Positions 1 through 64,000 of a stretch of DNA of 64,000 nucleotides are shown one piece after another. A program made the translations under genes and the position numbers. This DNA comes from Patescibacteria group bacterium. GTDB taxonomy: Bacteria; Patescibacteriota; WWE3; UBA101185; 2-01-FULL-41-18. Numbering within the stretch: position 1 is the first letter of the stretch; every line of letters begins with the position of its first letter. The notes beneath the pieces are model-generated. The model was not told the DNA's origin, did not search any database, and worked only from the letters and a program-made list of their open reading frames with translations. The stretch lies in the NCBI GenBank assembly GCA_038064575.1, contig JBBTST010000001.1, forward strand, positions 99,650 to 163,649, written 5' to 3'.

Positions 1-55
1 CTACAATCTTGCAGGTCATCTTAATTGTTCTTTTTATGAATAACAGATTTATAGT

Positions 56-748
56 CTAGATATAAATATTGATTTTGGCATTTTTCTTAAGATCTTCTAT
101 CCAGGAAGCTATTTCATCCTGCATCTTCTGATCCTTTAGCACTTCTCTGGCTGTTTTTTGCTTATCTTCATCTGATGAACCTTCTAATGATTCTTTGTTT
201 TGATCAAGATAGCCTTTAATTTCCTCGTCTGACACTATTACCTTTGAGGCAATGTATTTCTCAATACCCAGTTGGAGTCTTACTTGTTTCTTAAAAACCT
301 CAACAGTCATCCCCTGAGCAGAAAGAGCATCGGTTAAGGACATGCCCTGAAGACTCTTCTCTATTTCCGCTACCTTACCGTTTAAGTCATCATCTGTAAC
401 TTCAATCTCTTTCTTATACAGTTCATTCTCAATTAATTTGACTGTAATGATCTCATCTAGAGTTCTTTGTCCATACCTCTCTCTTAGAGCAGAGTTTAGC
501 TGCCATGAAAAAATTGGTGAGTGATCAACCTGAGCATTAATTATCAGAGATTTATATTTTAATCCTAAAAATGAAAGAACAACTAGGACAAGTACTACCA
601 CCAACACTTGTACAAAAAGCTTACTCCCTTTAAAACTAGGTTTTAGTCCTGCACGGTCTTTGGTCTCAACACTAGGAACTTCCACATCCCTATCTTCTTT
701 TAATAGTCTAGAGGTTTTACTTTTTTTGACAGACTTCACTTTTGCCAT
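56..748 (-). CDS. membrane-anchored SurA/PrsA-like chaperone (SurA N-terminal-domain-like, no PPIase domain evident)
   Basis: 230 aa with an N-terminal TM helix (VLVVVLVLVVLSF) followed by a charged helical region. The family resemblance is weak. Confidence 0.35.
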   Translation of the reverse strand: MAKVKSVKKSKTSRLLKEDRDVEVPSVETKDRAGLKPSFKGSKLFVQVLVVVLVLVVLSFLGLKYKSLIINAQVDHSPIFSWQLNSALRERYGQRTLDEIITVKLIENELYKKEIEVTDDDLNGKVAEIEKSLQGMSLTDALSAQGMTVEVFKKQVRLQLGIEKYIASKVIVSDEEIKGYLDQNKESLEGSSDEDKQKTAREVLKDQKMQDEIASWIEDLKKNAKINIYI

Positions 749-807
749 AATTTACTGATCCAAATATTAATATTATAAGCTTAAATGCGCAAGGGCTTAA
801 TTAACCT

Positions 808-1413
808 CTAATATACAATGTTCTCTTGATGCAAAAGCCTTTCAATCACCTCCACTTGATCCGAACAGTGTGAAATAAAACCTAATTTCCTTGCATTGAT
901 ACAAGATTTATTATCATCATCAACATACAATATTTGGTTTGCCGCCAATTTGGATTCTTCCAGTAAAGCCTCATACATCAAGATGTCTGGTTTAAGAACA
1001 TGCACATTAAAGGAGAATATCTTGACGTCAAAGTTTTCTAACAATCTGTATGAATGATTAAGATACACAAGAAGATCCTCAAAAATATTTGCACAAAGTA
1101 AGGTTTTTATACCTGCCTTCTTTAATCTTACACTCAACTCATAAGCTGCTTGATTTAAAGAAAATTTAGCAGCCATTTCTAATACATACTCCCTTTCAGG
1201 AATCTGAAACCCAAAAATTTTGTTTGCGTAATCATAAAAGCTATGAGAGGGAATTACCCCCGCTTTATAATCATGGGCTTCCTTGCTTCTCTTAAATACT
1301 GCTTCTACTGTGTGTTTTGGAATAAAATAAGTCTCAGACAACCACACAATAAAGTCTTCCATTCCTCTATTAAAATAAATCCCATCCAAATCAAAATAAA
1401 CCCCTTTAATCAT
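808..1413 (-). CDS. HAD-superfamily hydrolase
   Basis: N-terminal FDLDG motif (the DxD nucleophile of HAD enzymes) and a C-terminal VDDD motif. Confidence 0.6.
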   Translation of the reverse strand: MIKGVYFDLDGIYFNRGMEDFIVWLSETYFIPKHTVEAVFKRSKEAHDYKAGVIPSHSFYDYANKIFGFQIPEREYVLEMAAKFSLNQAAYELSVRLKKAGIKTLLCANIFEDLLVYLNHSYRLLENFDVKIFSFNVHVLKPDILMYEALLEESKLAANQILYVDDDNKSCINARKLGFISHCSDQVEVIERLLHQENIVY

Positions 1414-1465
1414 TATTCAATATTAAACCAAATATAACTTTTTGCCACACAGCTAATTTATTTGT

Positions 1466-2551
1466 ATGATTGGCATTACAATGGCAGGGCTCAAAAACTT
1501 TTTAAAACAGAATAAAGAAGCTGTACAAAAGACCCTAAGTTTGTTTTTTGATGGAAAAATCATTAAAGCTGTGTCTCATGACCCAAACTCAATTTATACC
1601 AAAAGGCTAAACCAACTCAAAACCGCTACTTGCCAAGATGGGAAGGTAATAAGATCCGCCATAGCCGCGCTTTCCTTTGGTATAACAACAAATAAGAGCT
1701 TATCACAAGCCGAACTAGAGGCCATTTCAGCCCTGGAACTTTTACACAGGTTTCTTTTAATACATGACGACATAGCAGATGAGGATACCATTAGATATTC
1801 AAAACCAAACTTGATTGCCCAAATCCAACAGGAGCAACCAAAAAAAGGTGTTTATGCGCTTTCTTCCGGGATGATTCTTGGAGACCTGGATCATAGTTTT
1901 ATGTATGAAACCATATTGAATACTTCACTAAACGCTCAACTAAAATTAAAACTTATTAAAAAACTGGGAGAAATAATAGATAGTGTTAGTTTAGGCTGGT
2001 TTGTTGAGTATGAAAACAGCCATAAGGCTATTAGTAAGACTAACCTAAAGAAAGTATTTGAAAATCTCAAATACATTACTTCTATTTATACAACTCAGGG
2101 TCCGGCTGAGTATGGCTTGATTTTAGCTAACAAAGATTATGGTAAAACTGTAAAAGCTTTTAATAAAATTATGTATCCTATTGGAATCTCATATCAAATT
2201 AAAGATGATCTGCTGGGTTTATTTAGTCACAATATAGAATCGGGTCAAGAGGCATTGTCTGACATCAGGCAGGGGAAAAAAACCATACACATTTTGAAAG
2301 CTTATGAAAAAACTCACAATACAGGAAAGCGCTATTTAGAAAAAATCTATGGCTCTAACAAAGTCACCCACAAAGATCTGGACACTATTAGGGAACTAGT
2401 GACTGATAGCAACGCCCACACATATACTCTGGATTTAGCGGAAAAACTAATTCAGGATTCAAAAGCTGAAATTAACAACCTTCCAAACCAAAACCAATTT
2501 ACTGAAATTCTGCTAGAACTTTGTGATTTTGTGCTTGAAAGATCAAATTGA
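1466..2551 (+). CDS. polyprenyl (trans-isoprenyl) diphosphate synthase
   Basis: First aspartate-rich motif LIHDDIADED and second motif KDDLLG, as in FPP/GGPP synthases. Confidence 0.8.
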   Translation: MIGITMAGLKNFLKQNKEAVQKTLSLFFDGKIIKAVSHDPNSIYTKRLNQLKTATCQDGKVIRSAIAALSFGITTNKSLSQAELEAISALELLHRFLLIHDDIADEDTIRYSKPNLIAQIQQEQPKKGVYALSSGMILGDLDHSFMYETILNTSLNAQLKLKLIKKLGEIIDSVSLGWFVEYENSHKAISKTNLKKVFENLKYITSIYTTQGPAEYGLILANKDYGKTVKAFNKIMYPIGISYQIKDDLLGLFSHNIESGQEALSDIRQGKKTIHILKAYEKTHNTGKRYLEKIYGSNKVTHKDLDTIRELVTDSNAHTYTLDLAEKLIQDSKAEINNLPNQNQFTEILLELCDFVLERSN

Positions 2552-2555
2552 CAAG

Positions 2556-2969
2556 TTATTGTGCTATCTCAGAAGTACTGTCAGCAGGAACGTTATTTTT
2601 GAAGAAAGCTTCTATCTCATTAAGAATCTGGTTGGGAAGATACTTTGCCTTTAGTAAGTAGCCATTAGCCCCAATCTTAAACGCTTCCTTGATAATGGAC
2701 TCCTGTCCTAAGTTTGTTAGAAGAAAAATAGGAACAGTCTTCAAGTGCTCAGCTTGGTCTTTTCTGATCTCTTTTAAAACATCTATCCCGGTCATCTTAG
2801 GAAGCATGATGTCTAAAAGAATCATATCAAATTTTTCTGCTTTGGCTTTGGTAAGGCCATCTTGCCCATCTTGAGAGCTTACTACATCATAGCCGGCACT
2901 ACCCAGTACTTTCTCATAAAGCTCCCTGATAAATATTTCATCTTCTACAAGTAAAATTCTCTTTTTCAT
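2556..2969 (-). CDS. single-domain response regulator (CheY-like receiver)
   Basis: 137 aa; LLVEDE...DMILLDIMLPKMTGIDV receiver signature with no output domain. Confidence 0.8.
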   Translation of the reverse strand: MKKRILLVEDEIFIRELYEKVLGSAGYDVVSSQDGQDGLTKAKAEKFDMILLDIMLPKMTGIDVLKEIRKDQAEHLKTVPIFLLTNLGQESIIKEAFKIGANGYLLKAKYLPNQILNEIEAFFKNNVPADSTSEIAQ

Positions 2970-2975
2970 AATCTC

Positions 2976-4532
2976 TTAAGCTCTTGGAACACTAAAGCTG
3001 AATGTGCTGCCTTTTCCAAGGTCGCTATCAACCCATATGTCCCCTCCATGCAATTTTACTATCTCTCTGGAAATATACAATCCTAATCCAGTCCCTTTAG
3101 AACCTTGCTCCAACGTTCCTGATACCCTATAAAACTTGGTGAAGAGGTGGGGTAAGGATTCTTTAGGTATCCCCTGCCCTGAATCTTTGACATGCGTTAT
3201 GACAAATTTGTCTGTCACCTCCAAAAAAACAAGCACTGTCCCGCCGGCTCCTGTATATCTAATCGCGTTGTCTAAAAGATTTGATAACACTTCCCCTATC
3301 ATAATTGCATCTACCATCACATCCGTAGGAATGTCTGTGGGCATGAAAGTAAGCTTAACTTTTCTTTCATTAGCAAGGCTTACAAAACTCTGGACCGTTT
3401 GTTGAACAAGCTCCATCCAGTTAACCTCATCTTTACTCAAAACTACACCGCCTCTCTCAATTCTGGAAACGTTAAGCAAATTTTCAACAAGTGAAAACAG
3501 CTGATTTGATGACAAATAGGAACGTTCAAGGTATATTTTTTGATCGTCACTCATTCCGGGAATTTTATCGAGCTCAGAAATAAGAAGTGACAGATAACCC
3601 CTTATTGAAGTTAAAGGAGTTCTAAGTTCATGAGCTGCAATAGACACAAAGTCCAGTTTCATTGTTTCAAGCTCTTTCATGTTTGTCACATCATGAACCG
3701 TAACAATACAGCCAACGTTTACATTAGCACCCTCAGCTATAACAGTGCTTACCACAGAAACATAAAATTCTTTGTTGGTTCGGCCTTTTAATATTATATT
3801 TTCAGCTTTATATACTTTTCTTTCTTCTATTACTTTTATTAGAGGACAATAGGCATTTGAGGTAAGCTCAGCCCCATCCTTCTGGGCAAATTTGACATAT
3901 TCATCTACATTATTTCCTAAAACCTCGCTTTCAAGAAAGCCCGTCATATCCTCCATAGCCTTATTAAAGGCAATTACTCTTTTATCCCTATCAAGTGCAA
4001 AAACGCCATCCACTGTGTTATATAACACTATTCTAAATTTGTTTCTTTCCGATTCTAATTCGTTTGTTCTTTCAGCAACCCGCTTTTCCAGCTCCTCTTT
4101 AGAAATCTCCAGTTCCTGAGTTCTTTGTCTAACCTTCTCCTCAAGATCTTCCCTGCCTAAAACAGACAGTTTCTCATTTTCTAAAACACCGCTTGGCAAC
4201 ACTCCCAACAGCTCAAAATACCCCTTAGTTACCCCATATCTTGAAACAACTCCCTTCACAGTTTTTTCCAAGTCTGAACTTGCAACCGAATAGCCAAAAA
4301 CCTCTTTTGACTTTTCATAAAGGGTTACCATAATTTCGTATTTTTGTGTATCAGAGAGCCGTGATGTGTCATCGGTGTTATATTTTTCAAGAAGCATTGA
4401 GCTAACTTTGTCTTTACCAAGCTTTCCCTGATTTACCCTCAGGTATTCCTTCAATACCAAATCAACAAGCGCAGGCATGGAAGCAGTTTGTTGGGGTGTT
4501 TCTTGTTTCTGTTTTATAAACGGCAAGAGCAT
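2976..4532 (-). CDS. cytoplasmic PAS-domain sensor histidine kinase
   Basis: H-box HELRTPLTSIRGY and HATPase G-boxes (GTGLGLYISREIV, GKGSTFSF); coiled-coil plus PAS segment upstream; no TM helix. Confidence 0.8.
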   Translation of the reverse strand: MLLPFIKQKQETPQQTASMPALVDLVLKEYLRVNQGKLGKDKVSSMLLEKYNTDDTSRLSDTQKYEIMVTLYEKSKEVFGYSVASSDLEKTVKGVVSRYGVTKGYFELLGVLPSGVLENEKLSVLGREDLEEKVRQRTQELEISKEELEKRVAERTNELESERNKFRIVLYNTVDGVFALDRDKRVIAFNKAMEDMTGFLESEVLGNNVDEYVKFAQKDGAELTSNAYCPLIKVIEERKVYKAENIILKGRTNKEFYVSVVSTVIAEGANVNVGCIVTVHDVTNMKELETMKLDFVSIAAHELRTPLTSIRGYLSLLISELDKIPGMSDDQKIYLERSYLSSNQLFSLVENLLNVSRIERGGVVLSKDEVNWMELVQQTVQSFVSLANERKVKLTFMPTDIPTDVMVDAIMIGEVLSNLLDNAIRYTGAGGTVLVFLEVTDKFVITHVKDSGQGIPKESLPHLFTKFYRVSGTLEQGSKGTGLGLYISREIVKLHGGDIWVDSDLGKGSTFSFSVPRA

Positions 4533-4536
4533 TACT

Positions 4537-5991
4537 TTAAATATACAATCTCAATCTCTCAAGCACAACTTCTCTTCCAAGTAGTTCAAGGGTGGCAAAA
4601 AGTGGAGGTGTAACTTCTTTACCTGAAATAGCAACTCTTAAAGTCATAAAAGCATCTTTTGGCTTCATTTGCAGTTTTGAGAGGACTTCATGCCCTGCTA
4701 GCTCAAGGTTTTTTTCATCCCAAACAAGTTTGTCTGATACAAAAGACTCCAAAAAACTCCTGATAATAACTTGTGCCGTTTCCAAATTTCCGGCAAATTT
4801 AGATACTAAAGCGCTGGGTGGAGTTTCAAAACAGTCAATAAAAGACGTAAGTCCCTCAAAATCAGACAGCTTTTTAAGCCTATCCAGTATTAGAGAAACA
4901 AGCTTAACCCCTTTTTCCTTGTGCATCGTATTTAAAACTGTCGGAATTTCAAACTTTTCAGCCCAGACCACAATCCTTTCATAAACCTCCATGGCGCCAA
5001 GGGAACGAAGGTAGTATCCGTTTAACCAAAGCAATTTATCCCTATCAAATGCCACAAGATCAGATTTATGAACTCTTTCCAGAGAAAAATCTTTTATGAA
5101 GTCAGAAAGAGAATAAATTTCCTTTTCAGTCCCCGGGTTCCACCCAAGAAACATTAAAAAATTAAGGAGTGCCTCCGGAAGATAACCGTCTTTTAAAAAG
5201 AAAACAGCATCAACTGATCCACTTCTTTTGGAAAGCTTTTTATTTGCTCCAACCTCCTTTAGATTTGACAGGTGTCCATGAATAGGCATATCCCACCCTA
5301 AAGCTTTATACAAAAGAATGTGTTTAGGCGTGGAGGGAAGCCATTCAACACCCCTTAAAACATGGGAAATCCGCATAAGGCGGTCATCAACCACAACTGC
5401 AAGATGATAAGTTGGATAGCCATCAGACTTTAAAAGCACATAATCATCAAGATCAGATGAGTTAAATGAGATTTTCCCCAAGAAAAGATCTTCAAAAAAC
5501 ACCTCCTCATTTTCCGGCATTTTGAATCTTATAACATGCTTTTCTCCTCTTTTTATGGCCTCTGAAACTTCATTTCCAGAAAGCATAAGGCAATGTCTGT
5601 TGTACTTTGTGACCGGGGAACCGTTGACTTTTTGATCCTGCCTAGCTTTTTGAAGAGCCTCTTCAGAACAGAAACAGCAATAGGCTAAACCTTTTTCAAC
5701 AAGCTTTTTTGCATACTCAGAATAAATATGAAGCCTTTGGGATTGAATATAGGGTTCAAAAGGACCACCCACCTCAGGACCCTCGTCCCAAGAAAGACCA
5801 TAGTCTCTTATAACTTTGAGCGTCCTTTCCAAAGCACCCGGCACAAATCTCTGCCTGTCAGTATCTTCAATTCTTAAAATAAACTGCCCCCCGTTCTTTT
5901 TAGCCCACGCATAATTATAAAGCATGGTTCGCATACTACCTATGTGATATTCCCCAGTGGGGCTTGGAGCCATGCGCGTCCTTACAGTCAT
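4537..5991 (-). CDS. gltX: glutamyl-tRNA synthetase
   Basis: Class I signature at the N-terminus (PSPTGEYHIGSMRT) and the KLSKRSG (KMSKS) motif. Confidence 0.85.
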   Translation of the reverse strand: MTVRTRMAPSPTGEYHIGSMRTMLYNYAWAKKNGGQFILRIEDTDRQRFVPGALERTLKVIRDYGLSWDEGPEVGGPFEPYIQSQRLHIYSEYAKKLVEKGLAYCCFCSEEALQKARQDQKVNGSPVTKYNRHCLMLSGNEVSEAIKRGEKHVIRFKMPENEEVFFEDLFLGKISFNSSDLDDYVLLKSDGYPTYHLAVVVDDRLMRISHVLRGVEWLPSTPKHILLYKALGWDMPIHGHLSNLKEVGANKKLSKRSGSVDAVFFLKDGYLPEALLNFLMFLGWNPGTEKEIYSLSDFIKDFSLERVHKSDLVAFDRDKLLWLNGYYLRSLGAMEVYERIVVWAEKFEIPTVLNTMHKEKGVKLVSLILDRLKKLSDFEGLTSFIDCFETPPSALVSKFAGNLETAQVIIRSFLESFVSDKLVWDEKNLELAGHEVLSKLQMKPKDAFMTLRVAISGKEVTPPLFATLELLGREVVLERLRLYI

Positions 5992-6065
5992 GCCAACAAT
6001 ATAGCTATTACACCCCCTTTTAGCAAGGCATTCAAGGAAGACTTTAAAAATGTTAAGATAAAATT

Positions 6066-7211
6066 ATGTCCAACCTAACAAGGACTTCTAAAGTTGCAAG
6101 AGTCTCAATCAACGTAACAGTAATCAGTTTGGTTTTATATTCAATAATCTACTTTTCTTTTCCGGGCATAGTAAAGACTCTTACTAATCTTTTTCCAAAG
6201 GAGGAGAAAGCTAATTTCTTATTTGGCACACTCCCCAAAATTAAATTTAACTCTTTTATAATAGGCGCTGATACAACCCCTACATATGAGCTTAATACCC
6301 CCACAGGCAGACTCCCTTCAGATATAACTAAAAAACTATTTAATGTTTACAAAGTAGTGCAGCCAACACAATCGTTTTCAGCAGGAAAGCAAGCTCAGGC
6401 AAAAGCTCAAAAGTTTGCCTTCACAGATAATGAACTGGCAAGCGGGCTAACCGGAAATATATACAAGTGGATTGACACCAAAAGATCAAGAACTCTGGAA
6501 ATTAACATAGTGACAAACACTATGAATTTAAACACTAATCTGTCACAGCTAGAAGGCCGTTTTCTAAACGATCCCAGATTGACAGATGAAGCTCAACCGG
6601 CAAATTTAATAGGCAGATTAAGAGAGTTTGGTTTTTTTCAGGATCCACTTTATCAAAAAAGAGGTGTTCCAAGAATAATTTATGGAAAGTATTTCAATGG
6701 AAGGATAGAAGAAACTACTACACCTCAGGATTATACCTTTGCAAAGCTTGACGTTTTTAGAACAGTTTTCCAAGTACCTATTGTAGGACCAAGATATGAT
6801 GAAGGTCTTTTGGGAGTTACAATCGCTAAACCAAAGGATGATCAGGATCTAAAAATTGTGAAGCTTACAGCTCATGAATGGACCATTGTAACTGACTTAA
6901 CGGGAACCAAAATTGGTACATACCCAACACTTTCGGTAGATGAAGCGTGGAAACAGGTAACTTTGAATAAAGGCTTTTTCTCAAAACTGAAGCTTAGGAA
7001 AACTGGAAGCCAATTTGAGGCTTATCAACCAATAAGCATCGCCAGAGTCTCTATAGAAAAAGTATACTTGGCATATTTTGATTCTTGGGAGTATCAGGAA
7101 GTAATGCAGCCTATATATGTATTTCAGGGGACCTTCAATGCTACTGATGGTAACCTTGGAGATGTTGCCATTTATTATCCCGCAATCCACCCAAGTTATA
7201 TAAAACAATAA
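6066..7211 (+). CDS. hypothetical membrane-anchored/secreted protein
   Basis: 381 aa with an N-terminal TM helix and no recognisable motif; transcribed divergently from gltX. Confidence 0.4.
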   Translation: MSNLTRTSKVARVSINVTVISLVLYSIIYFSFPGIVKTLTNLFPKEEKANFLFGTLPKIKFNSFIIGADTTPTYELNTPTGRLPSDITKKLFNVYKVVQPTQSFSAGKQAQAKAQKFAFTDNELASGLTGNIYKWIDTKRSRTLEINIVTNTMNLNTNLSQLEGRFLNDPRLTDEAQPANLIGRLREFGFFQDPLYQKRGVPRIIYGKYFNGRIEETTTPQDYTFAKLDVFRTVFQVPIVGPRYDEGLLGVTIAKPKDDQDLKIVKLTAHEWTIVTDLTGTKIGTYPTLSVDEAWKQVTLNKGFFSKLKLRKTGSQFEAYQPISIARVSIEKVYLAYFDSWEYQEVMQPIYVFQGTFNATDGNLGDVAIYYPAIHPSYIKQ

Positions 7212-7228
7212 GTCAATTCACAACCTAG

Positions 7229-8314
7229 CTACAGTAGAAGTGAATAATTTTTATCAACAAACTCAATAAGTTTTTTTGTGTCTGCAAACCTGTCAGAGCT
7301 TCCCATCACTATTGTAATAATCTCATCATCTTTATATTGATAAGAAAACACTAAAACCTCTTTGGCCTTTTCTGTCTTGCCCGTTTTAATTCCTAGAGCT
7401 CCGGGAATCTCAAACAACAGCTTATTTGTGGATCTGATGGGATGAGAAAGTTTTAAGTCTTTGGAATACAACACCTCTTCTTTAGTCCCCACTATCTTTC
7501 TGAAAACCCCGTTTTTCATGGCATTGGAAGCCATAATATAAAGATCCCTTGCCGTGGAAACATGCCCTCCATCACTACTGTCAAGCCCAATTGCATTTGT
7601 GAAATTAGTATTTGTTACACCTATTTCTCTTGCAAGTTCGTTCATTTTTGTAACAAAGGCTTGCTCGGAGAGCAAATTTGAGGAAAGCGCGCAAGCTGCA
7701 TCTCCTGCAGAAGCTACCAAAACACCATACAACAAAGATTCCACGCTAATTTTTTCAGAAGGCCTTAAGCCAATCTTTGCACCTTCAACTTTAGTACAAG
7801 TTTCTGAAACCTCTATTAAGTCCCCCAGATTAAATTCTTTTATGGCAATCAAAGCCGTCAGAATTTTTGTTGTTGAGGCTGGAGGCAGTTTAAGATCAGG
7901 TTCTTTTTCATAGAGGATTTTTCTTGTTTTTGAACTCACAACAATAGCACTGGTTGCCAAAATTTCGGGCTCAACAATTCCCTGCCTTTTTACTTCTTCT
8001 AAAAAAGGAGAATAAGTTGTTTTTTTCTCTTGACCTGAGAAAGTTGCTTCCTTTGAATCTAGGGCTGCTTTTGAACTTGCTCCAAGAACGTTTTTTTTAT
8101 AATAAAGGGAACCTATTAAGGAGCCTATTGAAACACTAACTAATATCAAAAAGAGTGAGATTGAAAAGGTAGAAAAAAGCCTTTTACGGGAGGCGGACAA
8201 ACCGGCTACAATCTTCAAAGTTGGAGAATGCGCTTCAGAGATTTCCTCAACTCTTGTTTTAAGATATGCATCTTGTTCTGTTCTTTTCTTTCTATGTTTA
8301 CTTCTTTTAGACAT
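7229..8314 (-). CDS. D-alanyl-D-alanine carboxypeptidase (S11, PBP5-like)
   Basis: SxxK motif (ASTTK), SAGD (SxN-like) and KTG motif (IKTGKT); N-terminal TM anchor. Confidence 0.7.
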   Translation of the reverse strand: MSKRSKHRKKRTEQDAYLKTRVEEISEAHSPTLKIVAGLSASRKRLFSTFSISLFLILVSVSIGSLIGSLYYKKNVLGASSKAALDSKEATFSGQEKKTTYSPFLEEVKRQGIVEPEILATSAIVVSSKTRKILYEKEPDLKLPPASTTKILTALIAIKEFNLGDLIEVSETCTKVEGAKIGLRPSEKISVESLLYGVLVASAGDAACALSSNLLSEQAFVTKMNELAREIGVTNTNFTNAIGLDSSDGGHVSTARDLYIMASNAMKNGVFRKIVGTKEEVLYSKDLKLSHPIRSTNKLLFEIPGALGIKTGKTEKAKEVLVFSYQYKDDEIITIVMGSSDRFADTKKLIEFVDKNYSLLL

Positions 8315-8317
8315 AAT

Positions 8318-8785
8318 TTAAACTGAAAAACTGCCAAAAGTTGGATTTTCCATACCAATAAGATCCACTGTTTTCATTTTAACTGAGCTTGTCAATGACC
8401 CTGCATTAAAAACAGCGATTTCTTTAGATTTAAAAGCGTGATCAAAATATGTTTTTAGCCCTAAGATAGAACCCGTAGGTGGTATTGAACCTACTTCAAG
8501 GGCAGTTAAAGCTTTAACCGCTTCACGCGAGGCCATGCACAGATCTTTAATCTTAAACTCAGCCTTAAAGACCTTAGTATCAACTTTTTTATCAGCTGGC
8601 AGAACCACTAAGATAGCAGTTTTATCTGCAATAAAAACCAAAGCTTTGGCACCCTCTTCCAATGCAGTATCCCTAACTCTTGCAGCATCGGCACTTGTGT
8701 GCACAGGTTCATGTTCAAGAACCTCATAGCTATAGCCAAGCGTATTCAGTTTTTCCAAAATCTTTTCAAATACAGTCATTTTCAA
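8318..8785 (-). CDS. YbaK/ProX-family aminoacyl-tRNA deacylase
   Basis: 155-aa fold-level resemblance to Cys-tRNA(Pro) deacylase; overlaps the aspS stop by 4 nt (operon). Confidence 0.55.
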   Translation of the reverse strand: MKMTVFEKILEKLNTLGYSYEVLEHEPVHTSADAARVRDTALEEGAKALVFIADKTAILVVLPADKKVDTKVFKAEFKIKDLCMASREAVKALTALEVGSIPPTGSILGLKTYFDHAFKSKEIAVFNAGSLTSSVKMKTVDLIGMENPTFGSFSV

Positions 8786-10158
8786 GGCGCAAGCCTGTTA
8801 AGATCTCTAGGAAAGAGCGTAGCTTCCTTGACGTTGTTAAGACCTATTAGCTTTTGTGTCAGCCTTTCAAGTCCCAGACCTCCGCCTCCGTGACTTGGCA
8901 TCCCATATTTGAAGGCTTGTAAAAAGTATTGGTAACCCGGATCCTCAAGATCTCCCCCAAAATCAACCAGTTGTTTCACAATGTTAGCATAGCGGTGTTC
9001 TCTCCTACTGGTAGTGATAATTTCAACACCTCTAAAAATCAAATCCGCTCTTTCTGTAACTTCAGGGTTTGTCTCACTTCTAAAGTGGTAAAACTTCATG
9101 TGACTTGCCGGAAATTCCGTAATATAAACCGCTTCGCTGCCCCAGTGCTTTGCAGAATACTCACAAATGAATCGTTCCTCAGAAGGAGTAGGATCTTTTT
9201 CTTTTCTAAAATCCTCTCCTTTTTCCTTTAGATAAAGCTCATGCAGGTCTTTCATGGTAATTTGTGGTAACTCCTTTTTAAGAATTGGCTTTTCTGCTTT
9301 GAGCAGACTTAATTCCTTTTCATGAGTTTCCCACACCCGCTCACATGTAAAGTAGATTAACTCACCAAGTAGGGTTAATACATCCTGAAAGGCATTTATA
9401 AAGCCCATCTCAAAATCTATTGAAAGATACTCGGTCATGTGCCTTGTGGTGGAACTTGGTTCGGCTCTGTACGCTGCTCCAAACTCATAAACTCTTTCAA
9501 GAGACCCTACCATAATTTGCTTATAAAACTGAGGTGATTGGGCCAAAAACGCGCTTTTCCCAAAGTAGTCCAGTTTAAAAACCTCAGCACCTCCCTCAGT
9601 AGCCTGAGCCAAAATTTTAGGACTGTGAAATTCTGTAAAATCATTGGCTTTCAGAAATTCTCTGATTGCTTCTCCCACACCTGCCTGCACTTTCCAGATA
9701 CCTTGCTCCGTTACATTTCTCATGTTTACTATCTTGTTATCAAAGAGACTTTCAAGGTTTTCCGGTTTGTGATCTATTGGTTTGTCTATTTCTACAGGTG
9801 AGACATACTCAACAGGAACAACAACCGTAACTTTTGGCTTTCTAATTTCAACTCCAAGCTCGACTCTTTTTTCTTCTACCACGTCTCCTTCAACCAACAA
9901 AATAGTACCCGCATACAAACCCTTTAATTTTTCTGCTTCTTCCGACTGCTCATCAACTACCTGCACAAGCCCGCCCCTGTCTCTAATGACCAGAAAGGTC
10001 ATGCCTCCAAGCTCCCTCTTTTTGTGAAGCCACCCATAAATTTTTACTGTTTTTCCTACGTGCTTTGGAAGCGCAGTAGAAAGAACCCTTGGTGTAAACT
10101 CCTTAACTGTTGGTGTTTTTTTCATAAATAACTTTCTTAGCAAATAAACTTGGTGCAA
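8782..10158 (-). CDS. aspS: aspartyl-tRNA synthetase, archaeal/eukaryotic type (type 2)
   Basis: Class II motifs FRAE and GGGGLGLERL; motif-1 region FLAQSPQFYKQ matches AspRS type 2; N-terminal OB domain. The likely true start is an internal MKKTPTVKE near 10125. Confidence 0.8.
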   Translation of the reverse strand: MHQVYLLRKLFMKKTPTVKEFTPRVLSTALPKHVGKTVKIYGWLHKKRELGGMTFLVIRDRGGLVQVVDEQSEEAEKLKGLYAGTILLVEGDVVEEKRVELGVEIRKPKVTVVVPVEYVSPVEIDKPIDHKPENLESLFDNKIVNMRNVTEQGIWKVQAGVGEAIREFLKANDFTEFHSPKILAQATEGGAEVFKLDYFGKSAFLAQSPQFYKQIMVGSLERVYEFGAAYRAEPSSTTRHMTEYLSIDFEMGFINAFQDVLTLLGELIYFTCERVWETHEKELSLLKAEKPILKKELPQITMKDLHELYLKEKGEDFRKEKDPTPSEERFICEYSAKHWGSEAVYITEFPASHMKFYHFRSETNPEVTERADLIFRGVEIITTSRREHRYANIVKQLVDFGGDLEDPGYQYFLQAFKYGMPSHGGGGLGLERLTQKLIGLNNVKEATLFPRDLNRLAP

Positions 10159-11109
10159 TCAGGATGAGCCAGAATCAAGAAAGTCGCTGAAAAAAGCGGC
10201 TTTTTTGTTTGCTTAACTTTCTCTCTACCCCTTACTTCAAAATTTATTACTAAATAAAAAACCCGACCTGCGCCGAGTGGTTTCAAGTTCTTATGCTGCT
10301 AAACAACTGAAAGGTGCCAACCTACTTTATACTTAATTGACAGCTGTAACGGGCATTCCCGCTTTGTTTTACTCTCCCAAAATAGTAGGATTGGGATTTC
10401 TCCAAAGAGCTCAAGGGTGTCACATTCCCTGTCTAAGCTTTTTAAAACTATACAGTTGTAATATCAGATTTTTGTGGTGGGCGCAATAGATAAAAAGGAA
10501 AGGAGCCAGCAAGCTTAAGATTTCAAATGATCAATAATTTGGATCAATGAAAGAAATCTTAGAAACAGCTTGTCTGGCTCCAATAAGTTCTGGGTGACCC
10601 ACGAGGGTCTAGTTCGAGGGTCACCACAGTGAGACGAGGAGCTACGGGATGGCGGCGGACGGCAGATGCGGGAACCGATCAGGAATCGGGAGTGGCATTG
10701 TCGTAACCTCCTTTCCTTAAGTAGTCCAGTCGATAAGGATAAATTTATCACTTTTAAATTTTGATGCAAGAGGCAATTTTGGGGACAAAAACCACTATCC
10801 CTAAAAGGGTTATTAAAAGTTTGCTATTTGGGGTCAAACGGTTGGTTGATCCGGAAATATCTCTTGGGAGCGTTTTCCGGACCAACCGCTAGGAGTGGGT
10901 TAACTACGATATGGGCTCATGCCCGAGTGCCGCTTCCTGGTCCATTCTTCCGTCTGTGCATTACGGAAACGGATGAACCGGAAACGGCGAGTTGGGAATA
11001 AAGCTCGTCTTCATAGTTTACCCTCCTTTCAAATTAGACATTATCAAAATAGCTTCACTGGTGCAATAAGAAAAGAGACATGCAACAAAACTTATAAGTT
11101 AAAGGTGTG

Positions 11110-11170
11110 AAAAAAAGATTCGGGCCATCGAACAGTAGGAGTCCTCAAGGGAAGCTCTGTTCGATGGCCC
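11110..11170 (-). terminator. Rho-independent terminator of the M24 peptidase gene
   Basis: Perfect 14-bp stem GGGCCATCGAACAG/CTGTTCGATGGCCC at 11122-11135 / 11157-11170; on the minus strand it is followed after 5 nt by T7. Confidence 0.5.
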
Positions 11171-11290
11171 TACCGCCACGTCATCAGTTCAAGTTAGGAA
11201 AGTTATGCATAAATGCCTCCTTTCTCTAAAGAAACCGTGACATGCCAAACTTATAGTAGCAGAAATTTGCGTTTCACAAAATCGGAATTT

Positions 11291-12388
11291 TTACAATTCA
11301 ATAAGATCTGTGGAAAACTTGCCTAAAACCTCCGCCTTATCTTTGCGGCAGACAACAAGATCCTCAATCCTTACCCCACCCCACTCTTTAAAATACAACC
11401 CAGGTTCAATGCTAAAAACCTGCCCTTCTTTCAACCTATCTGAATTCGTCCTTCTGATAGAAGGCGCTTCGTGAATAGCCATGCCTATCCCATGTCCTAA
11501 ACCGTGAATAAACTTATCCTCAAGACCTTCTTTAACAAACACCTCATTAGCAGCGTTAAACACAGAATTTGCCGGAACTCCTGATTTAACTGCCTTAATA
11601 CCCTCATCGTGAGCTTTGACTACCAACCTATGGGTTTTTTTAACCCTCTCAGAAGCCCCACCCAAAGTCAGAACCCTTGTAGAGTCACCGCAGTAACCTT
11701 TGTACAAGGCCCCCCAATCAATTAAGATAAGATCACCCTTCTTAAGTTTGTTTGTGGAGGTTTGGTAGTGAGGAAGAGCAGCATTAGCATTTGTGGCAAC
11801 AATTGACGTAAAAGATTCTCCTTGGGCACCAAGACCAATCATTGCCTTTTTTAGTTTCTCAGCTATTTCTGCTTCAGTTATACCGGTTTTAATCACAGGC
11901 AAGATGGCTGCAAAGCCTGTATAAGTTATTTCCTGAGCTTTTTGCATCAATTTGATTTCTTCTTCCACCTTAATTTCTCTCAGAGCCCCGACTAAAGAGG
12001 TTGTAGCCACCAGGCTTTTTCCCTTTGTTAAGGCAGTGCTAAGCTCCACGAATTCGCTATATTTAAGGTCTTCGCTTTCAAAGCCAATCCTTTTTCCTTT
12101 GTTCTTATTCAAAAACCCAAGGATTAAGGACATAAACTCATTGCGTTCTGGTACAATTGTTATATCAATGTGGGCTGATCTTAATGCTAGGGCCTCATTT
12201 TGATAAAGCCTTGGCGCAAACAGATTCAGTTTTTCACCGTCAAAAATAAGATAGGACTCTCTGTCTTCAGGAACAGCACCTTTAAAACCCGTAAAATAAT
12301 AAATTGAGTAAAAATTAGAAATTAAAAGGCTATCAAGTTTTCTTTTTTGTACAAGATCTTTTAAATTTTTAAGCTTGTCGTCATTCAT
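11291..12388 (-). CDS. Xaa-Pro aminopeptidase / M24 family metallopeptidase
   Basis: Metal-ligand region HGLGHGIGMAIHE plus GQVFSIEPG; N-terminal creatinase-like domain. Confidence 0.8.
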   Translation of the reverse strand: MNDDKLKNLKDLVQKRKLDSLLISNFYSIYYFTGFKGAVPEDRESYLIFDGEKLNLFAPRLYQNEALALRSAHIDITIVPERNEFMSLILGFLNKNKGKRIGFESEDLKYSEFVELSTALTKGKSLVATTSLVGALREIKVEEEIKLMQKAQEITYTGFAAILPVIKTGITEAEIAEKLKKAMIGLGAQGESFTSIVATNANAALPHYQTSTNKLKKGDLILIDWGALYKGYCGDSTRVLTLGGASERVKKTHRLVVKAHDEGIKAVKSGVPANSVFNAANEVFVKEGLEDKFIHGLGHGIGMAIHEAPSIRRTNSDRLKEGQVFSIEPGLYFKEWGGVRIEDLVVCRKDKAEVLGKFSTDLIEL

Positions 12389-12450
12389 ATACTCTTTGTA
12401 ACAGATTTCTAGACCATTATAGGCAGTTGTTTGGGTAAATTACAAAAGAA

Positions 12451-12490
12451 TTTGGAGGAGAAGGGATGTAAAAACATTTCCTTCTCCCCC
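12451..12490 (-). terminator. hairpin plus T-rich tract downstream of the two-peptide unit
   Basis: On the minus strand, GGGAGAAGG ... CCCTTCTCC (9 bp) followed by TCCAAATTCTTTTG. Confidence 0.3.
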
Positions 12491-12508
12491 AATTATGCGC
12501 ACCCCCGG

Positions 12509-12643
12509 TTAGTTTTGGGTTCTACAGAGTTCGCACACTTGTCCTTTGATCACAATTGCCCCACATTGGCACCTGATAAAGGGCGTTCGGGCAAGCTTGC
12601 TAACACACAAAACTCTCTTGGCCTTACGGACTTTGGGAGGCAT
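12509..12643 (-). CDS. small Cys-rich zinc-ribbon-like peptide (44 aa): MPPKVRKAKRVLCVSKLARTPFIRCQCGAIVIKGQVCELCRTQN
   Basis: Starts 10 nt after the stop of the upstream peptide with an ideal SD (TAAGGAGAAAACCATG). Has a CxC...CxxC arrangement and is basic. Confidence 0.3.
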   Translation of the reverse strand: MPPKVRKAKRVLCVSKLARTPFIRCQCGAIVIKGQVCELCRTQN

Positions 12644-12653
12644 GGTTTTCTCC

Positions 12654-12836
12654 TTATTCTCCACCACCACCATGGCGAGGAGTGGACCAGCTTGGCCGGT
12701 TTTGACCTGGCATTTGGGCATTGGCAAACAGGCGACCATACTTTCTAACCTGCCAGACCACCCAAACTCTGCGTGCAACCGCTGCAAGTAAAACAAGCAA
12801 CAGAAGCACCAAAAGAAGCCACATAAGCGGATTCAT
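12654..12836 (-). CDS. small hydrophobic peptide (60 aa, one TM helix): MNPLMWLLLVLLLLVLLAAVARRVWVVWQVRKYGRLFANAQMPGQNRPSWSTPRHGGGGE
   Basis: ATG preceded by AAAAAGGAG; sits in a GC-rich island. Found by re-reading the minus strand, as an internal start within ORF 12654..12947. Confidence 0.3.
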   Translation of the reverse strand: MNPLMWLLLVLLLLVLLAAVARRVWVVWQVRKYGRLFANAQMPGQNRPSWSTPRHGGGGE

Positions 12837-13291
12837 TGTTATTTTTTCTCCTTTTTTAGTTTTTGGGGATGTGACTAGTGTACCAAAAGTCCATGTCCCA
12901 ATGCAAATCCATGTGCTGCAATCAACAGTACAATCGAATTTTGACAAAGCGTCAAGAAACCATCAAAAACCAAGGTCTGGTAAAATTGCCGTTGGTGGGA
13001 AGGAGCTTGCTTGTTCAAAAAGGCTTCCTTCCCACCAATCTAGCTACAAAATCACAAGCAGCAAACGCTAGAAGATTTGCCGCAACGCCATGACCTTAGC
13101 GAACATCCGTGACCGGCCACTCGGGGCGAGTCGGAGGATGCACCGGGTAAGGGCGATTGGGGTAGTTTGTCATCTTCCTTGGCTCCTTTCTTAAGATGTG
13201 TATCCAAAGCAACTTTCTCTTTAGGACACCTCTCAAAGTACAATAATTTGCCTCTCTGAAAGCTATACTAAAACAAGCATTTTTAGTCTAT

Positions 13292-13325
13292 GAAAACAAA
13301 AAAGCTCGGGATTTGATTCCGAGCT
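13292..13325 (-). terminator. Rho-independent terminator (minus strand)
   Basis: On the minus strand, AGCTCGG/CCGAGCT 7-bp stem followed by TTTTTTGTTTTC. Confidence 0.45.
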
Positions 13326-13510
13326 TGTAAAAGTTAATCAATACAAAAACGGAATCACACACCGAGCTTTATGTGATGTCTATACCAAGTGGCTATTGAA
13401 GTGAGTTTGAATACTGTTTCTCCCATGCAAGGGCAGATTACCAAAATATCACTTGGGCGTCAACCACCAAGCCCTCTATACTAATTCACCATCTACAGAC
13501 CACTCCCACA

Positions 13511-13564
13511 TAAACACAAAACCAAAAACAAAGACCCGACTTATCGTTTGAGATAAATCGGGTC
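13511..13564 (-). terminator. Rho-independent terminator (minus strand) ending the candidate sRNA
   Basis: On the minus strand, GACCCGA(TTTATC...GATAA)TCGGGTC composite stem followed by TTTGTTTTTGGTTTTGTG. Confidence 0.45.
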
Positions 13565-13717
13565 AGCCAATAAAAAAGGTACTTGCAAAGGTACAGAACC
13601 CCTTTTACTTTTTTGCGGGGTGTGCCGGCTTAAACCCTTCAGGAAAAGCTTACGCTCTTCAAGAGGGTCCTCCGGGCACAAGAGCCCGCTTTGGGAAAGG
13701 TTGGAGATTCGGTTCGC
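13515..13717 (-). ncRNA. candidate ~200-nt structured sRNA (rod-like fold; 6S-like or novel)
   Basis: Bounded by a sigma70-like promoter and a terminator. 5' and 3' ends form a perfect 11-bp closing helix (plus 13707-13717 cctttgcaagt / plus 13581-13591 acttgcaaagg) with further nested helices. No ORF. Confidence 0.3.
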
Positions 13718-13723
13718 CTTTGC

Positions 13724-13752
13724 AAGTAGTGTCTTTATAGGATTTGTCAAAA
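13724..13752 (-). promoter_or_regulatory. sigma70-like promoter (minus strand): TTGACA-17bp-TATAAA
   Basis: Reverse complement of plus 13747-13752 is TTGACA; reverse complement of plus 13724-13729 is TATAAA; the spacer is 17 nt. Confidence 0.4.
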
Positions 13753-13782
13753 AGATTGTCAAGCGCTCAGTCTCTTGGTCTA

Positions 13783-14175
13783 TTAAGTTTGCGTTTCTTT
13801 CAAAATCAGGGTTTTTCCATCTTTCTCATCTTCCACTAACACAAGCACCCAACCGCGCCCGCTAATCTTATATGTATCACCATCTCTTATAACGCAAAAG
13901 CCCAGAGGGCCAACAATTCTTCCCAAAGTATTTATTACAAACTCAAACTGCCCGCTTAAAACCAAACAGGACTCTTTTCTACCCACATCCTTTGCCATCT
14001 TTACTTCTTCCGGATACTTTCCACCTGTCATCCTGACAATAGCAAAATACTTACTCAATCCAAAAGGTCTCACAACCCAAACTACAGAACCACCACTCAA
14101 CTCATATTTTTTTATGAAAGAATACATAGTGATCTTCTCCTTTAGCAAATTAGGCTTTTCTGAAAAAAGCCTCAC
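13783..14175 (-). CDS. hypothetical protein (possibly cupin-like beta-barrel)
   Basis: 130 aa with no diagnostic motif recognised. Confidence 0.35.
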   Translation of the reverse strand: MRLFSEKPNLLKEKITMYSFIKKYELSGGSVVWVVRPFGLSKYFAIVRMTGGKYPEEVKMAKDVGRKESCLVLSGQFEFVINTLGRIVGPLGFCVIRDGDTYKISGRGWVLVLVEDEKDGKTLILKETQT

Positions 14176-15472
14176 TGAATTTTAAACCTTTTTCCAAAAG
14201 CTCAATGTTAAAGTTTTCATTTGCACCATGCATATTGCAATCATCATTCCCCAATGAAACTAAAAGCGTATCCACCCCTAATATTTCTTTGAAATCTAAA
14301 ACAACCGGAATACCTCCTCCCACAGGCTTAACCAACACCTCTTCCTGAAAAGCGTCTTTCAAAAGCTTTTTCACCTCTTTAACTTTTTGGGAGCTTATGT
14401 CTATTTTGACTGAACCATAAGGAACGCTATGAGAAATCTCATAGTCCACGTATTTTGGAACATTTTTGTTTGCAAAGTCTTTGAATGCTTTCAAGGCAAC
14501 TTCTTCTTTTTGAGAAACAACCGTTCTGAAATTAATTCTAGCCTCTGCCGTAGCAGGAATTATATTTGCATAACCCTCTCCTGTATAACCTGTCTTGATT
14601 CCGGTTACCTGAAGAGTGGGTCTCAAACCGGTTTGAGTATGAAAATCAATACCTACCTCAGTAAGCAAAGCCTTTACACCCGTAGAAGAAAACAAACTCT
14701 TTTTTCCCTGAAACAACACGGAATTGTTTTTCACCTGTTCAGAGGTGATTTTATCAACCCCTTTATAAAATCCGGGAATGGCCACTTTATTATCTTTATC
14801 AAAAAGTTTAGCTAAAAACTTACTAAGTTCATAAGCTGCATTAGGAACAGCCCCACCATAAATTCCTGAATGTAAGTTGTTGTTTGCAGTCTTAAATTTT
14901 AGGGTTAAGTTACAGCCTCCTCTCAAAGAATATTCAATTGTGGGCTTACCTGAAACCACCTCTCCATCTGAAACTAAGATATAGTCAGATATAAGTTTTC
15001 CTTTGTTCTTTTTTATAATTTCTCCAATTTCAGGATTTGAAGTTTCTTCATTACCCTCAATGAGAAACTTCACATTATATTTAAGTTTTCCTTCCTTGAT
15101 TAGTTTTAAAACGGTGAAAATGTGTATTAGAATTTGCCCTTTGTTGTCTACCACACCTCTTGCAACAAGCCTTCCGTTCTTCTCTTCAACTTTAAAAGGC
15201 TCGCCGTCCCAACCGTCTTCTTTTAAAGCCGGCTGAACATCATAGTGACCATAAACCAAAATAGTCTCTTTACTGTTGTTATTAATACTTGCAAACACAA
15301 CTGGGTTTGTTTCCAAACCTTTAAATATTTCCACTTTAAAGTCAGCGGCCTCAAATAGTTGTTTAAGCCAAAAAACAGTCTTTTCAATCTCTTCAATATA
15401 AGACCTATCTGTAGAAACACTTCTAAAGCTTACAAACTCCCCAAGCATCTTTAAATAATTATTATCAAGCAT
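14150..15472 (-). CDS. M20 family metallopeptidase (dipeptidase-like)
   Basis: VYGHYDVQPA motif and GNEETS, typical of M20 dipeptidases. The ORF-table start at 15607 is probably an artefactual extension; the likely start is MLDNNYLK. Confidence 0.7.
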   Translation of the reverse strand: MLDNNYLKMLGEFVSFRSVSTDRSYIEEIEKTVFWLKQLFEAADFKVEIFKGLETNPVVFASINNNSKETILVYGHYDVQPALKEDGWDGEPFKVEEKNGRLVARGVVDNKGQILIHIFTVLKLIKEGKLKYNVKFLIEGNEETSNPEIGEIIKKNKGKLISDYILVSDGEVVSGKPTIEYSLRGGCNLTLKFKTANNNLHSGIYGGAVPNAAYELSKFLAKLFDKDNKVAIPGFYKGVDKITSEQVKNNSVLFQGKKSLFSSTGVKALLTEVGIDFHTQTGLRPTLQVTGIKTGYTGEGYANIIPATAEARINFRTVVSQKEEVALKAFKDFANKNVPKYVDYEISHSVPYGSVKIDISSQKVKEVKKLLKDAFQEEVLVKPVGGGIPVVLDFKEILGVDTLLVSLGNDDCNMHGANENFNIELLEKGLKFSEAFFRKA

Positions 15473-15790
15473 ACTTCCATTTAAATACCAATTAGTTACA
15501 AAAACAACCAAAGCAAAATAAACACCTTTTTTCAAAGATGCTTGGATTGAAGGGCTACCAGCAAGTGCAAACCTTAAGGCTAACACTTTTGACCTGGACC
15601 CCTTCAATCCCCGCTATTCATGCTTTGCAACTCCCCAAAAATCACAAAGCACATTTACTTTTTAAAGCCCTCGTTTAAGCCTTTTACATTAGCGTTCTCC
15701 CAAACAAAATGCATGTGAAGAACTGGTATAAGACTTTCCCCTTATGCTTTTGGTGCCCCGACCATTTTGATCGGAAATTCTTCCAACTAA

Positions 15791-15814
15791 CAAAAAAATC
15801 CGCTTGTAAGCGGA
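15791..15814 (-). terminator. Rho-independent terminator downstream of recJ
   Basis: ATCCGCT-TGTA-AGCGGAT hairpin flanked by an A7 run (plus) / T7 run (minus). Confidence 0.5.
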
Positions 15815-16023
15815 TTATTGTTGGTTGTAAGCTAAAAAGCTAAGAAAAGGCTTAGCCCTTTAGTCTACAACCAACCTTAATAAAGAGTCTGTAACAAGCA
15901 GCCACTCCACCCAAGGTTGGGAGTTTGACATTGTGCATTGACTTGTTCCAAGTTAGTAGACTCTTCATATAGTTTTCAACTTAGGTAAATTTAACAAACA
16001 GTAAAAAATGTGTCAACTGCTTT

Positions 16024-17655
16024 CTATTTTTGAATTTTTAAGTCCTTGATGTGCAAATCAAGACTAAGACGACCGTTATACAGCGACTTTCTGGGGGAGA
16101 AAACTAGATCAACAAGACTTCCCTGTTCAGGTAACTCGCCTTCAAGTTTTTCCACCCCTTGAAAAAATATCCCGTTGAAGCTCTGTTTTGTTTGTGGATC
16201 AGAAAAATAAAACTTGAGATGTCTTTTATCTGCCCCTACCCCCTTACAATCTCTAACCAGTACATTGTTTGACACAAAAACAGGTTCTAAATTCCCAAAA
16301 CCAAAAGGCTCAAACAAAGCTATCTCATCACAAAGCAAAAAAGTTACCATAGCCAGAGGAATTTCCAAATCTATATTTAAAGTAGACACAAGTACCCTTT
16401 CATCAATTTCTGAAAAAGCGCTCGCTTTTAGTTCATTTGTCACCAAAGTAAGATCGGTGGTCTTAAAACTAAAGCCACAGGCCATTGGATGACCCCCAAT
16501 ACTAATAAATCTGTTACTGGACTTTCTTAATAATTCTATTATATCAATTCCTTCAATACTTCTTCCCGAGCCTTTACAAATTTCAGCACCACTGCTTATC
16601 ACAAAAGCAGGTTTATGAAATTCCTGGGCAAGCTTTCCGGCAACAAGGCCTACAACACCCTCATGATAAGAAGGATCTGAAACTACAATTACTTTATCTT
16701 TTGTAAAATCAAGGTTTTTTGCATGATCAAACATTTCTTTAGTTTTTTGCTGTCTCTCATAATTTATTTCATTTAATTTTCTGGCAGTGTCCAGCACAAA
16801 AGTTGCGTTCTCGTTTGTAAGTAAATTCAAGGACAAAAGGGCCGACTCCAGTCTTCCGGAAGCATTGAGTCTTGGAGTTAAGATCCATGACAACTCATAA
16901 GTTGAGATTTTATTAGTATCTATGCCTGAAATATCTATTAAAGCTTTGAGACCAACGGGAGCCATGGAATAAAACTCTTTGAGACCTTCTATTATAATAC
17001 TTCTATTAAAGTTTACTAAAGGCTGTAAATCTGCAACTGTTGCCAAGGCTGCAAGAGCCAGATACTCCTTTCTACCCCCTGCTAAACTAAGACTCAAACA
17101 GTAAGAGATGCCTGCACCGGTTAATTTATCAGACCACAATAAGACGTTGGGTTTTGGCAGAACTTCACCCTTTTTATGATGATCCGTGATTAATATGTCA
17201 AAACCTATTTTTTTAGCGTGTTCACAGGCAGAAACGGCAGTAATCCCACAGTCCACAGTAATTAAAAGGCCGGGAGGATCCAACGGATATGCTTCCTTGA
17301 CCATTTTTACTACCTTTTCTATGGAATCCTCTGACAGACCGTAACCATCATCAAACCTATCTGGAATAAAGGTAAGTATCTTTTCATAACCCAAATCTTT
17401 TTGCACTGTTTTATATAAAATAGCTGTAGCACAAACACCATCTACATCATAATCTCCATAAATTACTATGGGAGAGGCTTTTTTGATGTGTTTCACAATA
17501 ATATCCCTGGCATCTTCAATCTGCCATTTAATTTGATTGACAATTTCAGAAGTATTTACAGGCTTTAAAAAAGATTTATCTAAATTCCTAATTTTTAAAA
17601 GATCATAAGTAAGATCACCCGAATAGGTCCCCTTTATATTCCATTTTTTTTCCAT
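16024..17655 (-). CDS. recJ: single-stranded-DNA-specific exonuclease RecJ
   Basis: DHH motifs (IYGDYDVDGVCA, ITDHH), a DHHA1 region and a C-terminal OB-like domain. Confidence 0.85.
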   Translation of the reverse strand: MEKKWNIKGTYSGDLTYDLLKIRNLDKSFLKPVNTSEIVNQIKWQIEDARDIIVKHIKKASPIVIYGDYDVDGVCATAILYKTVQKDLGYEKILTFIPDRFDDGYGLSEDSIEKVVKMVKEAYPLDPPGLLITVDCGITAVSACEHAKKIGFDILITDHHKKGEVLPKPNVLLWSDKLTGAGISYCLSLSLAGGRKEYLALAALATVADLQPLVNFNRSIIIEGLKEFYSMAPVGLKALIDISGIDTNKISTYELSWILTPRLNASGRLESALLSLNLLTNENATFVLDTARKLNEINYERQQKTKEMFDHAKNLDFTKDKVIVVSDPSYHEGVVGLVAGKLAQEFHKPAFVISSGAEICKGSGRSIEGIDIIELLRKSSNRFISIGGHPMACGFSFKTTDLTLVTNELKASAFSEIDERVLVSTLNIDLEIPLAMVTFLLCDEIALFEPFGFGNLEPVFVSNNVLVRDCKGVGADKRHLKFYFSDPQTKQSFNGIFFQGVEKLEGELPEQGSLVDLVFSPRKSLYNGRLSLDLHIKDLKIQK

Positions 17656-17715
17656 AAGATTGATGAATTCTAGTCTATTCAGTTAGTGTTTGGAAGCTTG
17701 TCCTTAATAAAAGGC

Positions 17716-18114
17716 TTAACTTGGTAGCACGTCTCTTGTGTAACCGGCTATAACTTCTTTAACCATATCGGCAACCTGTTTTGGATCAAATTCACTTTTG
17801 ATTATATATTTAACAGCCCCTTTTAATAATGCCACTTCCGCATCGTGCTGCCCTGCAAGATTTGTCAACATAATCACCGGAATCTTTTTTGTGTCAGGAT
17901 CAGCTTTAAGTTTATCAAGAGTTTCAAAGCCATTCATTTTAGGCATCATAATATCAAGAAGAATCACAGTTGGATGCTCTTTTCTTGCAAGGTCCAACCC
18001 TTCCTGACCATTTGAAGCCAATAACACATCATAGCCGTCAAACATGAAGATCTTCTGATACATCCTAGACATCAAAGGATCATCCTCAATTACTATTATT
18101 AAAATTTTGGCCAT
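17716..18114 (-). CDS. single-domain response regulator (CheY-like receiver)
   Basis: 132 aa; IIVIEDD...VILLDIMMPKMNGFE receiver signature with no output domain. Confidence 0.8.
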   Translation of the reverse strand: MAKILIIVIEDDPLMSRMYQKIFMFDGYDVLLASNGQEGLDLARKEHPTVILLDIMMPKMNGFETLDKLKADPDTKKIPVIMLTNLAGQHDAEVALLKGAVKYIIKSEFDPKQVADMVKEVIAGYTRDVLPS

Positions 18115-18154
18115 GCTTTATTTCCTCATCAGACAACTAAAACTAACCCTAATT

Positions 18155-20737
18155 CTATACGTTTTCCGTGGGCAATGTAAAGGAAAAAGTTGATCCAACA
18201 CCTACTGTAGATTCTTCTAAAACCACTTTACCCCCCATAGCTTCCGCCATGAGTCTTGTGATATACAAACCAAGACCCGTACTTCTTTGTGGATCCCTTG
18301 TATACAAGCTCTCATTTGCTTGTTGAAATTTCCTAAAAAGCAAGCTTCTGCTGCTTTCAGAAATACCGTCTCCGGTATCTGTTACCAACACTTTCATTAA
18401 CTCATTCTGAACCACAAACCTTATTGAAACACCGCCCTTTTGCGTAAACTTTATAGAATTTCCTATCAAATTTATCAACACTTCTCTACATTTTTCTTTA
18501 TCCCCTAAAGCTAAAGGTGCTTTATTCTGTGAGAGGGTATCCTCAACCCTAAGATAGATTCCCTTATCAAGCGCTGTTTGACTCAAGGTTTTTACAACTT
18601 CAGTAGAAAGTTCAAAAATATCAAATCTTTCTCTCTTGAATTCCATTTTGCCCATTTCTAGTCTGGAGGTTGTCAAAAAATCATTTACTATTCCAATAAG
18701 CCTTACACTTGCAGCATAAGTATCCTCAAGCATTTCTTTAAGAAGCTTATCTTTAAGCAGGTCTTTAAAATGTTCCAGAATTAGTGATATGTTCCCCCTT
18801 ATTGCAGTTAAAGGCGTCCTTAATTCGTGTGACGCTATTGAAAAAAACTCGTCACGTGATCTTTCCATCACTTTCACTTCAGTAATATCATTTATTAATA
18901 TCAGAATTCCTATCAATTCCCTATCTTCTTCTAAATCTTCAAGAACAGGTCTGATAAAGATGCTTAAATACTTTTTGCCAAAAGACAAATCTTTAAACTC
19001 CACTGGTTCTCTGGTTTTAAGACAGGTTTTATAGTTAGCTACTATATCTACCCCAGTATTTTCAATAAGCTTAGCAACATCACCAATGGTTTGAATACTT
19101 ATACTACCATCAATGATCCCGTAAAATTCTTGGTTTGTTATGACAACATTTTCTTTAGTATCTAAAAGTAAGAATCCCTCAGGAGTGCTGTTTATAGCGG
19201 CTTTTAACTTTGCGTGTTCATCATTTAGTTCTTTTGTTCTTTCCTCTACTTTTCTCTCTACGCTTTGCTTCTCCTGAATGATTTTTTCATCAGCAGCAAT
19301 CCTTTCAGTTATATCCTCTCCTGACATAACTATTGAGTGCGCTTTACTCTGGGAATCTTCAAGAAGTGAATTGTGCCACATAAGTATTCTTTCTCTACCG
19401 TCTTTGGTGACAATAGGACTTTCAAAATATTCAATGTTAATTTCTCTGTTTGAGATTCTTTCAAACATGTATCTTAAATTATCCTTTATATTTTCAGGTA
19501 TAAAGCTTGTGAACCACTCCTTACCAACAATCTCCTTTTCCTCATACCCTAGCAAACGGCACCCAGCCTTATTTATTAATAAAACCTTTCCTGATAAATC
19601 TAGTATTACTATAGAAGAACCAATAACCTCTAGGTATTTCTGAATCTTATACTTTTCATCTTTGAGAGTTTTGGTTGATTGGTCAAGAGATACAAGCATT
19701 TTATTGATGGATTTAGTCAGTTTTGAAATTTCATCTTCTCCTTTCTTCTCCCTCACCTTGAGCAAACAGTCATCGGTACATTCCGCAATATTTGTAATAT
19801 CTCTACTTAGTCTGGATACATGTTTGACAACAAGGTTTTCAAGCAAAGACAATATCAATACAGTACCAAGCACAAGCATAATACCCATTACCAATCCTAT
19901 GTAATGGATACTGGTAATTCCTTGTTTATATATCTCTCTTGAATTTGTGATTTTAAGAATAACCAAAGGATTACCATATAAATCATCAACTAAAAGATAG
20001 TCGGCTATAGTTTTGGTATCAAGCAACTTAATATGAGTTTTAGTTTCCCGATTTCTCAAAAAAACGTCTTTTGCTTCATCAAAATCCACGGCTGTAGAAG
20101 AACCCACAAGCTCAGGTGAGACAAGGACCATCTCTAAGGGAGCTTTAATTAACCTTGAATACGATAGAAGACTATTGTCATCTATAATCTTTCCAAAAAC
20201 AAGAAAGCCATTTGAAGGACCTTCAGCCTGACTTGTAAGTAAGGATCTCTTCACAATCATCATTGGTCCAAGAGATGTATTAATAAAACCCTTCTTTAAT
20301 TCATCATTTTCTAAAAGTAAAGATTTATTAGAAAAATGGTCTAAAATATCTTGGGGAATCTTATAATCTTTTTTTTCTTTTAAGCTATAGTATTTGCTAT
20401 AAACCTGTTTTCCATCAGTTCGTATAAAAAGAATCAAATTGATGTCAAGCAAATCAAGCGCCAGATTGTTTAAATTACTTTCAATGAACTCCTGATTTCC
20501 ATCAAGTATAAAGTTATAAGAGTCATCCCAAACAGCCCAGTCCGCCGACTTATCTTCCAGGTTAGAAAGGCTGTCCAACAAAGTTTCTGATAGATGACTC
20601 AAATTCTTAAGCTCTAAGTCTTGCTCAATTCTTCTGAAACCATCCAAGAGAAAGACAGAACTCAAAAAGTAAAGGGCAGAAGTAATAACAAGAAAAGTAA
20701 TAGCTATTATTAAAAGAGTTTTTTTTCTTATACTCAT
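18155..20737 (-). CDS. large membrane sensor histidine kinase (extracytoplasmic sensor domain, HAMP, PAS, HisKA, HATPase)
   Basis: Two TM helices flank a ~250-aa extracytoplasmic domain; H-box HELRTPLTAIRGN; HATPase motifs (GLGLYITRLMAEAMGG, GVGSTFSF). Confidence 0.8.
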   Translation of the reverse strand: MSIRKKTLLIIAITFLVITSALYFLSSVFLLDGFRRIEQDLELKNLSHLSETLLDSLSNLEDKSADWAVWDDSYNFILDGNQEFIESNLNNLALDLLDINLILFIRTDGKQVYSKYYSLKEKKDYKIPQDILDHFSNKSLLLENDELKKGFINTSLGPMMIVKRSLLTSQAEGPSNGFLVFGKIIDDNSLLSYSRLIKAPLEMVLVSPELVGSSTAVDFDEAKDVFLRNRETKTHIKLLDTKTIADYLLVDDLYGNPLVILKITNSREIYKQGITSIHYIGLVMGIMLVLGTVLILSLLENLVVKHVSRLSRDITNIAECTDDCLLKVREKKGEDEISKLTKSINKMLVSLDQSTKTLKDEKYKIQKYLEVIGSSIVILDLSGKVLLINKAGCRLLGYEEKEIVGKEWFTSFIPENIKDNLRYMFERISNREINIEYFESPIVTKDGRERILMWHNSLLEDSQSKAHSIVMSGEDITERIAADEKIIQEKQSVERKVEERTKELNDEHAKLKAAINSTPEGFLLLDTKENVVITNQEFYGIIDGSISIQTIGDVAKLIENTGVDIVANYKTCLKTREPVEFKDLSFGKKYLSIFIRPVLEDLEEDRELIGILILINDITEVKVMERSRDEFFSIASHELRTPLTAIRGNISLILEHFKDLLKDKLLKEMLEDTYAASVRLIGIVNDFLTTSRLEMGKMEFKRERFDIFELSTEVVKTLSQTALDKGIYLRVEDTLSQNKAPLALGDKEKCREVLINLIGNSIKFTQKGGVSIRFVVQNELMKVLVTDTGDGISESSRSLLFRKFQQANESLYTRDPQRSTGLGLYITRLMAEAMGGKVVLEESTVGVGSTFSFTLPTENV

Positions 20738-22371
20738 TTTATTTGATAAACAATGTACTTTGATATCAAATATGTGGGAATTAAAGAAAGTAACATTAAA
20801 GCCGCTGTCATCACAAAAGTTTCTTCAATAGATTTACCTGCAGCCTGAAAGGTTTCAAGCTGTCTTCTCCCAACAAATAGCATCCCTATAATGTTATTAT
20901 CAACATCCCTAATGGGTTGGTAGGAGGCATAGTAGGGAACACTTAAAAACTTAATGGTTCCCTTGAAATTCTTTCCCCTTCCAAGTACAGAAGCTACCAC
21001 ATTCTGGTTAACTTCTGTAATGCCTATTGATCTTGATCCGCTAGGAGAAGAAATGGTGGACGCTGAGAGCTTTTCCCCCCCGTAAACTGCGGAGTCAAGA
21101 CCTGTTGAAGTTTTAATACCGTCAACAAATGCATTATCAATATTAACTCCGGAAACAACGGCACCTATAATATTATTTTCTAATTTAATCGGGTAGGCTC
21201 CTTTTATAGAAATTACCTGAGCCGGAACCGCATTTCTGACGGTAAGAGAAGTCACCCCTTCACCAAGCAACACTCGTTTCACAAGAGGATCATTTGACAA
21301 GGATTCTCCTATCCTTTCAGTTTCCTCTCCTCTTGCCAAAACTTGCCCGCTTGAATCAACAAGAAGCAAACTGTTCTGACTTTTATTCAGCAAAAAAATC
21401 TCTGAAAGCTCTGCCAACATTTTTTTATCTAAAGTTTTAGTGGCTATCACAACTTTCTCATTCTGAGCAAGAAATTCAGCGTCAGTCAAAACCTGTAATT
21501 TCTTGGTTTCTAAAACATAGGACAATACTCTTGAATCAATTTCAAGCCTAGCTAAGGTCTCATTTTCTATATTTTTAAAAAGAAGAGTACTATAGCTAAT
21601 TGCTGTTAAAACAAAAATAAACAAAATTGCCGAGACAGAAATAATCAGAAGCTGAGTTTCAAAGCGTCTCAAAAGATAGCTAAACACCCACCTTCCCAAA
21701 ATCAAAAAGGAAATTGTCAAAAAAAAGTTTTGGAGTACCCACAAAAGACCAAAGGGCGCAACTAGATCATATAAAGTTACATCTTGCGAGTTTCTTAAGA
21801 TATAAGGTATTGAAAGTAATTCAGAAATTGAGAGAACAAAAAAACCTAAAAACGGCTGCTTAAGGTGCCTCTCAAGTCCTTTTGTAAATTTGATAAAATA
21901 AAACAGCGTAACTAGTAAAGATAATGGAACAGAAAAATAAATGGCACTGAAAGGCAGGAGCGAGTTAGCCAGATTGTGAGTAGTAGTTATTCTCTGATCC
22001 AAACCTAATTTTGAATTTTGTTTATTAAGCTCCTCTTCTGAAGTTTTTGGTTTTTTTTGAAGTGGATCAGCTATTAACCCTACAAGTATTAGAAAAAACC
22101 CAAGGTTTTTCAGAATGCCTGAAATAAAGTCAACTACATTCTTTGGAACAATTGGATTCAAAAGAAAAGAAGTCTCAATAACAAGGGAACACAAAAAAAA
22201 TGAGAAGGCGAGTAGTAAGAAACCAAAAATCTTTAAAATATCCTTAACTGTTTTTCTTCCTTTTGTAGCATCAAAGTATAACCAGGCAATAGAAAACATC
22301 ACCAAAGAGCCAAACACATTTAGTGCAAAGTGCAAATTCTGAAGAATAAACGGATACCACATAGTTACCAT
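20734..22371 (-). CDS. polytopic membrane protein with a ~280-aa extracytoplasmic (Cache-like?) domain
   Basis: At least 6 N-terminal TM helices, a soluble domain and a C-terminal TM helix; its stop overlaps the HK start by 4 nt (operon). Confidence 0.45.
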   Translation of the reverse strand: MVTMWYPFILQNLHFALNVFGSLVMFSIAWLYFDATKGRKTVKDILKIFGFLLLAFSFFLCSLVIETSFLLNPIVPKNVVDFISGILKNLGFFLILVGLIADPLQKKPKTSEEELNKQNSKLGLDQRITTTHNLANSLLPFSAIYFSVPLSLLVTLFYFIKFTKGLERHLKQPFLGFFVLSISELLSIPYILRNSQDVTLYDLVAPFGLLWVLQNFFLTISFLILGRWVFSYLLRRFETQLLIISVSAILFIFVLTAISYSTLLFKNIENETLARLEIDSRVLSYVLETKKLQVLTDAEFLAQNEKVVIATKTLDKKMLAELSEIFLLNKSQNSLLLVDSSGQVLARGEETERIGESLSNDPLVKRVLLGEGVTSLTVRNAVPAQVISIKGAYPIKLENNIIGAVVSGVNIDNAFVDGIKTSTGLDSAVYGGEKLSASTISSPSGSRSIGITEVNQNVVASVLGRGKNFKGTIKFLSVPYYASYQPIRDVDNNIIGMLFVGRRQLETFQAAGKSIEETFVMTAALMLLSLIPTYLISKYIVYQIK

Positions 22372-22374
22372 TTC

Positions 22375-24642
22375 TTAATTCTTATATAGATTCTCAAATA
22401 TTTCGTTGGCAGTTAATACACCTGTTTTTAATTCTTTAATATTTCCCTTTCTATCCATTATCAAATGAGTGGGAGAATATAACAATCCCAAAGACTCAAT
22501 AAGACTTCCTTTGGGGTCTGCAAGAAAGAGAGGTTTATAGCCTCCCCTCTTCTTAAAAATGGCAACCTTGCTATCTGACTCGTGAGGCATAATAACAACA
22601 GAATTTACCTCCTGCTCCAAATTGTTAAGATTTGAAAGCTGATCAGGTGTTGAGGGAGCCCAAGAAGTCATAAATGAAACAATAGTTGGTTTGCCTCTCA
22701 AAGCAAGGTTGTTAACAAACTCTCCTTCTGATCTGAGGTTAAAATTTGGTAACGTCACAAGTTTTAAATCCTTTTGAGAGCTATCAACAAAAATAGAAGG
22801 GTAAGAAACTTCTAAATCTACGGTGTCAGCCCAAATATTGGACACACCTAGAAAATTCCAAGACTTAGCAAGTGAAAAGTTTGCTGAGACAATGAATGGT
22901 TTTAAGAGCAGAAAACTTTTTGTTTTTGTCTCCTTAAAACCCGGTTTTCTTACACTCAAATAGTATTTCCCTTCCGGGAGAAGAAGCTTATAACTGCCAT
23001 CACTCAGAGTCCTCTGCGGGTTTTCCTGAGAAAAAGCCTGGGCATCCCAAGGAATGAATGTGTTAGAAAGTTCCTCATACATATAAACTGTGACCAAAGC
23101 GTCCTCCAGAGGTTTACCATTGTTAGTTACAACCCCACCTGGCAGGATTACGGCTCTGCCAAGTTTTCTTTGGGTTTTATTTCCAGCCCCATCTATCAAA
23201 AACGCCTCAAGATGATAAACTCCCATGCCCTCAAAAAACAAAACTCCTCTCCAAAGACCTGTTTCCAAATCTCTTGTAAGAGAGGCTGTGTTCCTGACCT
23301 CATCAATAGCCTTATTTGCAAAAACCGAATAGCTTGAGATTTTAATCCCTTTTTCTGAAAGTTGTTTGGTTTCTTCTACACTCTTAGTTGAAACTACGTC
23401 AATTGATACAGGTCCTCCAATTGAGGATAAGTTAATGTTAATTTCTCCCATAGGCAGAAAAATAAAACCGTTTTGGTCTTGCTCAAATATCTGTGGGCCA
23501 CTGTTTAATAAAACCATCCCAGCCTGAGGCGGAATCACATCAATTATAAGTTTGTAGGAATCACTGAGCCTTATGTTACCTGAAGTATCTGTAGCTCTGA
23601 GTCTTAAATCAAAATCCCCATCCTCAAGAAAGGAAGGAGAAAATTCAAACTTTGCACTACTTTCACTCTTTTCAGGAAGGGGCACAGGTAGCCAATTAAA
23701 CCCATTGTCCATTGAATATTCCACTTTTCCTATTTTGGTGTTATCAGATACATTACCTAAAAGCTTAGGAAGAGTTGTGAAGGGCTTTGAAAGATCAGAT
23801 GTTAGAACTATTAAAGGCTGGGTTTTATCAAAAATATATTCAATTGTAGGAGAAGCCTCCTTTACTTCAGTAACAATTGTTGTTGTTACTATGGATTTCT
23901 TAGCCGTAACAAAAGTATTATCTGAGGTTCTTGCTTCATTGCCACCAGAATCGGTACTCTTTACCCTGTAATGATAGGTTTTATTAGTTTTCAAATCTTT
24001 CAAGGTTATTGAGTGAGTTTTGGTACGCTTTGAGCTGCTTTTTGATTTGCCATAGGAGGTTGTAAGCCCATATTCCACAACCGAGTTTGCTTCCTCATTG
24101 GTCGTCCATTTTATTTTTACAGAAGAATTTGTAATGTCTGAGACTGACAGAGAGGAAATTAGAGGGGCCTCTGGGTTATCTCCTTCACTAATAGAAGTAC
24201 TCAATGAGCCTGAACAGCTTGTAGGGGAAGTACCATCTGTATTATCAGCTACATTAACTTCCCAGCTTTTTGCACTCTCCTCTGAAGAAGAGGTTGTAAC
24301 TGACACCTCAATATATGTTCCAGAGGGTCCATATATTTCAATCCCGGTCAAAGTAACACTGTCCGAATCATAGGAAACAGCACCTTCCGGAGCGGATGCC
24401 CCTGTAATGGTGTATTTAGAAGAAGGTTTATCTATTTTTATCCACAAAATATTATCTGAAGTATCTTCGTTATTTATGTCAAATCTAAGAGTCTCAGAAG
24501 CACCAGGGCTTAGGCTGTTTATGGAAACTCCTGCTGTACAAGAAATTACCACTTGGGAGTATCCTTTACTTAAAAATGGTGATAATAGTAGTAATAGAAT
24601 ACTAAACAAAAAAATAAGCGAGCTTTTGGCAGTAGAAATCAT
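22375..24642 (-). CDS. large secreted multidomain surface protein (FN3/Ig-like repeats, carboxypeptidase-regulatory-like domain, C-terminal cysteine-less thioredoxin-fold domain)
   Basis: Signal peptide and Ser/Thr-rich linkers. An FN3-like segment (VKIKWTTNEEANSVVEYGLTTSYG) and a CarboxypepD_reg-like segment (SDGSYKLLLPEGKYYLSV). The C-terminus matches the TlpA/redoxin pattern, but WCxxC is replaced by WAPST. Confidence 0.5.
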   Translation of the reverse strand: MISTAKSSLIFLFSILLLLLSPFLSKGYSQVVISCTAGVSINSLSPGASETLRFDINNEDTSDNILWIKIDKPSSKYTITGASAPEGAVSYDSDSVTLTGIEIYGPSGTYIEVSVTTSSSEESAKSWEVNVADNTDGTSPTSCSGSLSTSISEGDNPEAPLISSLSVSDITNSSVKIKWTTNEEANSVVEYGLTTSYGKSKSSSKRTKTHSITLKDLKTNKTYHYRVKSTDSGGNEARTSDNTFVTAKKSIVTTTIVTEVKEASPTIEYIFDKTQPLIVLTSDLSKPFTTLPKLLGNVSDNTKIGKVEYSMDNGFNWLPVPLPEKSESSAKFEFSPSFLEDGDFDLRLRATDTSGNIRLSDSYKLIIDVIPPQAGMVLLNSGPQIFEQDQNGFIFLPMGEININLSSIGGPVSIDVVSTKSVEETKQLSEKGIKISSYSVFANKAIDEVRNTASLTRDLETGLWRGVLFFEGMGVYHLEAFLIDGAGNKTQRKLGRAVILPGGVVTNNGKPLEDALVTVYMYEELSNTFIPWDAQAFSQENPQRTLSDGSYKLLLPEGKYYLSVRKPGFKETKTKSFLLLKPFIVSANFSLAKSWNFLGVSNIWADTVDLEVSYPSIFVDSSQKDLKLVTLPNFNLRSEGEFVNNLALRGKPTIVSFMTSWAPSTPDQLSNLNNLEQEVNSVVIMPHESDSKVAIFKKRGGYKPLFLADPKGSLIESLGLLYSPTHLIMDRKGNIKELKTGVLTANEIFENLYKN

Positions 24643-24707
24643 TTTGATTTAAATTTTCCAGCTTAATCCCTCTTAAGAAAGTATAGCAACAAATAAAGTT
24701 TCATGAT

Positions 24708-25610
24708 CTAGCTTTTTTTGTTTTTCCTTACAAAATTTTCCCACACAACAAGAATTGGCGAAGCGTTGAAAATTGAGGAATAAGTGCCTGAAACTATACC
24801 AATCAAAAGCGCAAACACAAACCATCTAATGGACTCCCCCCCCAGAAGAAGAAGGGACAAAAGAGTAAGAATTACTGTAAGAGAGGTTTTTACACTTCTA
24901 TCCAAAGTTTCAACAAGAGAGTAATTTACAACATACTCAAAACTCATGCTCTTCATTTTAAGCAGGTTTTCTCTAATCCTATCAAACACAACAATAGTAT
25001 CGTGAACGGAAAAACCAATTACTGTAAGTAACGCAGTGATAAAAAGGGAATTTATTTCAACCCCAAAGAAATACCCAAGAATAGAAAAAACACCCAAAAC
25101 TACAAAGGCATCGTGCAAAACTGCAATTATTGCCGATACTCCAAATCTAAAACTGGAGTAAGGGGATGGAACTTGTCTAAAAGAATAGGCTATATATAGA
25201 AGTATTCCTACTGAAGCTATGACTACGGAAAGGAGTGCATTTCTGGTAGTTTCCTGCCCTATTACAGGGCCGATAGTTTCAAAAGACGTCTGGGAAATCT
25301 TGTTATCATTAAAGCTATCTTGCAGTTTAGTTTTTATTTCTTCATTTTTGGCGTTATCAACAGACCTTGATCTGACCAACAGTTTTCCATCACCAGTTTC
25401 CACTACACTTTCAATTTCTACTCCCACATCATCAAAAACACTTTTAATTTCTTCCCTGGACAGTTTTTTTTCATAAGAGAATTCAAACACAGATCCTCCG
25501 GTAAAATCTATGGAAAGTTTTAGGCCTTTAAGTGAAAGAAATATAAGCCCTGGAACTAAAACCGCAATAGATACAAAAAAATATATATTCTTTTTAGCAA
25601 GCAAATTCAT
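24708..25610 (-). CDS. secF: protein-export membrane protein SecF
   Basis: Six-TM SecDF-family topology with the conserved C-terminal membrane core; immediately downstream of secD. Confidence 0.85.
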   Translation of the reverse strand: MNLLAKKNIYFFVSIAVLVPGLIFLSLKGLKLSIDFTGGSVFEFSYEKKLSREEIKSVFDDVGVEIESVVETGDGKLLVRSRSVDNAKNEEIKTKLQDSFNDNKISQTSFETIGPVIGQETTRNALLSVVIASVGILLYIAYSFRQVPSPYSSFRFGVSAIIAVLHDAFVVLGVFSILGYFFGVEINSLFITALLTVIGFSVHDTIVVFDRIRENLLKMKSMSFEYVVNYSLVETLDRSVKTSLTVILTLLSLLLLGGESIRWFVFALLIGIVSGTYSSIFNASPILVVWENFVRKNKKS

Positions 25611-25616
25611 AAATAG

Positions 25617-26981
25617 TCAGGCTTTTCTATACAACAAATCTATTAAAGTTCTTGTCACAAAGATAGCCGTAAATAAAGACACCCCAATCCCTACAGCCAG
25701 TGTTAGCGCAAAGCCTTTGACAACTCCTGTTCCAAAATGGAAAAGTATGGCACTTGTAAGAAGAGATGAGACATTTGAATCCTTAATTGATGACCAGGAT
25801 CTTTCAAAGCCGTTCCTAAGAGCAAGATTAAAAGGTCTGCCCCACAACAACTCCTCCTTTATTCTCTCAAAAGTCAGAATATTGGCATCAACTGCCATAC
25901 CTATGGAAAGGATAAAACCGGCCAATCCTGGCAGAGTTACTGTAACGGGAATAATTTTAAAGATAGCAAGCGTAATAAAGGTGTAAATCACAAGGGCAAT
26001 GTTAGCAATAACGCCAAGTCTCCCATAGCTAAAAACCATAAAAGCAAAAACTATCAAAACTCCAATTGCTCCGGCAATTAGACTTTTCTTGATAGAATCT
26101 TCCCCAAGGGTTGCCCCAATGGTTTTTTGTTCAATTATTTCAACAGGCACAGGAAGTGCCCCGGCTCTTAAAGATATGCTTAGCCTGTTAGCCTCTTGAA
26201 TAGAAAATGTTCCGGTAATTACGGGATCTGAAGTTAAACCATCAGCAAGGTCGGGGTTTACCACAGGCATAGATAAAGGTGTATCAGATTTATCAAGATA
26301 AATGGCAATGGGTTTGTTAATATTATTTTTTGCAATTTCTGAAAACTTGTTCCTTCCCTCAGTACTAAACCTTATTCTTATCTGCGGAGAGGAATTAAGG
26401 GAGGCGTTATCTCCACTAAATACTACATCTGCACCTTTCAAATCTGCTCCGGTAACTCCTGTATCTTCCCAAAAAGAAGGGCTTAGAAAATATTCCTGAA
26501 ATTTTGCCGGGTCATAAACTTCATCTTTTTTGATCTGCTTAAAAGTAAGTTGCGCAGTTTGACCTATCTGCGCTATAGCCTCATTCACATCGGTTACACC
26601 TGGAAGCTCCGCTATTACTCTATAATCATTTCCAGCTTTTGAAGTTTGGATAAGGGGTTCCGCAACTCCCAGTAAATCAACTCTTCTTCTAATTACTTCT
26701 TTAGCTGATTTCAAAGCACTGTCTTTTTCAGTCTCGGGGATTTTTGACATGTCAGCTTTAAGTACAACCCTTACACCACCCTGTATATCAAGGCCTTTTC
26801 TGACTTTAGTAAAATCAAACACAAATCTTCCTGAGAGAAAATCAAAATAATAGCCTCCTATATATGTATCTAAGGTAAAATACTTAGTAGTAACTTCTAC
26901 TGGGATTCTTGGAAGCGCTATTAAAACTGCAGCAAAAGATAACACCACTATTAAAACGAGTGTGATTTTTCTATTTTTCAT
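25617..26981 (-). CDS. secD: protein-export membrane protein SecD
   Basis: N-terminal TM helix, large periplasmic domain, and the C-terminal six-TM region with GLAGFILSIGMAVDANILTFERI. Confidence 0.85.
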   Translation of the reverse strand: MKNRKITLVLIVVLSFAAVLIALPRIPVEVTTKYFTLDTYIGGYYFDFLSGRFVFDFTKVRKGLDIQGGVRVVLKADMSKIPETEKDSALKSAKEVIRRRVDLLGVAEPLIQTSKAGNDYRVIAELPGVTDVNEAIAQIGQTAQLTFKQIKKDEVYDPAKFQEYFLSPSFWEDTGVTGADLKGADVVFSGDNASLNSSPQIRIRFSTEGRNKFSEIAKNNINKPIAIYLDKSDTPLSMPVVNPDLADGLTSDPVITGTFSIQEANRLSISLRAGALPVPVEIIEQKTIGATLGEDSIKKSLIAGAIGVLIVFAFMVFSYGRLGVIANIALVIYTFITLAIFKIIPVTVTLPGLAGFILSIGMAVDANILTFERIKEELLWGRPFNLALRNGFERSWSSIKDSNVSSLLTSAILFHFGTGVVKGFALTLAVGIGVSLFTAIFVTRTLIDLLYRKA

Positions 26982-26990
26982 ATGAGATTT

Positions 26991-27575
26991 TCATAGGAGG
27001 GAACAGAACTCTTCTTCATTTCCAATCAGCATAACTCGGGTTTGGCAAAGGAGTTGCATTATGAAAGGTTCTCTTCTCTTTTTCCTAAAAACAAATTCAT
27101 CATCACCCATAACCGTATAGTTTATTTCATGTTTATAAAGTTCTTCATACTTCTTAATTATTTCTTTCAAAAAATTGGCGTCAATTGATCCTACAATAAG
27201 AAGATCAACATCATTTTGCCCGGCGATTCTTCCTCCAATCAAAGCTCTTGACATAGCTGCAAAAGTAATATTCCCCAAATTTTTTGTGTTTTTAATCAAT
27301 TCCGATCCAAGACCAAACTCCTTTGCAACAAGATTCACAAGCTCAGGGTAGTAAATAAACTCTCTGTTTACATCATAAAATACCTTATTTCCTCTTGGGC
27401 GCCTTTTTACAAAACCTACTTTAGAAAGCCTCTCAAGCTCTCTTCTTACGGCATTTATTTCAGTCCCAACTTTTCTAACAATATCTCTAACATGGAGCGA
27501 CTGAGTAGGGCTTTCAACAAGCAGTAACGCCAAAATCTTAACCCTGACTTCTGATATTAGAATATCTTTAAGCAT
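26991..27575 (-). CDS. winged-HTH domain fused to a minimal nucleotidyltransferase (MNT-like) domain
   Basis: N-terminal wHTH (VRDIVRKVGTEINAVRRELERLSKVGFV); C-terminal GG...NDVDLLIVG pattern resembling the GS...DxD motif of minimal NTases. Confidence 0.4.
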   Translation of the reverse strand: MLKDILISEVRVKILALLLVESPTQSLHVRDIVRKVGTEINAVRRELERLSKVGFVKRRPRGNKVFYDVNREFIYYPELVNLVAKEFGLGSELIKNTKNLGNITFAAMSRALIGGRIAGQNDVDLLIVGSIDANFLKEIIKKYEELYKHEINYTVMGDDEFVFRKKRREPFIMQLLCQTRVMLIGNEEEFCSLL

Positions 27576-27576
27576 A

Positions 27577-28653
27577 TCATTTATAAGTTACCCAAGCTTC
27601 ATTTCTGTCAGGTACAACACTAACCCAAATAACACCTCTGTTAAATTCTACCTCCTTCCCATCAAGGTCATAAAATTTGGTGCGTGAGACCCGGTCTTTT
27701 TTTGTCCAAGTCGCTTCCACAACACGACCGTCCAAAAAGACAAAAGCCTTTCCGCTTCCAATATTTGCATAGAGCAGGTGGTTTTTTTGATCGTTAACTG
27801 GCGTTTCCTTTGCAAATTGCACTATAACATTCTTTGCACCAAGTTGCACATCATTTTCTAAATCTTTATGGGTTACCCCACCAGTTGACTTTAAATATGC
27901 ATTCTTTATAGGATCATAGTCAAAATGAGAATCATAATCACCTGAAGTCCAAAAAATTATGTCAACTACCGATGCCTTTGATCTTAACTCATAGCTTTTT
28001 TTGTTATCATCTTTAAATTTCCATTTTTCAAACGAAGATACGCCCTCCCAACCTAACTTATCTCCATGCTCTCTTGCAACCCTTGCAGATACATATTCAT
28101 TATTAGGAGCTTCCCTTTGTAAATCCCTGTATCCGTATAGACCCCCCCTAAACAGGCTCCTTATAGGAATCTGATCAATTAAATCTATAGCGCTGGCTTC
28201 CAAAACCGGGGATTGAGACCACCCGTCATGCATAACCATAGCGTCTCCAAGCTCATAAATCCAGTTCAAAAAGTATCCTCTTATACTTCTGACGGGCCCT
28301 ATTTTTTCCGGGTCGTTTGCTAGGAATACGCTCATAAACCTTGTTATACCTCCCTCAGCTACTATTTCATAAATCATATCCGCCTGGGAAATGTTTGAAG
28401 GTGGTCTTGCATCAGCATTATTCCCAATCATTACAACAAGCGGTCGCCTCTTCAAAAGTCTTTCTTCAGCAGATTTTGGGTATAGGACTCCATTTAAAGG
28501 ATTTTCAATCAAATTCTCTTCCTTCTTTAGCTTACTAACAACTTTATCAAGAGGTGATTTAAAAGCTTGTCTTTTTTGTAAGGTGTAATAATAGAGGGAA
28601 GAAAGACCCACAACAAAAAGGAATAAAACAATAATCAAAATGTTTTTAAGCAT
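27577..28653 (-). CDS. membrane-anchored DUF3048-like (YerB-like) protein
   Basis: N-terminal TM helix; NNADARPPSNISQADMIYEIVAEGGITRF resembles the DUF3048 N-terminal signature. The identification is from memory only. Confidence 0.35.
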   Translation of the reverse strand: MLKNILIIVLFLFVVGLSSLYYYTLQKRQAFKSPLDKVVSKLKKEENLIENPLNGVLYPKSAEERLLKRRPLVVMIGNNADARPPSNISQADMIYEIVAEGGITRFMSVFLANDPEKIGPVRSIRGYFLNWIYELGDAMVMHDGWSQSPVLEASAIDLIDQIPIRSLFRGGLYGYRDLQREAPNNEYVSARVAREHGDKLGWEGVSSFEKWKFKDDNKKSYELRSKASVVDIIFWTSGDYDSHFDYDPIKNAYLKSTGGVTHKDLENDVQLGAKNVIVQFAKETPVNDQKNHLLYANIGSGKAFVFLDGRVVEATWTKKDRVSRTKFYDLDGKEVEFNRGVIWVSVVPDRNEAWVTYK

Positions 28654-28723
28654 AGTTTAAACACCTATCTATTGAACACATTTATTATACTAATAATTAA
28701 CACAGCTTTCTATATTAAAAAAA

Positions 28724-29038
28724 GTGTGCTATCTTTACGCCATGAAAAATAGGGAGAATGGTAAGCTAAGACGTCAGGTGGAAATATTAAAAGCCCAATT
28801 AAATTCAAAAGCAGACACTATCAAACAACAAACAATTGAAAAAGCATCGCAGCCTGATTTAAGAACTGCCGTTAAGATTCTCAAAAAAGGGGAGGACAAT
28901 AATAAATCTTATGCATTAAATATTAATGAGATTAAAAAAGACCTATTGAAAACTCTTTTCTTTTTAATAGCTTCCGTCCTTATGATCTCAACCTTGGCAG
29001 TTAGTCAAAATAAGTGGATAACTTTAATAAAATTCTAA
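28724..29038 (+). CDS. hypothetical small tail-anchored membrane protein
   Basis: Coiled-coil N-terminus and a C-terminal TM helix (LFFLIASVLMISTLAV). Confidence 0.3.
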   Translation: MCYLYAMKNRENGKLRRQVEILKAQLNSKADTIKQQTIEKASQPDLRTAVKILKKGEDNNKSYALNINEIKKDLLKTLFFLIASVLMISTLAVSQNKWITLIKF

Positions 29039-29042
29039 CACC

Positions 29043-29996
29043 TCAAACTGAAGGGACAGCACAATTACAGGCATCAATTGCAAGAAAAACCGCCCCCATG
29101 GCAGGTTCACTGGTAGGGTAAATTATCTTTGCTTGAACAAAATTTTGTCTAACAAACATCTCAAAATCAATTCGCATTGGACCGGTAGGATTTTTAAATC
29201 CCCCCCCTACACAAACTAAATCAAATGAGTCATCTATCATTCCAAGCTTTTTAATAGCAGTAGATATCATTAATATAGCTTCAGAAGCTGCCTCTTTTAA
29301 AATTCTGATTGCTTCTTTGTCATTTTCTTTTGCGGCCTTTTCACAGATCATTGCAAGACTTGCTATTTCCCTTTTCCCAAAAGTTCTCTCATGGACTTTC
29401 AAAATCACGTCTCTCATATTCATAACCCCAAAACTTTCATATACATACTGCTCAAGCAAGCTTTTTTCTATCCTGCCATCATAACTTTTAGCCGCAGAAT
29501 GCAATACCTGAGATCCCACAAAATAGCTACCACCTTCATCAGTTAAAATGTGCCCCAAGCCTCCAACAAAAACGCTTTGGCCTTGTTTGTTTTTGCCATA
29601 GCAGTTAGAACCGGTGCCTGCAACAATAACTACTCCAAATGGCTCATAAGTACCCCTCCTTAAGGCACACACTGCATCATTTAATAAAAGGGGGTTAGCA
29701 TCAAGTTTTACGCTTTTAAGTTCCTTTACACAGGAGGCCAACAATTCAAAATCATGCGGATTATCAAGACCGGCAATCCCAAAACAGGACTTTTCTATCC
29801 CAATTTTTCCAGTCTCCAAGGAAGCATCTTTAAGTGCTAGGGAAATGCCCTCTTCTAAAGTCTCATACAACAGCTCTTTTGTTATTGATCTTATGTAAGT
29901 GGAGCCGACTCTGCTGACACCAAGTATATTTGCATTCTTATCAGCAAGAATTACTTGGGTTTTTGTACCTCCGCCGTCTACACCTAAAAAATACAT
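29043..29996 (-). CDS. BadF/BadG/BcrA/BcrD-type ATPase (N-acetylglucosamine-kinase-like)
   Basis: N-terminal FLGVDGGGTKT phosphate-1 motif of the ASKHA sugar-kinase family. Confidence 0.65.
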   Translation of the reverse strand: MYFLGVDGGGTKTQVILADKNANILGVSRVGSTYIRSITKELLYETLEEGISLALKDASLETGKIGIEKSCFGIAGLDNPHDFELLASCVKELKSVKLDANPLLLNDAVCALRRGTYEPFGVVIVAGTGSNCYGKNKQGQSVFVGGLGHILTDEGGSYFVGSQVLHSAAKSYDGRIEKSLLEQYVYESFGVMNMRDVILKVHERTFGKREIASLAMICEKAAKENDKEAIRILKEAASEAILMISTAIKKLGMIDDSFDLVCVGGGFKNPTGPMRIDFEMFVRQNFVQAKIIYPTSEPAMGAVFLAIDACNCAVPSV

Positions 29997-30029
29997 ACAC
30001 CAAAATTATGGACCCCAAGAACTGTAAAC

Positions 30030-31567
30030 TCAAGAACGGAGTCTAAATTGTAGAGCCTCAGCAACAGAATTTGCTTCAACTTTTCTTGCCCCTTCCAAAT
30101 CCGCAATGGTTCTGGCAACACGTGAGATTCGGCTGTATGTTCTTAAGGAAAATTTCAAGCTGTCAAATGATTTTTGGAGCAAGGCGGAAGCTTCTTGCTC
30201 AAAGTCGAATAAACTGGAAATATATTTAAAGGACACCTGAGCATTACTGAAAATCAAACTTTCTCCCTTATCTAAAAGATTTTTATTTAGCTTTTGGTAT
30301 CTTAGCTTCTGAATAGTTCTTGCATTAATAACTTTATTTCTTACTTCATGAGAAGTTTCACTTTTAGGATCTGGACAGTTATTAAAGCTGGAAGCAACCT
30401 CAGTAATAAGATCAATTCTATCAACAATAGGGCCGCTTAGTTTCCTTTTATATCTGAGTATTTCATAGGCTGAACAAATACATTTCTGATGCTTATTACC
30501 CAAATATCCGCATGGGCAGGGATTAGTCCCGGCAATTAAGATGAAATTACAGGGGAACACTCTTCTATCCTTGATTCTTGAAACTGACAATATTTTCTCC
30601 TCTAAGGGCTGTCTTAAACTCTCAATGTGAGTTCTTGGAAGTTCGCAAAACTCATCTATAAACAAAACACCGTTATGAGCAAGTGTTAATTCTCCCGGAA
30701 TTGGAAGTGATCCGCCTCCAAGTAATGAGGACAGGGAAATATTGCTTGTAACCTCCCTAAAAGGTCTTTTGCACCAGTCAATTCTTCCATCCTCCCACAA
30801 GCGGAGTAAATTTTAGCTGATTCCAAAAATTCATAGTGAGAAAGTGGTGGGAGTATGGAAACCATCGATTTGGAAAGTAGCGTTTTACCACTTCCCGGCG
30901 AACCAACTAACAGTAAATTGTGTCCTCCCGCAGCAGCAATCTGCAAAGCTCTCTTTGCTTTACTATTGCCCTGAATATCCTCAAACAGTATCTCAAAGTT
31001 ATTCTCCAAAGAAGTTTTTTGTGGTGCCGTCTTTACAATTGAGCTTACCAAAATCCCTTTTAAAAACTTTACAGCTTCCAGCAACGTTTCCGCTCCAAAA
31101 ACAGGCATCTTGGAAAAAGCTGCCTCCTCTATATTTTGACTTGGTATCAATAGGCACTTGCAAGAAGTGTTATTTACAGAAAGGCTTATGGGCAGCACCC
31201 CTTTAACAGCTTTTAGCTCACCATTTAATGTGAGCTCACCAATAATTAGCAGTTTTGTTAAATCCACTTTTGGAATTACCTGTTTTGATGCTACTAATAC
31301 TCCTAAGCAAATTGCAAGATCAAAAAAAGACCCCCGCTTGTGAAGCTCAGCCGGGAATAAGTTCACTGTAATTCTTCTCAGAGGAAAATCAAAGCCACAT
31401 GATTTTATACTGGCTCTTACTCTTTCTTTTGCTTCATCAACACTTTTATCTGCAAGTCCAATAATATTAAAATATGGAAGACCGTATGATTCAATTTTTA
31501 CTTCAACTCCCACACAAGTTGAAGTTAACCCCTGTAAAAAGGCGCTGTTAAGTCTAACATAGGACAT
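30030..31567 (-). pseudogene. comM: Mg-chelatase-like AAA+ protein ComM/YifB, interrupted by a +1 frameshift
   Basis: The N-terminal Lon-like domain and Walker A (LLLVGSPGSGKT) are in one frame (to ~30790). RPFR...GGGSLPIPGELTLAHNGVLFIDEF continues in the +1 frame; the frames switch near an A4 run around 30775-30785. Confidence 0.65.
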
Positions 31568-31632
31568 TACAACATATATTATAACATAAATTGGGCTAAA
31601 ATAGTTTTTAAATTTGATGGTAAAATACCTTG

Positions 31633-31960
31633 GCAGGATGTCCAAGCGATTACTCTTGTTTTCAGGAGGGGAAAGTCCAGACTGCATAGAGCAAGGGATT
31701 GGGGCGCAAGCTCCAACTGGCAACAGCTGGTGTTTGAGGCCTGAAAAGGCCTTGAAACAGATGACCAATCAACGCCATCTGAGATCCACAGAGACGATCT
31801 TTCCCTAAAGGCGTTAAAACCTATGGGAGAAGTATGAAACGCATGGAAATCCCACCCGCAGCAATCCACGACAGTGCCGTTTTAAGCTGGCTCGGCAAGG
31901 CACAAAGCTGGAGCATCAGACAGATACCGCATAAACAGAATCTGGCTTATGGCATCCTGC
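31633..31960 (+). ncRNA. rnpB: RNase P RNA (bacterial type, compact)
   Basis: CR-I GGAGGGGAAAGTCCAGACTGCATAGAGCAAGGG; CR-V ACAGAATCTGGCTTAT, whose P4 strand is complementary to the CR-I CCAGA (compensatory changes); TGCAACAG CR-III-like element. P1 helix: 5' GCAGGATG with 3' CATCCTGC. Confidence 0.75.
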
Positions 31961-31979
31961 ATTAAAGTTAGAAATGAAA

Positions 31980-32972
31980 TTATTCAAGACCCGTATCATC
32001 AACTTCAATGGAAATAATGCTATGTGTAATAACAATCAGAATTAAGATTGTGGGAACTGCAATCAGAGCCCCAATTATCCCAAAAAGCTGACCTCCAATT
32101 AGAAGAGCCATCATGGTTACAAGTGGATTAAATCCAATAACTTTTTGCATAATACGCGGAACCAGTATGGTATTTTCAAGCTGTTGAATCCCTACAAATA
32201 GCGCAACCACCATAGTTCCAGTCAATGGGTCTATTGAAAACCCCACTACCCCTGCTACTATTGTTGCAATTATAGGACCAAGAACAGGAACAACCTCTAA
32301 CAGCCCTGATATGATTGCAAGGGGAACAGCATACGGAATTTTTAGAAAAACTAACCCAACATAAGCAGCCAAACCAACTGCAACCATCAAAAATAGCTGT
32401 CCTTTTATCCACCTACTTAAATTAACCTCTATTTCATGCCAGGATTCATCTAACCTACTCTTATGTTTTTCCCCAAAAAGCTCTATGAAGCGCTTCTTAA
32501 CATTGGGTAGATCTATTGAAAGATAAAGGGTAAAAATAAAAAGTGTGACAGTTGTAATTGCATTTGAAAAAAAGTTTACCGTAAAACTTACTACACCCCC
32601 CTGAGAAAAAGTTAATTTAGAAAGCTCCGTGCTTAAAGACCTGCGCAATTCTTCATTTGGCACAACAGATTCCACAAGATAAGGAAGATTCATAAGCAGC
32701 TTTCTTGTTTGAGAAATTATGTCAGGAAGCGCAATTGTGGTAAAACCCCCAAGAGCTAGCATGGCTCCTCCAAACACAAGAATAACAGCAACCCACCTGG
32801 GAATCTTTCTTTTTACCAGTGAACTTATTGTGGATTCTACAGATAGAGCCAAAATTAAGGCTATCACAAGCTGAAACACAACATCCCTTATTTGGTATAA
32901 AAGAAGTGAAGCCACCACAAACAGGAAAGTGATAAAAATTGTTTTTATTGAGATTACAATGTTTTTATCCAT
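31980..32972 (-). CDS. AI-2E family (UPF0118/PerM-like) transporter
   Basis: 330 aa with ~8 TM helices and a family-typical glycine-rich C-terminal half. Confidence 0.65.
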   Translation of the reverse strand: MDKNIVISIKTIFITFLFVVASLLLYQIRDVVFQLVIALILALSVESTISSLVKRKIPRWVAVILVFGGAMLALGGFTTIALPDIISQTRKLLMNLPYLVESVVPNEELRRSLSTELSKLTFSQGGVVSFTVNFFSNAITTVTLFIFTLYLSIDLPNVKKRFIELFGEKHKSRLDESWHEIEVNLSRWIKGQLFLMVAVGLAAYVGLVFLKIPYAVPLAIISGLLEVVPVLGPIIATIVAGVVGFSIDPLTGTMVVALFVGIQQLENTILVPRIMQKVIGFNPLVTMMALLIGGQLFGIIGALIAVPTILILIVITHSIISIEVDDTGLE

Positions 32973-33906
32973 CTAGGTAAGATTGTACTAGTGTTGAAAT
33001 CTTATTGTCAAAGCCATTCTCACTAATATCAAGCCAATTGATACCTTTCATTTTTCCAAAATAGGTTTGCTGCCTCCTAATATAAGCATGCAAATCAAAT
33101 TTTGCTCTTTCTACAGCATGCTTTTTAGATAATTCCCCTTTAACAAAACTTATGGCACTTTTATAAATAAGCCCTCTTACTGGGAGAGACTGACCAAAAC
33201 CTAGCTGCTCTAACATTGTGACTTCTTCCATCAATGAAGTATCAAAGATGGAATCCACCCAAGCATCCGCTCTTTGATAAAGCAGCGCTCTATGACCTGT
33301 TAATCCCAATAACAATGGGTCTTGGGCAATCAAATAAGTTAAAAGGCTGAATTGCTCCCTTACTTCCTTTGGACTTGTATTTCTACCAATGGAAATCTCA
33401 ATAGCTCTGATTAACCTAACTTTATTTTTTGAGTCTATTGAACCTGCCCTTATTGGATCTATTTCTTTAAGCTTTGCATTAAGTTCTTCACGGTTTTGCT
33501 TTTCCAAATCCAATCTTAACTTAGTGTTTTTTTCAACGCCTGAAAGCCTCACATTTCCAAGTAGGCAGTCAAAGTAAAACCCTGTACCTCCAACAAAAAA
33601 GACTGGCTTGTTGAATTTAACTAAATTCAAAGAAGAGACATATTTAAGAAAGTCAAAAGAGGAAAAAGTTGTATCAGGAGTGATAATGTCAAAACCATAA
33701 ATTTTTAAGTTGTTTACTTTCCACCAACCATTTCCCTTCTGAATTCTCACATTATTGTCCCTTATTTTTCCCGTACCCACATCCATGTGTTTATACACCT
33801 GTCTTGAATCAACTGAAACAATAAGCCCCTCAAACTCTTTGCAAAGTCTCAGAGCTAGGGAAGTTTTCCCGGTTCCTGTTGGTCCCAGGAGAAGGATGGC
33901 TTTCAT
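32965..33906 (-). CDS. miaA: tRNA dimethylallyltransferase
   Basis: P-loop ILLLGPTGTGKTSLAL at the N-terminus and MiaA-typical length. Confidence 0.85.
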   Translation of the reverse strand: MKAILLLGPTGTGKTSLALRLCKEFEGLIVSVDSRQVYKHMDVGTGKIRDNNVRIQKGNGWWKVNNLKIYGFDIITPDTTFSSFDFLKYVSSLNLVKFNKPVFFVGGTGFYFDCLLGNVRLSGVEKNTKLRLDLEKQNREELNAKLKEIDPIRAGSIDSKNKVRLIRAIEISIGRNTSPKEVREQFSLLTYLIAQDPLLLGLTGHRALLYQRADAWVDSIFDTSLMEEVTMLEQLGFGQSLPVRGLIYKSAISFVKGELSKKHAVERAKFDLHAYIRRQQTYFGKMKGINWLDISENGFDNKISTLVQSYLDG

Positions 33907-35121
33907 CTAACTTTTAACCTTAACTTTTTTTGAGTTTTCAACAATTTTAGTCAAAAGTGCATGTCTTCTTTTCTTTTCCGTTAAGGAAACATCATCTTTA
34001 AAAAACTTTTCTGCTGGAGTTCCCTTTCTTGGAGAGTAGATAGATATATAAGTCACACTAAAATTAACCTCCTCACACAACCTTATTGTTTCTAAAAAGT
34101 ATTCTTCAGTCTCTCCCGGAAATCCTACAATTAGGTCCGTACCTATTTCAATTTCAGGAACTGCCTCTCTTATGTTCCCAACAAGGTTTTTAAACTCTTC
34201 TACCGTATGTCTTCTATTCATTTTCTTTAGTATTTCATTGCTCCCAGATTGCACGGCCATATGTAAATACCTTGAAATTTTTGGAAGTTTAAGAGTTTCT
34301 ATTAAATCGATTGTGAAATCAAAAGGGTTAGATGAAATGAAACTAATCTTTTTAACAGCTTCCAAAGCATGTATTTTCCTTAATAAAGATGCAAAAGGCA
34401 ATTTGAAGTGGCTTCTTGTTCTGATTGCAAATTTTGTTTGGGTTGGCAGACCCCAGGAGTTTACATTTTGACCGCAAAGGGTGATTTCTTCAAAACCTGC
34501 TTTGATTAAATGTTCTACCTCCGTCATTATTTCATCTTGTGATCTTGACACCTCCCTACCTCTTGCATAAGGCACTACACAAAATGTACAAAAATTATCA
34601 CAACCAACTGAAATGTTAACAAAAGCGTGCTTCTTGTTGGGTAAGGCAAACTCTCCGGGCGCAAAAGTTTCTCCTCTTTTGGCTTGCAGATTGGAAAAAT
34701 TCAAAGCTTTATCAGCCCAATCATCAATAAGCTCTAATTCAGTGAGCAACATGGGAAGTTCTTTTATTTGAGAAGGATTTATATACTTATCCACCCAAGG
34801 AGTTCTGTTTTTTAGCTCACTTAAAGCATACCTTTGACGTTCCCCCGTAACGGAACCAACCATACATCCAGCCATTAGTATTTTGAGGTTTGGGTTATTC
34901 TTTTTATAGTCTTTGACTTTCTTCCCAAGCCCATACACTTTGTCTTCAGATTTTTGTCTGACAGAACAGGTGTTAACAATCCAAAGATCTGCTTCAGCTT
35001 CTTTTTTTGTTTCGTAAAAATCAAAGGCTTCCAGAATTCCAGCCATTGCCTCGCTATCCGCAGTGTTTGCCTGGCATCCAAAAGTTGTGATGTGATACTT
35101 TTTAGGTTCCAATGAAGGCAT
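33907..35121 (-). CDS. miaB: radical-SAM methylthiotransferase (MiaB-like)
   Basis: N-terminal MTTase cysteines (TFGCQANTADSE), radical-SAM CDNFCTFC, and a TRAM-like C-terminus; adjacent to miaA. Confidence 0.8.
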   Translation of the reverse strand: MPSLEPKKYHITTFGCQANTADSEAMAGILEAFDFYETKKEAEADLWIVNTCSVRQKSEDKVYGLGKKVKDYKKNNPNLKILMAGCMVGSVTGERQRYALSELKNRTPWVDKYINPSQIKELPMLLTELELIDDWADKALNFSNLQAKRGETFAPGEFALPNKKHAFVNISVGCDNFCTFCVVPYARGREVSRSQDEIMTEVEHLIKAGFEEITLCGQNVNSWGLPTQTKFAIRTRSHFKLPFASLLRKIHALEAVKKISFISSNPFDFTIDLIETLKLPKISRYLHMAVQSGSNEILKKMNRRHTVEEFKNLVGNIREAVPEIEIGTDLIVGFPGETEEYFLETIRLCEEVNFSVTYISIYSPRKGTPAEKFFKDDVSLTEKKRRHALLTKIVENSKKVKVKS

Positions 35122-35240
35122 AATGGGCGAATTATAACAAAAAAAAACCCTTTCGGAGATCTAAATCACCAAACCAAAAACCTCTGACAGCCGTCCCTAA
35201 AACTGTTGCAAATGATAAATAAAGCCTGGAGAATCAAAAA

Positions 35241-35735
35241 GTGAACAAAGCTACTGCTATAAAGCTAGTCTTATATCAAATTCTATTTATTCCAACAATC
35301 TTTATCTCTTTTATGAGAAAATCTTACTTTTTAACCCACTTTGAAAATCTTGATACCAAGAATTTAAATGTTCTAATAATATCTTTTTATCTTCTTTCAA
35401 TATTCTATTTATATATGGCGGTCAAAACCGCCGTTTCAACCACACCAAGATATTTGCTTATGAAGTTTCTCCTACCCCTCCTGATAGTTCTTTCAATAAC
35501 ACCGCCCTTATTTAGCATAGACTTTGCCTCTTATCTGATTTCTGCAAAAAACATGGTACTTTACGGTCCCCAATCCTTTTTTCAACCGCTCAATTATCAA
35601 GATAGTAATCCTTGGGTTAATAAAATCACTGCTTGGTGGGTAGCTTTCCCACCAGCTTATGGCCCGCTTTTTGTAATACTAATGAGCCCACTCACGATCA
35701 TATCAGATAATATGTTAGTTTCTCTTTTTTTATAA
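35241..35735 (+). CDS. polytopic membrane protein, N-terminal part of a GT-C-like/DUF2029-like glycosyltransferase
   Basis: Multi-TM; in the same frame as the next ORF, separated only by a single TAA at 35733-35735. Confidence 0.35.
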   Translation: MNKATAIKLVLYQILFIPTIFISFMRKSYFLTHFENLDTKNLNVLIISFYLLSIFYLYMAVKTAVSTTPRYLLMKFLLPLLIVLSITPPLFSIDFASYLISAKNMVLYGPQSFFQPLNYQDSNPWVNKITAWWVAFPPAYGPLFVILMSPLTIISDNMLVSLFL

Positions 35736-35753
35736 AAGTTTTTCACATTATTA

Positions 35754-36488
35754 GTGTTTATTTTTTGTGTTATTTTATTTGGAAAAATTTTAGATTCTCT
35801 TGGGAGACAGAGGCTCTTTTTCTTGTTTGCATTTAATCCAACTGTTTTGATCCACCTTGTTCTTGAAGCCCACAATGAAGTTATAATTTTATTCCTACTA
35901 CTTGGATCTGTTTACATGCTTCTCAGAAGAAGATCTTTGATTGGGGGTCTTCTTACAATATCTATGATTTTAATAAAATATTATCCAATAATAATTCTCC
36001 CCATTTTCATTCTAAAAAGAAAGAAACAAGGAAATAAGTTACTGTGGACCAAGCAATTCTTTCTCTCCTCGCTCCTAATCACATTGTTGATTATATTTTC
36101 CTTTTTTGTGATTAAACACCCCAATTTAAAACCTTTCCTTGATCAAAACTTAAATCTCAGAAGGGACATAGGTTGTTTTCACAGATGCTCTCCAATAGTA
36201 TCTCTTACTAGATATGTCTTTGCAGAAAATGAAGGTCTTGTTAGGACTACTGTTTTTGTAGCTTTTTATCTACTGCTTATTTATTATTTATTGATTAAGA
36301 ACTTTATGCTGTTGGAATTTTTGTTTTTCGCCCTCTCTGCTACATTTTTTATTTTTATTTCATGGCTTACCCCCTGGTATCTTGTTCTACCAATATCTAT
36401 TGGGGTACTTTTATCAAACAGGAGAAGTTATTTATTTTTGGTGATTGTGCTTACTTTTTACTCATTGTTTCATTACTTTGGGTATTAG
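35754..36488 (+). CDS. polytopic membrane protein, C-terminal part of a GT-C-like glycosyltransferase
   Basis: Multi-TM; begins at GTG 18 nt after the in-frame TAA. Confidence 0.35.
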   Translation: MFIFCVILFGKILDSLGRQRLFFLFAFNPTVLIHLVLEAHNEVIILFLLLGSVYMLLRRRSLIGGLLTISMILIKYYPIIILPIFILKRKKQGNKLLWTKQFFLSSLLITLLIIFSFFVIKHPNLKPFLDQNLNLRRDIGCFHRCSPIVSLTRYVFAENEGLVRTTVFVAFYLLLIYYLLIKNFMLLEFLFFALSATFFIFISWLTPWYLVLPISIGVLLSNRRSYLFLVIVLTFYSLFHYFGY

Positions 36489-36534
36489 AGCTACACTCAA
36501 AGACAATAATCTGTTATTTTGTAAAGTACAAAGT

Positions 36535-37098
36535 ATGAATCTTGCAAGTGTCAGAAATTACCAAGAGCTAAAATCTGTCTTAAAGGAGGGTATCAAAGGC
36601 CCGGATCCCTGCTACTGGGTTTTTAATCAGATAGGTCATGAAAAATGGGAAAATCTCACTGTTGTAGCCCCTGGAGTCCATGGCACCGAATTTAACAAAA
36701 CTTTTGGCCATTATCATCCTCTTGCGGTAAATGAAACCTACCGACTTGTTTCAGGCAGAGGTCTTTTACTCCTACAAAAGAAAATTGAAAACAATGAGAA
36801 AGTTATTGAAAATGAGATTTCCGAATTTCTTGTTATCAAAGCAGAAGAAGGGGATGAAATTGTAATAACCCCTGAATACGGTCACTCCTGGATTAACCTT
36901 GGGACAACGCCACTATTGTCCCTTGATAACTGGAAAAGCGGCCACTCTTTGTGGGATTATCAAATTATCCAAAAAATGGGGGGACTTGCGTATTATGTTC
37001 TAAAAGATGGAACAGCTTATAAACTTGAAAAAAATCCAAAGTACTTTTCTCCTCCTAGTCCTATTTTCTTAACATCCAAAGAATTAATGGCAAAATAA
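36535..37098 (+). CDS. cupin-type glucose-6-phosphate isomerase (archaeal cPGI-like)
   Basis: TFGHYHP and EYGHSWIN metal-binding motifs, as in Pyrococcus/Thermococcus cupin PGI. The start is taken at MNLASVRNYQ. Confidence 0.6.
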   Translation: MNLASVRNYQELKSVLKEGIKGPDPCYWVFNQIGHEKWENLTVVAPGVHGTEFNKTFGHYHPLAVNETYRLVSGRGLLLLQKKIENNEKVIENEISEFLVIKAEEGDEIVITPEYGHSWINLGTTPLLSLDNWKSGHSLWDYQIIQKMGGLAYYVLKDGTAYKLEKNPKYFSPPSPIFLTSKELMAK

Positions 37099-37140
37099 GC
37101 CGTTTTCTACAACTTGTCTTCGTTTTATTTTTTTAAGATA

Positions 37141-37177
37141 CAAAAACCCGCCTTTTACAGCGGGTTTCTGTTTTTTT
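37141..37177. terminator. bidirectional Rho-independent terminator between cPGI (+) and hup (-)
   Basis: AAACCCGC-CTTTTACA-GCGGGTTT hairpin flanked by an A-run on one side and a T7 run on the other. Confidence 0.6.
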
Positions 37178-37191
37178 AACCAATACAAGAA

Positions 37192-37476
37192 TTACTTTAC
37201 AGCATCCTTGAGACCTTTTCCGGCCTTGAAAGCGGGTGTCTTGGTTGCTGGAATGTGAAGAGGTGCGCCGGTTTGGGGATTTCTACCCATTCTTGCTTCT
37301 CTATGGCGAACTTCAAAAGTTCCGAATCCAGTCCAAGTAACCTTTTCGCCTTTTGAAAGGCTCTTTGATACAACATCAACAAGGGCGTCAAGCGCTCTTT
37401 GTGAATCGGCTTTGGTCATACTTGTTTTATCAGCCACAGCCGTAATCAAATCTGACTTTGTCATGATAGTATTCAC
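37192..37476 (-). CDS. hup: DNA-binding protein HU
   Basis: [11 protein letters not shown]...[21 protein letters not shown] signature. Confidence 0.85.
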
Positions 37477-37500
37477 CCCCTTTCAAAACCTGGCGGTAAA

Positions 37501-38274
37501 CTAATATAAATTTCTATCAACTCTTTCAACTGTCATCTTATCTAAATCAAGTAAAACACTCCTAAACGCTTTTCTTCCTGATTCTTCCCATTCAAATTTT
37601 TGATTCATACCACTCAAATATTGTCTAAGAATTATTTCTTTTTTAACCCCTAAAACCGAATCCACATTCCCACTCATACCAACATCGCTAACAAAAAAGG
37701 TTCCTTTTGGAAGCGTCAGGGCGTCACAAGTTGGTACATGGGTATGAGTACCTAAAACGGCTGTCACACGCCCATCCAAATAAAATCCCATTGCAGCTTT
37801 TTCACTTGTTGCTTCAGCATGAAAATCTACAATTACCGCTTCATATTTTTTAGCTGCAGTGAGTGTTAATATTTCATCTGCTTTTCTAAAGGGGTCATCC
37901 ACTCTTTCATTCAAAAAAGTCCTGCCCAAAAGGTTGATCAACAATACTTTTCCGCGCTTTCCAAGATCAATCTCAGCATAACCTTTGCCCGGAGTACCTT
38001 CAGGATAATTCGCAGGTCTTATGAGAGGTAAAGCATCAATATAATCTGAGGTATCCTTATTCCAAAACAAATGATCTCCGCCAGTAAAAAAATCCACCCC
38101 GGCAAGTTTCATGTCTGTTATTGTCCCCTCAGTTATACCACGCCCATGAGCTAAGTTTTCAGCGTTAGCAACAGTTAAATCAAGGTCATTCTGAGACTTA
38201 ATTTTTGGCAAGGCTTGCTCTACAGCCTTTCTTCCCGGGGAGCCAACAATATCTCCTATGAAAAGTATTTTCAT
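37501..38274 (-). CDS. YmdB-family metallophosphoesterase
   Basis: MKILFIGDIVGSPGR N-terminus plus GDH and GTHTH motifs. Confidence 0.75.
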   Translation of the reverse strand: MKILFIGDIVGSPGRKAVEQALPKIKSQNDLDLTVANAENLAHGRGITEGTITDMKLAGVDFFTGGDHLFWNKDTSDYIDALPLIRPANYPEGTPGKGYAEIDLGKRGKVLLINLLGRTFLNERVDDPFRKADEILTLTAAKKYEAVIVDFHAEATSEKAAMGFYLDGRVTAVLGTHTHVPTCDALTLPKGTFFVSDVGMSGNVDSVLGVKKEIILRQYLSGMNQKFEWEESGRKAFRSVLLDLDKMTVERVDRNLY

Positions 38275-38489
38275 AATCTTAAAAGACCCTTAAATAAATT
38301 GACTGTTCCCAATACCCCAAAAAAATAAACAAGCCCCGCAAAAAAAAGAAGAATACCAATAAGAAATGTATAAAGGATACTTGCCACAACTGATTTGATA
38401 AAAGACTTAACCACATAAAAAGCAACCAATGAAATTAAAATGAGGGCAATGATTCCTATGTTGAAAGTTTCAGCAGGAAGTAGTGTCAT
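38271..38489 (-). CDS. small two-TM membrane protein
   Basis: 72 aa, hydrophobic; its start overlaps the ymdB stop. Confidence 0.3.
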   Translation of the reverse strand: MTLLPAETFNIGIIALILISLVAFYVVKSFIKSVVASILYTFLIGILLFFAGLVYFFGVLGTVNLFKGLLRL

Positions 38490-38646
38490 ATAAAAACCTA
38501 GAGCTTACGCAGATTTTTTTACTCAGAAACACGCGCTTAGCACTCTGTTTTTCCCTTCAGACCAACTTAAACATAAAGACAATACCGCTTCTAAGTTATT
38601 AAATCAAGCTTTTTGTTGGTTCTTTACCGCTTTTTTAATAAAAAAC

Positions 38647-40257
38647 TTACTTAGCTGTATCAGAGTACCTTGTTTCTCTGATAACTGTTACCTTCACTGT
38701 TCCGGGATAAGTTTGTTCAAGTTCAATCTTTTTGGCTATCTCGCGGGCTAAAAGTGCGCTTGAGGAGTCATCCACTCTCTCAGGCTTCACAAAAATCCTA
38801 ACCTCACGCCCAGCCGATATTGCATAAGCCTTCTCAATACCATCAAAAGAAGTTGCGGCTGCCTCAAGGTCTCGCATTCGCTTAACATATGCTTCATAAT
38901 CCTCACTTCTTGCTCCGGGCCTTGCACCGCTAATAGAGTCCGCAATATGCACAACAACGGACTCAAGAGAAGAAAAAGGTTTGTCCTCATGGTGTTCCGC
39001 AACACAGTTGATAACCGAATCCAAAACTTTAAATTTCTTGAGCAAGTCAACTCCAAGCTGAACGTGTGTGCCTTCTTCATCAGTAACAATCTTTCCAATG
39101 TCATGGAACAAACAACCAAGTCTTACTATATTGACATCAAGCTTGAGTTCACTTGCTAGCTGAATTCCCAGTTTTGTTTCTTCAAGAGTATGCTGAATCA
39201 TATTTTGTCCATAAGAAAATCTATATTTGAACTTCCCAAGCATAAAGATCAGATCTTTAGGTAGATTATAAACACCAACTTTGTGGCAAAGCTCTTCTCC
39301 TGCCTTAAAGATTATATGATCTATTTCTTTGGCCGTTCTTTGGACTATTTCCTCAATTTTTGCAGGCTGAATGCGCCCATCAGCTATAAGCCTATCCAAT
39401 GAAACACGAGCAATTTCCCGTCTGATAGGGTCAAAACTTGAAATCCTGACATCAGCGGAGCCTTCCTCCATCTCAAGATTCACGCCCGTTTGCTCCTCAA
39501 AAACCTTTATATTCCTACCTTCTTTACCAATTATTCTCCCCTTTATTTCCTCATCCGGTAATTTTACTTTTGACACTGTGTATTCAACTACATAGTCTGT
39601 AGAAGCATGAAGCATGGAATCAACAATTATTTCTTTTGCTTTTATTTCCGACTCTTGTTTAATTTTTTCTTCAGCCTCTCTTACTCTCTTACTTACCTCC
39701 TGAGAAAGTTCTCTTTCAACTGACAAAATCAGGCTTTTTTTTGCCTCTTCTCTTGTCATCCCTGAAACAGCTTCCAGTTTTTCCACTTGCTGCTTATATA
39801 CAGTTTCCAAATCATTCAGTCTATTTTGTGCTTTCCCTTCTTTAGCAATAATTTCATGCTCATGCCTATCAATATCTGATATTTTTTTATCAAGGGTTTC
39901 TTGCCTTACGTCAATCCTTTTTTCAAGCTCCATTGCTTCTTGTCTTATCTTCCTGGATTCCTCCTCCGACTGTCTTTTTATTTTTAGAGCATCATCTCTT
40001 GCTTCTAGAACTATTTCTCTTGCCTTGTTGTGAGCGTCAATTACTACCTGTTCTTTGCTCACCTGCTCTGATCTGGGCTCTTGCAGAATTGACTTTACTT
40101 CCTCTATCTTTTTTCCTTCCGACTTTTCTATTGTCTCGGCTTTTTCCGGCAGTGTAGATGGCAGTAAGCTATCTTTCTTATTTCTTAGACTTAAATAAAA
40201 CATGCCACCAACACTCCCAAGCGTGGTTACTATTAAGACGAGTTCTAAAACAGACAT
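38647..40257 (-). CDS. rny: ribonuclease Y
   Basis: N-terminal TM helix, coiled coil, KH domain (IGKEGRNIKVFE) and HD domain (FHDIGK). Confidence 0.85.
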   Translation of the reverse strand: MSVLELVLIVTTLGSVGGMFYLSLRNKKDSLLPSTLPEKAETIEKSEGKKIEEVKSILQEPRSEQVSKEQVVIDAHNKAREIVLEARDDALKIKRQSEEESRKIRQEAMELEKRIDVRQETLDKKISDIDRHEHEIIAKEGKAQNRLNDLETVYKQQVEKLEAVSGMTREEAKKSLILSVERELSQEVSKRVREAEEKIKQESEIKAKEIIVDSMLHASTDYVVEYTVSKVKLPDEEIKGRIIGKEGRNIKVFEEQTGVNLEMEEGSADVRISSFDPIRREIARVSLDRLIADGRIQPAKIEEIVQRTAKEIDHIIFKAGEELCHKVGVYNLPKDLIFMLGKFKYRFSYGQNMIQHTLEETKLGIQLASELKLDVNIVRLGCLFHDIGKIVTDEEGTHVQLGVDLLKKFKVLDSVINCVAEHHEDKPFSSLESVVVHIADSISGARPGARSEDYEAYVKRMRDLEAAATSFDGIEKAYAISAGREVRIFVKPERVDDSSSALLAREIAKKIELEQTYPGTVKVTVIRETRYSDTAK

Positions 40258-40400
40258 ATATTTCCTCCTATACTAAATACACTTTAATTTTTTGCGATTT
40301 AAAACAAAATAGAGGAAAAAACGAGCCCTCACCAAAAGGGTCTTTAACTTAAAAACAAGTAGTAGTTCTTTGGTTATTTGCTTGTAGATTAATAATTAGT

Positions 40401-41108
40401 CTAGTCATTGTTTTTTGCCAAAAATATTTTGTCTAAATCAGCCCTATTGTATTTTCTTTTGATTATTGTGTCAACCACGCTAAAAACCTGAGATGGAGGA
40501 AAACCTCTTCTTAATAAGAAACTGCATAACCTACGCCTAAGTTTTGGCAGATCTTCCGCTTTCACACTATCTATGGCCTTAAGCCTTACCAAAACCAAAT
40601 CCTCAAGTATTTGGTTGCTTGAATTGCCTTCTTCTTCCAAAATTTTCTCTATCAGTGGTTTTGGAATTCCTTTTTTTAAAAGTTCCATTTTGATGCGAGT
40701 TTTTCCAATGGGTTTTTTTGCATCTAATTTAGTTGAGGCATAAATTTTGGCAAAGTTCTCATCATCAATAAGTCTTAAGGCTGCTAATTTTTGAAGCAGC
40801 TGGGCTTTAAGGTCCTCTTTTTCTGAAGAGGATAACTTGATATCCTCTTTAAGTAGCATATTTAGCTTTTTTTCAACTTCCGCTTTTGTCCTCAGTCTAA
40901 AAGATAAAAAATTAAGAGCCCTTGAAAAATAATAAGAAGATGTAGCTTTAGTTACATATAAATGTCTCTGCTCTTCTGAAAGAGTTAACCCAACCTTAAG
41001 TTTTTCTTTAACTAAGTCATCATTAAGAAGTGTAAAAGCCAAGCTGTCATCTACATATACATTAAAGTAACCCTTCCTATAGCTTTTTTCTATTTTTGTA
41101 ATTAGCAT
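40401..41108 (-). CDS. recX: RecX family regulatory protein
   Basis: Helical-repeat protein immediately downstream of recA; call rests on gene order and size only. Confidence 0.6.
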   Translation of the reverse strand: MLITKIEKSYRKGYFNVYVDDSLAFTLLNDDLVKEKLKVGLTLSEEQRHLYVTKATSSYYFSRALNFLSFRLRTKAEVEKKLNMLLKEDIKLSSSEKEDLKAQLLQKLAALRLIDDENFAKIYASTKLDAKKPIGKTRIKMELLKKGIPKPLIEKILEEEGNSSNQILEDLVLVRLKAIDSVKAEDLPKLRRRLCSFLLRRGFPPSQVFSVVDTIIKRKYNRADLDKIFLAKNND

Positions 41109-41111
41109 TGA

Positions 41112-42155
41112 TTATTCTTTTTCGACTTCTTCGTTTCCTACCTCAAGAGGGGCCGAAACACCTTTTTTAACGGCATCTCTGATCTTTTTTTCTATTTCTG
41201 TTGCCAGTTTGCCGTTACTCTTTAACAATTCTTTAGCTGCCTCCCGACCCTGAGAAAGTTTTTGTCCTTCATACTCATACCAGGAACCGCTTTTTTTGAT
41301 AACCCCAAGTTCCACCCCAACATCTATTAGATTTCCAACCTTACTAATACCTTCAGAAAACATGATGTCAAATTCTGCAGTCCTAAAGGGAGGGGCAACT
41401 TTGTTTTTTACAACTTTGACTTTCACCCTGTTACCCATAACTTTATCTCCTTCTTTAATAGATTCAATTCTTCTTATTTCAAGTCTTACGGAAGCGTAGA
41501 ATTTAAGCGCTCTTCCACCCGGGGTTGTTTCCGGATTGCCAAACATTACTCCAATCTTTTCTCTAATTTGATTTGTGAAAATAACCAGACAATTTGATTT
41601 GCTTGTAGCACCTGTAATTTTTCTTAAAGCTTGACTCATAAGGCGGGCCTGAAGACCTATAAACTGATCTCCCATTTCCCCCTCAATTTCACTTCTTGGA
41701 ACCAAAGCTGCCACCGAATCAATAGCCACAACGTCAACCGCATTTGATCTGATCAAAGTTTCTGCTATTTCAAGCGCCTGTTCCCCCGTATCCGGTTGAG
41801 AAACCAACAAATCCTCAACATTTACTCCAGTCTTATGGGCATAAACAGGATCAAAAGCGTGTTCTGCATCAATCAGAGCTGCCGTACCTCCGGCTTTCTG
41901 TGCTTCTGCAATTATGTGTTGAACAAGGGTTGTTTTACCGCTTGATTCCGGACCAAAGATTTCTATTATTCTGCCTCTTGGAACCCCGCCAACACCAAGA
42001 GCAAGATCAAGCGCAATAGATCCTGTTGGAATAACTTGAATGTCTTTTGTGGAAGCTCCCTCCCCAAGTTTCATAATTGCGCCTTTACCAAAATTTTTTT
42101 CTATCTGGGCCATAGCAGACTGAAGAGCTAAAAGCTTATCTTTATCAACTGACAT
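41112..42155 (-). CDS. recA: recombinase RecA
   Basis: Walker [11 protein letters not shown] and canonical RecA core and L2 loop. Confidence 0.9.
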
Positions 42156-42306
42156 ACCTTACTTTCTGGGGCAAATACTAATACTAATGAGTATTATAGT
42201 GTTTTTGGGAGGCTTTGTCTATACTTTTACAAAAATAAAGAGGAAAACTGAAGTAAATAGATTTAACGAAATATGGTATATTTCAAATCGATGCAAAAAA
42301 GTCTTT

Positions 42307-42383
42307 CGGGGTGTGGCGCAGTTGGCTAGCGCACCAGTATGGGGTACTGGGGGTCGGAGGTTCGAGTCCTCTCACCCCGACCA
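42307..42383 (+). tRNA. tRNA-Pro (anticodon GGG)
   Basis: Cloverleaf: acceptor CGGGGTG/CACCCCG; D-arm GCGC...GCGC; anticodon stem CCAGT/ACTGG with loop ATGGGGT; T-arm GGAGG-TTCGAGT-CCTCT; discriminator A and an encoded CCA. Confidence 0.85.
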
Positions 42384-42503
42384 TGAGTTTTTCTTACATC
42401 TACAGCAAAATTATAGGGACCGTGGGAGACTATTGAACCAAGATTATTTGAGAATAGATTAACAAATACCAGATAAAGTTGTGAATTAAGTTATAATTTA
42501 AAC

Positions 42504-42860
42504 ATGACTATTGAGGCTCCTTCATTTGAAAAATGTACAAACTTTGGAGACCAGAAAGCAACTCTTCCAATTGAAAATCACAAAGCCTTCTCCAATCCAG
42601 AACGGCCCATCCACCAAGGCGCCTTTACTTCTGTAATCGAAATTGGTGAGGTTAAATTCTTTGATACATACCCTATAAACAAGATTCAGGAGTTCACGCG
42701 CGACAACGAGTTTGTCCCAAAAGTTACGAAGGTATTAAGGGAGGGGACGTATGAGGACTTAATCGCTTTGGCGGGTGAGCAGGACACAAAAGAAGGGGTT
42801 GGTAGAAGACAGATAATTCAATATTTAAGTTTATTGAAGTACCTGGGAGCCGATTTTTGA
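42504..42860 (+). CDS. hypothetical protein
   Basis: 118 aa with no recognisable motif; downstream of the tRNA. Confidence 0.3.
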   Translation: MTIEAPSFEKCTNFGDQKATLPIENHKAFSNPERPIHQGAFTSVIEIGEVKFFDTYPINKIQEFTRDNEFVPKVTKVLREGTYEDLIALAGEQDTKEGVGRRQIIQYLSLLKYLGADF

Positions 42861-42899
42861 GCTATAGTATTTCAAAACATAGAGAGAGGCAAAAAAAAC

Positions 42900-43544
42900 T
42901 TACTGCACGGAAAAATTTGGTATTACAACCTCCTTTCCTTCCTCTAAAATTTTGTCTTGGGAAACGGTAGAAAGAAGCGGGTTTGAGGCGCCAATAAGCT
43001 GCCATTTCTTTTCACTCCCAAAATATCTAAGAGCCAGGGACTTTAGAGTCTTTGGAGTATTTTCATTTTTTACAAAGTATGAAAATGTGTTTGACCAGTT
43101 TTTAATGGGTATACCAAACCAAGGCTTAAAAACCATTAGTTTCAACACTTTTTTAGTAATATCTCTAAGTTCAAAATGAAGATGGGGTTCAGTTGTAGCC
43201 TCCCCTGTGTTTCCTGATAATGCAATCACATGCCCACTTGCCACCTTTTCACCAAGAGAAACTTTAAACTTACTCAAATGAGCATATAAAGCTACAATGT
43301 TCCCATTTCTGATCCCAATAACATTTCCCATACCCTTATGGTTCTCAAGTCTTACAACAACTCCCTCAAAGGAAGCCTTAACCTCAGCTCCAATCTGCAG
43401 ACCAAAATCAACTCCTGGATGGAGATTATCAAAAAGCTTATAGAAGCTGCCTCTCTTGGGATGGTTAGTATTATCAAACCAGAACTCTTGGATTACATTA
43501 AACCTGGATTCTACCGGCAAACTAAGAACCGGACTTTGTTTCAT
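42900..43544 (-). CDS. M23 family metallopeptidase with C-terminal LysM domain
   Basis: HxxxD/HxH-type motifs (GHVIALSGNTG, TEPHLHFE) and a C-terminal LysM-like segment. Confidence 0.65.
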   Translation of the reverse strand: MKQSPVLSLPVESRFNVIQEFWFDNTNHPKRGSFYKLFDNLHPGVDFGLQIGAEVKASFEGVVVRLENHKGMGNVIGIRNGNIVALYAHLSKFKVSLGEKVASGHVIALSGNTGEATTEPHLHFELRDITKKVLKLMVFKPWFGIPIKNWSNTFSYFVKNENTPKTLKSLALRYFGSEKKWQLIGASNPLLSTVSQDKILEEGKEVVIPNFSVQ

Positions 43545-43624
43545 GAGGCTTAGTTTACTATATTTTTAAAAGTTTGGGGGTCAAGCCTTTGCCTTAAGCT
43601 AAACCCCCAGAAGTACGTTGCCTC

Positions 43625-43906
43625 TCACTTGATATGAAGTTTCTCTTTGAATTTCTGTACTGCCCAGTGAAGCAGATAGAGGGGAACAAGAACCAAAAAA
43701 AAGATTATGGTTCCTGCCCATGTTCCTCCTGCCACCGCAAAAGCAAAGAGAATTATTGCCACCAGAAGTAAAGCAAACGGCGGGTACAGCAGTTTCTCTG
43801 GTAAGCTTAGCTCCAGATCTTGTGAGGACACATGGACAACCTCTACCAGTGTAACCTCTTCCTCATCATGCAATTTGTCTTGAGACATTTCAACTCCTAC
43901 CTTCAA
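43625..43906 (-). CDS. small membrane protein
   Basis: 93 aa with two predicted TM helices. Confidence 0.3.
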   Translation of the reverse strand: MKVGVEMSQDKLHDEEEVTLVEVVHVSSQDLELSLPEKLLYPPFALLLVAIILFAFAVAGGTWAGTIIFFLVLVPLYLLHWAVQKFKEKLHIK

Positions 43907-44032
43907 TTAGAGATATTTTTCCCTTTTGTAAATACAAATAGTACTACTAGAGGGCAAACTTTGCAACCTATAGCATTAATTGCTGTTAGAGCCTCTGTTA
44001 GAAAAACTTTTAAGGCATCTGTTCTCAACTTT

Positions 44033-44704
44033 TCAACTGGGCAAAAGTCTAAGTAGCTCTACGGCTCTTTTAGGATCCCCCCTACCAACCGGAAAATAAC
44101 AGGGAATAATCTTGAAATTATCTCCTACCAAGTTAGTGTTAAAAGTTTCAAGCAGCCTTAGTTTAATTGAAGCATCAAAGTAATCTCTAAGCTTTATATC
44201 CAACCCGGTCAACGCTTTGAATGGGATCAACCCAAAAGTAACAATATAAGACGGCTTAACTATCTCAAGTTCTTTTTTTAATAAGGGTAAAAAAAGCCTA
44301 ACCTTTTGACTATCAGGAAGGTCTGCATTTTCACCTGTCCATTTAACAATATTGGTAAAATAAAACCCCCTAGCACTTAAATGCGAATAAACTTTATCTG
44401 CAAAATCAACGCTCCAAATTTTTGTCTTTTCTATTTCCTGCAGTAATGAGTTATCAAAATGCCCTGCCTTATTAAAAATTCGCCAGATATATTTGGTCCC
44501 TGTCCATGGCCTTCTTTTACCAACCCAAGAGGGGTCAGAAGATATGTTTTTGTATGTGGGGTTGATAAACACAAACATAAATTTTGGTCTAGACAGCCTT
44601 CCCCCGCCCAAGATAGGTTCCAAAGTACTATTTGGAAAATTTTTAAGCTGCAGCGCTTTTGTATAGACCCACAGATCCTCTAATAGGGTAATTTTCTCAA
44701 GCAT
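44033..44704 (-). CDS. uracil-DNA glycosylase superfamily protein (family 4/5-like)
   Basis: Architecture KFMFVFINP ... FTNIVKW ... IVTFG parallels the UDG family 4 motifs (GEAPG region, TNVVKCRPP). Confidence 0.5.
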   Translation of the reverse strand: MLEKITLLEDLWVYTKALQLKNFPNSTLEPILGGGRLSRPKFMFVFINPTYKNISSDPSWVGKRRPWTGTKYIWRIFNKAGHFDNSLLQEIEKTKIWSVDFADKVYSHLSARGFYFTNIVKWTGENADLPDSQKVRLFLPLLKKELEIVKPSYIVTFGLIPFKALTGLDIKLRDYFDASIKLRLLETFNTNLVGDNFKIIPCYFPVGRGDPKRAVELLRLLPS

Positions 44705-44715
44705 AGGCTATTTCA

Positions 44716-44869
44716 ATTGTATAAGCTTTTAACAACTCTACTTTTTTTTATCAAGCTGTCTCCAAAGCCAAATTCCAACAAGAACAAGATCAACAAACAA
44801 AACAGTCCAGAAAAGAAAACCAACTAAGCCAAACAAAGAATATGAACCGTTTCCATAATATCCCATCAT
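44716..44869 (-). CDS. possible small hydrophobic protein (~50 aa, MMGYYGNGSYSLFGLVGFLFWTVLFVDLVLVGIWLWRQLD...)
   Basis: Not in the ORF table (under 60 aa); read from the minus strand between atpC and the UDG gene. No clear SD. Confidence 0.2.
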
Positions 44870-44994
44870 CTAACATCACCCCCTTACTCTCTATAGTATA
44901 GCTCACAGCTTTATTAAAATTCCACAAATGCTGAAATAGAGTATTATTAACATGTGACAGTGAATGTACACTCTCTCATAAGTAAATATAAAAC

Positions 44995-47541
<2,547 letters not shown>

Positions 47542-47564
<23 letters not shown>

Positions 47565-49026
47565 AAAGTTTAGTAAATGTAATCATGAAGTTCTCTATTT
47601 CTTTAACCATTACTTTTTCTGTGTCTTCTTTAAGTTTTGTTTCCTTCCTAAGAGTTTCAGTGAGAGCTCTACAATGGGTTTTTAGGTGTTCTAAAAATTT
47701 ATGTTTCCAGGTTTCAATATCTTTATCTTCAACCAAATCCAAATAACCGCGGATTGCAGCAAACACAAACATGATTTGCTCAGGCGTTTCATAAAGAGTT
47801 GTTAAGTCTTGCTTTAAAAGCTGCATCATTTTAAATCCTCTGATAAGTTTATTTTTTGTTTCCAAATCAAGATCTGAACCAAACTGAGAAAAAGCTTCTA
47901 ACTCTCTAAACAAAGCAAGATCAAGTTTTAGAGAACCTGCAATTTTTTTCATAATTGGGGTTTGAGCAGCCCCACCAACTCTTGAGACAGACAAACCCAC
48001 ATTTAAGGCCGGCTTTTGCCCAAGATTAAAAAGCTGAGAGTCCAAAAAAATCTGGCCGTCTGTTATTGAAATTACATTTGTTGGCACAAAAGACGCCACA
48101 TCTCCGGCTTGAGTTTCAATAATAGGAAGGGAAGTTATAGAACCTCCCCCAAACTCATCAGAAAGCTGCGCCGATCTTTCCAAAAGCCTTGAATGTAAAT
48201 AAAACACGTCCCCAGGAAAAGCTTCACGCCCGGCAGGTCTTCCAAGTAAAAGAGAAACTTCTCTATAGCTTTCTGCATGCTTTGTAAGATCATCATAAAC
48301 CACCAAAACGTCTCTTCCTTTATGGGCAAAATACTCTGCAATCGCAGTTCCCGTATAGGGTGCAAGGTAATTTATTGAGGCCGGATCTGAAGAAGTCCCT
48401 GCAACCACACAGGTATAAGAAATGGCACCGCTTATTTTAAGTGTTTCTATAAACTGGGCAACCTTACTTGCTTTCTGCCCAATTGACACATACACACAAA
48501 TCACGTTTTTATCTTTTTGATTGAGAATGGCACTTAGACAAAACGCGCTCTTGCCTGTTTTTCTATCTCCAATAACAAGCTGTCTTTGCCCTTTACCAAC
48601 AGGCACCAAGGCGTCAATAGCCAAAACTCCTGTACTAAGAGGTCTAAAGATATTTTTTCTTTGAATTACGGAAGGAGCTTGCTGCTCAAGAGCCATTTCT
48701 TCCCCCTCAGACTTAAAATGCTCATAGGAAAACAAAGGCTCACCCAAAGGATCAATTGTTTTACCTAAAATATTATCTGAAACAATAACGCTAAGATGCT
48801 TCCCCGTTGTCTCAACCAGGTCACCTGTTTTTAAATTTCTATAATTTCCCAAAATCATGACCCCAACTTCATCTTCTCTCAAACTCATCACAAGCCCTTT
48901 ATAGTCCCTGCCTGTTGAAGTGTTCTTTATCCTTACAACTTCATTAAAAAATGCCTCAGAAAGTCCATTGCAAAAGGCTACTCCGTCAAATAACTTTTGA
49001 ATCCTTCCTGTGCTTTTAAACTTCAT
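47542..49026 (-). CDS. atpA: F-type ATP synthase alpha subunit
   Basis: Walker A GDRKTGKSAF; alpha-typical length and domains. Confidence 0.9.
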
Positions 49027-49358
49027 AACAGTCCTGAAATACTAAAATCCAAAACTTTATCATTTTCTCTTACTATTATTCCGGATGACACCACGTCATC
49101 TAAAGAAAACAAAAGTATCAAATTTTTCTCTGAAAATTTTTCACAAATTAAACTTTTGTATTTGTCATCAAGAGGTTTACCGGATACTACTTCTAAGACT
49201 TTTAAAGAGCCATTTAGAATCTTGGCGTAATAATCTTCTATTTTTTCAAGATCTAAATCTTTTGAAATCCTCAGGAAGCGTAAAAATTTAAGGGTCTGAT
49301 CCTTGGACTTGTCTTTTGACAATAAATATATTTTTGCGGCTGCTTCCTTTTCTTGCAT
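49023..49358 (-). CDS. atpH: F-type ATP synthase delta subunit (short form)
   Basis: 111 aa in the atpF-atpA position; resembles the C-terminal part of OSCP/delta. Confidence 0.5.
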   Translation of the reverse strand: MQEKEAAAKIYLLSKDKSKDQTLKFLRFLRISKDLDLEKIEDYYAKILNGSLKVLEVVSGKPLDDKYKSLICEKFSEKNLILLFSLDDVVSSGIIVRENDKVLDFSISGLL

Positions 49359-49359
49359 A

Positions 49360-49830
49360 TCATATCTTATCTACAACTTTTTCAAGATTTACATCAATTA
49401 AACCTTGTCTTGCCATAGATTCAATCTTCTCATTCACTCTTTCTTCCAGAAGCTTCTCAAAGTCTTTTTTTTCTTCCTCAATTTTTGCCCGCCTTACATC
49501 TTCCGCTTCAAAAATTATTTCCTTTGCCTTTTTTTTAGCGTCACTTAAAATTATCCCTTTTTCTTTGTCTCCCTCTTTGCGGGCAAGCTCAACTATCATT
49601 AAAGCCTCTTTTTTTGCGTTTTCCAAGAGATCCTCCTGTTTTTTTTGACCTAAGGTAAGAGCACTGTCCGCCTGAATATACATTTGCTCACCTTTTTTCA
49701 AAGATTCTTCCCGCTCGCCAACTACTTTCATAAGTTTAACAATCAAAAGTTTATGGATAGCAAGCCACATGACAAAAAAAAGCATGGAGTATATTGCAAT
49801 ATTTACAAGGTTGATGCCAAGTTCTTCCAT
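49360..49830 (-). CDS. atpF: F-type ATP synthase b subunit
   Basis: N-terminal TM helix followed by a long charged helix. Confidence 0.7.
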   Translation of the reverse strand: MEELGINLVNIAIYSMLFFVMWLAIHKLLIVKLMKVVGEREESLKKGEQMYIQADSALTLGQKKQEDLLENAKKEALMIVELARKEGDKEKGIILSDAKKKAKEIIFEAEDVRRAKIEEEKKDFEKLLEERVNEKIESMARQGLIDVNLEKVVDKI

Positions 49831-49834
49831 AAAA

Positions 49835-50065
<231 letters not shown>

Positions 50066-50083
50066 CTAATGATAAAGACTAAA

Positions 50084-50881
50084 CTAGTGTTTCTCAATAG
50101 CAAGACTTATAAAAACGCAAGTTAACACAAAGAATACAAAAGCCTGCACAAGGGAAACAAATACTTCCAAAGCAAAAAATGGAAGTGTGGCAAGCCCAAA
50201 AGTGATGCTGGTTATCACAAGGAGCAACACTTCCCCCGCAAATATATTCCCAAAAAGTCTAAAGGAGAAAGAAATAATTTTCCCAAACTCTGAAATAAGT
50301 TCCATAAGGCCTACAACAAAAGCCATAAATGATGAAAAATTTATATATTTTTTTAAATAAGCCAAACCTAAAAATTTGAAGCCTAAAATGTTTGTGGCCA
50401 TGACTGAAATGAGAGCAAGAGCCAAAGTAAAGGAGATGTCAGAGGATGGTGCTCTGAAAAGAGGTTTGAAATCTTGCGCTTTTGAAACCTGAAAGCTTTG
50501 TGTAAAGTAACAATCTTTGGATTTTATACAGTTTTGTACGGAAGTAAAGACTCCTTCCGTTTTAATAAAACCAAGCGAATGAATAAAAGGGAGAAGACCA
50601 AATAGATTTGAAAAAAGGATAAAAAATAAGAAAGTAATAAGAAAGGAGATTATTTTAACGCTTTCAGTGTGCACTATACCTTCAAGCATTACTATAAGCC
50701 CAAAGACGATATATTCCAAAAGATGCTGAGTCTTTGAAGCTTTGAAAGCTTTAACTGAAAGGGAAAATATAAACAAGACTGCTACAAGAACTGCAAAAAT
50801 TACAAAAGCAGATAAAAGTGAATTGGTAACAGATATGAAACCTAGTTTAAAAAGAACCTCAGGGGCAAGGCTTATATGCAT
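50084..50881 (-). CDS. atpB: F-type ATP synthase a subunit
   Basis: Conserved Arg in FSFRLFGNIFAGE. The start is taken at MHISLAPEVLF; the upstream extension in the ORF table is probably artefactual. Confidence 0.75.
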   Translation of the reverse strand: MHISLAPEVLFKLGFISVTNSLLSAFVIFAVLVAVLFIFSLSVKAFKASKTQHLLEYIVFGLIVMLEGIVHTESVKIISFLITFLFFILFSNLFGLLPFIHSLGFIKTEGVFTSVQNCIKSKDCYFTQSFQVSKAQDFKPLFRAPSSDISFTLALALISVMATNILGFKFLGLAYLKKYINFSSFMAFVVGLMELISEFGKIISFSFRLFGNIFAGEVLLLVITSITFGLATLPFFALEVFVSLVQAFVFFVLTCVFISLAIEKH

Positions 50882-51002
50882 ACTACAAATAGTAAGACAC
50901 CAGACAAACTTTAACAATAAAAGATAGGGCAAAGTGCTTTTTATAGTTATTTCAGAAGATTGAGTAATTCTAAATCCCAACCTCCTGAAACAACCTGTAC
51001 TC

Positions 51003-51755
51003 TTATAGATATGGCCAAAATAACCATAAAATTCTATAGAGTAGTACAAAAACCAGAAAGAGGCTGATAAAACTTATCCACTTAAGCCGCTCTCTCCCAA
51101 AAACAGCCGTCAACCCACAGGCTAGTACAAACAAGGGGATATTAATACCAAGCCACAGCATTGGGTGACCACTTTGGGGGTATAACCCAGTCATAGCAAT
51201 GGTAACCAAAGAAAGGATTGCTGTGGATAACCCCACAAAATTTCTAAGTCTTCTGGGAATCTCCATCTTAACCAAATTTCCCTCAATTACTCCTACTCCC
51301 CACGCACCTAATAAAAATGCAAGGAAGAGGATTAAAGCTAGCCCCGGCAGCTTATGTTCAACTCTCCCCCAATCAAGAGCATAAAAAGCCTGTTGAACAC
51401 CCATATCCCCCATCAGCATCCAAAGAACTACCATTTCCACTATGTAAGCACCCGTAAGGAGGAAGAGTAGAGTTCCAAAAGGCTTGGATCCTATTTTTAG
51501 ATGCATTGCCCCTGCAGCACAACTGGTTGCCACAACAAAGACCTTGATTGGCATCCAAAACATCTTGGGAAGCTGAAAGACTAGCTCCAAGGGGGTCGCT
51601 AAAAGAGTCAGTACGGCAGCTGCCAAAAGCAAGGCTATTACACCCTTGGGCAAGGTTTCGTTCCTGACGCTTACTGTAACCAAACCAATCCCCATAGCAC
51701 CACCCAAGAGCAGCACTAACAGGACCGGCAAGGCGCTAACTGTTTGTGAAAACAT
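51003..51755 (-). CDS. hypothetical polytopic membrane protein (~7 TM) at the head of the atp operon
   Basis: 250 aa, Leu/Gly-rich TM helices; visibly higher GC than its neighbours; too large to be a typical AtpI. Confidence 0.4.
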   Translation of the reverse strand: MFSQTVSALPVLLVLLLGGAMGIGLVTVSVRNETLPKGVIALLLAAAVLTLLATPLELVFQLPKMFWMPIKVFVVATSCAAGAMHLKIGSKPFGTLLFLLTGAYIVEMVVLWMLMGDMGVQQAFYALDWGRVEHKLPGLALILFLAFLLGAWGVGVIEGNLVKMEIPRRLRNFVGLSTAILSLVTIAMTGLYPQSGHPMLWLGINIPLFVLACGLTAVFGRERLKWISFISLFLVFVLLYRILWLFWPYL

Positions 51756-51867
51756 TGTCTGTTTCTCCTTTTTTGTAGATTTTTCATTAACTTAAGCCAA
51801 AAACCCAAAAATAGCAAATTGGTTAAAACATATTGACTTTCGTCTTATATTTGGTTATTAACAGCTA

Positions 51868-52113
51868 GTGTATGAAGAAGTAAATGCAAAAATAAAAGTG
51901 GCGGGGGTGTATGAAAATAACTTATTTTGGCCGCGTAAATTTGTCTGGAATGGAAAACTTTATGAAATAGAGCAAATTACACTAACAAGCGAATTAAGAG
52001 ATGCAGGAGTCAAAAAACGCCTCTATAGTGTACTCTCCAAGGGCACTGTGTACAGACTTCTATTTAACAGAGATAATGAAACCTGGTTTTTAAGGGCTCT
52101 GTGGCTGGACTGA
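51868..52113 (+). CDS. hypothetical small protein co-transcribed with dinB
   Basis: 81 aa; its stop overlaps the dinB start by 13 nt. Confidence 0.3.
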   Translation: MYEEVNAKIKVAGVYENNLFWPRKFVWNGKLYEIEQITLTSELRDAGVKKRLYSVLSKGTVYRLLFNRDNETWFLRALWLD

Positions 52114-53333
52114 ACTTTCTGCATATAGACATAAATTCCTACTTTGCCACAATGCTCCAGCAAGAGAACCCAGATTTGCGGGGAAAACCCGTTGGAGTGA
52201 TCAAAGATAAGGGCAGAACCTGCATAATCGCCGCATCAAAAGAAGCTAAAAAGTTGGGTGTCAAAACAGGTTGTAATGTAAAAGAGGCTAAAATTCTTGC
52301 TCCGCATATTATTCTTGTTCCAGCAGAGTTTGATATATATCTTGATGCCACAAAAAAGCTTAAAAAAATCTTTGAGAATATTACTCCGGACGCTGAAATA
52401 TTTTCTCTTGATGAGGCCTTTATCCCACTAAAGACTCTAAAGTATATATATCCAAATCCTCACAAGTTAGCCATTAAAACCAAACTAACAATCAAAGAAG
52501 TCCTTGGAGAGTGGATAACCTGCAACATAGGCATTGCCAAAAACAGACTTTTAGCCAAAATTGCAAGCGAAATAGCTCCAAAAGATTCAATTTTTGAGAT
52601 CAATGAGCAGAATGAAGAAGAAATACTAAAAACGGTAAATTTCTCTGATGTTTGCGGAGTGGGGTTCAAACTTGAAGCAAGACTTAAGGAGCTTGGAGTA
52701 GAACACCCTTATCAAATCAGAACTATTCCAACTGACCTGCTTGAAACAAAGTTTGGACTCTTTCTGGCTGAAGCCTTGATACAGATAGGACGGGGAGAAG
52801 GCTCTTACATTCTTGACAGAAGTAGCGCAGCACACATGAAAAGTGTAAGCAGAACAATCACCCTCTTTAAACTGTGCGGCAATGAAACACAAATAAAAAG
52901 CGTTCTTTATAACTTAGCAGAAGAAGTAACTTACAAAGTAAGAAGAATGGACATGGCAGGGCGCCAAGTGGGTTTTTTCCTCCAGGGAGAAGAAAAAACA
53001 ATTAGCGCACATAGGACTCTCAAACAGTACATAAGACACACAAATGAAATGGTTGAAATTATTGAGGACTTGTATAAAAATCGCAAAAGAACTTTTAGAG
53101 TTATCAAATTTGGAGTTTTTCTTTCTTACTTGAAACCCCTAAAAGAAGTTCCCCCCACACTTTTTTCTGAATGGTACAAAAACGAAAAGCTTTATAAGTC
53201 TTTGGATGCAATCTCACAAAAATATGGTCTTTTCACTGTGAGATCCGGACTTTTGACGCAAGTTAAAGACATAATAAGACCGGAGGTAACAGGCTATCTG
53301 GGAGATAAGAAGTATCAGTTTATGGAAGAGTAA
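52101..53333 (+). CDS. dinB: DNA polymerase IV (Y-family)
   Basis: N-terminal FLHIDINSYFATMLQQENPDLRGKPVGV (UmuC/DinB catalytic-core signature); palm/fingers and little-finger regions. Confidence 0.8.
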   Translation: MAGLNFLHIDINSYFATMLQQENPDLRGKPVGVIKDKGRTCIIAASKEAKKLGVKTGCNVKEAKILAPHIILVPAEFDIYLDATKKLKKIFENITPDAEIFSLDEAFIPLKTLKYIYPNPHKLAIKTKLTIKEVLGEWITCNIGIAKNRLLAKIASEIAPKDSIFEINEQNEEEILKTVNFSDVCGVGFKLEARLKELGVEHPYQIRTIPTDLLETKFGLFLAEALIQIGRGEGSYILDRSSAAHMKSVSRTITLFKLCGNETQIKSVLYNLAEEVTYKVRRMDMAGRQVGFFLQGEEKTISAHRTLKQYIRHTNEMVEIIEDLYKNRKRTFRVIKFGVFLSYLKPLKEVPPTLFSEWYKNEKLYKSLDAISQKYGLFTVRSGLLTQVKDIIRPEVTGYLGDKKYQFMEE

Positions 53334-53664
53334 ACTCACTTCCCATGGAATCAAATTTGCTAATATCATACTTTGGCCTTATCTCTTCCCCAGGCTTTTT
53401 AACACCGAGCGCAAAATTGAGGGCGTTTACTATACTTGCAGAAATTCTAAGCCCTGTAAAAGATCCCGGTCCCTCATTCATAGAAAAAATTGAGACATCA
53501 GAAAATTTTAATTTATTTCTAACTAACAGCTCTTCTATTGAAGAAACCACATCCACCTCCCCGGAGATTTCATCAAGCGCTTTCTTATCCTTAAGCAATC
53601 GAATAATGTTTTTGTGTCTGTCGGTACAGTCAATAAAAACTTCAACCATAAACTCAACAATCAA
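53320..53664 (-). CDS. tsaB: TsaB-like protein (N-terminal domain only, short form)
   Basis: GPGSFTGLRI motif and an N-terminal FIDCTD strand (compare LALDTS); adjacent to tsaE. Confidence 0.55.
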   Translation of the reverse strand: MIVEFMVEVFIDCTDRHKNIIRLLKDKKALDEISGEVDVVSSIEELLVRNKLKFSDVSIFSMNEGPGSFTGLRISASIVNALNFALGVKKPGEEIRPKYDISKFDSMGSEFTLP

Positions 53665-54091
53665 AATTTGTTACAATTTTGCGAGTTTTTTCATCTACAA
53701 ATTCAAAATCTATTCTTTTAGCATCCTCTTTTACAAATCCTCCAAGTACATCCGGCCACTCAACCAAGGCAACAGACAAATCACCAGCTATTATATCTTC
53801 AATCCCCAAATCCAAAGCCTCCTGTAAAATTCTTGCTCTATACAAATCAAGATGATAAATCCTTTTTATACCCCTTAGCATCTTGGTAAGTTTATAATCT
53901 CTAACAAAAACAAAAGTTGGACTTTGCACCCTAATTGAAGAATCAATAGCCGCCAAAAAACCGGTTACAAAAGTAGTTTTACCGCTTCCTAAATTGCCAT
54001 ACAAAAAGAACGCATCTCCTGCCTTACATCTCAGAGCTATTCTAGCAGCCAAGTCTTGAGTTTCCCTGGGAGAACTGGTAAGTATTTCCAT
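53654..54091 (-). CDS. tsaE: tRNA t6A biosynthesis ATPase TsaE
   Basis: P-loop GNLGSGKTTFV; small size. Confidence 0.75.
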   Translation of the reverse strand: MEILTSSPRETQDLAARIALRCKAGDAFFLYGNLGSGKTTFVTGFLAAIDSSIRVQSPTFVFVRDYKLTKMLRGIKRIYHLDLYRARILQEALDLGIEDIIAGDLSVALVEWPDVLGGFVKEDAKRIDFEFVDEKTRKIVTNFDC

Positions 54092-54441
54092 AAAAGCAGT
54101 CCTGTAACTAGGATACCGGAAGAGTCTATCAAAAAATCAGAGATTTTTCCCGTTCGGGTAGGAACAAATGATTGATGCACTTCATCAAAGGCCGCATAAA
54201 AAATAGCAAAAATTATACTCAGAAAAGCGTTTTTTGTGGCCCTAAAGTAGGTAACGCATAAAAGGGTATATTCAGCAATGTGCAACGCTTTTCTGATCCA
54301 AAAGTTTGCGCTCCCATCAGAAGAAAAGTCAGCTCCGGGGAGGGAGGACAACACAAAAATCACAGCCATCCAAAATAGTGAAGGAAGCCACAATGACACA
54401 ACTCTCTTAACTTTTTCACATCTTGTAATTTTGTCAGCCAT
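54037..54441 (-). CDS. VanZ-like membrane protein
   Basis: RKALHIAEY...FDEVHQSFVPTRTG resembles the VanZ signature; 4 TM helices. Confidence 0.5.
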   Translation of the reverse strand: MADKITRCEKVKRVVSLWLPSLFWMAVIFVLSSLPGADFSSDGSANFWIRKALHIAEYTLLCVTYFRATKNAFLSIIFAIFYAAFDEVHQSFVPTRTGKISDFLIDSSGILVTGLLLWKYLPVLPGKLKTWLLE

Positions 54442-54448
54442 TTTCCTT

Positions 54449-55693
54449 CTACCTTATATGAAAATAATAACTCACAATGCCATCCCCATGATCAATTGCC
54501 GCAAAATTCATCTTAATTCCATAACAGGGTGTTGTACCCTTAATAAGGGTACCATCATCAGGCGCATAAATAAGAGTATTTGATGCAACCATGTCTATTC
54601 CCGTATGTTGTCCGCCAAGATACCTCCAAGACCAAGGAGTCCGCCCGTATCTTTGGGTTATCTCAGGAGTTTTCATAGGCCACTCCCATTTGCCACTACC
54701 TATTTTCTTGTAACCTGAGGCATAGTCGCTAACATACAAAGTTTTAGATTTCAGGTAACTTTCGCTATTTACAGCTTTCCCATTTTTTCTCATCTCAAAG
54801 TGTAAGTGTGCCCCTGTTGAACAGCTTGGATATCCCGAGTTACCCATGACAGCAATTGTATTTCCTTTCTTAACTTTAGACCCGTTTTTAAAATTTGTTG
54901 AGGCAACAGCACCTTCGATAGCTGCAATCTCTCCTTGAGCTTGTCTCAGTAAATCCTGATATGTTGCCTCACTTCCCCTGGTTTGTGTCAAAAGCGCATC
55001 TTTCTCACTTTTTTGCCTGGCAAGGGATGCCTTCAAACCCTCTAAACCTCTTTTTTCATTTTCAATTCTTAATTTAACCTCTTCAACTTTTACTTTTTTC
55101 TCCTCAAGAGTAAGTTTCTGGCCTTCATAGTTTCTCTTTGTATCAGTAAGTATTGCTATAAACTTTTTATCCTGCTCCTCAATCTCTTTTATATATTTAA
55201 TTTTTTGCAAAAACGAATTTACATTTTCATTAAACACATAAAACAAAAGAGAGATGCTTCCGGCTTTATATCTTGATCTGACACGCTCATTTAATAAGGC
55301 CGATTGATAAGAAACAGCACCCCCAAGCTTGTCTATTTTTCCTCCCAGTACTCCTATATCTCCAATAAGACCTTTAAGCTCATCTTCTTTTTCCTCTATG
55401 GTTTTTGTTGCTGTTTTAATTTTTAGCTGAACAAGACTTACTTGATCATCAATACTCTCTATTTCATTTTGCAGAGTTTTCTCTTTTTTTTCTAATTCTG
55501 AAATCTTTCTTTCATATTTATCTTCAAGCTTTTTGCAGTCCTCCAAAGTATCGCAAATTTTATCTTCCTCCCCTCCTATTCCTAATGGTCTTTGGAAAAG
55601 CTCATCATGCGCCAAAGCAACTTTTGAAACATTTAATGCTGACGCAAAAAGAGCCAAAAAAAACAAGGCAAGGAAGATAGCTTTTTTGAACAT
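54449..55693 (-). CDS. coiled-coil M23 peptidase (EnvC-like murein hydrolase activator)
   Basis: Long N-terminal coiled coil; C-terminal M23 motifs (HTGIDM, GAHLHFEMRKNG); immediately downstream of ftsEX. Confidence 0.7.
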   Translation of the reverse strand: MFKKAIFLALFFLALFASALNVSKVALAHDELFQRPLGIGGEEDKICDTLEDCKKLEDKYERKISELEKKEKTLQNEIESIDDQVSLVQLKIKTATKTIEEKEDELKGLIGDIGVLGGKIDKLGGAVSYQSALLNERVRSRYKAGSISLLFYVFNENVNSFLQKIKYIKEIEEQDKKFIAILTDTKRNYEGQKLTLEEKKVKVEEVKLRIENEKRGLEGLKASLARQKSEKDALLTQTRGSEATYQDLLRQAQGEIAAIEGAVASTNFKNGSKVKKGNTIAVMGNSGYPSCSTGAHLHFEMRKNGKAVNSESYLKSKTLYVSDYASGYKKIGSGKWEWPMKTPEITQRYGRTPWSWRYLGGQHTGIDMVASNTLIYAPDDGTLIKGTTPCYGIKMNFAAIDHGDGIVSYYFHIR

Positions 55694-55699
55694 ACGGGA

Positions 55700-56635
55700 T
55701 TAATACTTCAAGTACTTCTTAATTGCAAATGCACTGCCCATAAAACCCAGAGCAATACCAAAAAGTGTTTGAAGTGAAGCAAAAGCTACAAAAGAGGCAA
55801 TTCTATCCAAAACGCTCATACTTTTTCCAAAAAATGGCGCCCAGTAAATAAATTCTAAAGGCCCTATCTCAACGCTTATGCCTTTAACTATTCCACCAAT
55901 CACAGGGGCCACAAAAGGCAAAACCCCATAAATCAAAAGGGTAGAAATAAAGGCTGCACCAACTCCATAAAAAACTCCTTGTAAAACAAGCGGAGCTTTC
56001 ACATATTTATCAGAGGCTCCTACAAGCTTTAAAATCTCAACTTCCAAACCTTTTGAATGAATAGTAATACCAACGGTCATCCAAATAACAACCATGGACT
56101 CAAGAATAAGAACCACTAACAGCATTACGCTGCTTATACGCAAAATGTTGCTCCATCTTCTGAAAGTACTTACAACATCTTTATAAAACTTAACCTCTTC
56201 TACACCGTCTCGTTTTTTTAACTCTTCGGAAAGGACATCCAGATTCTCAATTTTATCAGACTTGACCTCTAAGCTTGCAGGAAGCGGGTTTGATTGCAAA
56301 GATTCAACTAAAGCAGGCTCATCTTTGGTAGCCTCTTTAAATATTTCCAGAGCTTCCTCTTTTGAAACATAGTTAACCTCATGGATTCTCTCATCCTTTT
56401 CAAGATTTTCTTTTACCTTAAGAATGGATTCTTCTGTAGTAGCATCAGTAAAATAAACTGATATCTGAGCTCTTCTTTCAAGATAGTGCAAAACAACACC
56501 CGAACCTACTAACAAAAAAATAAAAATATTTAAAGTTATTACTGCTTGTGCAATTACAAACACAGAATTTAGTGCAAGCCAAGGCTCTCTTTTGATGTTA
56601 CTTCTTAACATTTGAAGAGCTTTTTTAAGTTTCAT
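55700..56635 (-). CDS. ftsX: cell-division ABC permease FtsX
   Basis: Four TM helices with a large extracellular loop; downstream of ftsE with overlapping stop/start. Confidence 0.8.
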   Translation of the reverse strand: MKLKKALQMLRSNIKREPWLALNSVFVIAQAVITLNIFIFLLVGSGVVLHYLERRAQISVYFTDATTEESILKVKENLEKDERIHEVNYVSKEEALEIFKEATKDEPALVESLQSNPLPASLEVKSDKIENLDVLSEELKKRDGVEEVKFYKDVVSTFRRWSNILRISSVMLLVVLILESMVVIWMTVGITIHSKGLEVEILKLVGASDKYVKAPLVLQGVFYGVGAAFISTLLIYGVLPFVAPVIGGIVKGISVEIGPLEFIYWAPFFGKSMSVLDRIASFVAFASLQTLFGIALGFMGSAFAIKKYLKY

Positions 56636-57305
56636 TTCCTCCTTGATCTACATCCTGTACTACCTTCCCTTTATCCAAAACTATCACTCTTTTTTTGAGT
56701 TTATTTACAATATCCATATCATGAGTTGCCATAATAACCAAAGTTCCAAGTCCATTGATCTTTTCAAGCAGATCAACAACTTCAGCTGTGGCAATAGGGT
56801 CAATATTTCCTGTTGGCTCATCAGCAATTAACACCTTGGGTTCATGAGCTAAAGCTCGGGCAATAGTAAGCCTTTGTTTCTCTCCTCCCGATAGTTGATA
56901 GGGAAACGACTTCATCTTGGAAGAGAGACCAACAAGATTAAGTGCATTAGGAACTATTTGGGAAATTTCATATTCCGGTCTATCAACAACTTCCAAGGAT
57001 ACGGCAACATTTTCAAATACAGTTTTTGAATTCAAAAGCTTAAAATCCTGAAACACAACACCAATTTTTCTTCTAAGCTCAGGAAGCATTTTTTTATTCA
57101 TTTTTGTGATATCTACCCCATCAACAAAGATTGAGCCCGAGGAAGGAAGCTCTTCATGTATTAACAGCTTGATAAGAGTAGTTTTTCCGGCTCCTGAGGG
57201 ACCCACCAGGAATACAAAACTTGAAGAGGGTATTGAAAGAGTCAAATCCTCTACAGCCACCGTTCCATCTTTATATGACTTGGTAACACTTTCAAATTTA
57301 ATCAT
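56625..57305 (-). CDS. ftsE: cell-division ABC ATPase FtsE
   Basis: Walker A GPSGAGKTT, ABC signature LSGGEKQR, Walker B VLIADE. Confidence 0.85.
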   Translation of the reverse strand: MIKFESVTKSYKDGTVAVEDLTLSIPSSSFVFLVGPSGAGKTTLIKLLIHEELPSSGSIFVDGVDITKMNKKMLPELRRKIGVVFQDFKLLNSKTVFENVAVSLEVVDRPEYEISQIVPNALNLVGLSSKMKSFPYQLSGGEKQRLTIARALAHEPKVLIADEPTGNIDPIATAEVVDLLEKINGLGTLVIMATHDMDIVNKLKKRVIVLDKGKVVQDVDQGGNET

Positions 57306-57309
57306 AGCT

Positions 57310-57732
57310 TCAGTTGTAAACTACTTGTTCAACAAAAAAAACTTCTTTTTTACCATCATTAGTTCTTTCAACTTTACCTTTGAGCTTAACTGTAGCTCCT
57401 TCAACAAATTTAAGTTTATCGTCATCCGCTTTTAGAAGAATTATGTCTTTCCCCTGTGCATCTACAAGTTTGTAAGAAATGTTTTCGTCAGGATATGTGT
57501 CAGGATTAACGTATACAACTTTACCCAATTTCTGCGCAGGGTCTTGCAGGGTAACATTTTCAGAACTATCTTCTTTTTTTGCACCTTTAGTATTTTTTAA
57601 AAAGTTTGGGAGTTGACCAAGAATGAGTCCTAATAAAGCAAAAAGAGTAAAAACACAGGCAACAAGAACCACTAATTTCTTGCCTCTAAACCCTTCAAAA
57701 TAATCGTACAGTTTTTTAACGGCAGGAAGCAT
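57310..57732 (-). CDS. hypothetical membrane-anchored protein (possible OB-fold)
   Basis: N-terminal TM helix; C-terminal lysine-rich beta-like segment. Confidence 0.35.
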   Translation of the reverse strand: MLPAVKKLYDYFEGFRGKKLVVLVACVFTLFALLGLILGQLPNFLKNTKGAKKEDSSENVTLQDPAQKLGKVVYVNPDTYPDENISYKLVDAQGKDIILLKADDDKLKFVEGATVKLKGKVERTNDGKKEVFFVEQVVYN

Positions 57733-57744
57733 GGGCTCATTATA

Positions 57745-58746
57745 CTAAAGAGAAAGCATTGCCTCAATGAATTCATCTATATAACCATCTAGAACTTGTT
57801 CAGGATTAGTCACTTCATAGCCTGTTCTTAAATCTTTAACCATTTTATAAGGATGCAGCACATAGCTCCTAATTTGGTTTCCCCAACCTGCATTTTTATG
57901 CTCGCCTTTAATGACTTTCTTCTCTTTTTCAAGCTCCTCCTCCTTAAGCTTATAAAGTTTTGCTTTCAGTACTTTTAGGGCTAAATCTCTATTTCTTGCC
58001 TGATAACGTTCAGTCTGACATTCAACAACAATGCCTGTAGGCTTATGCTTAAGTCTCACAGCGGTTTCCACCTTATTTACATTTTGTCCACCATGCCCAG
58101 TTGACCGCTTGGATTCAAATTCAATATCCTCAGGTTTCATATCAATCTCAGAATCATCTTCAATGACAGGCATTACCTCAACCAACGCAAAAGAGGTTTG
58201 CCTTAAATTATTTGCATTAAAAGGTGAAAGTCTCACCAGCCTATGAACACCGCCTTCAAGCTTAAGTAACCCATAAGCAAACTCCCCTTTGATTTCATAC
58301 GTTACAGACTTAATTCCCGTCTCCTCTCCGTTTGTTCTGTCTATTTCCTCATACTTAAAACCTTTGAGATCACAATACCTCAAATACATTCTCAAAAGCA
58401 TCCCCGCCCAATCACACGCTTCAGTTCCTCCTTGCCCTGCGTGAATTGAAAAGATAGCATTTGAGGAGTCGTGCTTGCCTGAAAGATAGGTTTTAAGCTC
58501 TAATTTTTTGAGAAGCCGCTCAAATTCTACAAATTCCTGAGACTTGAGATAAAGTTCAAGAAGCAAAACTTCATCTAGCTGCCTTTTAAGATCTGAAAGC
58601 TCTTTTGAAAGCTTCTGTCCTTCCTGCCAATCGTCCCATAAAGTAGTGCTTGAAACAATTTCTTCAAGCTCAGAAAGTCTCTTTCTTTTTTCATCTATAT
58701 TTAGTTTTTTCTTCAGAGCTAAAAGCTTTTCCTCAAGTTCCTCCAC
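57745..58746 (-). CDS. prfB: peptide chain release factor 2
   Basis: GGQ motif ([16 protein letters not shown]) and SPF tripeptide (RLSPFNANN); single uninterrupted ORF. Confidence 0.8.
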
Positions 58747-58826
58747 TTCCTCATTCTATAAGAAGATATAAGTATTCAGCAAACAACAGGTATACAGCCT
58801 CTATAACATCCCGCACAATACAAAGA

Positions 58827-61400
58827 TTACTTAAAAACTTCCAGTCCTATTTCTATAGAATCACCCTGAACAATTTCATTTGTTAACAGTTTTCTTGCCA
58901 AATAAGATTCTACTGTATTTTCAATTAACCTCCTCAGAGGCCTTGCCCCCCACTGCGGATCAAAACCATCATGAGCAAGTTTATCAATTAACTCCTGCTT
59001 AAACTTTATTCTTACACCTTTGTCATCAAGAGTTTTTATTACCCTTTCTAAAAGGATTGAGGTAATTTCCATCACATCGCTTGGATATAGAGGTTTAAAT
59101 GTAATAATTCCACTAAATCTGTTTAGAAATTCTGGTGCAAACCTCTGCCTAACTTCTTTCAAAGCTTCTTCCTTCATACTTTCATAAGATCCTCTGTTTT
59201 GCATAATTTCCTGAATCTTTGAAGTTCCCGCATTTGAAGTTGCAATAATAATGGAGTTTGAAAAATCTATCACTCTTCCCTGACTATCGGTAAGTCTTCC
59301 ATCATCCAAAACTTGCAAAAACACCAATAGAACTCTGGAACTTGCTTTTTCTATTTCATCTAGCAGAATTAGAGAATAAGGGTACCGCCTAACCTTATCC
59401 GTCAATAATCCTGTTGTATACCCATCTGAGGTTCCTATTAGTTTATCAATGCTGTCGTCTTTCTGATACTCACTCATGTCAACCCTAATCATAATTTCCT
59501 CACTCCCAAAATAAGTGGAAGCTAAAGCTTTGGCTGTCTCCGTTTTTCCAACTCCAGTAGATCCTACAAACAAAAAGCTGGCGATTGGTCTTTTTTCATC
59601 TCTAATTCCAAGCCTTCCTCTCCTTAGAGCATCTCCAATCTGAAAAACTGCTTCATCCTGACCAATAACTCTTTTTTTTATTTCCACTTCAATATTTAAA
59701 AGCTTATTGGTCTCATCAACTGTTACTGCGGTAACAGGAATTTTTGTTATTTCTGAAATGATCTCAGTTATAACTTGGGAATTAACATATTTGGAACTTT
59801 TGGAAACACTCACACTCGCCCTTTCCAAAATATCAATAGCCTTATCAGGAAGGACTCTATCCTTAATTAACTTCTTTGAAAGCTCTATTGTTTTCTCAAG
59901 TGCCAGAAAGGAAATGTCCACCTTATAAGTTTTTCCAAACTTTCTTGCCATTACTTTCAAAACCTCAAGTGTCTCTTGAGGTGTAGCCTCCTCAAGCACT
60001 ACCAGTTGAAAAAGTCTTGCAAAGGCACCGTTTGGCTCAATGTACCTTCTATAGTTAGGAAAAGAGGTAGCCCCAATAAATTGAATTTTGCCAGAAGAAA
60101 GGTGTGGCTCTAAAAAACTAAAAACTGATGCCAGTTCAGCATTCTCACTTCCGGTGCTAGCAACTAAATTATGCACCTCATCAATAAACATTATTACATT
60201 TCCGGCGCCATAAGCCTCTTCCATTATTTTTTCAACTTTTTGGCTTACTTCTCCAGGACTTCGGGCCCCAGATATTAAAGCTCCCATCTCAACAGATACC
60301 AACCTTTTAAACTTAAGAGCTTTAGCCTCTGTTCCCTCTATTATTTTTAGCGCTAGCCCCCTAACCATTGTAGTTTTTCCACAACCAGGCTCTCCCACAA
60401 TCAAAACATTCTTGCCCCCGCCTTTACTTAGAGCATCAATAGCCTCCTTCATAGCCTTTTCTTTACCAACCACTTTATCAAAATAACCTCTGGCGGCCAT
60501 TTGGGTAAAATCCTGAGACACAGAATTTAGAACAGGTGTAATCCGTGAAGTCATGCCTCTGTTCACCCCACCGATTGGAGGTGGTACATAATCTTCCTGC
60601 CAAAAAAATATTCTTCTTAGATGATCTCTTTGGGAAACAACCCAATAAATTGCATCCTCAATGTTTGTTGTTTTCAGGCTAAACTTGGCCAAAAACATGT
60701 CATTTTGAGGCATAAGTTTTAGAATAGAGCCAAAAACATGCTCAAGCTCTATATAATCATTTTTCTTTTCTTTAGCAAAATCAAAAGATTTTTGTAGAAG
60801 GTCTTGGGAGGGTGCTTTTATCTCCAACACTCTCTTTGAAAAATCCATAAGAAATTCATTTTTATTCACTTCCAGAAGTGTGAGAAGCCTGGTTACTTTT
60901 GAGTTAGATAAAAGTTCTTTGAGAAAAGTTTCTTTACTTATATCAAATTTTTGGAGCAGACCTTTATCAAAAAAACAGGCCTTAGACGCATGAGAACTAT
61001 CTGCCACAAATGAAAGCTTAAGTTCCGGCTTTCTTAACTTCAAAATGGTGAATGAAACAAAAAGAAAGAGATTATAAAGAATAAAGTAAGATACATCAGT
61101 TAGCAGAAGATAGATAGGAAAGGCATACCACAAAGGCAAAGCAAAAACTGATACGGTCAAAAGTGTTGCCATTACAACCAAACCAACAGCAAGTTTAATG
61201 ATTCTAAAAATAAAGCCAATAAGCCTCCCTACAATTGTGTAATCTCCAAAAAGCGGAGTAAATAAAAGTTTTAAAGTTAAAGTAAATGCAAATGCGTTAT
61301 TTGATAGAAATAGTATGTGTTCAAGAAGAACAAAAATTCTCTTTGGAACTCTTACAAAGACCCAAAGAAAGACTTTTGAAAAGTGGGAGGGCAAATCCAT
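58827..61400 (-). CDS. membrane-anchored double-AAA+ Clp/Hsp100-type ATPase
   Basis: Four N-terminal TM helices; two Walker A motifs (IVGEPGCGKTT, FVGSTGVGKTE); sensor-2 GARPLRR. The spacing between the two nucleotide-binding domains is ClpA-like with no M-domain. No IG[FL] ClpP-docking tripeptide was found. Confidence 0.7.
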   Translation of the reverse strand: MDLPSHFSKVFLWVFVRVPKRIFVLLEHILFLSNNAFAFTLTLKLLFTPLFGDYTIVGRLIGFIFRIIKLAVGLVVMATLLTVSVFALPLWYAFPIYLLLTDVSYFILYNLFLFVSFTILKLRKPELKLSFVADSSHASKACFFDKGLLQKFDISKETFLKELLSNSKVTRLLTLLEVNKNEFLMDFSKRVLEIKAPSQDLLQKSFDFAKEKKNDYIELEHVFGSILKLMPQNDMFLAKFSLKTTNIEDAIYWVVSQRDHLRRIFFWQEDYVPPPIGGVNRGMTSRITPVLNSVSQDFTQMAARGYFDKVVGKEKAMKEAIDALSKGGGKNVLIVGEPGCGKTTMVRGLALKIIEGTEAKALKFKRLVSVEMGALISGARSPGEVSQKVEKIMEEAYGAGNVIMFIDEVHNLVASTGSENAELASVFSFLEPHLSSGKIQFIGATSFPNYRRYIEPNGAFARLFQLVVLEEATPQETLEVLKVMARKFGKTYKVDISFLALEKTIELSKKLIKDRVLPDKAIDILERASVSVSKSSKYVNSQVITEIISEITKIPVTAVTVDETNKLLNIEVEIKKRVIGQDEAVFQIGDALRRGRLGIRDEKRPIASFLFVGSTGVGKTETAKALASTYFGSEEIMIRVDMSEYQKDDSIDKLIGTSDGYTTGLLTDKVRRYPYSLILLDEIEKASSRVLLVFLQVLDDGRLTDSQGRVIDFSNSIIIATSNAGTSKIQEIMQNRGSYESMKEEALKEVRQRFAPEFLNRFSGIITFKPLYPSDVMEITSILLERVIKTLDDKGVRIKFKQELIDKLAHDGFDPQWGARPLRRLIENTVESYLARKLLTNEIVQGDSIEIGLEVFK

Positions 61401-61437
61401 ATGTAGATAATAGCATGGACAGAAACCTAAGTTTCAG

Positions 61438-61806
61438 TTAATTTCTTAGGGTGTTTAGCATATATCCCAAAAGAGGAATTTTGACTAAAACAACACCTTC
61501 AATTTCCTCATTTTTGAGAAGCCAAGGGTCTAGCACAGGATTAATATCCCCCTTTGTAACAAAATGCTGCTCATTAGCCAATAATGTCACCCCAACCACT
61601 CTATGTATTATTACCTCCTGAGATTTGGGACTTTTAAATGCAACCAGTCTACCCTTTTCTACCTTTCCCGGATAAGCAATTACCAAAGAACCTATAGGCA
61701 GAAGTTCACCCATAGAACCTGAGGTGATGGTATAAAACCTCAAACCAACCAAAAGGGAAGTTAGGTACAGTATGACAATAATTCCGGCAATTTTAAAATC
61801 CTCCAT
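61438..61806 (-). CDS. SipW/ER-type signal peptidase I (S26B)
   Basis: N-terminal TM helix, SGSMGELLP (SGSMEP box), a His in IIHRVVGV, and TKGDIN (KGDNN box). Confidence 0.6.
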   Translation of the reverse strand: MEDFKIAGIIVILYLTSLLVGLRFYTITSGSMGELLPIGSLVIAYPGKVEKGRLVAFKSPKSQEVIIHRVVGVTLLANEQHFVTKGDINPVLDPWLLKNEEIEGVVLVKIPLLGYMLNTLRN

Positions 61807-61847
61807 AAAAATACAACTCCCGATCAGCGCTAATCGGGAGATAGTTA

Positions 61848-62447
61848 CTATTGGGAAACCCCATCAGTTGTACCATTAAACACAAATTTATATAAAGCTG
61901 ACTCGCCGGCTTTTGTTGAAGGTATTGTACTCAAACTAAATCTTAGAACATAACCTTTAACCTCCAAAGGATTAATAAAACCCAAATCAATTCCTTCAGT
62001 CTTCCACTTTAGAACAGTTTTCTTAGCTATGGGTATTGCAGAAACTTCCTCAGGCTCAATAGCCCCGTTACTGTTAGTATCAGCCCACTCAAACACTTCA
62101 ACAAAAATATATTCCCTTAAACCTGCTGGATCATCCGCAGCGGTATAGTCGGAATTTGAATTAAGGGCCATCTTTAGGCTACCCTTATTGTATAGCTTGA
62201 CCATATAATCCTCAGACCAACCAGAATATATATTCTCAAAAGAGGGACCGTTTTTTGTATCAAGAAGGTTTTCCTCTTCAGTACCCTTTGAAAGGTCATT
62301 CAAAAGCTTAATGTCAGCACTGCCAACAGAGAAGTTCACCCCGGAAACTTCTCCGGAGTTCTCAAAAGCTGCCTTAGCTGTTACCACTCCTCCAGCAACT
62401 ATCAAAAGAACAAAAAGGAAAATAATAATAAATCTGAAGCTCTTCAT
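61848..62447 (-). CDS. TasA/camelysin-like SipW-cognate secreted protein with an EF-hand-like Ca-binding loop
   Basis: Signal peptide ending AKAAFENSGEVSGVNFSVGSADIKL (SipW-cognate class pattern); DTNSNGAIEPEE fits the EF-hand loop DxNxNGxIxxxE. Confidence 0.5.
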   Translation of the reverse strand: MKSFRFIIIFLFVLLIVAGGVVTAKAAFENSGEVSGVNFSVGSADIKLLNDLSKGTEEENLLDTKNGPSFENIYSGWSEDYMVKLYNKGSLKMALNSNSDYTAADDPAGLREYIFVEVFEWADTNSNGAIEPEEVSAIPIAKKTVLKWKTEGIDLGFINPLEVKGYVLRFSLSTIPSTKAGESALYKFVFNGTTDGVSQ

Positions 62448-62610
62448 TTTTTCACCTCCTTTCTAAATTTAATACTATTTGTTATAAACTTGTTGCTAGG
62501 AACTAGGTGTTAGTTGCTAACCTCCAAAAGCAACTCGAATGTATCCCTAGATCCTAGGAATAAGATTACAAGCTATATTAGTATTATACATATAATAATC
62601 AGGATTGCAA

Positions 62611-62952
62611 CTATTTTCTTAATAAAGTTACTGCAACAAGTGCCATTTGGTCACAAAACGGATAAGAAGCATTTACTTCTATACTAAATGAAGAAATAAT
62701 TGTGACCTTTCCCAAATCTAACTTGTCAACTAAATTTAACCCAAACCCATCCGTTGAATATACAAAAACACGATCCAGGTGTGCATCCTGGATAACTTTT
62801 AATAAGGGGACTAATACGCTTTCATATTTATCATTCAGGGGAAATTTAAAAGTAAATGTTTTTTGAAGCACTAGAATATCTTGATAAAATAGATATTTAT
62901 AGACGCCAACAGTTACATCTGAAGAAGAAAGGTCTAACAGGGCAAGGGTCAT
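62611..62952 (-). CDS. hypothetical protein (possibly an RNase-H-like/YqgF-like fold)
   Basis: N-terminal LALLDLSSSDVTVGV resembles the first beta-hairpin of YqgF/ASKHA folds; only weakly supported. Confidence 0.25.
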   Translation of the reverse strand: MTLALLDLSSSDVTVGVYKYLFYQDILVLQKTFTFKFPLNDKYESVLVPLLKVIQDAHLDRVFVYSTDGFGLNLVDKLDLGKVTIISSFSIEVNASYPFCDQMALVAVTLLRK

Positions 62953-63008
62953 ACAACATAAATATACATGTGATTATAATTTATATCAAGATAATAGATG
63001 TGATTATT

Positions 63009-63467
63009 TTATCTTTTAGAATATTGGGGAGCCTTTCTGGCTTTCCTTAAGAATGGCTTTTTTCTTTCCACTTCTCTAGGATCTCTTGTTAACATATCAT
63101 GTTTTCTTAAAGTGTTTCTATTCTCCCCATCAAATGCTACTAATGCTTTTGATATAGCTAATAAAACTGCATCAAACTGAGAAGACTTTCCGGAACCGGA
63201 AACTTTGACAGTTCCTGAAAAGGTGGTGACAGGATGTGAAACACCAACAATATGAAAGGGCTTCATCCACCCATTTTTATGAGCTTCCAAGTCAAAATAA
63301 TCGTTAAAAGTTTTGCCATTAACAAAGAAATCACCTTTTTTTGTATAAAGAAAGACACTGGCCACAGAGGTCTTTCTTCTTCCAACCCCATAAAAGTGCT
63401 TTTCTTTTCTGCCTCTTGTTGCCTTTACTACCTCTACTTGATTGGTGAGTTCTTTCTTTTCTGACAT
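63009..63467 (-). CDS. rpsI: 30S ribosomal protein S9
   Basis: C-terminal ...RKARKAPQYSKR tail; GRRKTSVASV. Confidence 0.9.
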   Translation of the reverse strand: MSEKKELTNQVEVVKATRGRKEKHFYGVGRRKTSVASVFLYTKKGDFFVNGKTFNDYFDLEAHKNGWMKPFHIVGVSHPVTTFSGTVKVSGSGKSSQFDAVLLAISKALVAFDGENRNTLRKHDMLTRDPREVERKKPFLRKARKAPQYSKR

Positions 63468-63470
63468 AAT

Positions 63471-63893
63471 TTATTTTTTTTCAATCTGAGCCTTGTGTGG
63501 ATGCAGAGAGCCTTTATAAACATATAAATCCAACATCCTGTGTTTTCTCATCTTATTAACCGGAAGCATTCCCCAGACCGCTTTTTTTATAACATCTTCG
63601 GGTTTAGTTGCAAGCAAATTTGCTAAGGTTTCTTCTTTAAAACCACCTGGATAGCCCGAATGTTTATAATACTTTTTATTAACCATCTTTCTACCCGTAA
63701 CATTTATTTTTTCTGCATTAATAATTACAACTTTGTCTCCCATATCAAGGTTTGCACTAAAGGAGGGTTTATGCTTTCCTATAAGAAGGGTTGCAACTCT
63801 TGTGGCAAACCTGCCTAACACTTCAGAGGAAGCATCCATAACATGCCAGTCCTTTTTTATATCTTTCTTTTTAAGAACTAATGTTTTTTGCAT
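63471..63893 (-). CDS. rplM: 50S ribosomal protein L13
   Basis: KKDWHVMDASSEVLGRFATRVATLLIGKHKP N-terminus. Confidence 0.9.
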   Translation of the reverse strand: MQKTLVLKKKDIKKDWHVMDASSEVLGRFATRVATLLIGKHKPSFSANLDMGDKVVIINAEKINVTGRKMVNKKYYKHSGYPGGFKEETLANLLATKPEDVIKKAVWGMLPVNKMRKHRMLDLYVYKGSLHPHKAQIEKK

Positions 63894-63896
63894 ATA

Positions 63897-64000
63897 CTAC
63901 TTTACCTTAGTCTTTTTTAATTTTTCAAGTGGCTTGTCTTTTGCCTCCAAGGCTGATGTCTTTTCCTTGTTTTTCTTCTTGTCAGCTTTTTTTGTGTCCT
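63897..64000 (-). CDS. C-terminal fragment of a lysine-rich protein (gene continues beyond the window)
   Basis: Minus-strand reading gives ...KKADKKKNKEKTSALEAKDKPLEKLKKTKVK then a stop. Confidence 0.2.
   Translation of the reverse strand, partial: DTKKADKKKNKEKTSALEAKDKPLEKLKKTKVK

Follow-up and report, generated by a model that had tools for sequence, protein, structure and literature searches.

A gap of about 1.4 kb beside the gene for an Xaa-Pro (PepQ/PepP-type) peptidase of the M24 family in a groundwater CPR bacterium appears to be a cluster of regulatory elements and small-protein genes, and neither foreign DNA nor a single known RNA. The gap, here called the island, was analysed within a 64,000-nucleotide stretch of DNA (the window), and its minus strand carries the elements A, B, C, D, E, F and G in that order, with the promoter-like site of the M24 gene after G. 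Our proposed explanation, held with about even confidence, has two parts: a conserved, attenuator-gated micro-protein operon with proline-rich sensor ORFs, placed just upstream of the M24 gene, and an independent gene for RNA A. The operon is probably tied to amino-acid supply. The transcription starts, the attenuation, the sensed signal and the coupling to the peptidase we infer from three or four sequences. The features referred to below are as follows.

13762-13734, minus strand: promoter-like site PA; TTGACA (13762-13757), 17 nt, TATAAA (13739-13734)
13572-13727, minus strand: RNA A, a rod-shaped RNA of about 156 nt that ends in a U6 run
13564-13523, minus strand: second terminator after RNA A; 13-bp stem, then UUUGUUUUUG
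13463-13435, minus strand: promoter-like site PB; TTGACG-17-TAATCT
13426-13355, minus strand: ORF B, near-leaderless, 23 codons, MGETVFKLTSIATWYRHHIKLGV
13370-13292, minus strand: attenuator-like structure; long hairpin 13370-13301, its 3' half being the terminator 13326-13302 with a U-run to 13292
13189-13096, minus strand: ORF C; Shine-Dalgarno (SD) sequence AAAGGAG, MTNYPNRPYPVHPPTRPEWPVTDVR, 25 aa, 7 Pro
13083-13048, minus strand: terminator-like hairpin T2; 9-bp stem and UUGUGAUUUU, starting 13 nt past the ORF C stop
13038-12992, minus strand: hairpin D; stem of 13-15 bp, arms 12992-13004 and 13026-13038, 13 bp perfect or 15 with one bulge
12978-12986, plus strand: conserved 9-nt block beside hairpin D; reads TGGTAAAAT, an extended -10 consensus
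12941-12955, no strand: palindrome TTGAC-N5-GTCAA
12853-12654 (coding 12836-12654), minus strand: ORF E; SD AAGGAG, 60-aa micro-protein
12656-12509 (coding 12643-12509), minus strand: ORF F; 44-aa zinc-ribbon-like micro-protein, ...TPFIRCQCGAIVIKGQVCELCRTQN
12490-12454, minus strand: hairpin G, after ORF F, then AAAUUCUUUUG
12445-12416, minus strand: promoter-like site of the M24 gene; TTGTAA-18-TATAAT, 10 of 12 matches
11032-10961, minus strand, outside the island: downstream Pro-rich micro-ORF 1; SD GAAAGGAGG, MKTSFIPNSPFPVHPFP, ends Pro-stop
10716-10642, minus strand, outside the island: downstream Pro-rich micro-ORF 2; SD GGAAAGGAGG, MPLPIPDRFPHLPSAAIP, ends Pro-stop

Composition of the island and RNA A

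The GC content of bases 12389-13782 is 44.6%, against a window mean of 37.5% (standard deviation 2.1% for windows of the same size), and this segment ranks fourth of 1253 such windows, the maximum being the one that begins at 12501. The shift to higher GC described in an earlier note on this DNA was thus borne out when windowed GC was computed; it is real and modest, and the island is "GC-rich" only relative to an AT-rich genome. Because the same regions in relatives are also GC-elevated, this composition is intrinsic to the island and resides in CCG/CGC codons and stable helices.

Searches for described elements were negative. Rfam gave no match at gathering thresholds in the window and none of relevance at E ≤ 10 in 4.5 kb or in 241 nt, in agreement with the earlier note, which could match the island to no described element; nor did Rfam covariance models find a housekeeping RNA over most of the island. 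ARAGORN detected neither tRNA nor tmRNA in the island, and Pfam/NCBIfam searches returned no match for the island or its ORFs, including all ORFs of at least 60 aa on both strands. The terminator scan found no plus-strand terminator in the island, and neither repeats nor terminal inverted repeats were found around it.

The description of the island as largely non-coding was misleading, as four unannotated micro-ORFs (B, C, E and F) together make up about one third of it and two of these, C and F, carry coding-type substitutions; the accompanying statement that no ORF over 60 aa has a plausible start is true, ORF E being exactly 60 aa. Marks of selection at the protein level are seen in the substitution patterns of C and F, and the indels of B preserve the frame, so that three of the four micro-ORFs appear on direct evidence to be real genes; for ORF E the support comes from the SD, the close link to F and the location. 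The idea of a cluster of small-RNA or small-protein genes with their own promoters and terminators gains support. Three promoter-like sites, all near-consensus, lie on the minus strand, where one near-consensus promoter had been claimed, and the tandem micro-ORFs with strong Shine-Dalgarno sites are E (12836-12654) and F (12643-12509). Both proposed terminators are present on that strand, at 13326-13292 and at 13564-13533, the U-run of the latter reaching about 13523. The near-leaderless ORF B, in the second transcript, and the proline-rich ORF C had gone unnoticed.

RNA A appears to be an independent, lineage-specific gene that encodes an orphan structured small RNA. Its promoter-like site PA, read directly from the sequence, comes directly after the stop codon (13785-13783) of an upstream ORFan gene and is unlisted by the promoter scan, which demands T at position 6 of the -10 hexamer. 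In the predicted fold, about 21 bp form the closing stem and about 24 bp the terminal stem, which a GUAA tetraloop caps; the central region of 14 and 12 nt is bridged by four weak pairs (a CUUU/AAAG helix) in the minimum free energy (MFE) structure. The MFE is -90.1 kcal/mol for 221 nt (z = -7.65, with 0 of 200 shuffles as stable), and the minus-strand fold of the region is better than the plus-strand fold. Two terminators follow, the RNA's own U6 run and then that at 13564-13523. RNA A has no Rfam match, including in a search restricted to 241 nt, and a covariance model found no homologue in 175 kb of related loci; no homologues were found anywhere for either RNA A or the adjacent 114-aa upstream ORFan.

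ORF B and its attenuator-like structure

ORF B and the hairpin that follows it probably constitute a leader-peptide transcription attenuator, as judged from folding models and from comparison with the corresponding loci of two relatives, L026 (identical to L040) and L029. The geometry of PB is shared by these loci (TTGACG-17-TATAAA and 8 nt to the ATG in L026; TTGACT-17-TATTAT and 9 nt in L029), and the ATG lies 8 nt past the -10 hexamer in the window and 8-9 nt past it across all three. The short ORF at the transcript start that a leader-peptide attenuator requires thus appears to be present, with its translation predicted. The counterparts of ORF B are MKEAAIFLLQRHISYWHRHKQLGV in L026 and MFKTITTYSHRWPRLLDI in L029; the ORF has 23 codons in the window, 24 in L026 and 18 in L029, so all indels are multiples of three.

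The long hairpin, which is inverted repeat I2, is the MFE fold in all three loci, and the UGA stop of ORF B falls inside its 5' strand at the same place in each. The terminator (13326-13292) has at least 75% nucleotide identity in L026 and L029, and the long hairpin region is 75% identical to that of L026; of the 22 hairpin pairs only one is compensatory, with 89% of cells paired, and the controls are not significant. Constraint folding predicts, in all three loci, that the free RNA forms the long hairpin and that a ribosome at the stop codon leaves the short terminator. When a ribosome footprint of 30 nt was masked, the 3' arm of the terminator became unpaired only with the A-site at two to three specific codons in each locus, in a model that is thermodynamic and not kinetic. 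These read-through codons are CAU CAC AUA in the window, (AGA) CAC in L026 and UGG CCA CGU in L029, and the codons at the critical position (CAU CAC, CAC AGA CAC and AGA UGG CCA CGU, respectively) form no uniform run. As the read-through codons differ (His/His, Arg/His and Trp/Pro/Arg), no single sensed amino acid emerges. No consensus promoter lies between terminator B and ORF C, as judged by a scan in the window and by eye in the window, L026 and L029.

In the mechanism that we propose, PB would start an mRNA that is near-leaderless and opens with ORF B, the 23 codons of the leader peptide, which run into the long hairpin with the intrinsic terminator as its 3' half. With a free transcript, or with a ribosome at the stop codon, a hairpin would lie beside the U-run and transcription would end. 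A ribosome stalled a few codons earlier, at the His/Arg codons in this genome, would cover the outer 5' strand; the inner 5' strand would then hold the 5' arm of the terminator, leaving the 3' arm single, and RNA polymerase would read on. Such read-through would transcribe ORF C, hairpin D and the linked genes for E (membrane) and F (zinc ribbon), and probably also part of the peptidase message.

Proline-rich ORFs, hairpin D and the genes downstream

ORF C, whose codons are mostly rare ones (CCG, CCC, CGC), has the core motif HPP[TS]RP. Within this motif, five of the six nucleotide differences from L029 (HPPSRP) are at third codon positions, and at the same place L026 has MTYPSYRPAYPPPARP.... 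ORF F has a counterpart in L028, where MFAWVRGLFGHKATPFIQCGSCGKTVIKGEECPHCGYQN lies directly upstream of M24; over the last 27 aligned positions (26 codons and the stop) 9 are identical, 7 synonymous and 11 non-synonymous, giving 7 synonymous changes among the 16 positions with the same residue or stop. On these patterns ORFs C and F appear to evolve as coding sequence.

On the far side of the M24 gene a second gap, on which the earlier note had not remarked, shows the same grammar. The micro-ORF at 10961-11032 has PFPVHP, similar to PYPVHP of ORF C and with synonymous differences, and that at 10642-10716 is followed by a hairpin, GGUGACCC...GGGUCACC (z = -6.8). The three share a P-[YF]-P-V-H-P / HPPxRP core, two of them end Pro-stop, and proline makes up 7 of 25 residues in ORF C and 5 of 17 and 6 of 18 in its paralogues. 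CCG accounts for 11 of their 18 Pro codons, against 14% genome-wide (P = 5e-6), and CGN accounts for all four Arg codons, compared with 12% across the genome (P = 2e-4), the preference in both cases being for the least used codons of the amino acid. The 64-kb window contains four SD-preceded Pro-rich micro-ORFs, three of which flank the M24 gene.

The only hairpin that a ribosome terminating on ORF C could reach is T2, which is specific to this genome, being absent in L026 and L029. Hairpin D begins 20-58 nt past the ORF C stop and does not overlap the ORF, and for that reason C and D do not make a classical attenuator. D itself covaries: compensatory changes affect 8 of its 15 pairs (n = 3 sequences) with 97.7% of cells paired, a value reached by 0 of 500 shuffles, while slid registers give at most three compensatory pairs. 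The top of the stem (AAGGR / YCCUU) and the loop core (UUUGMAA) are conserved. This is the inverted repeat of the earlier note, present with 15 bp and one bulge, the right end of which had been set 12 nt too far, at 13050. The neighbouring 9-nt block is kept between differing flanks, as TGSTAAAAT, in L026, L029 and the window, and the window has no excess of this pattern (7 found, 8 expected); an antisense RNA directed by it would start at about 12993, the first base of D. The palindrome exists and is unique in the window, at 12941-12955 and not 12932-12946; the description "operator-like" is not supported, as the site is not conserved and the spacer in which it lies is missing in L026 and L029, and the palindrome is probably of no significance.

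ORF E, which one public gene call for this sequence (L004) lists, has one predicted N-terminal transmembrane helix and a Pro/Gly-rich tail ending GGGGE. Its counterparts are a 69-aa ORF at the same position in L029 and a 62-aa ORF ending GGGQ, moved upstream, in L026. The SD of ORF F shares bases with the stop codon of E, and the F protein has no relatives in protein databases. Hairpin G is predicted to be a weak terminator of the micro-ORF operon, and strong hairpins occupy its position in L028 and L029. As hairpin G and a good promoter separate F from M24, the peptidase may be transcribed independently. The neighbouring genes share a theme of amino-acid supply (M20 dipeptidase, PepQ-like peptidase, non-discriminating AspRS, YbaK-like deacylase).

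L026 and L029, two of the nearest relatives found, both have B, C and D upstream of M24. L029 (M24 49% identical) keeps the full order B-C-D-E-F, including the separate SDs and starts of three micro-ORFs; in L026 (52%) F is missing. Elsewhere, L028 (55%) has F, a hairpin and M24, and L025 (58%) has a promoter, a 57-aa ORF with SDPPPTPPVP and a hairpin before M24, and a transposase gene in the interval in question. The cluster was not found at the more distant M24 loci L027, L030, L043 and L044, where upstream sequence is present, nor at L046/L047. Since the full homologous loci number only three and share ancestry, the conserved order is no proof of function.

The most likely role of ORF C and of its two downstream paralogues would be to sense translation speed at proline, so that the nearby genes of amino-acid supply and tRNA quality respond to the state of tRNA-Pro/EF-P. 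A stronger version, in which the three Pro-rich ORFs and the leaderless B together form a dedicated translation-speed sensor of tRNA-Pro/EF-P (and of His/Arg) that sets the expression of a local regulon of M20 dipeptidase, Xaa-Pro peptidase, non-discriminating AspRS and YbaK-type deacylase, serving proline salvage and tRNA quality, is speculative and on balance unlikely. If true, it would mean that attenuation governs peptide scavenging and not biosynthesis in an amino-acid-auxotrophic CPR bacterium.

Alternative explanations and known systems

It is possible, if doubtful, that the island holds independent tiny genes with no regulatory coupling, B being a short mRNA, or an sRNA with a dual function, that ends at an efficient terminator, C, E and F standing alone with unrecognised promoters, and the proximity to M24 being inherited synteny. 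The strong SDs that C, E and F each possess fit this, as do a hairpin beside the U-run in both conformations of B, the M24 gene's own promoter preceded by hairpin G, the relocated E and absent F of L026, and the resemblance of the three Pro-rich ORFs to a paralogous gene family. It leaves C, E and F without a consensus promoter between terminator B and ORF C, however, and does not account for the ORF B stop at the same hairpin place in three loci or for a defined ribosome position that abolishes the terminator in the folding of all three; the strong rare-codon bias of the Pro-rich ORFs would also be odd for efficiently made peptides. Antisense control of the type I toxin-antitoxin kind, with an antisense RNA from TGnTAAAAT across D and C repressing the membrane peptide E or ORF C, is improbable. 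In three loci the 9-nt block matches an extended -10 element on the opposite strand with its predicted start at the first base of D, and E is a small peptide with a hydrophobic N-terminus, but a signal in the sense-strand RNA would explain the block equally well, its motif is not enriched, the island lacks a plus-strand terminator, E is not downstream of C and D in L026, and the long hydrophilic tail of E and its translational link to F are unlike known type I toxins. We regard as very improbable that the Pro-rich micro-ORFs encode bioactive peptides, for example ribosome-targeting ones like the proline-rich antimicrobial peptides of eukaryotes, which the Xaa-Pro peptidase would process or detoxify. 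Three paralogous ORFs with RP/HP motifs do flank that gene, the motif is conserved at the amino-acid level, and CPR bacteria live attached to other cells; yet the peptides are near-neutral or acidic rather than strongly cationic, carry no signal for export, have neither transporter nor modification genes in their vicinity, use rare codons that argue against high output, and vary widely in length and sequence among relatives (14, 25 and 39 aa).

Equally little probability attaches to recently acquired foreign DNA or a decayed larger gene or mobile element. The GC content 7 points over the window mean, RNA A and the adjacent 114-aa gene without homologues, and the L025 transposase gene would suit it. 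The relatives' corresponding regions are GC-elevated too, though, the ORFs of 60 aa or more lack any Pfam signal on either strand, and the island is not bounded by repeats or terminal inverted repeats. Recent transfer is argued against because B, C and D are syntenic with M24 genes only 49-52% identical, B-C-D-E-F persists in L029, and F and a Pro-rich ORF occur elsewhere; the micro-ORFs are not fragments of one gene because their SDs and starts are separate in L029. For B to F this explanation looks largely refuted, and the earlier suggestion of horizontal acquisition goes unsupported, given the synteny of B, C and D with orthologous M24 genes in L026 and L029. Least credible of all is a single known housekeeping RNA (6S, SRP, RNase P, tmRNA, riboswitch or intron) over most of the island: RNA A has a GNRA tetraloop and folds as a long rod whose centre is weakly paired, but there is no Rfam match at gathering score or of relevance at E ≤ 10, no tmRNA by ARAGORN, and an apical region, read directly, without the GGAA/AGCA motifs of SRP.

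The attenuator-gated operon that we favour resembles trpL/hisL/pheL-type attenuators in its short 5' ORF and its intrinsic terminator with alternative pairings, and in the predicted termination when the RNA is free or the ribosome is at the stop, with read-through if it stalls a few codons earlier. Unlike them, ORF B is near-leaderless and has two to three His/Arg/Trp codons that vary by locus in place of a single-residue run, its no-translation state is a 1:4 long hairpin and not 1:2 plus 3:4, and the genes downstream are those of micro-proteins and a peptidase, not biosynthetic enzymes. Literature searches turned up no leader-peptide attenuator in CPR bacteria. Leaderless attenuator ORFs (polycysteine) are described in mycobacteria (bioRxiv 10.1101/834739), where a leaderless short ORF is likewise first in the operon and translation of its codons is proposed to tune downstream expression; phylum and codons differ, and an explicit intrinsic terminator is present here.

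In Salmonella, the Pro-codon leader ORFs mgtL and mgtP (PMC3641672; review PMC12856214) are likewise very short and rich in Pro and sit within long leaders beside a second, tandem regulatory element, with ribosome speed at Pro codons as the proposed signal. The ORFs described here differ in their very strong SDs, HPPxRP or PxPVHP core, rare CCG codons and, in two cases, Pro-stop ends. They adjoin genes for an Xaa-Pro peptidase, an aminoacyl-tRNA synthetase and a YbaK-like deacylase in place of Mg2+ transporters, and hairpin D does not overlap ORF C as an mgtL/mgtP-like arrangement would have it. By-eye comparison with the mgtL sequence (17 residues) showed no similarity, so that the likeness is functional only. 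RAPP-type arrest peptides (PMC10951233, PMC12992588) are likewise short upstream ORFs in which proline sequences control ribosome progress, but no micro-ORF here has a RAPP/RGPP motif or lies upstream of Sec/YidC genes.

The genomes of CPR bacteria (Patescibacteria) are tiny, most pathways of amino-acid biosynthesis are missing from them, and gene regulation in this group is assumed to be sparse; few studies look at the DNA between the genes, and ORFs of 14-60 codons are passed over by gene callers. If our explanation is true, they would use classical ribosome-mediated attenuation together with proline-rich sensor ORFs and would tie that control to peptidase and tRNA-related genes, a logical means for an auxotroph to adjust its scavenging of peptides to the levels of charged tRNA. 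The lineage, in which almost no small genes are described, would gain at least two unannotated micro-protein families and an orphan structured RNA. In practice, dense small-gene and RNA content can be marked by a GC-elevated "empty" gap in an AT-rich, streamlined genome.

As for RNA A, it differs from 6S RNA (RF00013) in having no covariance-model match and in the four weak pairs that bridge its "bubble" in the MFE structure. The likeness appears to be one of shape only: about 156 nt with its own promoter and terminator, and an extended irregular rod with a largely unpaired centre (about 14 and 12 nt, predicted from a single sequence) between closing and terminal stems.

The micro-protein cluster upstream of the M24 gene

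The window belongs to a CPR metagenome-assembled genome from Hainich groundwater, and the identical M24 protein is encoded on CAYHMR010000003.1 (GCA_964357935.1, NCBI), as well as on a number of contigs from ENA and Logan. The island at 12389-13782 most likely functions as a micro-protein operon gated by an attenuator, with proline-rich ORFs beside amino-acid-supply genes serving as sensors, and it is accompanied by an orphan structured small RNA (RNA A).

Features of the island and its borders
Upstream neighbour: M20 dipeptidase gene
13783-14175, minus: ORFan gene, upstream border
13762-13734, minus: promoter A, TTGACA-17-TATAAA
13727-13572, minus: RNA A, a 156-nt rod ending in U6
13564-13523, minus: second terminator of A
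13463-13435, minus: promoter B, TTGACG-17-TAATCT
13426-13355, minus: ORF B, 23 codons, ATG 8 nt past the -10 hexamer
13370-13301, minus: B long hairpin, with the UGA stop of ORF B inside
13326-13292, minus: intrinsic terminator and U-run, 3' half of the B long hairpin
13173-13096, minus: ORF C, 25 codons, proline-rich, Shine-Dalgarno (SD) site AAAGGAG
13083-13048, minus: T2, terminator-like hairpin
13038-12992, minus: hairpin D, then a conserved 9-nt block
12836-12654, minus: ORF E, 60-aa membrane micro-protein
12643-12509, minus: ORF F, 44-aa zinc-ribbon-like micro-protein
12490-12454, minus: hairpin G
12445-12416, minus: M24 promoter
11291-12388, minus: PepQ/PepP-type Xaa-Pro peptidase (M24) gene, downstream border
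Downstream neighbours: non-discriminating AspRS gene and YbaK-like deacylase gene

The GC content of the island is 44.6% against 37.5% for the window, ranking fourth of 1253 equal-size windows (sd 2.1%). Near-consensus promoters, both terminators, the inverted repeat and the two tandem SD-led micro-ORFs described in the earlier note are all present, and its core idea, that genes for small RNAs and small proteins are clustered here and match no described element, is supported; its description of the island as largely non-coding is not. The palindrome TTGAC-N5-GTCAA that it reported is real, although its site is 12941-12955; as an operator it is ruled out, being without conservation. Between 10000 and 14500 a scan for sigma-70-type promoters found one consensus site, against 7.2 expected from shuffled sequence, and there are nine terminator-like hairpins against 4.7 (about twofold).

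The Rfam check that the earlier note proposed gave no match to a known RNA over the island. Across the whole window at gathering score, Rfam returned only a tRNA-Pro elsewhere, and at E<=10 on 10000-14500, 13520-13760 and 10240-10520 only chance miRNA-type matches, none relevant; ARAGORN found no tmRNA. Neither Pfam nor NCBIfam matched any micro-ORF, or any ORF of at least 60 aa on either strand, and therefore the island holds no pseudogene debris. BLAST of the island against the window revealed no repeats, and a viral-contig scan found nothing. A genome-contig scan with the M24 protein yielded only Planctomycetota-type homologues of at most 35% identity, with no synteny. On the most likely reading the island is a variant of known regulatory kinds, of which literature searches returned no report in this lineage.

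The closest M24 homologues among about 5.8 billion proteins searched are 58-48% identical, and their contigs were compared. Locus L029 (M24 49% identical) has the complete order B-C-D-E-F-hairpin-M24. In L026 (52%) the stretch upstream of M24 includes a membrane ORF of 62 aa, a homologue of B with 75% nucleotide identity across 83 nt, a proline-rich ORF (MTYPSYRPAYPPPARP...) and hairpin D; when metagenome contigs were scanned for the terminator-B pattern, L040, from the same organism, was the only true homologue among 11 matches. In L028 (55%) a contig end truncates the locus, where F, a hairpin and M24 are present. L025 (58%) has a promoter, a 57-aa ORF with SDPPPTPPVP, a hairpin and M24. The cluster is absent at six more distant M24 loci with upstream sequence (L027, L030, L043, L044, L046 and L047); L042 is cut by a contig end. 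Homologous regions in the relatives are 2-8 points richer in GC than their own contigs. The recurrence of its elements upstream of M24 in the nearest relatives places the cluster in the ancestor of a narrow clade and argues against a recent arrival; the horizontal acquisition that had been suggested is not supported. The reading as a whole rests on three or four sequences. In L026, short inverted repeats at 7790-7960 (GATTCCG...CGGAATC, GGGATGACA units), which look like miniature repeat elements, occupy the position of E and F between D and M24.

The putative leader ORF B, hairpin D and the E-F pair

Comparison between loci supports hairpin D and ORFs B, C and F as real elements. In all three loci the ATG of ORF B lies 8-9 nt past the -10 hexamer; the reading frames, 23, 24 and 18 codons long, stop at the same UGA within the hairpin, so that the indels are multiples of three, although the ORF B stretch itself is barely alignable. 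At each of the three loci the B long hairpin is the MFE fold, and its basis is sequence conservation, there being one compensatory pair only and no significance in controls. Each transcript, cut off where the 3' arm of the terminator ends, was folded with a 30-nt ribosome footprint masked. With no ribosome the long hairpin folds, adjoining the U-run, and with a ribosome at the ORF B stop the short terminator remains. The 3' arm was unpaired solely when the A-site lay at two or three particular codons in each of the three loci: CAU CAC AUA in the window, (AGA) CAC in L026 and UGG CCA CGU in L029. His and Arg codons recur at this critical position, not uniformly across loci. A ribosome stalled there would cover the outer 5' strand, allowing the inner 5' strand to pair with the terminator's 5' arm, and the predicted states match the three-state logic of classical attenuation. 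Between terminator B and ORF C no consensus promoter was found (by scan in the window, by eye in L026 and L029), which agrees with C-F being reached by read-through.

Across three sequences hairpin D shows compensatory double changes in 8 of 15 pairs, with 97.7% of cells paired; none of 500 shuffles reached this covariation, and slid registers gave three or fewer. Sequence conservation is found at the stem top (AAGGR/YCCUU), in the loop core and in the 9-nt block 3' of the hairpin. An ORF starting in the loop was ruled out, as the conserved nucleotides fall in other frames in the window than in L026 and L029. On the opposite strand the block reads TGSTAAAAT, an extended -10; an antisense RNA initiated from it would begin precisely where D has its base. 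This motif shows no enrichment in the window, and no plus-strand terminator was found after it. Antisense control, or a module resembling a type I toxin-antitoxin system, is a minor rival reading.

Within the proposed attenuator-gated operon, the TAA stop of E belongs to the SD site of F (TAAGGAG, 12644-12656) and the two ORFs are 10 nt apart. Together with a similarly tight junction in L029, this suggests that the micro-proteins are translationally coupled. In the alignment of F with its L028 counterpart, the final 27 positions (26 codons and the stop) comprise 9 identical, 7 synonymous and 11 non-synonymous ones, with the Cys ligands kept. Querying proteins by word index with the ORF F alignment gave no candidates, and an exhaustive HMMER search with ORF F gave a single marginal match, to a 629-aa protein.

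Proline-rich micro-ORFs and the AspRS leader

The gap beyond M24 (10159-11290, minus) is also 'empty', with 42.7% GC, the same grammar and three SD-led micro-ORFs.

Features of the gap between M24 and the AspRS gene
11210-11184, minus: MHNFPNLN micro-ORF, then a 14-bp hairpin and U7 terminator (11170-11105)
11014-10961, minus: proline-rich micro-ORF MKTSFIPNSPFPVHPFP
10698-10642, minus: proline-rich micro-ORF MPLPIPDRFPHLPSAAIP
10255-10470, minus: AspRS leader of about 200 nt, conserved, with an intrinsic terminator at 10278-10261

Both strands of the 64-kb window were scanned for ORFs of 7-70 codons that follow an SD site and contain 22% Pro or more. Three of the four ORFs found flank M24, namely ORF C, MKTSFIPNSPFPVHPFP and MPLPIPDRFPHLPSAAIP. 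All have an extended SD site (GAAAGGAGG), and very stable structures come after the ORFs (z = -5 to -7 behind MKTSFIPNSPFPVHPFP and MPLPIPDRFPHLPSAAIP), and two of the three M24-flanking ORFs end in Pro-stop. Their Pro codons are CCG in 11 of 18 cases (genome 14%, P = 5e-6) and all four Arg codons are CGN (genome 12%, P = 2e-4). PFPVHP is a paralogue of PYPVHP and shows synonymous differences from it, and HPPTRP of ORF C differs from HPPSRP of L029 at six nucleotides, five of them third positions (hypergeometric P about 0.004). The sole tRNA gene of the window is a tRNA-Pro(GGG) (42307-42383, plus), which is expected to decode CCC and CCU, not CCG; the CCG favoured by these ORFs lies outside that expected range.

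One would expect mgtL/mgtP (PMC3641672, PMC12856214) and other translation-speed sensors to contain rare codons, Pro-Pro motifs and Pro-stop, and an Xaa-Pro peptidase and a YbaK-type deacylase would be sensible outputs of proline sensing. A link between the proline-rich ORFs and such output is nevertheless a tentative proposal, more probably wrong than right: M24 is preceded by a promoter of its own, and there is no overlap between hairpin D and ORF C, for which reason C and D as a classical attenuator are ruled out. The micro-ORFs of the gap are lineage-specific additions, as L028 has only 275 nt there.

The AspRS leader is 73% identical to its counterpart in L028 (1640-1800), with four compensatory pairs. 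It contains GUGACAC (GAC, an Asp codon, then A) and GGUUGGCACC (where UGGC would fit the end of a G73 tRNA), and so resembles a degenerate T-box. No match to the Rfam T-box model was obtained even at E<=10; the element could be a T-box of atypical form, or a new aaRS leader.

RNA A and the ORFan gene

RNA A, which has a promoter and two terminators, folds into a long rod at -90.1 kcal/mol for 221 nt (z = -7.65), with the minus strand favoured. The predicted rod runs from a closing stem through a centre of 14/12 nt with weak pairing to a terminal stem that ends in a GUAA loop. This shape is reminiscent of 6S RNA; no covariance model matches, and a 6S-like function seems unlikely. As an SRP RNA it is ruled out, lacking the GGAA/AGCA apical motif. 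A covariance model of RNA A run on 175 kb of related loci found itself alone. The ORFan (114 or 130 aa by start choice) has no Pfam or NCBIfam match, and its 114-aa version matched only itself among about 5.8 billion proteins. The ORFan and RNA A are the lineage-specific portion of the neighbourhood. L025, the closest relative, carries an HTH and rve-family transposase pair and several hypothetical genes between its M20 and M24 peptidase genes (2438-3425), and the neighbourhood is therefore insertion-prone.

Follow-up and report, generated by a model that had tools for sequence, protein, structure and literature searches.

A candidate membrane-peptide and zinc-ribbon-type gene pair at the distal end of a conserved leader in a Patescibacteria lineage

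Small membrane peptides with regulatory roles include AcrZ, KdpF and MgtS. To these belongs MgtR, a small membrane regulatory peptide of the Salmonella mgtCBR operon, whose leader contains mgtP, a proline-codon ORF, and a second short ORF (PMC3641672). Both mgtP and mgtL of Salmonella are proline-codon leader ORFs that act as transcription attenuators (PMC3641672; PMC6460261). The window analyzed here, a stretch of DNA of 64,000 nucleotides from an uncultured Patescibacteria genome, contains a locus reminiscent of these systems, in which a membrane peptide (ORF1) and a Cys-rich peptide (ORF2) are encoded next to each other (Table 1). Like MgtR, ORF1 has a single transmembrane (TM) helix, is well under 100 aa and is the product of a tiny cistron preceded by a long leader with short ORFs; unlike MgtR, with which it shares no sequence similarity, it comes from another phylum, has no adjacent gene for a large membrane-protein partner and is accompanied by a zinc-ribbon-type peptide. 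On balance, we lean towards two genuine, co-transcribed small-protein genes at the distal end of a larger conserved leader unit, encoding a membrane anchor and its zinc-ribbon partner, possibly gated by the leader.

Table 1. Positions of the small ORFs, their signals and flanking features in the window (ORF coordinates include the stop codon).
Feature	Coordinates	Strand	Remarks
Promoter-like TTGACG-17-TAATCT	13463..13435	minus	8 nt before ORF0 ATG; by inspection
ORF0	13426..13355	minus	candidate leaderless 23-aa mini-ORF MGETVFKLTSIATWYRHHIKLGV; UGA stop inside 5' arm of long hairpin
Long hairpin	13370..13301	minus	inner 8-bp terminator stem AAGCUCGG...CCGAGCUU, then U6
ORF3	13173..13096	minus	25-aa proline-rich mini-ORF MTNYPNRPYPVHPPTRPEWPVTDVR; SD GAAAGGAG
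Hairpin A	13083..13058	minus	T-rich tail; 13 nt after ORF3 stop; terminator-like site
Hairpin B	13038..12992	minus	perfect 13-bp stem, 21-nt loop
TTGAC-GCTTT-GTCAA palindrome	12955..12941	minus	105 nt upstream of ORF1 ATG; by inspection; not conserved
ORF1 Shine-Dalgarno (SD) AAAAAAGGAG	12857..12848	minus	11 nt before ATG
ORF1	12836..12654	minus	60-aa single-pass membrane peptide MNPLMWLLLVLLLLVLLAAVARRVW...HGGGGE; basis: sequence
ORF2 SD AAGGAG	12655..12650	minus	overlaps ORF1 stop codon; 6-nt spacer to ATG
ORF2	12643..12509	minus	44-aa basic Cys-rich zinc-ribbon-like peptide; basis: sequence and ortholog
Terminator-like hairpin	12492..12436	minus	13-nt arms, 15-nt loop, U-rich tail; closes small-ORF unit
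M24B promoter-like TTGTAA-18-TATAAT	12445..12416	minus	promoter scan
M24B Xaa-Pro peptidase family gene	12388..11291	minus	Creatinase_N + Peptidase_M24; syntenic anchor for finding relatives

The locus is surrounded by genes for M20 and M24 peptidases, a hypothetical protein, AspRS, a YbaK-type tRNA_edit protein and a D-Ala-D-Ala carboxypeptidase. Synteny around the M24B gene yielded four related loci (L058-L061); the sequence of L060 is truncated, leaving 175 nt ahead of its ORF2-like gene. Together with that of the window, their M24B proteins make up a single clade of five, at ~50-58% identity. L061 is collinear with the window, with a Pro-rich mini-ORF, an 11-bp hairpin, a TM peptide, a Cys peptide, a hairpin and the M24B gene in the same order. 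In L059, both ORF1 and ORF2 are absent between the leader and M24B, and a TM ORF found nearby adjoins no ORF2-like gene. The cluster is absent at this position in the close relative L058. The distant M24B loci L062-L067 have no comparable gap or small ORFs, and the relatives that an M24B synteny search found in GTDB genomes and JGI metagenomes were all from other phyla, with at most 43% identity. A T-box was also considered for the leader of the nearby aspS gene and is not claimed, because its presumed specifier GUGACACC and bulge GGNUGGCAC are mutually complementary and pair together in the RNAalifold consensus, and the Rfam T-box model finds no match.

Direct reading of the minus strand confirmed the two small, adjacent ORFs that a preliminary description had proposed, each with an SD of the AAGGAG type. 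ORF1 starts with the ATG at 12836..12834, reads MNPLMW...HGGGGE and stops at the TAA at 12656..12654; its SD has the context AAAAAGGAG, with GGAG at 12851..12848. ORF2 extends from the ATG at 12643..12641 to the TAA at 12511..12509 and reads MPPKVRKAKRV...CELCRTQN. The spacing earlier read as a sign of translational coupling is exact, with 10 nt (GGAGAAAACC) from the ORF1 stop to the ORF2 ATG, and a close gap recurs in L061, where 15 nt with a AGAGGAGG SD separate the TM peptide from the Cys peptide. It is fairly likely that ORF1 and ORF2 constitute a coupled bicistron. A strong SD together with an ATG is a rare combination in the 64-kb window and clusters at the small ORFs of this locus. Longer TTG-start ORFs of 97 and 95 aa overlap the pair and have no Pfam matches; the short two-ORF reading is preferred over them.

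The signals predicted around the pair fared unevenly. Downstream, the claimed hairpin and T-tract are present: two arms (12452-12464 and 12480-12492) are 92% complementary, fold with -29.5 kcal/mol (z -3.8) and are followed by the U-rich AAAUUCUUUUGUAAUUU, and L060 and L061 have hairpins of equal strength behind their ORF2-like genes. Upstream, the structured leader is borne out by the perfect stem of hairpin B. The palindrome within this leader does not deserve the name 'operator-like' that it had been given, because a 5+5 palindrome is a chance-level feature (by our own estimate, about one is expected per 1.4 kb), because it overlaps a -35-like TTGACG, part of a possible internal promoter (TTGACG-17-TGTACT) that the promoter scan did not report, and because it has no counterpart in L061 or the other related loci.

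The predicted membrane helix of ORF1 has a Kyte-Doolittle 19-residue maximum (KD19) of 2.92 at residues 3-21; K/R residues are absent ahead of it, and the 15 residues behind it contain five. TM peptides with this architecture occupy the same place in L061 and lie nearby in L059; across all three, KD19 is 2.6-3.3, the K/R count is 0 before the helix and 4-5 after it, and a strong SD precedes each peptide. What is kept among the ORF1-like peptides is only this layout, in which a TM helix at the N-terminus precedes a basic patch. Their similarities give p values of 0.02, 0.002 and 0.0008 against composition-preserving shuffles, and the ORF1-like and L061 ORF2-like similarities together span p ~0.001-0.16, which is non-significant on sequence alone. 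In a word-indexed search of 5.8 billion proteins, ORF1 matched only itself. Its codon score is 0.02 bits/codon, vs 0.22 +/- 0.11 for real genes. We regard ORF1 as probably a real gene.

ORF2 has stronger evolutionary credentials. Its ortholog in L060 (39 aa, 176-295) immediately precedes the orthologous M24B gene, in a relative from another genus whose M24B is 55% identical to that of the window. The preliminary description had accepted a lack of homologs with a conserved frame as grounds for refutation; for ORF2, such a homolog was found by tblastn against the related loci (L060, E 2e-6), and the reciprocal search returned ORF2 as the sole match in the 64-kb window (E 4e-6). The local alignment score is 74 vs 20.6 +/- 4.1 for shuffles (z 12.9). 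Fifteen of 25 ribbon residues are identical, in the pattern TPFIxC..CG..VIKG..C..C..QN-stop, and both proteins stop at the same position. The codons of seven of these 15 identical residues carry synonymous differences only, and pN is 0.26 vs a pS of 0.75. Because amino acids are kept while synonymous sites are saturated, selection acts on the protein, and the comparison shows that ORF2 is kept under purifying selection in a related lineage of groundwater Patescibacteria. The positional counterpart in L061 (2281-2364) encodes a CxxC...CxH peptide. ORF2 is very probably a real gene.

The cysteines of ORF2 follow the pattern C25xC27-x9-C37xxC40, plus C13, so that the first knuckle, CxC, is one residue short of CxxC. 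Two knuckles, as in zinc ribbons, are recognizable in all three peptides, the relatives having C19xxC22-x9-C32xxC35 (L060) and C12xxC15-x6-C22xH24 (L061), and the arrangement suggests that ORF2 may bind zinc. A single-sequence AlphaFold2 model, of low confidence (pLDDT 59.2), places two short strands (22-24 and 30-32) around the first knuckle. The spacing of nine residues between knuckles (CxxC-x9-CxxC in L060, CxC-x9-CxxC in the window), the CG after the first knuckle and a domain of ~25 residues are shared with DZR (PF12773), Zn_ribbon_3 (PF13248) and Zn_Ribbon_1 (PF13240), which provide the best sub-threshold matches of the L060 ortholog. However, its scores remain below the gathering cut-offs (DZR, the best in Pfam, 16.4 bits vs 27.3; other zinc ribbons lower), and the window peptide has no Pfam match at E<=10 and none in NCBIfam. 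The ORF2 type also differs from these families as a stand-alone protein of 39-44 aa with a variable amphipathic/basic N-terminal half, encoded beside TM-peptide and M24B genes. Neither peptide of the pair reaches the curated cut-offs in Pfam, NCBIfam, PHROGs or PADLOC, and neither is matched among PDB sequences or by phage tblastn. For ORF2, the word-indexed search of 5.8 billion proteins returned nothing, and an exhaustive phmmer search of 1.84 billion representatives gave a single match, P0122 (E 6.5e-5). This protein of 629 aa contains four TVDCQxGAVLVPGQSCT repeats, and its score sums four 20-residue stretches that share C-Q-x-G-A...G-Q-x-C; from its sequence, we judge it a chance or compositional match with no zinc ribbon.

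Absent from the preliminary description is that the pair forms the distal part of a larger unit, with two more mini-ORFs and two conserved hairpins upstream. The promoter-like site in front of ORF0 has equivalents in L061 (TTGACT-17-TATTAT, by scan) and L059 (TTGACG-17-TATAAA, by inspection), and ORF0 has counterparts with the same frame and stop position in L059 (5318-5392) and L061 (1633-1689). The long hairpin into which ORF0 runs occurs nowhere else in the window; L059 and L061 each have an almost identical copy and keep its terminator, a GC-rich 8-bp stem with U6 at 13329..13295. The last codons of ORF0, AAAGCUCGG, duplicate the terminator 5' arm AAGCUCGG, and the segment that follows these codons can pair with the same arm (22 pairs, with one compensatory change among three sequences). 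This geometry is suggestive of mutually exclusive pairings. ORF3 has counterparts in L059 (5582-5701) and L061 (1911-1955), as well as two paralogs in the window on the far side of the M24B gene, at 11014..10961 (z 5.5) and 10698..10642. Proline accounts for 7/25 codons in ORF3, 12/39 in L059, 4/14 in L061, and 5/17 and 6/18 in the window paralogs; SD-led Pro-rich mini-ORFs are confined to 10.6-13.2 kb of the 64 kb. Of the 18 Pro codons in ORF3 and its two window paralogs, 11 are CCG, the rarest Pro codon genome-wide (p = 3e-6). Hairpin B recurs in L059 and L061, where several double changes in the stem, compared by inspection, preserve pairing; its fold z is -3.3, -6.5 and -6.2 across the three loci, and no U-tract directly follows the stem. 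The ORF0 terminator, ORF3 and hairpin B all lie upstream of M24B in the three complete loci.

Two ingredients of an attenuator are found in this leader, namely a short ORF rich in one amino acid (ORF3) and a downstream intrinsic terminator (that of ORF0; hairpin A for ORF3). Like mgtP and mgtL, the window has short ORFs rich in Pro codons, some of them rare, within a long stem-loop leader, and ORF0 ends in one arm of a terminator with two potential alternative 5' partners. The differences from mgtP and mgtL are that homology is lacking, that no alternative pairing of ORF3 with hairpin B was detected (duplex energies equal those of shuffled controls), that hairpin B is no canonical terminator, and that the genes to be regulated would be those of tiny proteins and/or an Xaa-Pro peptidase.

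Taken together, these features suggest a working model. Transcription would begin at the distal promoter and proceed through leaderless ORF0, which ends in the terminator hairpin, then SD-led ORF3, hairpin B, ORF1 and ORF2; the terminator-like hairpin would end the unit ahead of the separately promoted M24B gene. ORF1 would place a short N-terminus outside, cross the membrane with one helix and expose to the cytoplasm a basic juxtamembrane patch and a Pro/Gly-rich tail. ORF2, a putative cytoplasmic zinc-ribbon-type peptide, would be translated right behind ORF1 from the SD that overlaps the ORF1 stop; its amphipathic N-terminus and ribbon could let it dock on or beside ORF1, anchored in the membrane. 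How far ribosomes advance through the upstream mini-ORFs may gate synthesis of the two peptides, with a conceivable tie to proline supply and the proline-related neighbors; such gating is a tentative proposal, and we consider it rather doubtful. That ORF1 and ORF2 work as a small membrane-associated regulatory module is an idea we hold with less confidence still. The most speculative extension, which we think unlikely, is that the strongly translated, rare-Pro-codon mini-ORFs (ORF3 and its two paralogs), together with ORF0 as an arrest or attenuator ORF, sense the status of proline, Pro-tRNA or EF-P and thereby set expression of a neighborhood serving proline supply and fidelity, made up of the Xaa-Pro peptidase, the aspS-ybaK operon and ORF1/ORF2, the pair being a new effector. 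If true, this would be a ribosome-mediated switch for amino-acid scavenging in a Patescibacteria lineage, a group described as largely unable to make its own amino acids.

Other readings of the locus deny a functional product to one or both ORFs. If only ORF2 were a gene, ORF1-type hydrophobic ORFs would be by-products of T-rich (CTT/GTT/TTG) low-complexity sequence ahead of ORF2 and yield no functional protein; the ORF1 helix is indeed encoded by near-repeats (repeat family D1), ORF1-like peptides share only composition and architecture, the L059 TM ORF has no ORF2-like gene beside it, and the codon score of ORF1 falls below the 5th percentile of real genes. This reading is nonetheless quite unlikely, given that three loci each combine an ATG, preceded by a strong SD at suitable spacing, with a clean TM helix and a positive-inside basic patch, that stop-to-start gaps are short (10 and 15 nt) in two, and that the ORF1 frame outscores its five other frames. 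Chance ORFs in a GC-richer, structured non-coding region, whether an RNA or a decayed gene remnant, would fit the GC of the region (0.46-0.52 vs 0.33-0.40 in the surroundings), the three overlapping open frames of ~100 codons on both strands, the missing NCBI gene call and the atypical codon usage (ORF2 scores -0.25 bits/codon vs 0.22 +/- 0.11 for real genes; GC3 of ORF1/ORF2 is 0.45-0.52 vs ~0.36). Conservation is frame-specific, however, with only the ORF2 frame significant and the antisense 105-aa frame at E 2.5, and substitutions are biased towards synonymous ones; Rfam finds nothing in either ORF-poor gap, even when short stretches are searched at E<=10, reassigning a single stop codon opens no long frame in either of them, and the longer ORFs find no Pfam family. 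Chance is largely refuted for ORF2 and very improbable as an account of the locus. An improbable reading with more in its favor takes the whole 1.4-kb gap as a cis-regulatory leader of the M24B gene, in which all small ORFs, ORF1 and ORF2 among them, matter only by being translated, as uORFs or attenuators, and not by what they encode. The leader elements precede M24B in all three complete loci, with neither ORF1 nor ORF2 in between in L059, ORF3 uses rare CCG codons, and the Salmonella mgtCBR leader offers a precedent (PMC3641672). Against it stand the conserved amino-acid sequence of ORF2 itself, the strong U-tailed hairpin and promoter-like site between ORF2 and M24B, and the failure to find an ORF3/hairpin-B alternative pairing.

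The remaining alternatives accept the ORFs as genes of known kinds. The idea that ORF1 is a type I toxin, or that the two ORFs are a bacteriocin with its partner or immunity peptide, had been raised in the preliminary description and is not upheld. Like the toxins of Hok/Sok, TisB/IstR and Fst, ORF1 is a small hydrophobic membrane peptide (at most 60 aa, KD19 2.92) with a charged tail, and the pair superficially resembles a cassette. Unlike type I systems, the locus gives no sign of an antisense RNA, as the opposite strand at 12300-13900 has no promoter-like site (a consensus scan only, and a weak test), the strong SD of ORF1 lies exposed in unpaired, A-rich sequence, and a probably co-translated partner follows. 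Nor does the pair look like a class II bacteriocin: ORF1 has its TM helix at the very start, ORF2 looks like a basic cytoplasmic peptide, a double-glycine or Sec leader is absent, the neighborhood contains neither a C39/ABC exporter nor an immunity gene, and PADLOC and PHROGs give no match. Toxin cassettes are patchily distributed, whereas the small genes stay flanked by the same housekeeping genes across lineages that share only ~50-55% identity in M24B, and we regard a toxin or bacteriocin as extremely improbable. Equally remote is ORF2 as a divergent paralog of bL32 (PF01783) or another zinc-ribbon r-protein. It resembles bL32 in small size, basic N-terminus (net charge +9) and C-terminal four-Cys ribbon, and residues 12-38 of the L060 ortholog align to positions 22-48 of the Ribosomal_L32p profile. 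Yet this match is sub-threshold (14.8 bits, E 0.034, vs a cut-off of 21.3) and ranks among 20 other generic zinc-ribbon families with similar E-values, and the window peptide finds no match in Pfam, NCBIfam or PDB, in line with the earlier caution that, despite a loose likeness to ribosomal zinc-ribbon proteins, it fits neither family named there (bL36 and bL31). A basic N-terminal segment is a conserved hallmark of bL32, whereas the N-terminal halves of the three ORF2 orthologs (MPPKVRKAKRVLCVSKLAR, MFAWVRGLFGHKA and MKKFIKWLTKF) fail to align; the context is one of peptidases, not an r-protein or plsX operon.

With the pair read as two genes behind a conserved leader, a lineage-specific combination of a zinc-ribbon and a membrane peptide is added to the gene inventory of the Candidate Phyla Radiation (CPR), in whose genomes small proteins are systematically missed. 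Synteny-guided six-frame comparison revealed at least one selected peptide where two protein libraries, with 5.8 billion and 1.84 billion predicted entries, gave no annotated relative, and long 'intergenic' gaps of compact CPR genomes can hide small genes as well as conserved RNA structures. Should the mini-ORFs and hairpins be attenuators, they would offer a rare handle on the regulation of amino-acid scavenging in streamlined organisms. The practical significance is modest as things stand, and the function of the pair is one we infer. As for gene calls at the locus itself, the NCBI annotation has no gene across the 1.4 kb, and ORF1 and ORF2 are both uncalled there; the four public copies show 100% identity across 4.2 kb, and one public pipeline (Logan assembly) calls the 60-aa ORF1 gene.

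The segment 12509-12836 is concluded to carry two coupled genes for small proteins, one for a putative membrane anchor (ORF1, probable) and the other for its putative zinc-ribbon-type partner (ORF2, secure). The anatomy reported in the preliminary description, namely two small ORFs, their Shine-Dalgarno (SD) sites, a 10-nt gap and a hairpin with a U-rich tail, was found in the window in every feature; the operator-like palindrome also exists (TTGAC-N5-GTCAA, 12955..12941), but its size is no more than chance would give, it lies across a -35-like hexamer, and the related loci have not kept it. Longer overlapping TTG-start ORFs of 97 and 95 aa are present too, and it is a weak point that ORF1 and ORF2 both have atypical codon usage. 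The pair lies in a 1.4-kb stretch (12389-13782) without any NCBI gene call, flanked upstream by an M20 peptidase gene and a gene for a 114-aa hypothetical protein, and downstream by M24B (12388..11291), a gene of the Xaa-Pro peptidase family; all surrounding genes are on the minus strand. Between M24B and aspS-ybaK lies another ORF-poor gap (10159-11290). The window is also part of contig CAYHMR010000003.1 of GCA_964357935.1, a 'Patescibacteria group bacterium' MAG also from Hainich groundwater. The four public copies of the region are 100% identical to each other, so within-population variation is uninformative.

Features of the locus and of its counterparts in related loci
Feature	Position	Strand	Description
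Promoter-like site	13463..13435	minus	TTGACG-17-TAATCT
ORF0	13426..13355	minus	MGETVFKLTSIATWYRHHIKLGV in window; MKEAAIFLLQRHISYWHRHKQLGV in L059; MFKTITTYSHRWPRLLDI in L061
Long hairpin	13370..13301	minus	inner 8-bp GC-rich stem, then U6
Promoter + ORF0 + long hairpin block	window 13295-13463; L059 5283-5452; L061 1595-1745	minus (window)	
ORF3	13173..13096	minus	MTNYPNRPYPVHPPTRPEWPVTDVR, behind GAAAGGAG
Hairpin B	window 13038..12992; L059 5722-5771; L061 1976-2022	minus (window)	
ORF1	12836..12654	minus	60 aa, behind AAAAAGGAG-N11
ORF2	12643..12509	minus	44 aa; ATG 10 nt past ORF1 stop; AAGGAG overlapping ORF1 stop
Hairpin downstream of ORF2	12492..12452	minus	13 bp, U-rich tail, fold z = -3.8
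Fourth tiny SD-led ORF of the ORF3 family	11184-11210	minus	MHNFPNLN
ORF3 paralog	11014..10961	minus	MKTSFIPNSPFPVHPFP, behind GAAAGGAGG
Looser ORF3 paralog	10698..10642	minus	MPLPIPDRFPHLPSAAIP, behind GAAAGGAGG
L061 element 1			SD-led Pro-rich mini-ORF, MFNHPPSRPTSRPE
L061 element 2			11-bp hairpin
L061 element 3			SD-led TM peptide, MNTNESLLVSLLVLVVLLLVFCVLPRWQMYRQHKR...
L061 element 4			15-nt gap containing AGAGGAGG
L061 element 5			27-aa peptide MKKFIKWLTKFCKICGAIWGECDHTKA; CxxC-x6-CxH; 'CGAI' in common with ORF2
L061 elements 6-7			strong hairpin, then M24B

ORF2 matched nothing in an index of 5.8 billion proteins, and the sole match to ORF1 was its own Logan gene call of 60 aa. Neither met a curated cut-off in Pfam, NCBIfam, PHROGs or PADLOC, nor had a match among PDB sequences or in tblastn of phages; the lone match in an exhaustive phmmer search of 1.84 billion representatives, a repeat protein, was judged spurious. 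Since these searches were empty, synteny was used to look for relatives. P0003 to P0006 form a small clade with the M24B protein (49-58% identity), and their contigs were compared as loci L058-L061. In L060 (M24B 55% identical, same order M24B-aspS-ybaK), an ORF of 39 aa with its own GAAGGAGG SD stands 176 nt ahead of M24B; its product, MFAWVRGLFGHKATPFIQCGSCGKTVIKGEECPHCGYQN, aligns through its final 26 residues to ORF2 residues 20-44 (tblastn E 2e-6). In the reciprocal search, ORF2 was the sole match in the 64-kb window (E 4e-6), and the alignment score of 74 compares with 20.6 +/- 4.1 in shuffled sequences (z = 12.9). The stop position is the same, 15 of 25 aligned residues are identical, seven of these codons differ only synonymously, and pN is 0.26 versus a saturated pS of 0.75; antisense and other frames of the region gave nothing in tblastn against the related loci. 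The conserved reading frame that the preliminary description had proposed to look for thus exists in L060, and the ortholog and the pN/pS pattern mark ORF2 as a protein under purifying selection, hence a gene.

In L061 (M24B 49% identical) the element order is the same as in the window. Sequence alone does not make its Cys peptide a significant match to ORF2 (p = 0.16), and the peptide is taken as the counterpart because of position, order, signals and Cys pattern. L059 (52% identical) encodes a 62-aa TM peptide ending ...NGGGQ, versus ...GGGGE in ORF1, just upstream of the leader elements common to the window and L061; no ORF2-like gene was found at this locus. The TM peptides of window, L059 and L061 each have one helix (KD19 2.6-3.3), and an N-out, C-in topology is predicted because K/R are absent before the helix and number 4-5 in the following 15 residues. 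L058, the nearest relative of L060 (M24B 77% identical), has undergone rearrangement and does not have the pair here, and the more distant M24B loci (L062-L067) have no gap at all.

Several readings compete with a coupled pair. That ORF2 alone is real is unlikely; the similarity of ORF1-type peptides among loci, a weak point of the coupled-pair reading, is essentially architectural. A purely cis-acting leader for M24B is a still weaker candidate. In L059 the elements from promoter through hairpin B lie directly upstream of M24B, and in the window ORF1, ORF2 and the terminator come after hairpin B. Chance ORFs within a structured region would be quite improbable beside the selection pattern of ORF2. 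Just as hard to credit, or slightly more so, is a toxin or bacteriocin pair, and the same holds for a bL32-like paralog. The L060 ortholog does give a Ribosomal_L32p match (E 0.034), but at 14.8 bits, below the cut-off of 21.3, and as one of some twenty sub-threshold zinc-ribbon/zinc-finger families with similar E-values (DZR, E 0.01; HypA; L37e). The N-terminal segment is the hallmark of bL32, and the bL32 reading is disfavoured because the three orthologs share no sequence relationship in their N-terminal halves, although these are all basic or amphipathic. The window peptide itself matches no zinc-ribbon family in Pfam and no ribosomal family, which bears out the earlier caution on this point; its AlphaFold2 single-sequence model, in which a short beta-hairpin surrounds the first knuckle, is too poor (pLDDT 59) to build on. 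The ORF1/ORF2 pair represents no new type of system: its members are unannotated, lineage-restricted examples of well-known kinds, a small zinc-ribbon protein and a small membrane peptide.

ORF1 and ORF2 would form the distal end of a conserved mini-operon under the control of its leader; the upstream part of this unit was compared in the window, L061 and L059, read upstream on the minus strand. The promoter-like site (TTGACT-17-TATTAT in L061) stands only 8-10 nt ahead of the ORF0 ATG, so the ORF0 mRNA is probably leaderless. ORF0 is W/Y/H/R-rich near its end, and its UGA stop falls within the 5' arm of the long hairpin, an intrinsic-terminator look-alike by its inner stem and U6, near-identical in L059 and L061 and without a second copy in the 64-kb window. 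The final ORF0 codons (AAAGCUCGG) duplicate the terminator 5' arm (AAGCUCGG), with which the segment in between pairs (22 pairs, one compensatory among three sequences), a layout suggestive of a ribosome-dependent attenuator. ORF3 has counterparts in L059 (MTYPSYRPAYPPPARP...) and L061 (MFNHPPSRPTSRPE), in both of which hairpin B starts 20 nt past the ORF3-like stop. Hairpin B keeps its place and form across the loci; its stems show several paired, compensatory changes (UUGGUGGGAAGGA/UCCUUCCCACCAA, UUGGACGGUAAGGA/UCCUUACCGUCCAA, GAACGAGAAGG/CCUUCUCGUUC), with the loop UUUGNAANAA and 3' flank AUUUUA(C/G)CA conserved and fold z of -3.3, -6.5 and -6.2 in the three loci. Clusters of short MITE/REP-like inverted repeats (GGGATGACA / TGTCATTCCG and CCCGCAAAGCGGG), absent from the window, fill spacers beside conserved elements at L059 5800-5960 and L058 8240-8400.

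ORF3 and its closer paralog are clearly related (PNRPYPVHP / PNSPFPVHP, z = 5.5). Only eight ATG-ORFs of 10-60 codons in the whole window have at least 25% Pro; of these, an SD precedes just ORF3 and its two paralogs, which lie to either side of M24B and on the same strand. CCG accounts for 11 of the 18 Pro codons in these three (p = 3e-6), although no other Pro codon is as rare in the long genes of the genome (72/544). The SDs of the family, which flanks the Xaa-Pro peptidase gene, read GAAAGGAG/G, and each of the four mini-ORFs is followed 13-72 nt further on by a stable hairpin. The neighbours are that peptidase and, past aspS, a YbaK-type tRNA_edit protein, of a family that includes tRNA-Pro trans-editing factors. 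Regulation by ORF3 and hairpin B is kept as a hypothesis, because no alternative pairing beyond shuffled controls was found between them and hairpin B departs from the canonical terminator form. Proline-codon leader ORFs have a precedent in Salmonella mgtP and mgtL (PMC3641672, PMC6460261), which ORF3 resembles as a proline-codon-rich leader-type ORF. Mini-ORF attenuators that sense proline, linked to proline scavenging in CPR bacteria, are the more unusual possibility, allowed but not established by the evidence, and a doubtful one.

Among SD-like motifs in the window, a strong SD with an ATG is uncommon (40/250) and mostly stands ahead of trivial ORFs, and RAAAGGAG-type SDs cluster on six small ORFs at 10.6-13.2 kb. 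Strong AGGAG/GGAGG with an ATG 3-11 nt downstream marks just a handful of ~63 long genes, and the strongest SDs are found mainly on very small ORFs. This suggests either unusually efficient translation of these ORFs or, in this organism, a restriction of SD-led initiation to particular genes. The 114-aa hypothetical gene directly upstream of the 1.4-kb gap (13783-14127, minus) also has a strong SD (TAAAGGAG) and is followed by a terminator-like hairpin (13564..13533); its product has no match in Pfam, NCBIfam, PHROG or PADLOC.

The M24B-aspS spacer (10159-11290) measures 1.1 kb in the window versus 275 nt in L060, is richer in GC (~0.45) than its surroundings, and contains a very strong terminator (14-bp stem, 11170..11122, then T7), Pro-rich mini-ORFs and a 14-bp hairpin (10889..10846). 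Upstream of aspS lies a conserved leader that ends in a terminator (window 10255-10443, minus; L060 1650-1795; L058 7940-8235), with an invariant ACGGGAAUGCCCGUUAYAGCUGU, UGUGACACC in a hairpin loop and, ahead of the terminator, GGNUGGCACC. It matched no Rfam family, T-box included; a T-box-like reading (GAC, the Asp codon; UGGC) was dropped because its two motifs proved mutually complementary, and the leader may be a cis-regulatory RNA of no assigned class. In L058, an extremely basic ORF of 39 aa (MKGRRRRKLRNGKLRIRRRVPQSEKTRLRKIRRGRRRRK) with a GGGGAGG SD lies shortly upstream of this leader, at 7731-7850.

Follow-up and report, generated by a model that had tools for sequence, protein, structure and literature searches.

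Between two peptidase genes in the genome of an uncultured member of the Patescibacteria, the minus strand carries what looks like a complete promoter-to-terminator unit of ~155-210 nt. Does this unit specify a structured RNA of its own and, if so, of what kind? The DNA that we analysed, a stretch of 64,000 nucleotides (64 kb) that is called the window below, belongs to a Patescibacteria MAG from Hainich groundwater (GCA_964357935.1). Patescibacteria have tiny genomes and, to our knowledge, almost no experimentally known RNA biology. The core of the element, hereafter the rod, measures 149 nt from helix to helix (13728-13580, minus strand); the coordinates of its parts refer to this strand, and its nucleotides are numbered from 13728. 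A sequence-only reading had described the locus as a self-contained sRNA candidate that has a promoter, a terminator and a helix closing its ends. This description was backed in silico by the z-score of the fold, the rank of the rod in a scan of the window, the absence of a coding signal and a terminator that works in one direction, although the end coordinate given with it, 13717, was wrong and leaves out the 5′ strand of this helix. What the analysis shows directly is the set of sequence elements, a predicted stability that is exceptional, and the lack of a coding signal, of a detectable homologue and of a second copy. The balance of the predictions tips slightly towards a structured RNA that is genuine and functional, whatever its kind, and the rod is probably a lineage-specific, non-coding transcription unit of the minus strand.

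Predicted fold and its stability

The two ends of the rod had been proposed to pair in an 11-bp terminal helix, and this helix was found as described: ACUUGCAAAGG at 13727-13717 is the perfect complement of CCUUUGCAAGU at 13591-13581. With a flanking U-A pair the closing helix comprises 12 bp (13728-13717 with 13591-13580), and its predicted probability was ~1 in each context tried, provided that the full 5′ end was included. Overall, the rod folds in silico into a single unbranched structure of 53 pairs (28 G-C, 20 A-U and 5 G-U), made up of a closing arm of 21 bp and a G+C-rich apical arm of 29 bp. In the closing arm, the 5′ strand (nt 1-25, 13728-13704) contains UACUUGCAAAGG (13728-13717), AC and GAAUCUC (13710-13704), and the 3′ strand (nt 127-149, 13602-13580) contains GGGGUUC, GU and CCUUUGCAAGUA (13591-13580). 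The apical arm (nt 40-114, 13689-13615) showed the same helices in all fold contexts, including read-through, namely GCGGG/CCCGC, UGUGCC-GG/CC-GGCACA, GGACCCUC/GAGGGUUU and GAAGAGC/GCUUUUC, and it is capped by the GNRA loop GUAA (13653-13650). Among the further helices that had been nested inside the terminal one, GCGGG/CCCGC (P ~0.98-1.0) and GUGCC(C)GG/CCGGCAC were strongly predicted, whereas GAACC/GGUUC and CCUUU/AAAGG reached a probability of 3-9% and gave way to the pairing GAAUCUC/GGGGUUC (P 0.63-0.96).

The two arms are separated by a central region whose 5′ side (nt 26-39, 13703-13690, CAACCUUUCCCAAA) is C/U-rich and resembles an anti-Shine-Dalgarno sequence, and whose 3′ side (nt 115-126, 13614-13603, AAAAAAGUAAAA) is A-rich. 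The fold of lowest energy places a weak 4-bp helix, with small loops around it, across this region. Forcing all 26 nt of both sides to remain unpaired costs 0.7 kcal/mol (-62.7 versus -63.4 kcal/mol) and, because the cost of opening is so low, the centre would effectively be a bubble of 14x12 nt.

The minimum free energy of the core, -63.4 kcal/mol, was compared with that of dinucleotide shuffles (-41.1 +/- 3.8 kcal/mol). This gave a z-score of -5.85, and none of the 200 shuffled sequences was as stable. When 4260 segments of 150 nt covering both strands of the 64 kb were scanned with a correction for GC content, the segments containing the rod ranked second and ninth (top ~0.2%); in the same scan several other nearby intergenic stretches were likewise unusually structured. 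The opposite (plus) strand of the core also folds well (z = -3.93), so that the two strands differ only modestly in this respect. The minus strand is nevertheless the one pointed to by the promoter, the U tail of the terminator and the better z-score, as well as by five G-U pairs against one A/C opposition.

These values have to be weighed against the idea that the rod is a chance or neutral stable fold within a G+C-enriched intergenic stretch, with no function at all. Such an idea would fit the structured stretches nearby, a promoter match that lies within chance and the fact that no conservation of the rod was found in the relatives and collections searched (see below). It sits badly with the shuffling result, and also with the arrangement of the locus, in which the helix begins where transcription would be expected to start and its end is followed by a U tract and a strong terminator. 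We consider a purely fortuitous fold very unlikely.

Putative transcription signals and the end of the operon upstream

The sequence-only reading had noted a TTGACA-17-TATAAA promoter. The promoter-like site is present, but at 13762-13734 on the minus strand (TTGACA at 13762-13757, a 17-nt spacer and TATAAA at 13739-13734), 10 nt away from the position 13724-13752 originally assigned to it. Upstream of it, at a distance of 20 nt, lies the stop codon of the orphan ORF. The closing helix starts 5-6 nt downstream of the -10 element TATAAA, with a predicted transcription start near A13727-A13730. A search for TTGACA-N16-18-TAWAAW returned one match in the 64 kb, the one at the rod, where 0.35 are expected by chance and 27% of the shuffled sequences contained at least one. 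By itself, therefore, the promoter match is statistically insignificant, and what is notable about it is its placement right before the helix. The conserved leader next to the rod likewise has a promoter of this kind, TTGACG-17-TAATCT/TATAAA, and on the strength of this similar neighbour sigma-70-like promoters are apparently used in the lineage.

Downstream of the closing helix, separated from it by ACC-UUUUUU-AUUGGCU, lies the intrinsic terminator that had been claimed (13564-13520). Its hairpin (13564-13533, GACCCGAUUUAUC-UCAAAC-GAUAAGUCGGGUC) has 13 pairs, six of them G-C, and a loop of 6 nt, and is followed by the tail UUUGUUUUUGG. A G+C-rich hairpin with an immediate U tract, as in intrinsic (Rho-independent) termination, was found here on the minus strand only, and the hairpin folded in all contexts tried. 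Use of this terminator leads to an RNA of ~200-210 nt. The linker CC-UUUUUU-AUUGGCU (13579-13565) carries a U6 tract at 13577-13572, 2 nt past the closing helix, which is a possible first termination point and would give an RNA of ~155 nt.

On these grounds transcription would most likely start at the TTGACA-17-TATAAA promoter, near 13727-13730, and would end either at the U6 tract after the closing helix or at the hairpin terminator 13564-13533, with read-through from the upstream operon of the M20 peptidase and the orphan ORF as a possible additional source of RNA. That the rod is transcribed and acts as an RNA is what we infer from these sequence features.

The same region can be read in another way, in which the rod would be the structured 3′ end of the operon before it and not a gene of its own. 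Transcription of the M20 peptidase and of the 114-aa orphan ORF would run on into the rod, where the closing helix with the U6 tract, and then the second hairpin, would form a tandem terminator and a block to 3′-exonucleases, and the apparent promoter would in part be the A-rich partner of the U tract. Several observations agree with this. No terminator was found between the stop codon of the orphan ORF (13783) and the rod. The inverted repeat formed by the ends of the rod reaches 25 nt (80% identity; its 12-nt core is perfect), and this extension makes CCUAUAAAG, a segment containing the -10 box, the complement of the tract UUUUUUAUUGG, so that TATAAA may merely be the A-tract partner of the terminator U tract. 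When folded in a 296-nt read-through context, the rod persisted and the extension of the inverted repeat was paired (z = -5.37). In addition, a second unit of like layout, with a promoter-like TTGACA, a long imperfect hairpin and a terminator, lies 3′ of the recJ stop codon (~16016-15793), and long hairpins at gene ends may thus be a habit of this genome. On the other hand, a rod of 149 nt and 53 bp far exceeds what termination or 3′ protection would need, and a strong canonical terminator follows it anyway; nor does an A tract that merely pairs with the U tract require the exact 17-nt spacing between TTGACA and TATAAA, which is unique in the 64 kb. As a complete account of the locus, an operon end without a gene of its own is somewhat unlikely. 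The two readings do not exclude each other, and sRNAs derived from 3′-UTRs are common. Because no terminator intervenes, and because the inverted repeat takes in the -10 box as well as the U tract and pairs in the read-through context, the same structure must also be the 3′ end of the M20/orphan-ORF operon, which is compatible with an sRNA.

Coding potential, pairing partners and conservation

The statement that no ORF with a Shine-Dalgarno sequence lies inside the element was nearly right, in that the RNA contains no AUG; a GGAGGA-N5-UUG mini-frame of 7 codons does occur inside the apical helix. The sole long frame is a 73-aa ORF with a TTG start (13762-13541), which begins within the -35 box. 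It belongs to no Pfam, PHROG or PADLOC family. Among 1.84 billion representative proteins it had one match, to a repeat protein of 1458 aa, which involves a 23-residue stretch repeated ~10 times in that protein; we judged this match spurious and rejected the 73-aa ORF as a gene.

A non-coding unit with its own promoter and terminator could be a trans-acting base-pairing sRNA, in which the C/U-rich CAACCUUUCCCAAA or the single-stranded linker would pair with ribosome-binding sites and repress translation. The accessible C/U stretch is indeed complementary to ribosome-binding sites of the GGAAAGG/AAAGGAGG type upstream of neighbouring small ORFs, and a site in the orphan ORF (13928-13920) is perfectly complementary, over 9 nt, to UUCCCAAAG in the bubble, although by our estimate chance alone would give about one such 9-nt match per 700 nt. 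In a crude duplex screen of the 82 translation-start regions of the window the best value was -43.0 kcal/mol, compared with a mean of -44.3 kcal/mol for shuffled copies of the RNA, which thus scored as well or better. Moreover, topology restricts pairing from an internal loop when the rod around it is closed, and the seeds of typical base-pairing sRNAs lie exposed at the 5′ end or in hairpin loops. We hold regulation by base pairing to be somewhat unlikely. The RNA is predicted to fold into the 21-bp closing arm that joins its ends, a marginally stable bubble of 14x12 nt and the 29-bp apical arm capped by GUAA. Because nearly all nucleotides outside the bubble are paired and both ends are locked together, such a rod would more likely be a protein-binding scaffold than a classical base-pairing sRNA with several hairpins.

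We then turned to the genomic context. Across 5.7 kb around the rod, the four contigs available for the species, which come from samples named Hain_H41, show 100% identity and hence offer no population variation. Upstream, between the M20 peptidase and the rod, lies the orphan ORF (114/130 aa, 13783-14175, minus strand), which has no relative among the GTDB species genomes and matched only itself among 5.8 billion proteins; its structure prediction was unusable (pLDDT 44.8). Downstream, the nearest relatives of the M24 Xaa-Pro peptidase are 58, 55, 52, 49, 48 and 48% identical. Six relative loci were compared (L005, L007, L006, L069, L068 and L067), with ~7-21 kb visible of each, and no homologue of the rod was detected in them, whether by nhmmer or by the covariance model R1, which was derived from the one sequence with its fold and run with filters off. 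The element that follows the rod, a unit of promoter, leader and terminator at ~13300-13470, is kept in L006 and L069, where the leader precedes the same operon of a Pro-rich mini-ORF, a small membrane protein, a zinc-ribbon mini-protein and M24. In both loci the leader and its promoter are thus retained and other genes occupy the syntenic position of the rod, from which it follows that the rod and the orphan ORF are lineage-specific at this site. A scan of the genome collection for syntenic loci with a pattern from the conserved leader yielded only two chance terminators of Bacteroidota, which were discarded.

The search for further copies was extended beyond the relatives. No second copy was detected by blastn, nhmmer or the covariance model in the 64-kb window and ~15 kb of extra flank (~79 kb). 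The bubble-flank pattern CCCAAAGCGGG-N50-80-CCCGCAAAAAAG had no match in IMG/VR, and its three matches in JGI metagenomes, which were scanned with one 23-base pattern, were all unrelated and taken as chance. The 54 matches of the closing-helix pattern in IMG/VR were all unrelated phage sequences, a number that a rough estimate places near chance level. In blastn searches against phage and plasmid records nothing scored below E = 0.2.

These results also bear on whether the rod is an RNA at all, since it could be an element at the DNA level, a solitary palindrome of the MITE or ERIC type, or the remnant of one, inserted between the orphan ORF and the leader and without RNA function. In common with ERIC, Correia and MITE elements, the rod is palindromic, though imperfectly so, over ~150 bp, ends in inverted repeats (those of 25 nt described above) and lies in a presumably transcribed intergenic region. 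The whole 149 bp folds well on the plus strand too, a TA dinucleotide stands on both sides of the CTTGCAAAGG/CCTTTGCAAG core, and the rod is missing, together with the orphan ORF, at the corresponding site in relatives. It differs from such elements in being single-copy in the ~79 kb searched, in having nothing related in IMG/VR, in the phage and plasmid collections or in the JGI metagenomes scanned with one pattern, and in the absence of a target-site duplication around the 25-nt repeat. Furthermore, as a palindrome the arms are identical at just 52 of 84 positions, and the G+C-rich helices are kept despite many indels. This combination of diverged arms and kept helices fits a symmetry at the RNA level better than one at the DNA level, and we regard a DNA-level element as highly improbable.

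Known RNA families and structural analogues

The sequence-only reading had called the rod 6S-like and had likened its architecture to 6S RNA and to some CPR-specific sRNAs, with a cmscan search against the 6S model (RF00013) and other Rfam models as the check. We ran cmscan with all 4227 families of Rfam 15, at gathering thresholds and also, for segments of 1.6 kb and 241 nt, at E<=10, and this check gave no score for the rod at either setting. At gathering thresholds the only hit was one tRNA elsewhere in the window, and no 6S, SRP, T-box or riboswitch family matched at E<=10 in the 1.6 kb or the 241 nt. The matches that did appear at E<=10, to mir-296, MIR405 and HTH-XRE, were set aside as chance-level hairpins (HTH-XRE scored 16.9 bits against a gathering score of 49.8 bits). 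ARAGORN detected no tRNA or tmRNA at the element. At standard thresholds, searches of 35 circular CPR genomes overlooked RNase P RNA in 10 of them (PMC8172020) and, since diverged CPR RNAs can thus escape Rfam, the negative result for the rod is not absolute. The rod, however, gave nothing even far below the Rfam threshold. In the literature searched there was no report of 6S RNA or of "CPR-specific sRNAs" in Patescibacteria (CPR).

Three further candidate classes were considered and rejected. A riboswitch or cis-acting leader would be expected to lie within the 5′ UTR of the gene that it controls, to be conserved together with that gene and to carry an expression platform of alternative pairings; the rod is followed by a terminator and then by the separate promoter that relatives conserve, it matches no such Rfam family, and in L006 and L069 it is missing upstream of the conserved downstream operon. 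For a retron msr-msd the inverted repeats are present, but there is no reverse transcriptase, the neighbours being M20 and M24 peptidases, the orphan ORF and mini-ORFs. Bacterial SRP RNA was dismissed as well: the GUAA loop is there, yet no SRP model matched at E<=10.

As it stands, the rod is plausibly an orphan sRNA candidate of ordinary grade, the sRNA reading being based on one sequence. If real, it would be among the very few candidate regulatory RNAs described for Patescibacteria. At present it is a single-species, computational candidate whose practical value is that of a target for the mapping of metatranscriptome reads, and it will gain interest only if transcript data or newly sequenced relatives back it.

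The closest structural analogue of the rod, judged by its predicted shape, is 6S RNA. This RNA mimics an open promoter and docks in the RNA polymerase holoenzyme (sigma-70/sigma-A), where a short product RNA is templated from the 5′ strand of its bubble and makes it refold and come off. It is a rod of ~160-200 nt with two imperfect arms, a closing one in which the 5′ and 3′ ends pair and an apical one capped by a loop, so that its general layout is an arm, a large and fairly unstructured central bubble and a second arm (PMC8876501). In its predicted fold the element described here shares with this layout the paired ends and the loop-capped apical arm, its predicted centre of 14x12 nt may correspond to the bubble (PMC8876501), and like 6S RNA it is intergenic and preceded by a sigma-70-like promoter. 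The "6S-like rod" was apt only as a description of the predicted shape, with two imperfect arms and a centre of 14x12 nt that would be thermodynamically open. The resemblance is not membership. The one objectively testable criterion, a covariance model, yielded no score with any 6S model, even at E<=10. Further differences are its 149 nt, at the short end of the size range, a bubble that is partly shut by the weak 4-bp helix in the minimum-energy fold, and its absence from the visible parts of related genomes. This last point counts against 6S since a housekeeping RNA such as 6S is expected to be conserved, within the limit of the ~7-21 kb visible per relative. When a 14-nt stretch of the 5′ bubble side and the adjacent 5′ strand was blocked in constraint folding, in the way a product RNA would block it, alternative pairings became iso-energetic, either in a shifted register or as a hairpin ACCCC/GGGGU over the 3′ side of the bubble; in this model that is a weak hint of 6S-like behaviour. 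A 6S-like mechanism, in which the rod would act as a decoy for RNA polymerase, is unlikely. That the rod should be a highly diverged 6S-type RNA of the Patescibacteria (CPR) lineage, binding RNA polymerase and invisible to current 6S covariance models, is quite unlikely. If a 6S type were proven, global control of RNA polymerase by an RNA decoy would extend to Patescibacteria, and the rod would provide a seed sequence for finding more such RNAs.

Two other known systems share parts of this design. Like the 4.5S RNA of the SRP, the rod is hairpin-like, with paired ends and an apical GNRA tetraloop; beside the tetraloop, however, it presumably lacks the conserved symmetric and asymmetric loops of domain IV, as judged by comparison with the E. 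coli 4.5S sequence. With 3′-UTR-derived sRNAs and tandem terminators it has in common its place directly after a stop codon and the ends made of a hairpin and a U tract. It differs from them in that a near-consensus promoter-like site of its own precedes it, and in that its 53 bp exceed those of any terminator hairpin.

Surroundings of the rod-shaped RNA candidate

The orphan rod-shaped sRNA candidate adjoins a 114-aa ORF (13783-14127, minus strand), for which we found no relatives among 5.8 billion proteins, the only match being to itself, and no Pfam, PHROG or PADLOC families. This ORF is a true orphan. A single-sequence AlphaFold model of its product was all-beta but unreliable (pLDDT 44.8). 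The 5′ bubble sequence UUCCCAAAG of the candidate (13689-13697) could pair at all 9 nt with the mRNA of the orphan ORF (13920-13928); by our estimate, such a complement is expected by chance about once in 700 nt.

The Rfam HTH-XRE motif gave a weak match to the plus strand at 13561-13605 (16.9 bits against a gathering score of 49.8 bits, E = 0.76), having CUUGCAAAGGU in common with the closing-helix sequence of the candidate, and this match is probably due to chance. About 15 phage contigs of a single metagenome (IMG/VR, sample 3300045988), L010, L012, L017, L028, L030 and L037 among them, were picked up only because they have the closing-helix core in common with the candidate. These contigs have a common 160-bp segment that is bounded by 14-nt inverted repeats (TTGCAAAGGTACGA...TCGTACCTTTGCAA); they fold weakly and are unrelated to the candidate.

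Structured regions and proline-rich mini-ORFs

A third unit with a layout like that of the candidate lies right after the recJ stop codon (~15793-16016, minus strand). It consists of a promoter-like TTGACA-17-TAAATT site and ~200 nt, including an extended imperfect hairpin (GGUUGGUUGUAG...CUUACAACCAAC), and ends with the terminator AAUCCGCUUACAAGCGGAUUUUUUU; no sequence similarity to the candidate was found. Folding windows from 15481 to 15930, which also take in the beginning of the M20 peptidase gene, were among the most structured of the 64 kb. The 1.1-kb gap between the genes for the M24 peptidase and the Asp/Asn-tRNA synthetase (~10440-11250, both strands) is enriched in G+C (up to 0.50) and gave no match to Rfam families. 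It holds several of the 150-nt folds that are most stable in the window, and these alternate with two of the proline-rich mini-ORFs described next.

The M24 Xaa-Pro aminopeptidase gene is flanked by several mini-ORFs (13172-13095, 11014-10961 and 10697-10641, all on the minus strand) that encode proline-rich peptides (MTNYPNRPYPVHPPTRPEWPVTDVR, MKTSFIPNSPFPVHPFP and MPLPIPDRFPHLPSAAIP) and have strong Shine-Dalgarno sites. Counterparts occupy the same position in two loci fetched from relatives, L006 (~9580-9650, MTYPSYRPAYPPPARP...) and L069 (~1990-2035, MFNHPPSRPTSRPE). The mini-ORFs could encode leader peptides serving as sensors of proline or of stalled translation, or, alternatively, proline-rich peptides that are processed by the adjacent M24 peptidase.

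A putative leader unit kept in two relatives

Directly downstream of the candidate, a second promoter-to-terminator unit (13295-13470, minus strand) comprises a TTGACG-17-TAATCT promoter, an RNA of ~135 nt and a terminator, AAGCUCGG-AAUCAAAUC-CCGAGCUU, with a U tract after it. In contrast to the candidate, this unit is conserved in both L006 (9285-9460) and L069 (1590-1765), even though their M24 peptidases are just 52% and 49% identical. All three loci, the one in the window included, carry the same operon downstream of the unit and have identical terminator stems and U tract, with variation confined to the loop. Alternative pairings can be seen, as AGCUCGG is present twice and GAUUCCG is able to pair with CGGAAUC; the L006 version contains one compensatory change (GACUCCG with CGGAG). 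Rfam returned only weak matches of the Trp_leader/L20_leader type. The unit appears to be an unclassified leader of the cis-regulatory kind, either an attenuator or riboswitch-like.
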